A DNA stretch of 64,000 nucleotides. Origin: Ophelia neglecta. Taxonomy: Eukaryota. Under the pieces are notes generated by a model. It did not search any database and had not been told where the DNA came from. It saw only the letters and a list, made by a program, of their open reading frames with translations. Shown here in pieces: positions 1-64,000 of the stretch (its first letter is position 1; each line of letters starts with the position of its first letter). Location of the stretch: contig OZ260663.1 in NCBI GenBank assembly GCA_965285935.1, positions 87,048,001 to 87,112,000 of the forward strand, written 5' to 3'. A program made the translations under genes and the position numbers.

Positions 1-505
1 TTCTCTATACAGCAGCCCAGAATACAGGGAATTGGCGTACACCGGAATCCTGTATGAACCTATACACAAGAAACAGTACGCCTGGTCTGTGTGGAGGAAC
101 ACGTCTTGGAGGAGTAATGTGACGGTTTACGGACAGCGCCGGTACTATTCTCCAGTCATATTTGATGTGATTCTGGTCAACCCGATGAAGATGTACAGTA
201 CCGTTGATTACAAGGTCCACGTATCCCAGACCGGTATTTACTATGTACACATCACGGGTAGTGCCTCATTCCTGCGCCATCAGGTGTTGGCCATTATTGT
301 TAATGGAGCTATGCAAGGCTATACATCCAGAAGATTTAAAAGAGCACGATCCAACATAATTGAGACTACCAGTACTGGTATTCTCCTCACCTTAAAAGCC
401 GGAGACAAAGTCTGGATAAAAGCTAGAGCATTTAAATCATATGGCTTCTATAGTAACCCGAACCTGGCTACAGGTTTCTGTGGATTTCTGGTGTATGCTA
501 TGTAA
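1..505 (+). CDS. C1q domain-containing protein, 3' part (5'-truncated by the window), probably with tandem gC1q domains
   Basis: gC1q-like motifs VIFDVILVN...TGIYYVHITG...STGILLTLKAGDKVWIK...FYSN...GFCGFLVY*. The frame is open from base 2, and the first residues (LYSSPEYRELAYTGILYEP) resemble the end of a preceding C1q domain. Confidence 0.8.
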   Translation, partial: SLYSSPEYRELAYTGILYEPIHKKQYAWSVWRNTSWRSNVTVYGQRRYYSPVIFDVILVNPMKMYSTVDYKVHVSQTGIYYVHITGSASFLRHQVLAIIVNGAMQGYTSRRFKRARSNIIETTSTGILLTLKAGDKVWIKARAFKSYGFYSNPNLATGFCGFLVYAM

Positions 506-796
506 CCTGGGCACTGTGTCGATGAGCCATGGATTTCTGGTTTATAATTTTTAAAGTAAACATTTAATACATCAGTGTAAATAAACTCATTATTAACATA
601 TAGAAATATGAAATGCACTGGCATAAACAAATGTAAGGCATGGATATTTCATGGACATTCTGTATGCCTCAACTCTCAACAATGTGAAATGATATCATAG
701 TGCATATATTTTGATGTGTGTCGATTGTGCTTACATTTTGAGATAACACAGTGTGTCTATGTAAATGGAAAATATTTAAATGTGTATGACGATGTT

Positions 797-799
<3 letters not shown>

Positions 800-830
<31 letters not shown>
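800..830. repeat. (TA)n microsatellite
   Basis: About 15 perfect TA units. Confidence 0.95.
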
Positions 831-835
<5 letters not shown>

Positions 836-1444
836 CTATTCTTACCCCAAATCACAATTCCCACCTTGTCTTTATAGTACCTGCATGTTGGCGGAGTTAG
901 TCACTTAATTAAGTTATTTTTTTTACTTACATACGCAATGGTGAAATGTTTTTTGAGTTCAAATATGTGCTATTGAAATGTAAGTGTAACTCCAATATTC
1001 CAACACTTAAACACATCCTAAAATGAATTAATCACCCAGAATGCTACTTGAAAAAGAACCGTCCAGAAAGGGCGGACAGGCAACTTTATATGTAATCTTC
1101 GATGTATTTCGACGCCATTCAGTTCACATTTGGTAACATGATATTGTCAAGGGATCAAATGTTTAGTTTTGTTTTAATGTTTTGTACAGTATAACTTTTC
1201 CTCGTGGATCAAACTAACAATAAACTGTTTGGGGAAAGCAAGGGCCGGTCTTGGCACAATGGCAGTCTGGGCCATGTTTGGGGCCGTTTGATATTTTCGT
1301 TCCGGCGCGCGTAGCTTTCTGGCTTTTAAGAGATGCCCAGACATTTGTTTGAGCTCTTCAGTCGGTGTTATCGGTCCCCAGCAGGTGCAGGAATGCCGGG
1401 GCCCCTCACAATAATAAGTCAGTTGTTTTTCTGAATTGTTCCCG

Positions 1445-4400
1445 TCAACAACAAAGGAATAAGAGACAGGCCACAATCATCATTAATAGCCAATGGATCA
1501 GGAAATGGGTGGGGGTCAGAAGGGCAATACACATTAGACCAATCACAAGAGTCCAAGAGCCCTCATCGGGTTTTGATAGCTCACTTTCTCCTTGATGAAC
1601 ATCATTCTGAGCTGTATCATTCTTGAATGTAGGTTCTCCCATTGTTTGACACATTTTGGCTGTTCGGACCTCGGATGTATATTCATCCGAAATTGCTTCT
1701 GCGTTGGGTCTTCTGGCCTTGTTTGTTTGGAGTCTTTGATGTTCGTTGTTGTCATTACGTTCTTTCCTATTTGCTCTGTTTGGATCACTATTTTCGGCAA
1801 GAGTTGCATTGCTATCGTCGACTCTAAAGGCAGATCTAAGTCGCATGATATCCTGGTCTTCTTGGTCTGTAGGGCTTTCCTCGCATAACTTTGCAACAGT
1901 ATCATTTTGGCATGATGAAACTGTACCCTCGCAAGGTTCATAAACAAACTTAGACTCACAATTACTCATTGATGCAGCAAAACTTGCTGCTGATGCCAAG
2001 TCAGTTTCCTGCTTGTCGGCAGCAATGTTCTCCTTGTTTTCTTCCAGGTAGACAAAACTCTTCGTGGTTGTCGTCGAAGCGTTAGTAGTACACATTTCCC
2101 TGATTTCGTCCTTTGTATTTCCTCTATCACTTAAGTAACCGGTAAGACAATCCGTCACGGTCTTATCAGCCTTCTGTTTATTTTCATGTGTTCCGTTAGT
2201 CACTTTAATGGATTTTTCAACGTGGAAAATTGGGTTAGTCTTTATCCCGATTGCGCCCATTTCCCCGTTGGATTTCATTATATGCTCAGCATCCAACTCA
2301 TATTTTCTTGTTGGTATCATTTCCGCATCGTCCAAAATATGTGTACAATCCTCATAGCCTTGGGCAGAACACACTTCTAATATATTACCCTTCGTACCGG
2401 TCTGGCTGACAGGGAATCGCAGTGCCGTTTGATCAACAAAAGTCTCTGGACAAGTTTGGCCTAGCAAGTCTTGCTTAACTTCACATTCAAGCGATTTCGG
2501 CTTTGTTTCGCTGTCATGGTTTTCACAATGAGTTAGTAAGTTACCATCCTTTTGAACTTTGACGCCAACCAGGCATTCATGTTTATGTTCGCCTGCAATT
2601 TTAAGCTCCAAACTAGCTTCAGGAATTTCTTGAATTTGCTCTTTGCTGTGCCCATCTTGAGTATCAGCGGACTCACTTTCTGAATGCGTTTTTGTGCTTG
2701 TTACATCCGCATGCACATCTGTATCCCCTAGATATTCTACCTGTCTTTGTATTGTCTCAAGCGACAAGTCCGCTGGGTGAAAGCTGCCCAGATGCTGACA
2801 AAACCGGATGTACTGCTGCCAGTGATTTCGACACTCCCCTACGCCACAGAGGGCGATCGGATCGCCGATTACCAACACACATGAGCGGGCGCGTGTTATG
2901 GCCGTGTTCAGCAGCTTTTCATCGGAGAGAAAGCCGAACATTCCGCCCGATTGGTTTCGTTGATCGAGACTGAATGTTCGGACAGTCGTCAAAACGACCA
3001 CCTCGAACTCCTTCCCTGAAAAAGCAAAGCTATATTTAAATGTGTTTCATAGTTAGGGTATTTAATAACCTGCAATAAGGGCCTGCGAGTCTACTTATGG
3101 CACTGATAATACATTGATAATTGGCACGATTTCATCTTCTTGTGTAAATAATCACACCAAACTGTTTCGATCCTAAGCTGCCTACAGACATACCTTGGAC
3201 ATTCCTAACTCGGTCGACTGTCACCCCATTTAGGTGCCGTTTTCGCAGAAAAAATCTTGTCTTTTTCACCTGGAATGATCCATGATAAAATTACTTGCTG
3301 ATAACGAAACTTAACTGCACGGTAATCATCATCAATATTTGAGGCATAAAAAGCTAAGGTAAAACAGTTGAATATATTTTGCTTTGCTGACCTGGGCGTC
3401 ATATGGAGACAAGACAGCTATATTTTCTTGCCGCCTTTCTCCCCATTCTACCGGCCAGTTGTCCAGGATTTCTGAAACGCGTGCTGCCACCTCCTGGATC
3501 TCTGCCACATTATAGAAGGAGGGGTTGTCCGTGTCCTGTTGACATTGACCCTGGGCCAGGTAAAACTGCAGCGCAGGTCTGGACGGGCAACCTATCTGCT
3601 GAGTACAAGCTTTTATTTCTCCGCCATAAAATGTGCTTGACAGGAAACGTATTATATCAGGGTGAGATCGGTAGTTTTGGCTTAACATTATTTGCAGTTG
3701 CGAGGCTTGTTTTCCATTTAAAACAGCGCTGTCCGCTCTGTAATGCAGGAACATACGCTCCAGCAGTGAACAATGAAGGTTTTGCTCTCTGGCCGCCTGG
3801 CTGTACACTTTGGGCGATATTTGCTTGTGATCTCCAACTAAAACAACACATGTCTTCTTGTCGGCCAAAGTGATAGGTATGAGTGCTTCTGCCTCTAAGG
3901 CCTGAGCAGCCTCGTCTATCAATATGTGAGAGAACAAGCCCCTGATTTCTGGAATAGGAGTCAAATATACAGCCGAGTGTAAGGTAACAATGACAATCTG
4001 GGCGTTCAATACGTCATCAACTGTAGGAGGGACAATCTGATTCCCGTCCTTGCTGACAGTACAGTAGGACCTGACCTCTGCTGGCACGGTATTCATACGT
4101 CGCCCAGAGTAGTAAATCCGCAGTATACGTATAGCAGGCTTGCCTTCTTTTGCCAAGCGCCTGTTGGCAGGGCCAAAGTGTAACTGAATGTACAAATCTG
4201 CAGCACTGAAACAAGTCGTATTTATGAAAGTTATCAATCTGGTTCGGTGTTTGTAGAGGCTCTCTGTTACCCGCGACCGGAGATACGTTGAAATAGATTG
4301 CATTTCTTTTTCTTTAAAAAATGTTACATTACTTGCAAATTTCTATTAGTTATTGCTATTTGAGCTTCATAAAAATAATTTTAATATTTTCAATCGCATA

Positions 4401-7400
4401 TAAAAGAAATTTTACGTTATCTGTATGGGAGATTTTGAGTTTGGTTGTTAAACTTTCCATGGTAGGAGTAAATACTTCAGGGCAACAAATGTATTTAGAC
4501 ATATTTTTGTTTACCTGTTTGATTGGGTGGAAATAAGTGTTCTTGTCGCTTGAAATTCGGTAGCCAGTAGTATAGCGGTTCTTGCCAATGTCAGTGTCTT
4601 CCCAGTGCCAAAAGGTCCATATAATAAAAGCGGGGGCACAAAATCCTGATGACTTTGACATGAATGCTTAACTACCTCCATTTGTTTCTCGTTCAATGGC
4701 CTAAATCGTAGATATGAGGATAAATTTAAATTGGTTTCATGGCATACGCAAAGACGGATATATGAACGAAGAAAATATAACATAATGATAACTTTTTTTG
4801 TGCTTGAAAGAGGTAATGAAATTTACTCACTTTAATTCTAGTAAACGCTGCCCAGCTTTGTAAGAAGTAAATTCACCAAGTTTGGGAAAAAGGGTAGCCC
4901 AATTGTTAGTTCTCCTAATCAAGTCTACGGCAAAGTGCATTTCCCAGAAAGGCTGATTGTCTACCTGGAACTGGACTTCTAGCGTCATAGTATCCTTGTC
5001 TTTTACCTTCAAGGAATGCACCGCATCCGGGTACAAGCAAACAAAGATATGGTCCAGGCAGCGTCCTAGAAATATTCGAAATAGCCACGAAACCTAGAGC
5101 GCATTTAGAATTAAGTTGTAGGTGAAAATGAATTTCTAAAATATATGACTGACCGTAGTGTCATGAAATAGAGAACGGAGACATGATACCTTCAAACCCA
5201 AAGTTGTTGCGGAGAACGAGTGGTGCTTCGTAGACTTTGTGATCGTTTGCCGGATGCAAAGCCAGCCAGACTGTGGTGCAGCTAGATAGTAACAATTGTC
5301 CTTGGCTTGTGTCCTCTGATAGATTTGACGGTAGCGGTAGGCGTACAAACAAGTGTCCTTCGGGGGCATTTACTAGTCCGGTATCCTCGACTATGACGTT
5401 CATCATCTGGCCTTCAACAACCATATTGAATCTAGTGTACCAAAAACCAACATGATAATCACGACATGCTGGTATTAATAGGCACTCGCAAATTTGTGTG
5501 GAATAATGTCTTCCGTGTTAACTGAAACGTTCATGTACATTCAAGTGGAGTACTACCCGTCCAGCTTTTTCATTACTAAAAGGTTTTAGACAATCGACAG
5601 GCCAACAACATATATAGCAATCTATAGAAAAAGAAAGTATTATTATTGGCTGTGATAATTTACCTTCCTACGAGATTGCTTCTCTCCATCTCCTCTAAGT
5701 TAAGCAGGCCGTGCATCTTTGCAACATAATTGCTCGGATTGAGGGTCATTTGACTCATATTTATGATGACACTGGGTTCAAAGTTGTGTTTGTCCTCATA
5801 TTTGGATCCCAGTTGATCCTGAAAACTGTCGGTTACTGGCTGCTCTTTGAAAGAAACTACTTCTTTGGATTTCTTTGTCCACCGTTCGGTCTGAAGACTG
5901 TCACGCACCTCACAAACAGGTTCCTGTGAAAATAACAGCACACACGTATTTATCTATATGTTCTTATCCATTTCTGAAGCAATACACGTCAAAAAGGACT
6001 ATTATTGCAAAACACGCCATATGGGAATTTTAACCATTTTGCATAATACTGACTTAGAACATAAAATAAATGTAGACTGTCGCTTCTATCTAGACATTTC
6101 ATTCCAAAATATAATCTACAAATTTAAAGCATGGATAACTCCTGCTTTGGTAAAATAAAGTTTACATAAGATCAGATTTTCATAGGCCTAAAGCAAGTAT
6201 CAAATCAATTTGAAGATTATATCAACATATTATATTGCAAGTCAGACTGAAAGAATTACTACCTCTATTTGTTGATCTCCTACGTCAACCTGGAATTTGC
6301 GCGAAATCAGGTTGTCATTGCCGAAGTCAAGTACAAGGGTCTGACTAAAAGACCCAAAGAAGCCCCCGGAGAATTCAACGTGAACTGCGTAAATTCTGTA
6401 TCCTTAAACAGAAAATGACAACCATGGACCGCCAGACGTACCCATTGTTAAACCGCCAATTGTCCACACAGCATTATCCCAAAATAAACATGTTATATTA
6501 ATACTCAAAGCCATCAAGATTCTCGACGTTACAAATTCATAACGTACTAGTGTCATTGGGAATATTCTGAAGTGGATCTACTATAATCATTTGGTGTTTT
6601 TTTTCTTCTCCATCTTTCAGTGAGAAAGAAAGTCGGTCCTGCTTGTGTAACAGCAATACCTGTTGAAGTGGCGTCACCTGCTGAAAGGACGAAGTATGAT
6701 TCTTCGGCACAATGCTTTCGAACTTAAAACGGGTCCAACAGACAGTATAAATCGACTGTACGTATAGTTTGTTTGACACCACAAATTGGAACATCATCAT
6801 GCGTGACCTTGTCTCTTGATTTTTCTAAAGAACATGGACATACCGATGTTACTACAGCTAATATCCACTCAAACGTTTCATTCTCTTGTAGAAGAGATAC
6901 CTGGAACTGCCTGTCACATATGATGTCCACATTTTCCATTTCGTCTTTAAACTAGTCAAAGTATTAACAAAATGTCATTTAAAACGCTGTTTTTAAAAAT
7001 ATATTGAAAAAAGCTGAATAGTCATTTCCCTAATTAGCAGGTCTAAAAAAAGGGTGCCATATTTACTAGGGTGCTTTCCGGGACCAGATTTAGTTTATCC
7101 AGGAGTTTATCGATGTAGCAATAGAGATTTCCTTCTCGGGCAAACTCTCTTTTCATCCTACGATACGACTGCCTTTCCTTCCATTCATCAAGCTCTTGCT
7201 CACTGTGAGCGTACATACATGCATTGAACTGCTCTTCAAGTCCGGAATAAGGGCATGACATCTTAATGTGCCTGCAGTGTGGTTTTGATTATAATTAGAT
7301 TTGCATAAAGTTGAATAAAACTGTACATATCATCTCCTTTATTATATACTTAACAAATACTCATGCCATTCATTCGCTGGTGGCTTGGTGTATACCAGTC

Positions 7401-10400
7401 CGTATACCTCATTTGAAATCTAAATGGTATAGCTGGAATCTATATGCATTGGGTCAAAGCCTGGCTTTAATATATGACAATAACTAACAACTGCAACAAC
7501 GGCATAAGTGTTGGATTTCCCTGACAAACCATATGAGAACCACGTACATGGATTATAGCTACGCCATATCGATGTCTTATCGATTCATAGTTCAAATTTA
7601 ACATGACAAGAAAAAAAAGGCTAAGAGATGCAATACCTTTGACAAAGCTCATATTGCCCACCCCAAGGCGGTGCTCGATATTGCCAGTGTTGTTCCTGAT
7701 CTGTTGCCAAAATGGTCACATGACCGCGAGATGCGCAATGCTGTTCCCACTGCCTGGTCCCACTGCAGGTCTTGTTACACACCTCGCAGTAGTATGGGGA
7801 TTCATCGTCAGTTACTTGCAACAGCCTGGTGGTAAACATGCATTATGCGATAAATGAATTAATATGAACAGTAGTATAAATATTTGAAACAATAAAACCC
7901 CCCACACACAAAAAATACCAATCACAAAAACATTCAATACTGTACAAAACTATGCATTGCTGTGCATTTGTTTATGATATATTTTATACGAATTGTTAAA
8001 AGAAATAAGCATTGTAATATATGAGGTTTGAGTCAAACATAATCTCATAATAACAGCAACTAATTGCAAGATGGATACGGTGAAGCTGATTCGGTCCATA
8101 TTTTACTTGCATCTTGTTAGATGACAAAAAGGCACCCGTAAATTTGTCGATAGACTATTGATTTTCAGATAAAGCTCCATGAAGTTCATTGCGTGCATTC
8201 GGTAGCTAAATACATGTCAGTTTTCTGTGTATATATAGACCACTCTATCTAACCATAAAATCCCCGAGCTGGGGTCTTCATAGATTAAAGGGCGTTCTAC
8301 ACTGCGACTCGCATCAGTCGCGTTCTAATAGTATGAATTCATTATTATTTTCTCATTTATCTAAAAATGATACATTTTAATTAATATATAATTGATTGGT
8401 ATCGCAGTGTTAACAGCATTTGACAATTCACTAATTGCATTCTATGTCGCCTGCTCTATATGCAGCCCTCTATTCGATACCTGATTCGCCAGTAACTTTT
8501 AATGTATGGTTTCATCAATTTTAGAAAACTGCATCATTTCAATATTCCAAAAATTTTGGCGTCAAGTTCACTACCTCTAGTATATATAATTATATGTATA
8601 TCAGGCCATTTCTTAGTGACCTTAATGGGCAGGTGATCTTATTAAAGAGGTGATCACAAACACAGGTTCCACTGTATATATTTTGCTCGACTTGGTATGT
8701 TTCCTAAGGAAGGATTTCTTATTGTGTAAAAAATAAAATATGGAAATTTATATAACGTTGTACATGACGAGTTTTTAAAGTAAAAATCTCACATAAGAAT
8801 GTTTGGAACCTCCTGAAAACAATTATTGGCCTCACAATTCATTTTGTTATAACATTACTTGGTTAATGGTTCGACATGAATTTTGTTGTTTCCTTCTTAT
8901 CACCACTCTCACTTTATTCACTTTGCATTTGATTGGAATGTAACGATTTGTTAACTTAGATCGAGATGCCACCGTATGTGTAATAGGTATGTTTATTTTG
9001 TTTTCAATTTAATGGTTGCATGCAAAATAACAGTTCCGGAAAAGACGAAAAGCTGATAAGGTTACCGTTCGAAATGACCTTACCTATTAAATGACCAATT
9101 TAATTGTCAACTGAATAAACAAAAAGGCACTGTACTTAACCCATTTCCGAAGTCTAAACTGTCATTTCAAGAAAGAGTTTGAAAGCACAACACTGTACTC
9201 GAGTTTTGATGAACGCGGAAAGCATAGAAGTATATAGCATATTAATAAGCACCCAAAACCAAATGTGTGTACCAAAACAAATGTGCGTTGGCAAAATCAA
9301 TAAATTATAACCTGGTACTAGGAAGAAAGGCCGGCTGGATTTGCCAGGACGCGGGTGTTCTTTGGGTGTGGTTTATGCGGTCACATAGAGCAATCTCCGG
9401 TTGGCCAGGCACGGACTTTTGCGTATCTTGAGTAGTACCGTTTGGCGCACATAGTCCGAACAGTTCATCACGCGTGAACACTAAAAACAACGAAATCCAA
9501 GTAATTTCTTATATCGACTCTATACATTATTCTTTTCTGATGTAAAATCTTTTTCGTTCAAATTTTCATGATACCTTGACAAAATGACATTCACAATCAT
9601 ATACACGTGGTAACCCAATTAACCATATCACTTTCAAATGAATTGAAAATAAAAGGTTTCACCAAATATAGGAAATAATTGGCGACCATGATTTTTATAG
9701 ATCTAAGGCGGCTCGGAGAGCATAAAATCAGTCCTACGTGCGCTACATTGTATCTATACGGGATTCCCATGTATAAACCCCCAATAGCCTTCTCTGGCAT
9801 ACTTGAACTGTAAACTGCTACTATTGACGACTGGTCATAAGACTCTCAATGTGTTTAAAAAATTCTTTAGCCTTAGATTAGTTTCAAACGAATCGATTTT
9901 AACTTATAACCCTGTTCAAATTCACTCTTTTGCATGGCGCACGTATCGCAGCTGTTCTTCTGACAGTTAAAACTTGTATTAGTAAAATAAAAGGCGAATT
10001 CGCCTTCCTTATACAACTGATATGTGATGCTGACAATTTGACTGGGTAAATTCAAAAATGGACCTACCATTGTGGTTACATTGCCACGTCCAAACTTCGC
10101 GTTCCGCCTCCGAATGATAAAACTGGCATTGCCGATTGCTCCAGCTCCTATAATTACAGCTACCTTTATTCTGGACTTGTTTGCAGAGGGAAAATCCGTA
10201 CGCAGGTAACACATCTGGTAGAGGGCGAACTTCATTTTTGCTGGGTAAAACCAAAACTGTCTTGTTTGTATCATAGTCTCCATGCTGCCCAGGTGCCTGT
10301 GAGCACCGAGGTAGAGTTTGGTGTTTCCTAGATATAACTCCAGTTTGCAAACAGTGACTGCAAACATCGATCAAACTATATGGGCATCTGAATAGGATCC

Positions 10401-11213
10401 CTGTTTGTTGTTTCTGCTTAGTCTGTTCCTCTACAGCTCTTTTCGCCTCAGACAATATTCTTTCTCGGCTAAAGCCGTTGTTCTCAATCTCCCACACGTC
10501 TCTCTCCAAGCTGCTGTGAGCGTGTACACAGCCTTCCCCGTTCAACCTTCGGTGACAGAACTTGTGAAACTTGCACAATTTGAAAAATGCGTCTCTATGT
10601 TTGAAATGACGCTGGCCGATTTCTACAACCTTAAGTTGACCGTCGAAAGTATACGACATATGACATAACATGGCATTGGTGGACCATATATGATTATCAG
10701 GCCCAGAACATGTACCTGTACCGTCTTTTCGCACGCACAGGACCCTCGGACGGTAGTTGTAACAGGACTGGCATAATTCCCGTAACTCTCCACCGTACTT
10801 GCTGATCAAATCCCGCACAACATGCTTGTTCTCAGATTGATGATCCAGAATGAAGGCATCTATGTCGAATGTACCAGCCTTACTCATGTCCCACAACGTT
10901 TTTTCAACGTCATTGTGTGCAAAAGTACATTTCACATCTGATCTGTGAGCACGATGGCATAGTCGGAACTTTTTAAAGTGAAGGTACTTTACATTCGGTG
11001 CTCTTCTTATTAACAGCCAACTTGCAGCATTTTCTATAGAGTGTTCTGAAATGCTTTGAACAATTAATGTATCTTTTTTACATTGATGCTCTACGCTAGT
11101 GACTATAACATGGAAGCTAGTGTCCGTTTCCAAATAACACGACGAGCAGACCAGTCTGAACCTATTTGTGTCTGACAAGGGGAAGAGTCGGTAATCGGAC
11201 ACAGGAACGGTTT
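1445..11213 (-). CDS. HELZ/HELZ2-family zinc-finger SF1 (Upf1-like) RNA helicase, about 13 coding exons visible, start exon not located
   Basis: GT-AG exons, approximately 11213-10068, 9480-9312, 7825-7637, 7271-7067, 6951-6844, ~6680-6545, ~6404-6262, ~5923-5664, ~5432-5154, ~5066-4832, ~4700-4514, ~4207-3393, ~3269-3195 and 3016-1445. Phases were checked and compatible for the first five and the last junctions. Motifs: C2H2 YYCEVCNKTC...WEQHCASRGH; C3H C...CMYAHSEQELDEWKER; FGSFSQTLVLDFG; Walker A LLYGPFGTGKT; ILIDEAAQ; VGDHKQ; NYRSHPDI; VQGKEFE; NTAITRARS. Confidence 0.88.
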
Positions 11214-12135
11214 CTGACAGAGATAAAAACGTGATCATGATATAGGTCATTTGTCAATATAACATATTCTAGTGGGTGAGTGTCGGTAGAGTTCATTATA
11301 TTCAGTTAACTTCAGTTCATTAGATATATGTACAATAATATTAATGTTTGAAAACTGGTATAATAAACAATAATATTTAAGGTAGGTCGAGGCTGGGTTC
11401 ATAGGAACGAGGTTCTTACAGTACGGATTGTGTACAAAACGGAAAACCAAAACCATAAATCAATAGCAGTGCACCAAAACAGTCCGAAATCATCAAGAAC
11501 TACCAGTTGCAGGCCCACAAACGTCAATCTGATCGGTATATAAACTCAACAGCTCCCCATAATATGAGTAATAGTACGAATCCAACGAATGAGTGGTCAA
11601 CTTAGGCCGCACACTGACTTATACTACTACAGTCAGCCGTGATTCTTTTACATTCGTTTTTATTCCAATTTTTGGGCCGCTTGTTAATCCATTACAATGG
11701 TATTTAGTCTAATAATCTGGGGTAAAAATGAATTAACAAATCCTGGCAATGGGGTGATAGAAAAATACGAACACAAATCAAATATCCACCTAAACATCGG
11801 CCCTATCTACTGTTTTTAACATTTCTAAGGTGCTTGGCAAATCTATATGTTATCACGTGTTCATACACGGCGCGCCATTAAAATAAAACACAAAAAAACA
11901 TAGGCATAATTCACCATAGTTCCAAATGTATTAAGAACCTCCCACCTAACACAATATTTGAGCAAAACCAAAGCAATTGTTGCTAACATTCAAAGCTTTT
12001 GCAATTGGCCATTTTACTCACAGCCGACATAGTCTACTTTCATACTACTTTGATCTGTCAGCAATCTATTTGCGTTTTATGCAAGTAGGGCGGATAAACA
12101 TGCGTATATACACGTAGTCATGAAAAAAGTAAGGT

Positions 12136-12204
12136 TTTGACGAGGCTTGAACACCGGACTTTGGACTGCGAGTCAGAGGCCTTATCCATTAGGCCACAGA
12201 GGCT
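12136..12204 (-). pseudogene. tRNA-Arg-derived pseudogene or SINE head
   Basis: The minus strand reads GTGGCCTAATGGATAAGGCCTCTGACT...GTTCAAGCC, with an A box and B box resembling eukaryotic tRNA-Arg. The anticodon and acceptor stems do not pair. Confidence 0.6.
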
Positions 12205-13077
12205 CTTGGCTATATGGCTGAACCAAGAACAGGATAGCATTAACACTAGACTAAACGTGTTACCTTAAATGTTTGTATATCGCATTAGTAGGCCTATAGC
12301 AAATGAATTTCCTCAAACAATCGATCGAGTCCCCTTCGGTGATCCTGATCGAGTATCAAAAGCTTTAACCCGAAGATTCGAAAAGAAATCAATTAACTCT
12401 CTGTTATATCTTCCCCTTGACTGCATGAAAGAATACGAAACCTCTATCTGCTAACGAAACTCCCCAACAAGTTATTACCTTGATAAGTTAATTCTGAATC
12501 ATATGGTGAATTTTAAATTAATTCTTCTCCGCTGTTTAAGATAAAAACAGTTAATATATTTTGAATATTTTAAGTTTGTTTACTTGAATTCATAAGAGAA
12601 CTAGTTTTTTGAGCATTCACGGCGACAAATTTTTTGTCTTCAACATCTACACCAGAAATGGAAGTGTTGGAATCGTTAGTAGAAATATTCTTTCCATATT
12701 GACAGTGTTTAATAACAGCTAGGCCATATCAGCGGAATAGTCCTTTACCTGGCGAGATCCCAGCGATTTCTGCTTTTTGTTTTTTACTTTTCTTCTTGCT
12801 TCGCTGTTTTGGCGTCTCGCTACCAGTAATTGCATTCTCTGACATCCTTTAAATTTATCTGCAAAACAAACTGTATGACTGCATAGATGGTCGAGAATAT
12901 TAGACGCAACAAGAAATTTGATATTTTGAAACATCAATAATTTTGTACCTGACTGTTAAATAAACGTGTGTTCATTAATTTCCGCCTTTGGTTTTGGAAA
13001 GTAAATCGCAAATCTTGCGAAAATTACTCATTTAAACACGAACCACCCCCGTTGAAGGAAATTAAAGAGAATAATGA

Positions 13078-14980
13078 TAATATGCTGGAGGCAGAGCCTT
13101 GGATCGAGCGTAGCTATTCTACATATTTACAAACGTGATTTTTGATAACTAGAGTATGTATCACCGGAAATATGATGCGTTCATAACATCTAAATATGAT
13201 GGTCAAAACAGATTTTTTTTTATCAAACACGGCTTTGCTGTCTAGACACGCGGTTTATATGGGCCGTACGTGTTAAAACTCTACGGATTTTCCAGACAAC
13301 GCGGACCGTGGTGGTGAAGTCAGTAACACCCGTGCTTACGGGCTGTGCACAACACACGGGCCGGCCGTGAGAATTTGCACGGCTGTTTTGTAAGTACATG
13401 TAGTAGCAACGTAGTAGATCGCGCATCGGTTTACCAAGACCGATCATTATAGTAAATTACACCAATAAGCACGTCACATTACGCACACGTCAAACACCAC
13501 TTTCCCCTATCATTACTTGATTTATGTTCACAAGTATACTGTATGATACCGGTCGAACAGTTTTACTAAACTTGTACGGCTTGCGGCAGACGTGAGTTGA
13601 AACAGGAAAGCCGTGTTATTTGTCAAAACAACTTGAGAAGCTTTACGTTACTTTATGTGATCAGTTTATACAGCAATGGCTGTCGGATATTGGTTCCTTA
13701 AATATATGTTCAACATACCGTAGACTTGGCTATCTCACTGTGTAAATTCCGGGTTAGTAACCACAGCTTGGCAATTGAAACTGGTAGGCACGCCAATGTC
13801 CCTAGGTCTGAGCGCTATTGTGACCTGTGTAATGAGAGTATTTTAGGAGACGAGTTTCACTTTTTATTTGATTGTAAATCTAATCATGTTACTGAGGTGT
13901 GTGTAACGCGTGTACAATATGATGTATACATTGTATGTACGTGTGTGTGGGACGGTTAGACACATGTAACGTTATTAGCGAAAATGCTGCGTGGCTCTGC
14001 TGTGTGGGAGTGATCATGCATAAGCGAGGAAGTGCATAAAAGTGTGTGTGAATGTGTAGATATATGATATGGCTGTCAATGTGATAGTTTGCAGGCTGTA
14101 GATTGTGGTTACGCACAAAATATGAATGTTTATATTCTCACCATGAGCTTACTTATCAAGCAAATATATATTTGCCAATCCAGTGTACTCCTCAAATGTG
14201 ACATTCGAATTAAATCAACATTATTTATCCTAGCTCTAGAATTATATCATCATAAAAAGACCAGTTGATTACAAGTTAGCTTAACCTAAATGAATATAGG
14301 CCTATATATGTTAATTTCTATTTACAATATACAGAATAGATGCGTCCTTGTTGCTAGGTCCTATTGTGGACTGTTTATTGATCGGTTTATTCTCTCAATT
14401 TCTGTTGTAGCTAATATTTATTGGTGCATGCAATATATACGTGTTAGGGCGTCCAGTACCAAACGGCTATGCTATAGCTGGCGTCCTGCAGCACACGGTA
14501 TATATAGCTGTTTATTTTTTATACCTCGGCGTATTTGTTTCATGTGTTGCAAATAATAGAACCAGTACTACTACCAACACGTACGGACAGGGAGTTTTTA
14601 TACAGGACACCCTGCAATACGATTCTGGACTAACCTGACATTGCGGCGCAGCAGCTAGCTCGTGCAACGTCAGGCGCCGCCGGCGTCACAGCTTAGTGCG
14701 GACATAACAGCAACCGTTGCAACTTTAGCAATTTGCGCTCGGTTTTCCAATCCGGAACCAGTATATTGCAACCGAACACAAGCCCAACAAAAAACCCTAT
14801 AATAAACAAATCTATAGGTAGTTTGGCATGTTCCATAGGTACAGATGACACTTGTAAAACCCAAACTAAGCATTTTTTTCCGTAAATATATATATTCTAG
14901 ATATCAATAAACCTCATTTTGCAAATAACTAGGGCCTAGTATAGCTACGCTCAATCCAAGGCTCTGCCCTCATCATATTA
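13078..14980. mobile_element. Putative non-autonomous TIR element (~1.9 kb, ~43-bp imperfect inverted ends)
   Basis: TAATATGCTGGAGGCAGAGCCTTGGATCGAGCGTAGCTAT at 13078 is mirrored by ATAGCTACGCTCAATCCAAGGCTCTGCCCTCATCATATTA ending at 14980 (about 4 mismatches). A TA TSD is possible. Confidence 0.55.
13620..13900 (+). pseudogene. Non-LTR retrotransposon ORF2 C-terminal zinc-finger fragment
   Basis: LCKFRVSNHSLAIETGR...RYCDLCN...GDEFHFLFDC is the typical post-RT CCHC region of CR1/L2-group LINEs. Confidence 0.7.
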
Positions 14981-17900
14981 CTCAGAGCGTGGAATAATCC
15001 AAGGTGTGGGAAACTACCAGGTAATTGGGTGGGGAAAACCTGGGCGGGGAAACAGGTGTGAAGCAGGGTTGGTGGGTGGGGGGGGGGGGGGGGTAACGAG
15101 ACGGAGATAAGTCGAAAGGAGACCACAGGAAGTGGTCATCAAATGAAAACTAAGACAAAGGAAACCACTAAGATAGAGGGAATACATTGGGCTGAGATAC
15201 AAAGAGGTGGTTTGTTGTGTTAGGAAGATCTCAACCCCGGTAGGATCAGGTGGTGACGATGGTGTTGGTAGATGGGGGGGGGGGGGGGGGGTTAGGTGGT
15301 AAAATATAGAAAAGAGGATCTTCTCAAGGAGGAATAATCCATAATAACAAGCATTTGCACATACCTGTATAGTCTAGTCTATGTTTATACTGACTCGTTT
15401 TAAACCCTCTACAATAAATATAATCAATATGCACTGGTAAAGAGAATATATAAAAAAATACTATAGTTTGGCGGTTCCTTTCACGCTCTACAAACACCAT
15501 ATACTATAACCAACGTGAGCAGATCGGTGTAAGGTACAGTAGGTGATCTATTTGTCAGGTCTGACACGAGTACAATGAAATTCTTTTATAATAAGCCACG
15601 GAGTCCCACGACTGTGAAGTTTGCTCAACCCTTGCTATATATTGATCCGATTGCATTATGAACAGCTTTTGGTTTGTTTAATCTTGGCGACGCCGATGTT
15701 GCGTAACGTACACTTATGTACACTTAAGTTGGTACCTTAGCAATATTCGTCACAAGGCGTTTTATCTAATGTATGTCCCATTTGAGACCATTATAATGCT
15801 TTGGCTCTTTTTCGCTTCCTTAAAATTGTGGCGGTTTCCCATAAATCGACAGTCCCTTCTCGTTTGCTAGGATCCGTGCAATCCATACACTAATGATTGA
15901 ATCACAGATAGACTTTGCACTATTAGTAATAATATTCCAAATTTTTACAAGAAATATACATATATACATTTCATATAAGACAATGAATCACGCTTGCCTG
16001 TGAATCGACTGATTGCCCACAAATCTGTATTATTATTCAAATAAAACTGATCAAGATTTCTCTATATAACCTACGAATCCTAGAATGCACTTACCAAGCT
16101 CCATACAGCGGCCTATAGCCGCCGTTAGGAATGATTATGCAACAACAATTTCGCCAGCCCAAACGACAATTCCTGCTTTTTAACCCTCTAGCTCGATCAT
16201 ATTGTCCTGGCAGATTTCATGATAATGTGGTTGACGACCAAGGCCAAGAAGCAGGAAGCCACTGTAAATGTTAAATACAAACTTAGGCTGTATTTACAAT
16301 AATTATTTCACTTACATCGACAGAACTTCCTCGCTTGCTAAGATCCGGGGCTTTTCTTTCGTGATATTCATACAGTAACACTCAAGATTGAACCACAGAT
16401 AGACTATGCACTATTGCTATCCAGATCGAGAGGACATGATAATATTAAGTTCGCTTATCAGTTGCATGTCATCTCATACATGTGCTTATACTACTGATAA
16501 ACACACGTTATATACGGTTATATAGAAGGCGTACCATTCGATTCACCTGCCGTAAAAGAGTAAATGCCTGCGCGAAGCAATGTTGCAATATTTAAAATTT
16601 CATATTTTGATTTAAGAACTAGGCCAGTTTCATAATTAACCGTATAGGCCCCTGTCATGCTACTGGTGCATAAACCATGAAATCTAATGGATGACAGTTA
16701 CATTATCTTTGTGCTTTCTTGCTGTGGCTTTAAAGGGATCTCTGATGTTTTTGGATGGGCACAGATGTGAACAGAGTCGCTTCCCCACGTACCAATGTGC
16801 CTTTGATTATGGTTTTTAATTGAATTTAATTGTTGTGGTTTCCATTTTTTTATTGCACAAATATAATTAATATAAATATAATTGCAAGCTAATCCTCTTG
16901 CTAAGTTTTAGACCGGGCATTAATGCACAGATGAAACTGGGCTAGTCTCATGACAACATGTCTCCCAGGCCTAATTCAAAGAACGAGGAATTCGTAAAAT
17001 GGAAAGATCTAGATTTGGATGAATTGATAGGAGAGTATACATGTTTAGAGTTGGATGAAGGTTCTTCTGATCTGTCTTCAAATTCAGAGAGTGGAGTGCT
17101 GTCATTGGCAAAAGATCGAAAGCAGAACAAAAGAAGATATCTGATGCGGGGTTATGCGAGGGCAAAGTAAAAGAAAGGCTGCTGACTTAACAATGCACAA
17201 ACTGTAAGATAACTACAAGTCGGCAGATGGCTTCAAGGTCATCATAACCAAGCACCAAAGAACAATGTTAAAGCCGAGTCCAATTGAATCATATCAATAA
17301 TATTATTATTCACAAATACGAGTTTGGAATTCAATTTGTAAAGCCCCAGGTGATGTAAAAATCTATTTATGTTAGCCATAGCTTTAACAGATCAATTTCA
17401 AGGAGGAGTGCCCCCCCCCCCCCCCACTTTCTTGATTAAATAAGCTCTTAAGAATTCATTTTTTTTCACTTTTAGCAATGGATCATCGTGTAGTTTCAGA
17501 TGAAACAACTGCACATCCTAAGATGGAGACAACTCCATCACCATCTCCAAAAATAGAAAAGTAAGCTTTTGGTGTAATGGTCAACTAAGCCCTGTCAGAG
17601 ATTGTTTCTGACCCCATCCACAATGCACCATACTCAAGAAGTGGCAGTGTTCTTTCAGATGGCACCAGTCCTCCTTGTTGCCAAAACAACACTTGCTTGT
17701 TCGGTGGCTGAGCACTTCTGTGATATTCTTAGCGTAGAAAAGATAACCACACAGCCTGGCAGGGTGGATTTGATAGGTTCTTTGGCAATTATTCTTACTC
17801 AAGGTTCAGTACAGGCAGACTTTGCTGGCATAGTTACTTGTATTTTGAATCCTGAATATCATGCTACGCTGTTCAGATTTTGCAAAAAGCTGTCATTTCG

Positions 17901-18466
17901 TGTATTTAGGATTCATCTTTAAATGTCAATCTAATATAGAGTAAATAAAGTGTTGTCAAATATTATATGAACCACATTTTCTCTCCCCCTCCCCCCCCCC
18001 CATTTTTATCTGTTTACTTTTTGTATGGTGGAAGATTGACAATTATTGGTATTTTAGAAGGATGAATCTAAAAACATACTGCAAAGCCCTTAAATTCATA
18101 AGCTCTATATTACAGTTAAGAAGCAAAAGAATGTTTTAATGCCTTTCCCTATTTTGGGGACACTTTGGGTTTCTATAGTTCGACACTATTTCTTCTTCCA
18201 TTTCTTGCTAATTCAGCTCATTTCAGTCTTCAGACATATCTGTTATCCCACTAGCTGCTGAGTTACACACCTTGCTATGTTTCCCACAAAATGATTTGAG
18301 GCTTATTTCATTTCCATGTCAATCAAACTCAGAATACGGCAGTCGTAGTCAGGAACTAATTATCCTGATCAATTATAATAAAGTCATGTCAAAAAACTTA
18401 TAGACATTCACAGCTCTGATTAAAAAATATCAAGATTAGTCCACCCATTCATAATAGTAATTGTCT

Positions 18467-19600
18467 CTATTTTTTGCGCTTTGGCAGAGGGGCGTTTTCT
18501 ACCACCCTGTCAGGCATAACTAGTCTTTTGCAATTTCCTCGAACTGATGCCAAGGCTTGCGATCTCACTACTCTGAGGACTGGGGTGGCATTTAGTACCT
18601 CAGACTCCCTTATATCGGTAGTGCCCGAAGAGCTGTTCAAGTCGGTCTTGGTTGTAGATGGATGCCAACACAAAAGGTACCTCCTGCTCAAAAAGATTCT
18701 TGGTTAAGTCGCTAACAGCCCTTGCTGTCATTTCCAGTCCTTTGAGTGTCTGATGGCTGAGACATATCGCTGGCATTTCCTTTTTGGACAAACCCTCATA
18801 TTGTTCTGTTTCTAATTTCCATTCTTGGGAGTATCCAAGAAAGTCCTCTACAAGCCATGTGAGCCTTTGGTCAGCTGGATCTATATATGGTGGCAGGTTT
18901 GGTTTCCTTTCAATCAAAAAGTTTGTCCATAAATCTTAGAATCTTAGATCTTAGTTCACAGTTACAGCGACATGCTCCACGTACAGTTCCTCTAGCGCAC
19001 TAGCCACGGTTGAGCTCAGTACTTGAACGGCCAGGGAAACTGGCATCTGAGAGAAGGCAGTTAGATTCACATGGTTCTGGGTAAGCTTGTGACAGAATCT
19101 ATAGCAGAAAGAAAATATAAGCTTTTCCCTTATAAATTTCTTATTTTATTTATTTCTTTTTTATTTATAAATAAAGTGGCGGAGGGGCACTAAGCCATTT
19201 ATTTAATTAAGTGATCAAGCACTCGATTAATAATTACATGTAATGATACTTTTACCAAAGGAATGTTTTAGGTATGATATTGCTGAAGTTGAAGAAATTT
19301 CTGTGCTCTTTCTTTCCTGAAATCCTTGAGCTTCATAAAAAATTAAGTGCACTCATATGTTTCATATTTTGCAGTAGGCTACCTCTGGCTTACCTGAACC
19401 AATTTGGTGCACAATGTTGTTCATACAAATTGACAACATGCATCCAAGATATGTCAGGTGTACGGAGCTTACGAGTCATTTTGTGAGAGTGAGAGTAGTT
19501 TGCAAAGCAATTTATGGTGGTTTTTAGGAGGTGGGCGGATCCGATATGAAGAATATCTTTCTCAGGCCATCAGCATATGGATTTACAGTGAAGTAACAAA
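18467..19600 (-). pseudogene. Degenerate P-element/THAP9-like transposase
   Basis: Fragments in order on the minus strand: FFISDPP/HLLKT (frameshifted, ~19560-19510), CHKLTQNHVNLTAFSQMPVSLAVQVLSSTVASAL (~19095-18990), and FVLASIYNQDRLEQLFGHYR. All are THAP9/P-transposase motifs. Frameshifts and deletions are present, and no TIRs were found. Confidence 0.75.
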
Positions 19601-20522
19601 TACAGTGAGGTAAACCACTATATACCAACATATACCTGTTCATACAGAGAAGACTAATTTGTAGCCACTTTAGGCTTCACGGACGGAAGAGAGGGTTTTG
19701 TGGCCATTACAGGCTACATAGAATTGACGGATATGCTGCCACCAAATGTCGCACGGACGGAAGAATTGGATTTGTACCCGACCGAGACTACAGAGACGGA
19801 TGTGCTGCCACCAAAGTCTTAGAGCGGGCTTACTAGCGGGCGGACTCCCAGGGAAATAAACATTACCCTGGGCAAGAACATCTCGAATAATACTCTGGTA
19901 CTTCTTTAATTTGAAACCCATAATCCCACCAAAACCATGAATTTCCAATAATTCATCTCATGAAAACATTTGGGGAAATAGCAAACAACATTGCGAAAAA
20001 AATGTAGCAAATGAGGCAGTTAATAATATCAACACGAATTTCAATGTTCAGTTGATATCAAAGCGTCAATTGAATACGTTTGCTACAAAGCGCCGGAAAA
20101 TGTCAAAGTCTACCCAATGGGAGCTCCCTGTGCCTCTATACAGGGTTCACGGGCCGAAGCGATGCTATGTATTGTAGGTGAACATGTGGATCCAGCGATA
20201 GGTCAGCTGCACTGGGGCGGTGGACATCATTAGGCCGCCAAAGAATATTATTATGACTACACACTACAGGGACACGAATTCAGGTGGGCTTATCAGGCTT
20301 ATATGGCCTTTCAATTCAAGGTTAGCCATAGGAAACATTTTGATACAACGTGTCTTTGTCTCTAGTATCTGTACTATTTAGAATAGGATCTACTTGGCAA
20401 GAAGGGCCCTTTTGAGGAGTTTAATATTACCAATCAACATACTCGTCATAGGTTTAACTATAGTCTCATTTGTGGCGATGTCACGGATCAATTTCTTAGA
20501 CTTTGAAGAGCATTACCAATCT

Positions 20523-20652
20523 GGTGTCCACGGCAGGTACTCCAATCGGTAGCACTCCAAAGGAGGCATTGAGCCCACTGTCACTACTATGCACAGTGGC
20601 GATTTGAACAGATAAGTGTTGAAAGCAACGTCAAACCCCAAACAAACCAACC
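20523..20652 (+). mobile_element. 5'-truncated copy of the SINE at 51293-51627
   Basis: Shares CAGGTACTCCA...GGCATTGAGCCCACTGTCAC...CAGATAAGTGTTG and the AACC-rich tail. Confidence 0.8.
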
Positions 20653-23047
20653 ATCTAGTGATAAGGTTATAGTCCTATTGCAACCGAAATTATGATGACA
20701 AACACTGGTCAATGGTTGAGGTCAAATGGGGTCAATGTACCCCGATCTAAATCCCCTCAATGAGTAGACTCTATGAGAGACTTGTGCTATTGTATAACGC
20801 TACCGCGACAATCGAAAAGACACCGAAGCTAATGATTATTGTGAAAAAATAAAGGGTTCTATACAACGAGTAAGACTCAGATATACACGCGAAAAGGTTT
20901 CCTAGGGGGATGGAAACATGGCTCGGAATTGTTCTTTTTAAGCAAATGATTATGCACACATACTTTATCTGTGTAGAGCTGTGCCTTTTTCAGGCGTTTA
21001 GCGGAAAAACCTCTGTGCACTGGAAAATGGTGCAGTCTCCTCCAGAAGAACGCCTTTTCGACGGGGTGGGCAGTTTTCCGATCTAAATGTGTTCTGAACT
21101 CGACTCGATAACCATTATTGACGGCGCTAGTTTCTAGTTACAATTGTTTTACACCTACTCAGCAAAGGAAGGCTATGGGTTTGGGAGATTCTTTGCGCCC
21201 ATCTTAGGGCTAGGGGCGTATTATCGTTAGACGAAAGATGTTACTTGTATAAACCAGACGCCTTGAACGAAATGAATGCTAGAATAAGAATAATTTACAC
21301 ATTTAAAGAATTTCAGTCTTTCATAAACATTGTCTTAACACAATTCACACAAATAACACTATAATAAACCTTATTTTTTCATTAAATTTTTTATGTACCT
21401 AACATAATACTTCCATCCTTATAAATAACCACATGATACTCTACATATATTAATATCAAAACAAAGGATATCACTAGTTTTCTATAAATACTTTCACTTA
21501 GGGTGTAAAATAATACCAGCAGAGTGATACATAAAAAAACATTAACATAACAAGGAGCATGGAGCCACATATATAAAGGCGAGGAACTTATACTTTCTGC
21601 GTTATAAACCGATCATATTTGTAACTATTTTATCGTATAAACTCAAACAAATAATATTGCAATACATGTGCATGGTATGTCACAGATGGCTAGGGCAAAG
21701 CGCTAGTGCATATTTGTTGTCCCCGTTGTTTAGATGTTTAGGACAAAAGAAAAAACGTGCATGGATGCGAAAATAACTGAAAAATTCCTGATCTCGACAA
21801 ATAGGCCTATAGCTCCCCTCTGAAAGTGGGAGTAACAAACTTTGCGTCATGTGAGGTAGCAGGTACCGCCGATAGGACCACGATCAGTATCATGTCATGA
21901 AAACACTAATTCCAAATACATGTAGCTTCTTCCTATGGGTGCGTTTGTTTACGCCGTAAATCTGGGTATACTGCATACAACATCTTGTTTAACGTCTTAG
22001 TTCGCTAATTAGGTTGCATAAATATATCTAGTTAAAATTTAACATCGTTTAATCGCAGGTTGAAGTAATAGCAACATGATATGGAGTTTAACCCTGCAAT
22101 TTATATTAGCAGGTTTTTTGGTCGGTTAGAATTTCAACCTTATTTAGCATGCGCTTGGTGTTGTACATCTGGGCTAGGTATTGTGCAGCGGCTATTATTT
22201 GACGAGCTATGGTATAGAAAGTATTTTTATCGATCGTCCGAACTGCCAAGCTTACCGCAAAAGCATTTTTTGTTTGCTTTTATTCACCGTTGCGGACACT
22301 CCGAACACAATCAATTGAAATGTTTGCCGAGTAGCCCGTCGTATAAATTTACCTTTGCACACTGGCTTTCAGTGAGGAAAAATCGCATGCATTCATTTTG
22401 TACTTGGTAACTTCACGAAGATAATGCCCTTGCTTTACTTGGGTCATGTCACGGATTTTACTGGATCCATTAAGGGGGTAAGCGTCTCTGGTAGCATGTT
22501 AGCAATAACGAGTTATAATCCGTTTGAATTTAAACAACAATTGTGCAACAGGACAGTGGTTATTCTAGTTAGTTTCGCGCAAGGAACGACGGACGAATAG
22601 CGTGGGTAGCTGTCCGTGACGGACAAACGACTAAATCAGCATAGCGGCGACAGCCTACCGCACCCACCAAACTATTGACCCAGATAGGCATAAAAACCAC
22701 GATTCGTTCTTTATTCTTGATTTATTTTCCTCCAACTGGTGAGGTTGTATGATAAGGCACTATTATACATATAACGGTAAATAGACGGTATTTTCCATCT
22801 GGCCAAATACCAGATATGCATATACATAGAGGTAAATGATCACGGTAAGTCTTCAGTCGCGTATAACGTGGACTTTATTGATATCATTCACCTTTGTACA
22901 CGTTATATAAATCACGAGTGACTAAATGTGTAAAATCTTTATCCATTGCCAGATTGATAGATGGTTACACCAACACCACACAGAGAATCGTCAATGCTCT
23001 ACGAGGCATAGACCTTTGTTTTGGATGGCATCTTGCATCCTCGAACC

Positions 23048-25808
23048 ATGGCAATTATTGCCTTATTTCTAATCACCCTGATTTATAGGGGACAGTGTGC
23101 AATTCCCGACTGGCTAGTGACAGATGTTCAAACCCGCACTAATATAACACAAGTTGGTATAAACAAAATACGGCTTGGTAATGGTCTTATTGCCAGAGAT
23201 TTTGTACTGACGCCAGACTTTGCCACTATCGACTACTACTCGTTTGAAAAGCAGTCATCTCTGCTACGGGCGGTGGGGCCGGAAGCAGTGATCTCTCTTG
23301 ACGGCATTGTTTACAATATTGGCGGAATTAGGACCAACATTTCCCGGGCGTATCTTAACCGCACTGCGCTGGCAGAGGACCAGAGCTACGATCCAACTGC
23401 ATTCCATTTTGTCTCTTACAAAATCGCCAAGCCAGAAGCTCCATTTCCATACTCACCAAAAAGAGGTGCTCCAAAGGATATTGTGTGGCCCCCAAAAGGA
23501 CTGAGATTGGATGTTACATTTAAAGCTCCATTCGGGGCCCCAATCTACCACAAGATGATCACTGTTACCATGCACTATGAAATGTATGATAACCACCCTA
23601 TATTGGCCAAGTGGCTCACTTTGAATGCCCTACCCGAGGCAAAAAGTAAAGTGAAAGCATCTATATACTCGGTTGAATATTTGGCTGTCAACTGGCCATG
23701 GGCGGATGCTGGTTATGGGTGGTTATTTGTACAAACTGACCAGGCGCATGGTACCAGTGTGACTTGGGGCATTGATCCTGCTGCAGGAGCCAGCCCAGGG
23801 TCTTTTGAGCAAGTCGTGAACTGTACATACCAAATTGTACCAACTATTATTTTGGATGACACGCTGGTCTCGTTCAAAGTTATGGAACTTGTTGCCGGAA
23901 CATCGGACCCAGAACGGTTTGGTTTAGCCAAAAGGAAATTAATTCGACTGCTTGCACCACATACTCAGGAAAACCCTATCTTTTTTCACATGGTGAAGTC
24001 TGATTCTAAATCCGTTAGAATGGTCATAGATCAAATGGCTGAAGTTGGCTTCGAAATGATGATTTACAGTTTTGGCTCTGGATTTAACATAGAATCCCTT
24101 GATGACTCTTATATTGAGAGTGTTGCTGCTGATATTTCGTATGCTAATAAAAGAGGTATCGAAGTTGGGGGTTATGATCTGATAGCTTTGACCAGAGTCC
24201 CTCCCAACCCAGACTGGCTTGCGGTAGGAGCTTCTAGGAGTGCTTGTTTTGCATCAACTTGGTATGACTTTCTAGTGGACAGATTTATGAATTTCATGAA
24301 TCGCACTGGACTGAGTATGGTGGAAACAGATGGACCATATGGTGGCTACCCATGCAAAGCTACCCATCACCCGCATCACCAAGGTTACCATGATTCAGTG
24401 TACATGCAAAACAAATTACAAGGTGAATTCTACAAAATGCTTAGAGAAAGAAGTGTTTATATCAATCAGCCTGATTACTACTTTTATCAAGGTGGCAGTA
24501 AAACAGGTATGTACAAAGAGAACAGATATAATAATACATAACACTTAATCAAGTTTATTGTTTTCATACCGTAGTCATAACTTTTATATATACATTTCAC
24601 ATATGCTATCGGCATCTACTTATTTGTTGTATTGAACATATACGGACTGGTTTTTTTTAACTCGGGCAACTTGCATGTGTATCGAGCAGTGCAATTGCAA
24701 ATGTTTACATTTCAAAGTGTTTTTGTTGAAGGGAATAAGGATGTCATTCTTTCGTTATGATAGTCACTGTGCCACCTTGAAAAATGAAACTATCTGATGG
24801 AAATTACTTTTGATAAAATGAATAACGGTTAACTAAATTTCATTATTAGGATAATATTAAGAGTCCCAGAATCCAAGGGAATTATAGTGGCCTTTTAATT
24901 TTAGGGTCATGTTTTCTTGTCAAATGCTCACAATTAGCTGTTTGCAGTACAATTCCAAAATGGAAAAATAAAACCAGCTAGTTTAGAGTACTTATATTAT
25001 AAAATAACAGTTGACTAAATTTCATTATGTCGATGACAGTTCCGTAGATAGTAGGCCCGTCCCCCCCCCCCCCTCCCCTTGACTTCTTACCATATAATCA
25101 TTACCATTCATTCAAGGGAATTATAATGACCTATAAATTCGGAGGATTATGTTTTCTAGACACGTTTATTGTTAAAAGCTTCTTTCCATTGCAGGCATGG
25201 GATATAATGAGCACCAGTATTCTCTTCCGCGGTGGCAAGACATAAGTATCAGTCGACAGGGTATGTATGATGACACTTATCATTATATTCCCTCAATCGG
25301 ATGGATGTTCGTTCCTCTAGTGGACTATCATGGAGGTGGCGCCCCTGCAGCTTTCGAGCCTCTCACACAACATATAACAGAGTATGAGTGGGCTCTAGCT
25401 CAGTACTTAGGAGCAGGAGTAGCAGCTTTTTACAGAGGCTACCGATTGTATGACAGCAATGAAACAAAGGCACTTGTCCAGAAATGGGTGACATTCTATA
25501 AAACCTACAGAGATATTCTCAACTCAGACTTGATCCATGTGATGAGGGCAGACATGCAGGGAATTGACAGTTTTATGCATGTTAACCCTAGACTGACCAC
25601 AAAAGCCTTGGCGATGGTGTTTAATCCTACATCAGAATATATTCACCAAAATATTACTCTTCCTCTCTATTACACAGGTTTGACAGGAATTGTTAAAGTC
25701 TCCGAACAGAACCAAAACCCACAGATATTTTCCTTGGACAGACAGTACCAAGTGGATATTGAAGTTGATCTTAAACCAAAAGGAATCACTTGGTACATTA
25801 TACGATGA
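23048..25808 (+). CDS. Secreted glycoside-hydrolase-like protein (resembles bacterial 'alpha-galactosidase'-annotated TIM-barrel proteins), copy A, 690 aa
   Basis: Exons 23048-24506 and 25195-25808 (phase-1 intron, ACAG|gtatgt...ttgcag|GCATG) total 2,073 nt = 690 aa. Signal peptide MAIIALFLITLIYRGQCA. Motifs WPPKG, ENPIFFH, VGFEMMIYSFGSG, ETDG, GWMFVPLVDYHGGG, YRGYRLYD. The enzymatic function is inferred. Confidence 0.8.
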
Positions 25809-26864
25809 AATTGTTATGCCATAATATGCATGGATGTTATTCATACGATGTCCACAAGAAATGTGTACAATGTACAATATTATTATGTGTATCTTATCTG
25901 GAATTCCTGGACATATTAGAGGGGTTTTTGAGAAGATCTTTCACCTTGATAAATTTGTTTAGACTATCCGAAATGCAAATGATACATATAAATGGCTTTT
26001 GCAACTAAAAGGTCTGCTGCCGTTGTATTTTATTTTGATATGCGAAGTATTGTTTGCTTTATGACATTTTCTATTTTTTGCTACAGTTTATAAGCAGTCA
26101 GCTGAATGGATTAACTACGGTAACTGATCATGATTTGTGAGAGTATGAGAAGTATTTTCTGCAATCAAATCAATTCAATTTCTTTTATTGCCCCTTCCAT
26201 GTCAAATACATTACTTTTACAGTTGGCATAACAAAATATACATGTGAAGGTGGGCTTATTTATAATATTCTAGTTAGTAAAATAAAAGTAAAAAAAAACA
26301 AAAAAAAAACAAATTGTCCTCATTGATTTGAACGTATTACAACAATTATGAACTAAATCAAAAACAGGGTAGTATGGCAATATAAACATATAGCCTCTGC
26401 CCACAGTTGTGATTTATCTGAAAGGAGACATAGTACATCTTGCAAGTAATAATACACTGCAATATGAGGAAATAATACAACAGTTTTATATGCTAGATAT
26501 TTTCGTATAGCTATGAAGACTAAAAATAATAAACCTAGCTAATTAGCGGATTAATGAGAATATTTAGGATAGTAATCAGTAAGAGACTTCTCAAATATAA
26601 GAAGCAAATAAATAAGTAAAGGGGCTATAAAAACCGGCTACGATCAAAACAAGAGGGAAAAATCGTCAAGGGCGGAGACATTAGGAGAACAATATTCGTA
26701 CAATAGTAATTACCGGGCTAACGATGTACATACTGACAATGGATGGGATGATTAAGGTGGCAGTCACAGCCATTACTACGGACGTTAACTAAATCACAAA
26801 TATGAGTCATAATAATTGTTATTAAAAACAAGAATTGACAGCGGATAGAGATCACGAAAGTTTA

Positions 26865-29160
26865 AAGGTATGCTCTTTGAATTGTAGAGGTATAAGAGAC
26901 GCTCAAAAGCGACGTGGTTTATTCTGATAGCTAAAAACGTACCACCCTTGTATATGTTTTTTTACAAGAGACCCATGCAACCAAACATTGTGAACAGCGA
27001 TTGTCACAAGAATGGGGTGGCAATATAATTTTCTCTAATTTTGATGAGAGAAGCAGAGGAGTCGCAAATTTGTTTCATAAAAGTGAAAATAAAAAAATGA
27101 AATAAAAAACTAAATACATCTCTTCTGTCTGATGAAGAATATGTAAAAAGTATACGGTCTAACATTACAATTTATAAAGAAGAATATGGTACAGTACGAG
27201 ACAAAGGACTACTGTGGGACTTAATTAAATGTAAAATAAGGGGCGACTCATTAAACTATTCGGCTTTCGTGCTAAGAAAACCCGAGAGATTGAAACAGGG
27301 CTACAAGAACAGCTTAACAACCTGGAAAATATTCTAACAGTTCGAAGAGTTCTGTGAAATGAAAGAGGAAATCGCCAATATACAAGCGGCAAATGGGAAG
27401 GGTGCCATTGTTCGCTCTAGGGCGAAGTGGGTAGAAGAGGGGGAGAAAAACACCGCATATTTGTTTAAACTAGAAAAAAGAAATCAGCAGATAAAGAACA
27501 TTTGAAAACTCAATAAATGCAACGAAATAATAACTCACCCAGATAATATACTTTAGGCAATTCTACCAAAACCTGTACACTGAACCATCTACCGGAAAAC
27601 AATCTCTACATTTTATGATATGAATAAAGAAAGCCATTCCAAAATTAACCGAGCAGGAACAACTGTTATGCGATCGAGACATTATAATTAAGGAATGTTT
27701 AGAAGCCCTTATCGACATGCAGCCTGGAAAAGCACCCGGCAGTGATGGATTCCCCCTTGAATTCTATAAAGTGTTCTGGGACGATGGCAAGGACTTGGTG
27801 TTTGGCAGTTTTAATACTGCAATGGAAAAGGGCGAAATGTCCCTCGAACAAAGACGCGCCGTATAATTACCCCCTAAACCAGGCAAGGACATAACGTAGG
27901 CCTACTTAAAACTTTGGCGGCCCGTCAAATACTGACTATAAGATATTTACACGTGTTTTCGTGGAGCGTTGCAGAGCATCATACCAAAACTGGTACATTC
28001 GGACCAAGTCGGATCCATTCAAGGGCGGTTGATATCCGAGAACATCAGAACCATTGGGGCCTTATACACTTTTCTAGCCTCATTAAAATTCCGGGAATTA
28101 TAACTTTAGTAGATTCCGAAAAATATGTATTCTGAGAACACTTGTCCTGCCAAAATTCATCCATGTTCTTGCTGTTTCGTATATTCCGGATTATTTACAG
28201 ACTGAAATAGAAAACCTGTTTAATGGTTTTCCATGGGACGAAAAGCCACCAAAAAATTAAAAAAAACACTATTTATGCTCCTATACCAGATGGGGGGTTA
28301 ATTTGCCGGACTTCAAAAGTATGGTGAAAGCACAAAAAGTTTTGTTTGTTAAGCGTCTGTTAGACGCAAGAGACATAAACGCAACTTTAAATTAAATTCA
28401 ATATCCACCTGCGCATAATGCATTACAACCAAATCACGACCGCCATTACTACAGAATTTGTGACTCTATTAAAAATAACTCACCAAGTGGACCCAGCAAA
28501 CAATGCAAAGATGTGCAGAAATCGCTAGACGAAAAACGTTTTGGGCTACAGTCTCTTTCAAATAAAATACTCCACCGCCACTTTGTGAGACAGACATACA
28601 AGCAGCCTGCGTCAATAGCGAAGTGGCACAACATCTATACCAAAGTTCATTTCGAAAATCATTTCAGCGACTTTTTTCTACTCCCATACAGATATATCTC
28701 AAAAACAAAGCTACAAGCATATCAATATAAAATACTAACCAGGCTACTTCCTTGTAACACAAAGCTCGCTGGATGGGGAATGAGAGAATCCGACAGGTGT
28801 GAAAAATGTGATCATACGGACACTATCGAACACTACCTAGGCACATGCCATAAAGTACAGACATTCTGGGAGAACTTGGGCAACGTTTTGCGAGTCACTT
28901 TTAAAGTTCTAAAAGCCTTCGTGTTGTTGATATTGTACTTGGAATCATATACACCACAGGTTCATTCTTTTTAGAAATCAACTTTATCATCCTCCACAGG
29001 GGCTTGTGTCAACATACCTATACTTACATAGGCTTTGGCATAAGCCCCTGTGATCATCCTCATAGCAAAGTGGTATTTGTACAGGCAAAAACAAGTAAAA
29101 GAAACTGTATGTATGAAGAGTTTTCTGGCAATACTGAAATATAGACTGGAGATAGAAAAA
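26865..29160 (+). pseudogene. Degenerate L1/Tx1-clade LINE ORF2 (APE, RT, zf-RVT) with internal deletions
   Basis: Fragments: CSLNCRGIRD..KRR; FLQETH; EWGGNIIFSN..SRGVA; RSRAKWVEEGEKNT; KAPGSDGFPLEFYKVFW; YQYKILTRLLPCN...CEKC..DTIEHY..C. Many stops and frameshifts. Confidence 0.85.
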
Positions 29161-29456
29161 ATTAACAGAAAAGAAATATATTCTGAGCAGATCTGGGATG
29201 ACCTGTATAAGTCACTGTGAAATCTGTCACATAATTGTTTGCAAATCTATCAATTGGAGCATTCACGTCCGATAAACTGGTGTATATTTTCTGGTTTATA
29301 TGTGCGAGGTGTGAAAGCAAGCATGACGGTATAACTGTATAATGAGATGTGCCTGCAATAGTGTGTCCGCATAAGATGTATGTTGTGGTTATTGTAATGT
29401 ATCGTAATATGTAAGCCTGTGCGCAAAAGATATATGGAGATGTGTAGTACCTGTAG

Positions 29457-29700
29457 GGCATACTGGAAAAGCTGATACGAAATACCAGATACGAGACGCA
29501 GATACGAGATACGAGGTGTTTAAAACGTAGCCATATGGACTAGGTTAGGGTTAGGGTGAAGTGTTAAGTAAGTTATGATTTAGTTAGGTTGCTAGCTTAA
29601 CCCTACCCCTAACCCTGTCATAATCTAACTCAATCTTAATTTTTCGTATCTGTGTATCTCGTATTTCCTTCGTATCTCGTATCAGGTTTTCCAGTATGCC
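29457..29700. mobile_element. 244-bp MITE with 9-bp TSD (Mutator/MULE-like) and internal telomere-like repeats
   Basis: TIRs GGCATACTGGAAAAGCTGATACGA / TCGTATCAGGTTTTCCAGTATGCC. TSD TACCTGTAG at 29448-29456 and 29701-29709. Subterminal GATACGA repeats; internal TTAGGG/CCCTAA units. Confidence 0.9.
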
Positions 29701-29899
29701 TACCTGTAGAGATGAATGGTCGCATAATATTTGTATATACTTTGTGCTTGGAAGAAAAATCAAAAACAACATGGCTACTTATCAAATTGTCTTCTGTACA
29801 AGGAGATTTTCATCTCCAATTCGCAATTAATACGGACTTCTTTTAATCTCCACCATTTCCATCACATAAACTGAAGTCAACAAACCTTACATTGGTGTG

Positions 29900-30660
29900 A
29901 ATTAAAGGATTTTTCTAATTATACTAGCTACCCAGATGCCAATAACTTGTATGTATCAATAATGAGTAAATAATTTTTTACCCAATTATGGCTTCGCAGA
30001 ATTAACACATCCGTTTGTTTGTATGGCTTAATAATGGAACAATTCCGATTGATCTAAAATATCGACCACCAAATAGAGACATGAGTTTGTTTTAGACGAA
30101 AAAAATGCCTACTCATGGTAGATTTTAATATCATTTTATATACCTATGGGGAAATTCTGAAACTAAGGATTTTGTAGATGTGTTTATCAATTCATTTATT
30201 GCATTTATAAATAAACCAACTAGTGTGACGCCTACTACTGCGATTGTGATTTACTATGTGAATAAATATATAATAGCTGCAGGTGTTTCTCAGACCGCAG
30301 GTTTGTTATAAAAACATAGTTCTGATCACTTGCCATTATTGTGACTTACTAAAACACATTTACTTGAGGAGAAACTTGATTATACTGAGATGAGAATATT
30401 CACTGAAAAACCTGTTAACGCCTTTAAACAATTGCAACAACAGATAAGGATTGGAACAGTATCTGTAATTTAAATGGTCCACAGAAGACATATAGTATTT
30501 TTTTAGAGATAGTACTTTCTCTGTGTGAAATTGCATTTCCATTGGTTAAGAAAAAGCTTCGCAGAGGTAATTTTAGGCCATGGATAACCCGAGGAAAAGT
30601 CCATGAAGACTAAGAATAAGGTAAATGCTTTGTATTTGAAAAATCCACTGTATTTAATGA
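29900..30660 (+). pseudogene. Highly degenerate CR1-group LINE endonuclease fragment
   Basis: Remnants YRPPN, DFNI, INKPT.VT.TTA, SDHLP and RPWIT occur in the expected order across frameshifts. Confidence 0.6.
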
Positions 30661-31889
30661 CTAGGATCGTGCATTATGTTGGTTCTAGAAACCACACCAG
30701 AGAACTTTGACAAATGCCACATTTGAAACATATATTCGACATAAATGTCTATTTAATTGGTACGTTTATTTTTAAGCATAGAGTTGGCTTGTTGCCTAAC
30801 ATTTCCAATCCTTTTGTTTCTTTTTGTGATGACATTGGTGTGTATAATAAAACATGGAATAGAATGGTCTACCTACAAGGTTCCTTTCTGTAAAACCTCA
30901 CTGAGGCAGGATACATTGTTGGTTGTTCGACCAAATGTATAAAACTCCTTGGTTATGGGAGAAGATATGTTACTGTGTGAGTCATTTTATGGGGAAGCTA
31001 AAAGTTGCCTTATTGATCAATGCATCGAATTAAGTTTGATTTGTTGTGAATTTCGTACATAAACATATATTCCTAATTATGCTTGCTCTATTGTCGAGCT
31101 GAATAATATTTATCTAGAATGTTTTATAAAACCGTTGGCGTATGTTTCTGAAACATTTTTCTGCACTATTATTATTGTTGTATTAAGATAGAGGATTATG
31201 TTTATTATGGAAATACACACACACACATTGTGTTTTAGTTTACATTTGTCTTTTAATATTTGTGTATAAATCAAAGGATATCAATAAATGATATATGTAT
31301 GTGAATTACACGAGACAATAATTACCAAATACTCTTACCACTGATGTATTTCCCAAGTCTCGGCTGATATGGACATGTGTGTCTTTATTGTGTGGTACGT
31401 GCTTAACTGCATTGACAGCACATTGCATAGCGAACTTTTGGTCCTTGATTTACTCCAACTAGTCCAACATCCAACTAATTGTCACATGGTCAATAACGGG
31501 TCCTTTGTCTAATGATATCATATCGTCAATGTTACTTTTTATGCATACAAACTGAGTAATTACAGATTTACTATAACTTGCTTGGTATATCCAGCTATAG
31601 CTGTGAACTTTGCCTGAGAAAACGTACAATTCAGCAGCTATAGCTCCGTCAAGGTACGTATGGCAGACACAGCCGTCAAGCTGACAAAAGAATGATAGGA
31701 CAAATCACGTTATATTTTGCATTCGTTTGTATTGCTGTTATATCATCCATGCCACATGGTTGGTAGTTCGCTACGATTTCGACACCACAAGTACCAGTTT
31801 ATAATACACTCAGTTCAGCCACGTACCGGGTAACATAGCCTATATTTTCTTTACTGGGCGTATTCCACAATATCTGTAGTGTGCTATAT

Positions 31890-32052
31890 CAGGTCCGGTA
31901 TTAACCGCCGATTGAAGGGTACTGTTTTGATCCAAGGATGGCACTAAGATTCAAGTGAACGCCTTCCAACGAAGTGCTATACTTCGATCGAAGTATGATA
32001 CTTCGATTAAAGTATATGCACATGCGCACTGGTCATTTCCGCCGTCTGCTAA
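31890..32052 (+). repeat. Left terminal inverted repeat (163 bp)
   Basis: Reverse complement of 38556-38718 with one mismatch (GCACTAAG vs GCACTTAG). Confidence 0.97.
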
Positions 32053-32559
32053 ACATGGGTGCTGATGTTGCCACAAAAGCACAATCTCGTTGAATTCGGT
32101 AAAAATATGGTATGGACATTTGATATTATCTGATGAAAAACACAGAAATTGAAGTATTACTTATAGAGACATCATATTAGGGGCCTAGTGTGCCGTATTT
32201 CAACACAGCTTTCACTGGTAATATTCATCTGTTGGGAGCCTGTATTTACATATGATTACATGGCTTCTTTGCTGTAGGGTGACCAATAATTAATATTGAT
32301 TATTGTATATTCCGACTGGAATAATAATACATACTTTACTTTATTGTGTAGAAAAAGTACTATTCTTTTTACCTTGCAAAGGAATTTGGTGGACATAGCC
32401 TGGAAAAAAAAAAAATACACTGGAAAAGTGCCCAATTTTGCAACGTTTAAATTGTGTTTTTCCCAACAATCAGACACAGACCTCTGTTTGCTGGTTTGCT
32501 GACTTTATTCTGCTTTACCAATTAATACTAAATACTTGTTTTCAGTATCTGGGTTGATC

Positions 32560-35500
32560 ATGGAGGGCCATAATCAGGTTTTAAAAAGCACATGTAGGGT
32601 GTGCGGAAGGAAAAGGGACATTTCGAGTTTGAGGACAGTCACTTCCGCATCTTCATTAATTAAAAAAGTCTATAGTCATGACATTAGCACAGATGTTAGT
32701 GGAATACATCCAAGCCTGTGTTGTCTCTCATGCCTCAATATTTTAAGAAGATGTGTCAAATTCAAACAGAAAAAAGGTGGGCCAAGACCAAGTAAAAAAA
32801 TTCCTGGCTTGCAGGATTTTCAACCACATGGGGAAGGATGCAGTTTGTGTGAACCTCATGGCCCTTATGAACCATCACAGGAGGTATGGCCTAAGTGTAA
32901 AATTTAGTGATAATAAATTTACATATGTTAATTATATGTTGATTATAATGTTTATATATTCAATACATATAAATGTATTTATGTTTATATAAACATACTT
33001 TGGTCACTGTTATTGCAGGCACAATGTGAAATGTCTGACGAAATATCAGATTATGATACTTCCACAGAGGAAGATGACCCACAAACAAAGAAAAAACAGA
33101 GGATGGCATATATTGATGCTGCCACGCAAACCGAAATGGGTTATGAGCAGAAAACTTTACTCCAAACCCACCGGCGTTTTAGTCACAATGAAACTCAAAC
33201 TCAAAGTACTGTGCTGGTGCTTGACCTGGCCAACCTGGATGAAACTTGTTTTAATGACTTGTCTCCAGAATTCCGCTTCAAATTGTCACATGCCCTGGGA
33301 AAATCCCAGAATCAAAACATAAAAACTGATAGTATGAATCTTTCGTCAGGCAAAGATCTTGATTCACTCATAAACCTGGATTTGTACAAATTTCTAAGGC
33401 ACTGCAACATTGTGGTGGTTGGATTTCTCCTGGGCATTTCTAATAAAAATGTTGAGTTTTATAACACAAGAGTTCAATATGATGAAACAACACTTTATAC
33501 TCTATGTAAAAGTGTTGAAAGTGTCTTGAATTTGTCTGCATACAGGTGTATAATGCCCCTGCACTTCAGGGAGAGTTTGTTAATATATTCCATAACTGGC
33601 AGTCGTTTGGCCCTGTCTGTTCTAGCCTCAGGCTCATCACATGGTGGTTATTTAAGTGTTAGAAAATTTTTGTCTGACCTTGCTGAAAACAGCTCTGAAG
33701 AGACACTCCCAGGTAATATCATGTATGTCTTTGACAATAACCAGATACTTCACAGGTCGTGGAATGTGAATTTGGAAAAGAAATTTATGTGCCACATCGT
33801 GACAATGGTGGCACAGTTTGCTCTCGACAAAGACGGGACTTGGCAGTGGAAAGAAGACATGAGACCTGGGATATGGATGCTCAAAGAAACACCAAATACA
33901 AAAACTGTGAGAAAGTTAGATCAAGAACGAGAAGTTAGAAAGTTGCATTATGATGAACATCTCTATCCCTTCCTACGGGCAATGATCACAGAAGTAGCTA
34001 CAGAGCAACAGGAAACTGAATATAATAAAGAATCAGACTCCTCTGTGTTTATGGATGATGTAGATAGGTGCATAGAAAAGAAGAAAAAGGAACAGAACTT
34101 CAAAAGTTGTCATGCATGCGGAGCTCAGGAAATCCCCAAAGCAAAAATAAAATGTCCTTTGTGTAAGCAAAACCTGAAACAGGCAGAACTGAAAGCCCAA
34201 GGGTTAACAGCTCAAGGTACATGGGAAGAGAAAAAAACAACTAAACAGTCCCGAAAGGCAAAAAAGTACAGAATTTCCTTCTACGAAGAACAACCTGATA
34301 CCTTTAAGGTGGAAGTAAAAGAAATGGTGTCCCCAAGTGAGAGTATTCAAGACATCAATGAGTATAGAGTTGGGGAGCCTGTATTTGTAAATCCATGTTC
34401 ATATGAAGCATGCACTGTAGTGATGCGGAAAATTGGTCACAAGGCTGGAGTGAAAGTGTATGGGGGAGAACGTGAAGTAGTCTGTATATGTTGCGATGGA
34501 TCTCCATACGTTTTGTGTTCAAGGTTAATACTGTCAACATTCTTGTGTACAAATTGTAGAGAAAGTTGTGATGGCATTGGCGACAGTGATGAACACAAGA
34601 AAGCACATATTGGAAAGGGGGAACAGTGCCAAATGGTAAGGGAATTTGACTGGGTTCTACTTATTCCAGGACCAGGGCATCTTGAAATGAACATGGTCAG
34701 AGCATTTGTTGAGCTGACATGGGAAATATTTTGGCGACCCCTTGCTCACCTTATGAACTTCAAGAGTGACACAGCTTTGAGGGCGGCAAAACGAGTATCA
34801 GATCATCACAAGGGATGGCAGTTTTGCATTATAGCAAGGGAAGCACTGGTGAAGGAACTAGTTTTGCCATGGGTCAGGCAACAACTGCAAAACTCCAAGC
34901 CTGATTTATCTCCTGATACCTTCTTGAAGTTTGTTATGGGTGATGTAAGAGACCACACATATGTGATGATAGCAGACCTGGTTTTTGAAATTTTGGATGC
35001 AATTTTTATGTATCGTGAAGGAATTCGTGACGAAATGCCAGAGGTGGCATATGCAGCTAGGGCGAAGATTGCAAAACTGTGGAGTGGCAGGTCTCACCCA
35101 AGCTACAGGGAAATTGAGATGACAGACAGCATCATGCTTTCTAGGATGCCTGTTGAGCTCAGAGAAAGAACCCTGAAATGTTGGTCTGTGAACACTTCAG
35201 GGAGAAAAGGAACTAGTGAAGGAGGTGATTTCAAACTAGAACAAATAAACAAACAGACTCAGGCTTGGCTTCCAAAAGTGCCAAGTGGGCAAGATTGGAA
35301 AACAGTTTGCCTAAACTACAATTCACTTTCTGGGCTGAGAGAAAAAACTTTAAGTCAGTTAGGCATAAAAGATCCCAAAGCCTTTGAGTCGCACAAGCAA
35401 AAGACAATGGGAAACGAAATTAAGGCTTTTCGTGCCCTAATAAAGGAAAAGGAGTATCTATCTCATCCAGAGGTCAAAAGAGAAGTGGTTTCCTTAGAGG

Positions 35501-35964
35501 GTCAGAAACTTAGTAACAATTTAGTAAAGTTCTGTGATATGGCAAGGGAAATCAGAGCTCAGTATTTTGACAAGTACATAGAATATGAGCAGGAGCGCAC
35601 CTTCCGCAGATCCAATGTGCCTTTTAGCCATATACCAGTCTTTGTAACTACACAGGAAGAGGATGAATACAAATCTGTACATTCAAGGACTGTGAATGAG
35701 CTTAAAGCCATTATTAGTGAAAAGATACAACAAGTAGCAGATTCAGAAGCAAAGGATGCTTTTGAATCAGCTTTTCAAGGAAGGCTTATCTCTATTGATG
35801 ACCAAGCTGCACAGAGCACAGTTAGTGGAAGAAAGACAAAGAAAAGGTTACTGAAATCAGATTATATTGAACTGTTTGAGGAACTCCAGGAGTATTTAGA
35901 TTTTCAGGACAATATGGCAATTCCACCAGAAATGGAAGAAAATGATGCTTATGAGGACGGGTAA
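32560..35964 (+). CDS. Putative DDE transposase, 1,089 aa, with N-terminal RAG1-CND/Chapa-type zinc domain
   Basis: Exons 32560-32883 and 33019-35964 (GAG|gtatgg...ttgcag|GCA, phase 0, in frame). Exon 1: H..L...CRVCG...LIKKVY..D...DV..IHP..CC.SC...F.PH...C.LC. Exon 2 is uninterrupted: VFDNNQ (D at 33733), C4 ribbon CHAC...CPLC, CCDGSPY (D at 34495), CTNC, PGPGHLEMN (H at 34678), GGDFKLEQINK (E at 35239). Confidence 0.85.
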
Positions 35965-36535
35965 TTATGTTACCATCACAGTGATTGAATACCCATAATT
36001 TACTTTGATGCTACATCGAGTATGGTAATACAAATTAACAGAACATATTTTCATAAAAACAAACTGTTCCATGCTAGAAGCTGAGAGAAGCTGAAACTTA
36101 ATGCTAATAAGAATTAAAGAAAAAGCAGTTAAAACTCTATTTTCCCAACAAGGAGCCACTTTATTTAGCATGTATTACCAAGTGAAATAACATAAAAAGG
36201 GCATATGTTTATAATTGCAACACTTACTATGTGCTGACAATCTGAACAAGTAGATGTATTTTAAAAGTCAAAAGTCAATTATGACTTCAGCATCAATGAA
36301 TATATCTATAGTAGCAAGACTGGCTTGATATCTTATTTATGTGGTGACAATCTCATTAAGTCGACAGTTAAACACTAAATATAACTCAAAAAGAAATGAT
36401 ATGTCACTCCTGACTTCAGAATTAAAGAATTATTCTCTAACTTAATATTTACTTTTCCTAAAAGTTTGCAGCAAAACAAGTGTGATGAATGATGTCTACT
36501 CTAGCCTTTCACAAGCAGAGGTCATAATGGCTGAT

Positions 36536-37519
36536 CTAATCATCATAACAATCTTGACAAATAAACCCATCGTCTTGGCCCATCCCACCGCAAGACCTGT
36601 GACATGTATTGCCACATTGTTTCAGGCAGTATGTCCAGTCATTTATGTGGCAATCGTTGTAGGACCCAAAACATATCACGCAACATAGAAGGGAACCCGC
36701 AGTAATGTTCTGTATCAGCTCCTGTGCTTCACCTTCGACCATCACACCCTCCGCCTGTGTAGTATCTTCGGTCTCTTGGGTTGCATGATGTTCAGGTTGA
36801 TGACTAGGACCAGCCTCTGCATCGTCAGCACTCGGCTGTTTTCTCTTCTCCTTTAAGTCATCTAGAACCTTGCGCAGGCGACTGCGAGTGGACTGATCAC
36901 TTTTACGCCCCTCATTTTTGGGGTCCAGCCTTTTTTTGCTTTGGCTAGCTTTTGGCCTCTTTGGTGAGCCATTCTCAGTGTTTTGGGTTTTTTTTGCAGA
37001 CTCTTTTCCTACAGGGGTTTTGGTTTTCACAAAATTTAAGTCCCCTTGGAATTTTTTGCTTGGTGTCGGATAAACTGGGTCCACTGACACTTCCACAACA
37101 ATGTCGGTAATTTCCCTATCTGTGTCTTCTTCTTCTGCCACTGGAACATCTGGGCTGGTGACAGTATGCTTTATCACCAGCCTCTGCCCCCCCTTGTACT
37201 GGATGGATGACAAATTTTGCTCCTGCAGCTCCCCCCCCCCACTTCAGTGAACCCTATTCTTTGTGTTGCCTCTCCAAATGAGACATGTAAACCCTTGTCT
37301 ATTAAACTATCAAAGTCTTCGTCCTTACTGCAGTACACATAGGTGTCACCATTTGGTTGTCGGAGCAAAATAGAAACCGATCCACCTGTGGTGGATATGA
37401 GTTCATGACCTTTCCGAAATAAGGTTCCTCTGCGAGTGGCCCTGGTCTTATTGCGCTTAACTGGGTCCTGTATGAATGATGAAGAGTGTGGCCCACTGTG
37501 GTGTTTCCACTTCTCATAC
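36536..37519 (-). CDS. Transposon accessory protein: SRF-type MADS-box domain, low-complexity linker and C-terminal PHD finger (one frameshift at a G10 tract; 5' exon(s) uncertain)
   Basis: Acceptor ttacag|G at 37519. MADS-like FIQDPVKRNKTRATRRGTLFRKGHELISTTGGSVSILLRQPNGDTYVY. The frame changes at C10 (37231-37240) into ORF 36536-37213, which ends CVIC...DWTYCLKQCGNTCHRSC...FICQDC (C4HC3). Confidence 0.78.
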
Positions 37520-38555
37520 CTGTAATTAATAAATGCATAATCTGTCAGAGACACCTAGATGTAGTAAGAAAATGTACTACATGTACTTAGCAACTGCGAA
37601 GAGTCCAATTCAACATTAAAACATATTGGTTCTTTGCCAGATGTGTTCTCTAATTACGTGTATTGTTTTATTAAATGCACAAAGAATAAAACTACACTCA
37701 TATTTAATATGGTATAATTTGATAAATTTGATAATTGCTGGTAATTATCATGCCACATTATATATGGTAGTACAGTTAAAAATGCTCACCTTGCATTCTC
37801 TTCTCTTGACTAACTGTCAGTAGGGTGGACTCTTAGCCTAGTCCTTGACTAATGCCTTAATATACATGGTGCATAAACTAGGTACTTAATTATGTAAGTT
37901 GCTGAATCGATCACATAAGAAACATGCATTAAATGATTGGCACAGGTATCCGATTGTAATCTCATTTAGGCCTACTATAATTCAGAACTGAAACTTTAAA
38001 CATTATGTTAGCTGAGCTCGCCTTTGAGGGCCTTCTTTTTCCATTTCACCTTGCTTTCCTTGGCCCTTGGCTATTGGACAGAGTATTACTGAAAATTGGA
38101 GCCTACAGTATGTTAATCAATTCGCAAAGTTCTTCAGAACAGTTCCCAGCATGTTTATTCTAGGCTGAACAGGCCAAATTTGATGCCAAGATACACATAT
38201 TAATAAGCAATGTCCACAAATAAGACCTATATAGAATTGCAGAGCAGTTTTCAAAGTACAAGGCACATATAATATTTTGAAAAATGGGTTGTCGGAATGT
38301 GCTTCAAAAGGTAATTAATCTCGCCTACCCAACAGAGTCTAACAGTGTCTAATGTACTATGGGATATTGCTTCTATATACTCTGATACTAACATGAAAAT
38401 ACTTCAGACAGCTAAGTGACATGTGCATAAATAGGTCAAATTAGTTTCCTTATACATGAAACTTACGGATAACCATGAAAACATAATAAGAATAATATTG
38501 AATCAACCTTAAAAATGAATTATTTTAGCGTTTCCACAGATCCGACATCAATTGA

Positions 38556-51627: not shown

Positions 51628-54012
51628 TTGGAATTGGGCGAAACAGTATTTGATACTACGGTAAGGACACCCTTGAGAAAGAGGCACGCAACCCCACACA
51701 TTTGATATTTAGGAAAATGAGAACCAGGTATGTTAATAATGTCTTGTTTGTGTGGAAGTAATACTATTAAGTTGCATTAATTTAAAAACTTTGCTACTGA
51801 TAAATTTTTCTCTGTTTGGGTTGCGGTGGTGTTTGGCTTGGGAACTGGCTTGCAATATAATTCTCCTTATCTCGGTATTTGTTAGAAAAATGGGTGTGCT
51901 TGTATGCTCTCTATAAATTGTATAAGGATATAGGAAAAAAATAGGCAATGACATACCAATGCAAACGCATCTGAGAATGGTGCTTTATTCCCCCCTTACC
52001 ATGCCATCATAAACTCCTTTTATCTTCTGATGACAATATCATTTCTGAATGCAAATGCAAGACTATAGACAGGTAAGTTCACTTTTTAATCTTGTTGACT
52101 GTCAACATTATTTAAGTATTATTTATCACCATATACTTTTGAACCTACTGCATCAAATCTTGCTTGGTAAAAAATGTAATTTTTGTAAAGGCAAAATGCA
52201 TGTTTCTTATGTTGGTCCTGACTATGCAAAGATGCATTCATACTGTGAACAAAAGGCCTACAAAAATTAATGGCCCATGACTAGATTTGTAACCGATGCA
52301 GACCATAGGCATTTTACGTCCTAAGGCATTCAAAGATATTCCCAAGCTAGGTACCCACAATCAAATACTAAGCCCATGACCTCCAATTTGGGAGCTCGTT
52401 CCGCCTCGCCCACAGATAATATCATTGTAAGCTGTCTCTCATGGGCAAAAACTGAACTGCCTACTAAAGGGATTCTCAAGAAAAATGATGTGGTTGAGCA
52501 ATATAAAGCATAATTGATATTATGGAAGTTGATAAGCCTTCATTCTATTTAGCAAATCAGTCTGTGGTGTGCTATTGCCCAAACTACAACAAATGTACAA
52601 GGAAATCCCGACTTTGAAGACCTAGTTGTGTTGTACTACAGGATATTTTCTTTGGCATCTATACAAGCTATATTCAAATTACAAATCAGTTTGTTTAAAA
52701 GTGATGATTCCTCGGTCCTTGATTTTCGTAAATTGATGACCACAAAGCCCTAACTCGTTTCCCAAAATGACTCTTTTGAATCAAATAACTTTTTTTGTAC
52801 TCATTAACATAAGTTCGTTCACACTTGTGATAGAAAAGATGCATAAAAAGCGACTAGGCGTTCAAACGGTAATTGATATTATATGTAATAGTACTAACCA
52901 AAGCTGCATTCTAATTCAAGTTCTCTTTGGCTTAGTAAGATGTGCAGCAGGTTATTCTTAAATGTAAATGTAAAGGGAAGTGTGAAAATCGACACAATAA
53001 TGATGGAACTTGTGAACAATGTGACCCTGATTAAAATCATTCACTTCAATCTGTCCTTTCTAAAAAGGAAGATATAAATGATTTTGAGGAGGGATCTGGT
53101 TCCTCTGACAAGCAGTGGCTGTCAGTTAAATCAGATGTCGAAAGCACGAAGGTAAAATTGATGACTTTGACTTATATTTTGCCGATAATGATTGTGTCAT
53201 GGGATTTCATAGCTTGCCTATCCCAAACACGTTGTCATACTCCGTTCAGACACCGATGCATATAACAGTTATATTATTATTGAACCTTTTTTATAATAAT
53301 GATGCACATTGTTAAAATAAAAACAGTGTAGCCTCTGTACCTTAATCACTTTTCTATCTGCTTGTTTTACTAGTGAAAGTGCTTTTACTGTAACTTCCAT
53401 TGCTTATCAATTAAAACATTTCCAAACTTATGAAATTATTTATGATTTCTGTGTTATTCCTTTAGACAAAAATCTAACCAAACAAATGTGATATGTAATG
53501 AATACTAATTCAACCACATATGTGCCTTCTGAAAGTCAGTGACCACAAACTCAATGCTGATGCTTAATTGTGAGTGCCTGTTTAATGTCTATTGGTTGGC
53601 ATGCGTGGCGGTTTAGCCATGTGTTCGTTGTTCTGAATAATCTTCACATGATGATGGCGTAAATTATAAACTGTCGATTGGGTGAATGTACCTAATTTTA
53701 CAAGAACCTGTATCTGCTATTGAAGAGGTGCCAACACCCTTGAGGCTAAAGCGGCTTGTATCAACAGGGAACATGCACAACTCTGACAGGTGGCATGTAC
53801 AGGGAAAGTGTAGTACAATGTATTCCAGTGGTTCTCTGTGATCACTGAACTGTGTCCGATAACACATTGAAGCGCATCATCGAAAAGTAAACACTCCGAC
53901 TACATTTTCCCACTAAATTCAACTGGTGCAGAGCAGAGTTCCACGCTACTGCTATGAAAAAAAGCCTATAATTATTGCCATGCTGATATCCACGCTTCAC
54001 CGCCTCCCTCGA

Positions 54013-57000
54013 ATTTGGATTTGGATTTTCGGGGCTTACCGACACATAGGAACCATGTGGGCCATTTCGTGTCTTATATTGGTCATAGTTTATATATTAG
54101 TTATTGTACTGTTGTATTTTTATTTACATGGGGATGATAGTAAGAAGTAAGCTGTTTTTGAACTCTAATTTATAAAAAAAATCTTCTAGGTGGATTGGTC
54201 AGATGTTTTTCTGACTAAAAAGTGTTAGTTAAGGAAGATAAAAAGTTAGTGGTTCAATAAATGGATAAAAGAAGGTTTCATAAACCTTCGCATTTTTAAA
54301 ATGGCTTCCACGTTTTAGATCTACTACATTTTGTAGTAGAGATCAAAAGGTTTCAAGAAATAAAGGATCTGCTATGGACAGACCTTATCAATTAATGTTC
54401 TGAGGCTGTTAACGTTATAAAAACAGTTTCTAGCCTCGGCGAAATCGCTACATTCCAACAGAATATGTTGGATGGTGTTCAGGCATTGGCAGGATTCACA
54501 AAAAGGTGGATCCTCTCTTCACAGAAGATTAGTGTGTGTAGAATGAGAGTGGCTAGACTTTGACAAGGTCATTGGTAGGGTGTCCGGCTGTCCACCTATC
54601 TACCAACGTGAAGGCCCCTATAGATAACGAGGCCTTCAAAGCGACTGGAAGGATCTAGAGAGTGGCCAATGCGCAGAAGAGTTATGATCAAGTCGTCCCT
54701 CCGGGAGGCAAGAGGCTGACGAAAAGATTTCGGGATGGTGGAGCAGACAGAGTGCAGTTTGTTTTCTATGACCTGTTCCCAGGCGGTCAGCCATTGTTTC
54801 CAGCCATACTGGTTTATTGGGCTCTTGTAGAAGACGGGATCTTTATGGGGAAGATTAGATCTTCCAGATTTGTCGGCAGCCTCGTTGCCTTTGATGCCCA
54901 CGTGTCTGGGCACCCACAAAAGTAGTACGGTTTTTCCTCTTTTGAGGTTTTTATTTATGGTTTCTCGCCGGTAGATAACCAAGGTTTAGACCAGCTAAAC
55001 ACTTCTAGGGCCTGGAGGGACGACATTCAGTCTAGAGCGATAACGAAATGTCTGCCTATAGACTGAACAACATGGTCCAGAGCAAGATCGTTATTTTGAC
55101 GGTTAAAATGTAGCTGTGATCGGGGTTTCGCAACCTGGAGGTGAAGGTCCGGGCGACGGCTGCCGCCGCCACTGTCTCTTCGAGTTTCGCCTCATCCGTG
55201 AAGATGAAGGTATGGTTTTGCTACACTTCTGACCGGACCTGATCGAACCCAGTACAATATATCAGTGGTGAAGTGTAGTTTTTATTGCTAGTGACCATAA
55301 ACCAGTCCACCACCAGTAGTCTGTATATATCTATGGTGGTGTCTTCGGTATTGCAGGGTCAGCAATCCATCTGGGTTTGACTCCCAGATTTGCTAGGGAT
55401 TGCTTGATGCGTACACCAAATGGAGGAATTGTGCTTTTGGCAGCAAACAGTTCTCTGTCTGAAGGGTCAAAGACACTCGAGAAAGCAGGGTTGGCGGGGT
55501 CAGCATGCAATTTGATTGCACATTGCAGTCCTAGTCTCTCTCTTCTTAGATAAAGAGGAGGCAAGCATGCCTCCACCTCCAAGCTATATTTAGGAGATGT
55601 GCCACATGTTCCCAGGCATATACGAAGAGGTTGGTTCTGTACAGCATCAAGCATTTTTATATAGCGCTTCGGCGAAGATCCATATACAAAACAGCCGTTA
55701 TCCAGTTTCGACCGAACAGGGCTCTGATACAATTGTAACAGAACCCTGCGATCAGCACCACAGTCCATGCCAGACACTACACGAGGAAGGTTCAATGTCT
55801 TTTGGCATCTATGTCTTAAGTATTTGAAATGGGGGAGAAAATTTAGTTTTTTATCGTAGAGCAGTCCGAGAAATTTATACGAGTCCACCAACAGGAGATC
55901 CGCTGAGAGTTAACTCTGGATCAGGATGGGGTTTCCATTTCCTGCAGAAGTGGACGCAGACTGTCTTTGACGGGGAAAACCTGAAACCGTTCTCCTCTGA
56001 CCATTTAAAAGTTGCAATTGTCGTTCTATTGTCTGCATGCACCGGGACCTGTAGCCGGTTTGGAAGTTATCCACATACAGAGAGGGATCAGTATTTCTTT
56101 GTCACACATTTAACAATGTTATTTTAATGGTAAACCAGGTGACAGATAATATGTCTCCCTGTGGGACCTGTCGCACCATCTTGCGAGCTTTGGCTCTAAG
56201 AATTTTAAAGGCCGCTAAGTTTGCCTCAGTTGGCTGACGTCTAACACGGCCTTTTTTCCTTTCTTTAATGGCTGCTCTGCACTCTTCATTAAACCATGGT
56301 TTGGATCGTCTTCTAGGAGTACCGCTGGACTGCTGGATGCACTCAGCAGCAATCTTGTTTATTATGGTGGTGAATGCATCCCGTCGATCGTCAGCCTGAT
56401 GGAATGTCTCTGAAGTGATTTGTTCTTCACAGAGAGAGGTGAATTTCGTCCAGTTCGCTCTGCGTAGTTTCCATTGAGGGACACACCGTTTGGGGCCCGG
56501 CTGGGTGGTCAGCCATAAAGGAAAATGGTCACTGTAGCAGAGGTCAGGTACAACGGTCCACTTGAAATCAAGGAAAAGGACAGGATCTCATAGAGAAATA
56601 TCTATGGAAATCTGTGTCCCGCTTCCCGGATGGTGGAAGGTAGAAGCACTGGTATTATAATTATATAAATAAGTTATTGATGGCAATGCAGTTCTCTAGA
56701 CGTCTTCCCTTGTCGTTCGTCGTGTCCAGGATAACCTGTAGATCCCCTAGGTTCAATGGTTTTGAAGGGGGGCAATAAATGGAACAATGTAATGTAATGT
56801 AACCCAGAATGCAATCGGATGCATGTTGGTGCTCAGGGTCACTTGGCTCTGAGGACTGCGTTTTTCGACTAATATAGAAACCCCACCACAAGGCTTGCCA
56901 TCAAAGGCAGTAGAGAAGATGTCATAACTTGTGTAGTGTTTTAGCTTATGGCTAGTTTTAGCCTTAGTCTCTTGGCGATATATAGCTGTGGGGTTTCTGT

Positions 57001-57600
57001 CCAAAAGAGTTACAACACTATTGATGTTCCATTGTAATCTTGATTTAGTTGCCATTTTCTTTGGGGCGAGGGGCCCGATTTAATCTAACTATGTTATATT
57101 TTGCGGTCATCTGGCCCGTGTCCAGGGTCAGAGGAAGAGGTGTACCACTTTGTTGGTCCATCTCCTCCTCCTCGTCCCCAGACAGCGCACCAAAACGGTT
57201 AAATTGGGAGACAGGATCCTCCCCTTTACGTTCTCTATCTGTGTGTGCTATGTTATTGGTATATTTATCCGGTTTCTTCGGCATCCCTGATCGCTTGTTC
57301 TGTTTGGGTTTAGTCTGAGTTAGGTTTTTGTTAGTTTTTCCCTCGATTTCCTTGGGGGAGGAGCTCGACTTGCTCGTTGATGGATTTATTGGAACAAGGT
57401 TAAATGTTAGAAAATAGGCACCAGTCTTCACAACAGTTTCAGGTGTCTTGCGTGTGCAGCATCTGACATGTGTTGCTCCTTGGTCTTCGAGTTCACCCAA
57501 AATGTCCTCCTTATTGCATACATTGAGATCCCAACAGCGGATGACTCCTTTACTACTATTTATTTTTTGAGAAGCTCTCTTCGTACCCACAAGTCATTTC
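54013..57600 (-). pseudogene. Degenerate Nimb/I-group LINE (ORF1, APE, RT, RNase H)
   Basis: ORF1 SKGVIRCWDL...ELEDQGATHVR...TGAYFLTF; APE LQWNIN, QETK, GGVSILV, SDHFP; RT C-terminal YKFLGLLYDKKL, VRSKLDNGCFVYGS; RNase H WVPRHVGIKGNEAAD; LRIGH; AATCCA-like 3' tail. Disrupted by frameshifts and deletions. Confidence 0.88.
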
Positions 57601-59401
57601 ATTTTTTTGTTAAGTGGATTGATGAGCAGGTCGTTGCAGACGTTGACAAAGCATTCTCTTATCCAACTGAAATGAATCCTAATTTTCTTGTAAATAATTA
57701 CTACAAGTGGATCGTTTCGGAGCCCTTGTGTCACTGGATATCTTCTAGGAGAGGCACCAAACTGCATTATGATGCTGTTAAAAACAGGAATTGCTCTACA
57801 AATATCTCTTTAACAAAGGATCCAGAGCGTCTACAACCTATTGCATTCAACGCCAAACCCCTCAATAAAAAATATGATTGGCCAAATAATGGCGTCCGCT
57901 ACCCATCGTGGTTTTATACAGAGTTTCCTAAGTTTGTATTTTACATACATATTATAGGGATAACCGAAGTCATACTAGCTGCAGTCGGGTTTGGCTGAGT
58001 TACTGTAGGAACACGAGTCTGAACAAACTATGGCTGATATGCGAATAACTTTTATTGAATAATAGACAAGTACATATTCTCCATTTTGGGCCCTAACAAT
58101 TTGCATTGTCCATAAACAGGCAGTGCGACTTGAGGAGGACTTGTCCATTTGTACAACCCTTGTAAAGAAAAGGCTCACGTACTTCGACGGTTTAAACTTT
58201 TGCCATAAAAAGTACGACCACATTATCACCGCAGGCTACACTTGATGTAAGATTAGTTGGGCACAAATTAGACCAGGCCTTTAGGACATGGTCTGACGAG
58301 CTCCCAAATTAGGTTTAAATGAAAGCAACATCCAAACTTTATGGTTAACCATGTAAGGCACACACAGATGTGCAGTTTAAAAAAAATAATTTACTATAGT
58401 GTAGTTCAATGAAAATATGGCGTATGTTTAAAAAATGTAATCAACTTAATTTCGACTGGATTTTCATTGCTACAAAAGTTATGCGAGATGTATTTTTTAA
58501 ACGTTGTTGTAATATTAGTTTTAATAATTGACCTAGGTATTATAGATATTTGTTATAATGAAAACAACATAACAAGAAAACACAAGACTTGTACGTATCT
58601 AGCTTGGAATACGTCTAGCTTTTATTAGAACTAATGAAAAGAAACGATATATGTCATGTAAAGTCAGTGAAATGGTATTATATGTGTTACAAAAACCATA
58701 TTTTACCCTTCAATGTTTTTCCCTTCTATTTAGCGCAATACTATTATTTGTAATAACTAATTTTTGGGTCAATTGGAATTTGCTGTTGTCAAAAGGTGAT
58801 TTACCGACGAATTATGACAAGCACTTGATATCTTAATGAGCATTATGCCTATACTAGAGCAAATGTGTGGGGGCATATGGTTCGAGAATAATTTGGAATA
58901 AATTTCCTACATATTGGCTAAATCGGTTGAATTATATCATGGTATATGACATTCAGCATAGAAATATGCAAAAGCGCCGTGCAAATATTTTTACCATTAC
59001 AGTACTAAGAAACATCGATGTTTAGTATAGCAATGCTACCTTCCCATTCAATTACGTTGTTTCACTATGGAAAATAACCAAACTTATTAATCACGAACAT
59101 ACTTGATATAGATACACTTCAATATTCACATCAATCGAATTCAATGAACATTAATTGACTTGTGATTATAGTAAAAACTAAATTCCATATGTTTTGTCTT
59201 TAAGCAATATAAAATAAACATGGCTAAATGATATAATAACACATAAGTCGTTAGAAAATAAAATCTAAGAAAAATCTAATTTTAATTAAATGTCTTTCGA
59301 TGTAAAAGCAAGCTGTATTGCAATGATAAGGTCTTTGCCTATATATCTCCATGGTATATAAAGCGTCTAAAGTTGCCAGCCTCGATGATTTATTGTATTT
59401 T

Positions 59402-59743
59402 TTATTGTCGAAGTCGATCATTGCAATTTCTAACTTCTTTTCTAACTGCATCTAGGATATCATCTTCAGTTGGTCCCTTTGGTTTGTAAAACCAATCTTT
59501 CTTGCCCGGAAGCTTCTCCATTCCAAGCTCCTCGATTAGTCGTTCCTGGGCATCTGTTTCGGCCAAATACATGTCGTCGGCCGGGTAGGATGCTAGAAGC
59601 TTTGTATGCTCATGGCGAGGCTCGTTCCTTATTTCTTTTAATCTATCATCTGGATCTGCTGAACAACCGATCTTAAATACTGTTTTTTCTACTCCTTTCA
59701 TACGTGTATCTTTCATCACGTACACATAGCCTTTTACTCCCAT
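59402..59743 (-). CDS. Standalone T5orf172/MUG113-type GIY-YIG domain protein, 113 aa
   Basis: GYVYVM...VFKIGCS.DPDDRL.EI...AE...DWF. ATG in AAAATG context; splice acceptor ttttttgtag|G at 59830 in the 5' UTR. Confidence 0.8.
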   Translation of the reverse strand: MGVKGYVYVMKDTRMKGVEKTVFKIGCSADPDDRLKEIRNEPRHEHTKLLASYPADDMYLAETDAQERLIEELGMEKLPGKKDWFYKPKGPTEDDILDAVRKEVRNCNDRLRQ

Positions 59744-62700
59744 TTTCAGATTTTAATATTATCCCTTGATTTTTCAGAACGTTATCCGTGAACTGGCTAG
59801 TGCACTAGCTGCAGGATCCTTGATAACGGCCTACAAAAAAGGAATTTGTATTGCAGTACATGTTTAAGGGAGGTCAATTTAAGTAAACGTTATATTGCAA
59901 CAAAAATCAACCATGTACATAAATCTCGACTAGTTGCACACCAAATTTACCAAACTTTCAATTGTATTATATTCGTATTATGCAGCATGTGGATATTACC
60001 GGTGTAAACAACAATACTACATCGCTTGAACCGTGGTTCTAAGACCTGTTTGCCTATTTCTTCTAACTGTCATTTTGTAAATGTCCTTACTAAGTCAACC
60101 ATATTGCCAGGTGAAAGGCCATCTAAAGTTATTAAGTTCTAGTAACCAATTATTATTAGGTAAGCGAAATCCTTTCTGTGTTTGTGGAGGTAATGAATAA
60201 ATACATATCCCTCCTCCCTCCGCCCCCCAAAGTAGAACGTCCGGAACCATATAACTGGCACGTAAGTCTGCTGAAACATGGCCATGACCGCTCGTTAAAA
60301 CTCCATGTTTTCTTAATACTACTTAGAGTCACCCCTGATTTAATAAGACAAAACAACTATGATATATGTCATGGAATACATATAATCGGTTACAAAGTGC
60401 TTGCGTAAAACAGTGTCATCTATGTCCGAAATCTGGCAATATAATTCAAACATAAAAAGTGCTGGTCGTTATAGCCTGGTTTACAAAAAAAGCTTGAAGA
60501 AAGCCGAACCACAAAACCCAATAGTTATACATATTAAGAGAGACAAGAATGAGGCAGTATTCAACGACACATGAAGGAAAACTGTAAAACCTCATAGGGG
60601 ATACCAGATTCTTTATACGTGGATATACTTACAAAGCGTAATAGGTTTCAACAAACGCTATTAGGACTATACAAAACCGACGTGGATGGTACTGTATGGG
60701 AGATCAATAGAAAACCATGAAAACCCATCCATTTAATGCAGTTATTTAAAATGGGAACCAATGTCTCGCTGTTCATCTGTCCTCTTGGAGGAACATATAA
60801 AAGAAGATTACGTTACGTAAACATCCGTGGGTACGTCTGTGCGTCTATGTGTGTCAATTGATAAATGAAGCTCTAGCTTAATCTTGCTTGCTGATTTCGC
60901 TAAACTATGTTCACTTCCGGCTTCTTTTCTCTAGATATTCTCATTTCTGCTGTAATATCTGGGTCTTTTTAATTTTAATGCTCAGGCTTGAACCTTTCAT
61001 GAAAGGTTTTGATTAACAAAAGAAAAAACTTGTGTGACGTTATGAAACAGGTGATTTGTGGCATGAGAAGTTATGTTACACACATCTCAGGAACGTTTTG
61101 CATTGTTCATATTATCAAGGTCATTCACTTTGTTTTATCAGTATTGAGAGAATTTAATCATTTATTTAAAAATAAAATATATGTAGTGAATATTCAATCA
61201 TATTTACTGGTCACTAGGCGCGCTACTTTGTTGTTCAAACCACATTTAGACAGTATACGGTATAATCATTTCAACATCATAAATACCGACAGAATGCAGC
61301 TGTGCCGAGCTATTCTTCTAACCCACTTAACATAACCTTACAAAGAGGTTGGATACAGATACCCACATCGACTGGCCAGCGAGAATACCTCATGTGAGGG
61401 AGGAAACTGAGGGGCTCCATATAAATGAATACTTCATACATTGTATTCTTATGCCAATATTGAAGGCAAAAAGTCACAGAGTAATGCTAGTAAGTGTAAA
61501 ATTGATCTACAACATCCTTCCTTATTATGTTGCAAATGTGTTTTATATCGCATGATTACATGTTCTAACTTCTTACTGTTTTGGTACTTTTTTTAGGTTA
61601 TTGTTATATTACTCATTTCGAGGATAACCCAACAAGGTAAATTGCCGTTCCGCCCCTTCACGTCTCTTAGCAACCTTGTTCCCCTATGACTCATTGTACG
61701 TATTACTTTTTTGAATCGCTTGTCTGGATATGCAGAACACGCTATTTTAAAATAATGTTTGGTCTTCATTTCATAAACAAAAATATTGCCCTATGTTGCA
61801 TCACAAACTGCCATTACAGATAGTTAATATAATCACTATCAAATCTTAGATTTTAAACAAAATAAAGGCACCTTATACCGGCGCAACTATACTATATTAA
61901 ACTGGCAGTTTAATTGTTTGGGTTAATTCGTTGTTTTTTTCTGCCTGCTTAAGAGGTACGCATGAACAAATTACGAAATGCACATACATTATGTCATTAT
62001 TTCATTATATGGTTTAATTCCTTTTAAATGGATACCCTTAGCTGGTGTTAATTTGTATATTTCAGTTTATGACTGTTGGCCTCCATATTAGTGCCTACCA
62101 TAAGTGTAATGCGAGTCTCCCTTGTCCTTGATCCAATAAACCTAAAATATCTATTACATTTATATCTTTAATGTCAACAAGAATGTTAACCTAGTGGCAT
62201 ATATGACGTAGGTTATGTCAAATAAACGTTCATTCGCTCATCCATTCAAAAAATCCCAACGTATAAGAAATAGCATGTCCACCATCCATTCGCATGTGTC
62301 TTCCGTATATATATTCAAGCAGAAGATTAAAATTAAATTCATATGAATGTTGTGACGCTATGTTTCTGGAACTCAACTTTACCACTACTATTTTACTTAT
62401 ATTTTACTTATATTTAAGTCCTGCATTATCACTTGGCACACTTATTTCATATAGATATTATTAATCAAAAACTTATATTTGTCATGTGCAACAAAATACG
62501 ACTGTTTATTAATGAGACACACACTCCCTTAGCAGAGCTGTTGGTACAACCTGCATAGCTAGTTAATATTAATGAATAGAAAGGCGTCACATTATCGATT
62601 CTTCCGTCTCCACCGATCAACTGATTACTACGTTTGAATTCCCTGCTATAAGAAAGGCGACGGTTTAACGTTCTTTTTAGTTATGTGGACAATTGTCTAT

Positions 62701-63494
62701 TTTGTCTAAAGGTTTTTCCGGAGTTGGCTGTTTCGGTTTCCGAACTTTATTAAAGCACCTGTTCAATGTGTTCGGTATATTACCTGGTTCGAACATGTTC
62801 ATTACTATGTTGAAATTAACCTACTAAATGATAATCTCCTTCGGTATACATTGAAACAGAACATGGACATATCAAAACTGAATTTCATACTAATTATCAC
62901 AAATACAAATCAAATATTCCCGATCGCTTTTATTCCCAAAGCATTACTGATAAAACCAGTAAAACTGAGTAAATCGCTCCTCATCAACCGATCCCCCCCC
63001 CTCAATTCTTACAATTCACAATATCGAGGTCCGTGAAATCTAAACATGAGTTCCTGGTTTATAATCGTGATTTGATTTAGGACGTCCTCTTAAGAATTAT
63101 GGGTTGTACATGTAATTATACAGTTTAAAGTTTGTCCAAGCCTAGGGAATGCTCATGCAGTACAATTTACCCCCTCTCGTGGTAGAATGTCCCATCGATG
63201 TTCAAGCTTTGCCCAAAGGAACCACTATATATTATGAGAGTGCGTTTACCGGACCTTCCGCCTTAGAGACGACCTTGTTTTCATTCGACCATGCGCCGCA
63301 ATATATAACATATATGAATAAGACGCTAAAGTATGGTTAATCAATTTGTACTAGTGACCGCATTTTATTTCACATTTTAAGACACATGAATATATACGGT
63401 GGATATATAATGGTGTTATGGATAGAGCAGTCTTACCATTACTCTGTTGTGGGTTTAGCTGTGTCTTTTATGTGATCAGAAGGATGGTTAAGAA

Positions 63495-63902
63495 TCAGTC
63501 ATACGATCTAGCAAAGGCATTAGACATGGATGCTTCGTTATTGCACCTCTTTATCTCTTGTTCAATTGCACAAAATATGTCCTCTTGCTTTACTCGTTTT
63601 GGGTTTTGAAACCAATCTCTTGTGTCTTCAATCCGAGTAAAACCGAGGGACTCCTGTGCTATATCTTGGGCACGTGTTTCTGTATAACCCATCCAGTCGA
63701 CAGGGAAAATTGCCCGGTCACCATTCTTCAATTGAAGAAAGACAGCATTATCATGACCAGCTTGACGTTGAATTTCCGGTAGTCTATCATCTGGTCCTGA
63801 TGAACATCCTATTTTAAAAACAGTGTCCTTTTGATGCGGCATTCTTGTGTCTTTCAACACATACACATAACCCTCTTTGAATTTTATACTACGAGTATTC
63901 AT
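63495..63902 (-). CDS. Standalone T5orf172/MUG113-type GIY-YIG domain protein, 135 aa (paralogue of 59402-59743)
   Basis: GYVYVL...VFKIGCS.GPDDRL.EI...TE...DWF. About 45% identical to the neighbour by manual alignment. 5'-UTR acceptor ttttgcag|A at 63977. Confidence 0.8.
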   Translation of the reverse strand: MNTRSIKFKEGYVYVLKDTRMPHQKDTVFKIGCSSGPDDRLPEIQRQAGHDNAVFLQLKNGDRAIFPVDWMGYTETRAQDIAQESLGFTRIEDTRDWFQNPKRVKQEDIFCAIEQEIKRCNNEASMSNAFARSYD

Positions 63903-64000
63903 TTTCTAATCTCGATATTTTCTTCAATTTACTCGGCAATGGTTCCAAAATTGATTGATCAGGACCGCTGTAATATTCTGCAAAATAAAAAATGATAAAT

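What the first reader, a model, noticed from the sequence alone, without database searches (positions are those of the whole stretch)
36536..37519. SRF-type MADS-box domain fused to a PHD finger, encoded by a transposon
Seen: FIQDPVKRNKTRATRRGTLFRKGHELISTTGGSVSILLRQPNGDTYVY aligns without gaps to the SRF MADS core as recalled (FIDNKLRRYTTFSKRKTGIMKKAYELSTLTGTQVLLLVASETGHVYTF). It is followed by a basic/acidic disordered linker and a terminal C4HC3 PHD finger. Known: animals usually have only SRF and MEF2 MADS proteins, neither has a PHD finger, and MADS domains dimerise and bend DNA. Inference: a TIR-binding/bending or target-selecting cofactor that may also read chromatin, analogous in role to RAG2. 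The PHD finger lacks the Trp two residues before the His (NTCH) used by canonical H3K4me3 readers, so its specificity may differ.
Basis: partly seen in the sequence, partly recalled or inferred. Interest (0 to 1): 0.85.

Follow-up and report, generated by a model that had tools for sequence, protein, structure and literature searches.

The report
Transposon-encoded MADS-box plus PHD-finger protein
A young 6.8-kb DNA transposon carries, beside its transposase gene, a second gene for a protein that joins a MADS-box DNA-binding domain (the SRF/MEF2 kind) to a PHD zinc finger; I found no earlier description of this pairing in a mobile element, and it recurs in related elements of several other genomes.

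Summary
The MADS-like and PHD-like segments lie at 36536-37519 (minus strand). In this copy a run of 10 G (37231-37240) puts them in different frames. Two sister copies, 99.5% identical, have 8 G and one 338-aa open frame.

The MADS assignment is solid:
- Pfam SRF-TF gives 25.4 bits (cut-off 26) for this copy and 26.8-33.9 bits for relatives.
- The family profile hits SRF at 7.6e-12 and MCM1 at 1.6e-11.
- The AlphaFold model's best structural matches are SRF and MEF2A.

The PHD assignment holds at family level:
- The C4HC3 ligands are invariant.
- Profile hits to solved PHD fingers reach 5.6e-9.
- Pfam PHD passes its cut-off in distant members only.
- About 30 of the 50 best VIA matches are PHD fingers.

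The gene lies inside a TIR-bounded element (31890-38718) with 166-bp TIRs, a 5-bp TSD and five copies. It is convergent with a transposase that has a RAG1-N-terminal-like zinc exon and a DUF6589 core. All nine relatives with known context, in at least five other assemblies, have the same convergent partner.

Most likely it is a dimeric DNA-binding accessory factor of the transposon with a chromatin-reading tail. TIR binding and a RAG2-like role are untested. The scan holds no note of this on other DNA.

The parts
31885..31889 (.). Left target-site duplication TATAT
   Evidence: The same 5 bases stand at 38719-38723. The copies on C1 and C8 have the 5-bp TSDs ATAAA and TGTAA. The C2 copy shares only 4 bp (CATA).
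31890..32055 (+). Left terminal inverted repeat, 166 bp, starting CAGGTCCGG
   Evidence: 99% complementary to 38553-38718. Both TIRs are present in all five copies.
31963..32016 (.). Array of alternating palindromes (CGAAGT..ACTTCG) inside the left TIR, mirrored at 38592-38645; candidate protein-binding sites
   Evidence: the repeat finder D1 and I1/I2, period 19 bp. A role as binding sites is inference only.
32560..32883 (+). Upstream exon of the transposase gene: RAG1 N-terminal-like zinc domain
   Evidence: Pfam RAG1_imp_bd, E 1.7e-10, 41.4 bits, cut-off 23.3. The paralog L026 also matches, at 38.1 bits.
33013..35964 (+). Main transposase ORF (983 aa), DUF6589-type core
   Evidence: Pfam DUF6589, 27.5 bits, cut-off 27; 6 of 8 paralogs match it. 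It is 35% identical over about 940 aa to the large ORFs that lie convergent to MADS-PHD genes in other assemblies.
38022..38044 (-). Candidate exon 1 of the MADS-PHD gene: ATG plus 7 codons (MEKEGPQ) plus 2 bases
   Evidence: The peptide M-E-K-x-G-P-Q is conserved in the diverged lineages L004 and L008, with synonymous third-position changes. All three end in AG|GC(A/G)AGC, a GC-type splice donor, and similarity stops there. The phase fits exon 2 in all three lineages (the split codon reads Arg). No RNA evidence.
37520..38021 (-). Inferred GC-AG intron (502 nt)
   Evidence: Donor at 38021-38020 and acceptor cag at 37522-37520. Inferred, not seen in RNA.
36536..37519 (-). Exon 2: MADS domain, beta extension, linker and PHD finger; the frame is broken in this copy
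   Evidence: ORFs 37174-37554 and 36536-37213. The sister copies L002:814-1830 and L003:1498-2514 read through as 338 aa.
37291..37518 (-). MADS-box core: N-terminal arm, long helix, two strands, second helix (residues 13-88); the Pfam match is 37333-37476
   Evidence: Pfam SRF-TF. The profile of in-genome paralogs hits SRF at 4e-8 and MCM1 at 4.6e-8. AlphaFold pLDDT is about 95, with H31-56, E61-65, E71-75 and H78-87. Foldseek and VIA top hits are SRF and MEF2A, with MCM1 third in Foldseek.
37231..37240 (-). G10 homopolymer: the frame break of this copy (sister copies have G8)
37085..37269 (-). Beta-strand extension after the MADS core (residues 96-156 of the intact copies)
   Evidence: AlphaFold strands 96-105, 108-120, 123-130 and 151-156, pLDDT 70-93 by block. 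No match of its own in the fold searches.
37031..37069 (-). Conserved linker motif P-T-P-S/T-K-x(3-4)-D-L-N-F
   Evidence: Its Pro164 is present in at least 90% of the 21 aligned family members, which are otherwise 19-40% identical. T-P-x-K fits the [ST]-P-x-[KR] CDK consensus (recalled, not tested).
36842..36889 (-). Conserved basic helix in the linker (residues 222-237)
   Evidence: AlphaFold helix 222-237, pLDDT about 70. Conserved in L006, L017 and P0001.
36548..36682 (-). PHD-type C4HC3 zinc finger (Cys291 to Cys335)
   Evidence: C291, C294, C309, C313, C321 and C332 are invariant; W306, H318 and C335 are in at least 90% of members. The family profile hits solved PHD fingers: 1we9 5.6e-9, KDM5B 3.7e-8, BPTF 4.7e-7. 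pLDDT 85-94. Foldseek Pygo PHD probability 0.99. About 30 PHD fingers at VIA Z 3.1-4.6.
38553..38718 (-). Right terminal inverted repeat, followed by TSD TATAT at 38719-38723

Best explanation
The stretch is the main exon of the second, accessory gene of a young cut-and-paste DNA transposon (31890-38718). The element has 166-bp TIRs, a 5-bp TSD, and two full-length and three internally deleted copies in this genome.

The element's first gene encodes a transposase with a RAG1-N-terminal-like zinc domain and a DUF6589 core. The second gene is transcribed towards it. Its product is about 334 aa and has four parts: a short basic N-terminus; a MADS-box domain of the SRF/MCM1 type, predicted to form the usual symmetric dimer; a linker of about 150 residues, mostly disordered, with two conserved short motifs; and a C-terminal PHD-type C4HC3 zinc finger.

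Shown here: the domain identities, the single-ORF architecture in sister copies, the place inside the TIRs, and the conservation of the gene pair across diverged lineages and other genomes.

Inferred: the MADS dimer recognises repeated sites at the element's ends and helps recruit or pair the transposase there. The alternating palindromes inside both TIRs are the candidates. This would resemble what the Myb-like protein does in PIF/Harbinger elements and TnpA in En/Spm. The PHD finger would tether the complex to histone tails or to the transposase.

The window's own copy carries a +2 frameshift in a G run. As assembled, it cannot make the full protein.
For: MADS domain:
- Pfam SRF-TF gives 25.4 bits for this copy; 30.4, 28.8 and 26.8 bits for in-genome paralogs; and 33.9, 29.2, 28.8 and 27.8 bits for relatives elsewhere. 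The cut-off is 26.
- In a PDB profile search, the 18 best hits are all MADS proteins. With the wider family profile, SRF scores 7.6e-12.
- In the AlphaFold model, pLDDT is about 95 over the domain. Foldseek's top hits are SRF, MCM1 and MEF2A, at probability 1.00 and target TM 0.64-0.83. VIA against 48,161 chains ranks SRF first (Z 5.9, 83 of 85 residues) and MEF2A second (Z 5.9, 69 of 71, 2.9 A).
- Homodimer prediction: score 0.67, best control 0.00. The mark was reached by 21 of 30 proteins solved as pairs of one chain and 0 of 23 solved as single chains. The runs agree in at least 62% of contacts, and partner pLDDT is at least 54. The interface is residues 24-67, the helix and first strand, as in MADS dimers.

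PHD finger:
- The C4HC3 ligands are invariant.
- Family-profile hits to solved PHD fingers reach 5.6e-9.
- Pfam PHD gives 27.5 and 25.0 bits (cut-off 24) in distant members.

One ORF: the copies on C1 and C7 each read 338 aa.

Transposon: TIRs, TSDs and deletion derivatives.

Linkage:
- In this genome, diverged MADS-PHD paralogs (32-49% identity) lie beside diverged transposase paralogs at four further loci.
- In other assemblies, all 7 MADS-PHD genes with known context have a convergent ORF of 772-1131 aa, and 4 of these are flagged DUF6589.
- Starting instead from transposase homologs, 2 of 2 have a convergent SRF-TF gene.
- One such pair (L031) is bounded by 53-nt inverted repeats.
Against: - No RNA data exist for this organism in the runs served, so expression and the exon 1 to exon 2 splice are unproven.
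- The window copy is frame-broken.
- No canonical CArG box lies in the element. By my reading of the alignment against remembered SRF numbering, the position matching SRF Lys163 varies in the family. DNA specificity is therefore unknown, and TIR binding is pure inference.
- This copy's own PHD gets no Pfam PHD hit, and this lineage lacks the Trp before the His.
- The structural Z-scores are modest (at most 5.9), as expected for small domains.
- The dimer prediction may be recalled from solved MADS dimers (the tool's own warning).
Confidence: 0.55

Rival explanations
1. The protein is a transposon-encoded transcription or chromatin regulator rather than a transposition cofactor. It would bind promoter-like sites of the element or the host as a MADS dimer and use the PHD finger to read or recruit chromatin marks, for example to keep the element expressed or to counter silencing.
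For: MADS proteins are classically transcription factors, and PHD fingers are classically histone readers (established knowledge). Distant family members keep both aromatic residues typical of H3K4me3 readers such as Alfin-like PHDs, and the best PHD hit is 1we9. About 500 bp of unique sequence lies between the right TIR and the candidate ATG and could serve as a promoter.
Against: Nothing tested here separates this from the cofactor model. Strict co-inheritance with the transposase over 35-56% protein divergence fits a role in transposition at least as well.
Confidence: 0.25
2. The ORF is a captured fragment of a host SRF-like gene, or a decaying passenger, with no function for the element.
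For: This copy is frameshifted. No in-frame ATG lies in the main exon. No RNA evidence.
Against: The three-part architecture (MADS, the PTPxK..DLNF motif, C4HC3 finger) is kept in intact ORFs at 19-40% identity across many lineages and several assemblies, always convergent with the transposase. The candidate first exon shows synonymous-only variation across three lineages. Identity to SRF or MEF2 is only about 20%, so this is not a recent capture.
Confidence: 0.05
3. The resemblance to MADS and PHD is chance or compositional, and the region is non-coding transposon sequence.
For: This copy's Pfam SRF-TF score falls 0.6 bits below the curated cut-off, and it has no Pfam PHD hit.
Against: Profile E-values of 7.6e-12 (SRF) and 5.6e-9 (PHD) against the PDB. 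232 library hits at E <= 0.001, which include canonical MADS proteins. An independent fold search puts SRF and MEF2 first of 48,161 chains.
Confidence: 0.02

Closest known systems
SRF / MCM1 (type I) MADS-box transcription factors; MEF2 more distantly
   Same: A 48-position ungapped match to Pfam SRF-TF. The helix-strand-strand-helix core. The conserved pattern R..R(R/K).TL..KA.EL...GG. A predicted symmetric dimer through the helix and first strand.
   Different: About 20% identity. An extra basic N-terminal extension (KWKHH). By my reading of the alignment against remembered SRF numbering, the position of SRF Lys163 is not conserved. No CArG box in the element. A beta extension, a long linker and a PHD finger follow. 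It is encoded by a transposon, not a host regulatory gene.
RAG2 / RAG2-like protein of RAG-type transposons (ProtoRAG, TransibSU)
   Same: A second gene beside the transposase gene within one TIR-bounded element, convergent here. A C-terminal PHD finger after a charged hinge. A 5-bp TSD. The partner transposase carries a zinc domain that matches the RAG1 N-terminal region (Pfam RAG1_imp_bd).
   Different: The N-terminal module is a MADS dimer, not a Kelch propeller. The transposase core (DUF6589) shows no detectable similarity to the RAG1/Transib core. No RAG2 PHD structure is among the 60 listed PHD matches. The resemblance is in layout, not ancestry, as far as tested.
Myb-like DNA-binding protein of PIF/Harbinger transposons; TnpA of En/Spm (CACTA)
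   Same: A separate, non-catalytic DNA-binding protein encoded next to the transposase, thought to bind terminal or subterminal repeats and bring the transposase to the ends (established knowledge). This is the mechanism proposed here.
   Different: An unrelated fold (Myb/SANT or TnpA against MADS). No PHD finger. A different transposase superfamily. No binding data for the present protein.
N-RAG-TP (Panchin and Moroz 2008, Aplysia) and Chapaev transposons carrying the 'Chapa' RAG1-N-terminal zinc domain
   Same: Transposases of invertebrates with a region similar to the N-terminal, non-core part of RAG1 (PMC8355894, PMC4411706; here Pfam RAG1_imp_bd). The nearest Atlas clusters of the transposase are mollusc and rotifer proteins.
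   Different: I could not read the original N-RAG-TP paper (not held) and have no Repbase sequences. Whether those elements are the same family, or carry a MADS-PHD gene, is untested. PMC4411706 states that the Chapa and RING domains occur in no transposons other than the Transib/Chapaev group.
Histone-reading PHD fingers (Alfin-like, BPTF, KDM5, Pygopus)
   Same: C4HC3 spacing, a cross-brace fold, an aromatic residue two positions before Cys3, and an aromatic residue before the last Cys pair.
   Different: This lineage has Cys, Val or Ala where readers have the cage Trp before the His, and a short last loop (10 residues). Its own sequence gets no Pfam PHD hit.

Membership tests
MADS-box / SRF-TF (Pfam PF00319) | Significant match to the family profile at or above the curated cut-off (26 bits) | tested here: met
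   The window copy scores 25.4 bits (E 9.5e-6), just under the cut-off. In-genome paralogs score 30.4, 28.8 and 26.8. Relatives elsewhere score 33.9, 29.2, 28.8 and 27.8. Family profile against the PDB: SRF 7.6e-12, MCM1 1.6e-11, MEF2 4e-8, SEP3 9e-7. So the feature is met at family level and borderline for this single copy.
MADS-box / SRF-TF (Pfam PF00319) | Fold: a long DNA-contacting helix followed by a two-strand antiparallel sheet, plus a second helix as in the SRF and MEF2 cores | tested here: met
   The model has H31-56, E61-65, E71-75 and H78-87 at pLDDT about 95. SRF, MCM1 and MEF2A are the top Foldseek hits. SRF, MEF2A and MEF2D are the top three of 48,161 chains by VIA, at Z 5.5-5.9.
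MADS-box / SRF-TF (Pfam PF00319) | Homodimer through the helix and sheet | tested here: inconclusive
   Prediction only. Score 0.67 against best control 0.00. The mark was reached by 21 of 30 proteins solved as pairs of one chain and 0 of 23 solved as single chains. Contacts agree in at least 62%, and pLDDT is at least 54. The interface is residues 24-67. The tool warns that a pass may be memory of solved MADS dimers.
MADS-box / SRF-TF (Pfam PF00319) | Binding to CArG-type sites (CC(A/T)6GG or CTA(A/T)4TAG) | not testable with these tools
   No CCW6GG lies inside 31890-38718. The window holds 6 against 6.9 expected. This bears on the TIR-binding idea, not on membership.
PHD finger (Pfam PF00628) | C4HC3 ligand pattern with PHD spacing | tested here: met
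   The pattern is C-x2-C-x14-C-x3-C-x4-H-x2-C-x10-C-x2-C. Six Cys are invariant, and His and the last Cys are in at least 90% of the 21 family members.
PHD finger (Pfam PF00628) | Significant match to the family profile at or above the cut-off (24 bits) | tested here: inconclusive
   This copy and its close paralogs get no Pfam PHD hit. Distant family members score 27.5 and 25.0 (pass), and 23.9, 23.0 and 22.5 (just under). The family profile, which includes this lineage, hits solved PHD fingers at 5.6e-9 to 1e-4.
PHD finger (Pfam PF00628) | Cross-brace zinc-finger fold like solved PHD fingers | tested here: met
   pLDDT 85-94 over residues 290-338. Pygopus PHD at Foldseek probability 0.99 and target TM 0.60. 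About 30 different PHD fingers at VIA Z 3.1-4.6, with 43-54 residues aligned at 2.4-3.5 A. The Z-scores are modest because the domain is small.
PHD finger, H3K4me3-reader subclass | Aromatic cage, including the Trp two residues before the zinc-binding His | tested here: not met
   This lineage has NTCH, NACH or STVH at that place. Distant members have TWIH, TWVH or SWAH. The aromatic residue before Cys3 (W306) is kept.
RAG2 / RAG2-like | N-terminal six-bladed Kelch propeller that pairs with a RAG1/Transib core | tested here: not met
   The N-terminal module is MADS. No Kelch or RAG2 hit in Pfam. The transposase has no RAG1-core hit.
Cut-and-paste DNA transposon (two-gene type) | TIRs, target-site duplication, several near-identical copies including internal-deletion derivatives, and a gene pair conserved within the TIRs | tested here: met
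   166-bp TIRs, 99% complementary. A 5-bp TSD in 3 of the 4 copies with both flanks read. Two full and three deleted copies at 99-100% identity. The gene pair recurs in diverged elements here and elsewhere.
N-RAG-TP / Chapaev group | Transposase with a RAG1-N-terminal-like ('Chapa') zinc domain, and a catalytic core related to those families | tested here: inconclusive
   The zinc domain is met (RAG1_imp_bd 41.4 bits). The core could not be compared, because no reference sequences of N-RAG-TP or Chapaev were at hand and the paper is not held.

The most novel reading that the evidence does not exclude
This is a so far undescribed family of animal DNA transposons. In it, a transposase with a RAG1-N-terminal-type zinc domain works with a dedicated partner protein that couples a dimeric MADS DNA-binding and DNA-bending module to a histone-reading PHD finger.

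If so, pairing a transposase with a PHD-bearing, chromatin-sensing partner, until now known only from RAG1-RAG2, arose at least twice or was exchanged between transposon lineages. MADS-box domains would also join the DNA-binding folds (BED, THAP, WRKY-GCM1, Myb) that move between transposons and host transcription factors.
Probability: 0.3. Interest if true: 0.9.

Novelty: new variant of a known kind. Interest (0 to 1): 0.78.

Why it matters
MADS-box proteins are known as host transcription factors. Animals normally have only SRF and MEF2, and neither has a PHD finger (established knowledge). A conserved MADS-PHD protein that is a standing component of a transposon family, in several invertebrate genomes, would have three consequences.

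1. It would add a new DNA-binding fold to the repertoire of transposon accessory proteins.
2. It would give a second, independent case of a transposase paired with a PHD-bearing partner. That is directly relevant to how RAG1-RAG2 came to sense chromatin, and more so because this transposase shares the RAG1 N-terminal zinc domain.
3. It would offer a small, apparently recently active two-component system. The copies are 99.5% identical and deletion derivatives are present. In such a system the division of labour between end recognition, chromatin reading and catalysis can be tested at the bench.

The full-text searches run here found no paper describing such a protein.

Tried and rejected
- The word-indexed homolog search with the 338-aa protein found nothing. 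The exhaustive profile search then found 232 relatives, so the blank was a sensitivity limit.
- The first AlphaFold run, on a 12-row alignment, was useless (mean pLDDT 35). It was redone with 69 rows.
- A single-sequence PDB search with the PHD part gave only noise.
- The CArG-box scan found none in the element.
- RNA evidence: no RNA runs are served for this organism. Laying the three DNA runs showed only collapsed contigs carrying the 8-G form, which cannot settle the window's G10.
- Transposase classification: there is no PDB sequence relative, only zinc-ribbon noise. Pfam shows only DUF6589 and RAG1_imp_bd. No source gives the protein a name beyond 'hypothetical protein'.
- A tree of the 66-column MADS core (132 rows) was largely unresolved: 80 of 128 forks were open. 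Rows labelled as transposon-type and as canonical separate with 2 changes. I draw no conclusion about the direction of transfer.
- The N-RAG-TP paper (PMC2719772) is not held.
- A findings search by words returned nothing.
- I did not build or search the joined exon 1 plus exon 2 product. Each exon was handled by reference only.
Full report
**1. What is at the coordinates**

On the minus strand there are two overlapping open frames.
- 37174-37554 is 126 aa.
- 36536-37213 is 225 aa.

Its residues 27-74 match all 48 positions of Pfam SRF-TF without a gap (E 9.5e-6, 25.4 bits; the curated cut-off is 26).

The second frame ends in C-x2-C-x14-C-x3-C-x4-H-x2-C-x10-C-x2-C and then a stop at 36536-36538.

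The two frames differ. The switch lies in a run of ten G at 37231-37240. As assembled, the window copy does not encode a fused protein.

**2. The fusion is real in sister copies**

A six-frame search of the window's own genome (762 Mb) found two near-identical copies, on C1 and C7. In both, the same region is one open frame of 338 aa running from the MADS part to the zinc finger. They have eight G where the window has ten.

Over 2319 bp the window differs from each by 10 mismatches and this one indel, so they are 99.5% identical.

Contigs of three public runs of the same sample show the eight-G form. They also show the other non-window alleles, so they are collapsed copies. They cannot say whether the window's G10 is a true mutation or a homopolymer assembly error.

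**3. The MADS domain**

About twenty further, diverged paralogs (28-47% identity) exist in the genome. They share a motif of the form KWKHH.G....YI.D...R.K.R..RR.TLFKKA.ELV...GGS......NGD.Y.Y.

Evidence for the MADS assignment:
- **Pfam.** Three paralogs pass the SRF-TF cut-off, at 30.4, 28.8 and 26.8 bits.
- **PDB profile search.** A profile of seven paralogs gave SRF 4e-8, MCM1 4.6e-8 and MEF2 about 1e-4, plus SEP3. The 18 best hits were all MADS proteins.
- **Exhaustive search.** A profile search of 1.84 billion representative proteins gave 232 hits at E <= 0.001 and 36 at E <= 1e-10. From about rank 50 onward, canonical MADS proteins (GRxKI start) appear.
- **Structure model.** With a 69-row alignment, AlphaFold gave pLDDT of about 95 for residues 20-80. 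The elements are helix 31-56, strands 61-65 and 71-75, and helix 78-87.
- **Foldseek.** The top PDB hits were SRF, MCM1 and MEF2A (probability 1.00, target TM 0.64-0.83, E from 3e-3).
- **VIA-align.** A Foldseek-independent comparison with 48,161 chains ranked SRF first (Z 5.9, 83 of 85 residues aligned) and MEF2A second (Z 5.9, 69 of 71, 2.9 A).
- **Homodimer prediction**, residues 13-160. The score was 0.67 and the best control 0.00. The mark was reached by 21 of 30 proteins solved as pairs of one chain and 0 of 23 solved as single chains. The runs agree in at least 62% of contacts, and partner pLDDT is at least 54. The interface is residues 24-67, which is the MADS dimer geometry. The tool warns that such a pass can be memory of solved MADS dimers.

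**4. The PHD finger**

This copy's own sequence gets no Pfam PHD hit. A single-sequence PDB search gave noise.

The finger is nonetheless conserved in diverged paralogs (32-49% identity), each lying just downstream of its MADS part.

More distant relatives carry a textbook PHD of the form C..C...GRW(I/V)GCE.C..W.H..C....(Y/W).C..C. Their Pfam PHD scores are 27.5 and 25.0 bits, above the cut-off of 24, and several more score 22.5-23.9.

In an alignment of 21 family members:
- six Cys are invariant;
- W306, H318 and the last Cys are present in at least 90%.

The profile of that alignment hits both domain classes in the PDB:
- MADS: SRF 7.6e-12 and MCM1 1.6e-11.
- PHD: 1we9 5.6e-9, KDM5B 3.7e-8, BPTF 4.7e-7, KDM5A 5e-7, and also KAT6A, Alfin-like and Pygopus.

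The model's residues 290-338 have pLDDT 85-94. They match Pygopus PHD in Foldseek (probability 0.99). They also match about 30 different PHD fingers in VIA at Z 3.1-4.6. A protein-language-model lead pointed the same way, but at 0.89, below the level to be trusted alone.

Distant members keep that Trp.

**5. Between the domains**

After the MADS core the model shows a confident beta extension: residues 96-130 and 151-156, with pLDDT 70-93 by block. None of the fold-search matches centres on it.

The rest of the linker is mostly low-confidence, except for two conserved elements.
- **Motif P-T-P-(S/T)-K-x(3-4)-D-L-N-(F/Y).** Its Pro164 is in at least 90% of family members. Its T-P-x-K fits the CDK consensus, which I recall rather than tested.
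- **A basic helix at residues 222-237**.

**6. Gene model**

The main exon begins after a good acceptor (cag|g at 37520-37522 / 37519) and contains no in-frame ATG upstream of the MADS part. All paralogs have a similar ..ttcag acceptor at the same place.

I compared the upstream regions of diverged lineages as translated pieces. One short conserved peptide emerged: M-E-K-x-G-P-Q.
- In the window it starts at ATG 38044.
- In the window, L004 and L008, the Gly, Pro and Gln codons differ only at third positions.
- All three continue with AG|GC(A/G)AGC, a GC-type splice donor, and similarity ends there.
- L008 has a stop right after it.

The phase (two bases left over) fits the first base of exon 2 in all three lineages, giving Arg. 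I therefore propose exon 1 at 38044-38022, a 502-nt GC-AG intron, and exon 2 from 37519.

This is inference. No RNA runs were available.

**7. It is part of a transposon**

- **TIRs.** Inverted repeats of 166 nt (99% complementary) lie at 31890-32055 and 38553-38718.
- **TSD.** The flanks show TATAT on both sides. Other copies show ATAAA and TGTAA, and one shares only 4 bp.
- **Copies.** The genome holds two full-length copies (C5, which is the window, and C7). It also holds three copies with both TIRs but internal deletions (C1, C2, C8), all 99-100% identical. This is the usual signature of recent cut-and-paste activity.

Inside the element, on the plus strand, lies a 983-aa ORF (33013-35964). 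It matches Pfam DUF6589 at 27.5 bits (cut-off 27). Six of eight paralogs also match DUF6589.

An upstream exon at 32560-32883 matches Pfam RAG1_imp_bd at 41.4 bits (cut-off 23.3). That agrees with the scan's note s1-748385.

The two genes end 571 bp apart, tail to tail.

**8. The gene pair is conserved**

In this genome, diverged transposase paralogs (36-63% identity) lie next to diverged MADS-PHD paralogs. This is seen at C9:25.53 Mb, C12:72.19 Mb, C12:74.79 Mb and C1:19.25 Mb.

In other assemblies:
- Every MADS-PHD gene whose surroundings could be listed (P0004, P0006, P0007, P0013, P0012, and P0059 in three records) is followed by a convergent ORF of 772-1131 aa. Four of these are flagged DUF6589.
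- Two of those large ORFs are 35% identical to the window's transposase over about 940 residues.
- One pair, on L031, is bounded by 53-nt inverted repeats that also hold CAGGT close to their outer ends.
- In the reverse direction, two transposase homologs (54% and 42% identity) from yet another assembly each have a convergent SRF-TF gene. That gene also carries the PTPSK motif and a C-terminal PHD.

No source gives any of these proteins a name beyond 'hypothetical protein'. The nearest Atlas clusters of the transposase are from molluscs and rotifers.

**9. How it probably works**

Shown here:
- a MADS fold and a predicted dimer;
- a PHD-type finger;
- obligatory linkage to the transposase inside the TIRs.

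Inferred: the MADS dimer recognises repeated sites at the element's ends and helps load or pair the transposase. The Myb-like protein of PIF/Harbinger and TnpA of En/Spm do this (established knowledge).

Each TIR holds an array of alternating palindromes, CGAAGT-n5-ACTTCG and ACTTCG-AT-CGAAGT, with a 19-bp period (31963-32016, mirrored at 38592-38645). That is the kind of site a symmetric dimer would use.

Points against a simple SRF-like reading:
- The element has no CCW6GG.
- By my reading of the alignment against remembered SRF numbering, the residue aligned with SRF Lys163 varies in the family.

The PHD finger could tether the complex to histone H3 tails or to the transposase.

The main rival is that the protein regulates transcription or chromatin of the element rather than transposition itself. 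Nothing here separates the two.

**10. Comparison with what is known**

- **MADS superfamily.** The protein is a member, closest to SRF/MCM1.
- **PHD fingers.** It carries a PHD-type finger.
- **RAG2.** It is not a RAG2 relative: there is no Kelch propeller, and the transposase core shows no RAG1 or Transib signal.
- **RAG-type layout.** The resemblance covers two neighbouring genes inside one pair of TIRs, a C-terminal PHD, a 5-bp TSD and a RAG1-N-terminal-like zinc domain. It is striking, but it is a resemblance of organisation.
- **N-RAG-TP and Chapaev.** The literature describes a mollusc element (N-RAG-TP) and the Chapaev group as carriers of the RAG1-N-terminal ('Chapa') domain (PMC8355894, PMC4411706). 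I could not obtain the N-RAG-TP paper or reference sequences. Whether this element belongs there, and whether a MADS-PHD gene was ever noted in it, stays open.
- **Literature.** Full-text searches for DUF6589, for MADS with transposase, and for MADS with PHD and transposon found no description of such a protein.

**11. Verdict**

The 'fusion' is broken in this copy but intact in its sisters. The transposon context is confirmed and turns out to be a conserved two-gene family. The proposed role (end binding and bending plus chromatin reading) is reasonable but untested.

I rate it a new variant of a known kind, namely a DNA transposon with a dedicated DNA-binding accessory protein, and of high interest.

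Noticed in passing
window 38725-39136: Directly beside the right TSD lies a small unit bounded by a perfect 36-nt inverted repeat (38725-38760 / 39101-39136) with poly-G/poly-C runs. Contig depth there is about 100 to 500 times that of the transposon (12,000-52,000 against 45-105), so it is a very high-copy MITE-like repeat. The transposon sits next to it or in it.
   Followed up: no
window 32560-32883 (+): The transposase's upstream exon matches Pfam RAG1_imp_bd (41.4 bits, cut-off 23.3), and the paralog L026 does too (38.1 bits). This links the DUF6589 transposases to the RAG1 N-terminal / 'Chapa' zinc domain, which the literature reports only in the Transib/Chapaev group and N-RAG-TP.
   Followed up: partly
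L014 (G000:C1:19248060-19258059): The internally deleted C1 copy lies within about 1 kb of a different, diverged element of the same superfamily on the opposite strand. That element has its MADS part at 6548-6874, its PHD at 7490-7699 and transposase remnants at C1:19256313-19257235. Diverged copies also cluster on C12 (72.2-74.8 Mb), C1 (17.8-19.3 Mb) and the 2-Mb contig C3.
   Followed up: no
window 37031-37069 (-) and relatives (A7): The linker motif P-T-P-(S/T)-K-x(3-4)-D-L-N-(F/Y) is the most conserved feature outside the two domains. T-P-x-K fits a CDK phosphorylation consensus, which recalls the cell-cycle control of RAG2 through its Thr490 site (recalled, not tested).
   Followed up: no
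window 38020-38044 (-); L004, L008: The inferred first intron uses a GC donor (AG|GCGAGC / GCAAGC) that is conserved in three diverged lineages. GC-AG introns are rare, so their conservation here is unusual.
   Followed up: partly
L021 (ERZ25084518 contig, 9.5 kb): One MADS-only relative (P0002, 170 aa) lies on a contig whose other called genes are CN_hydrolase and Lactamase_B types, with no large convergent ORF. It may be a fragment, a chimeric contig or a solo copy.
   Followed up: no
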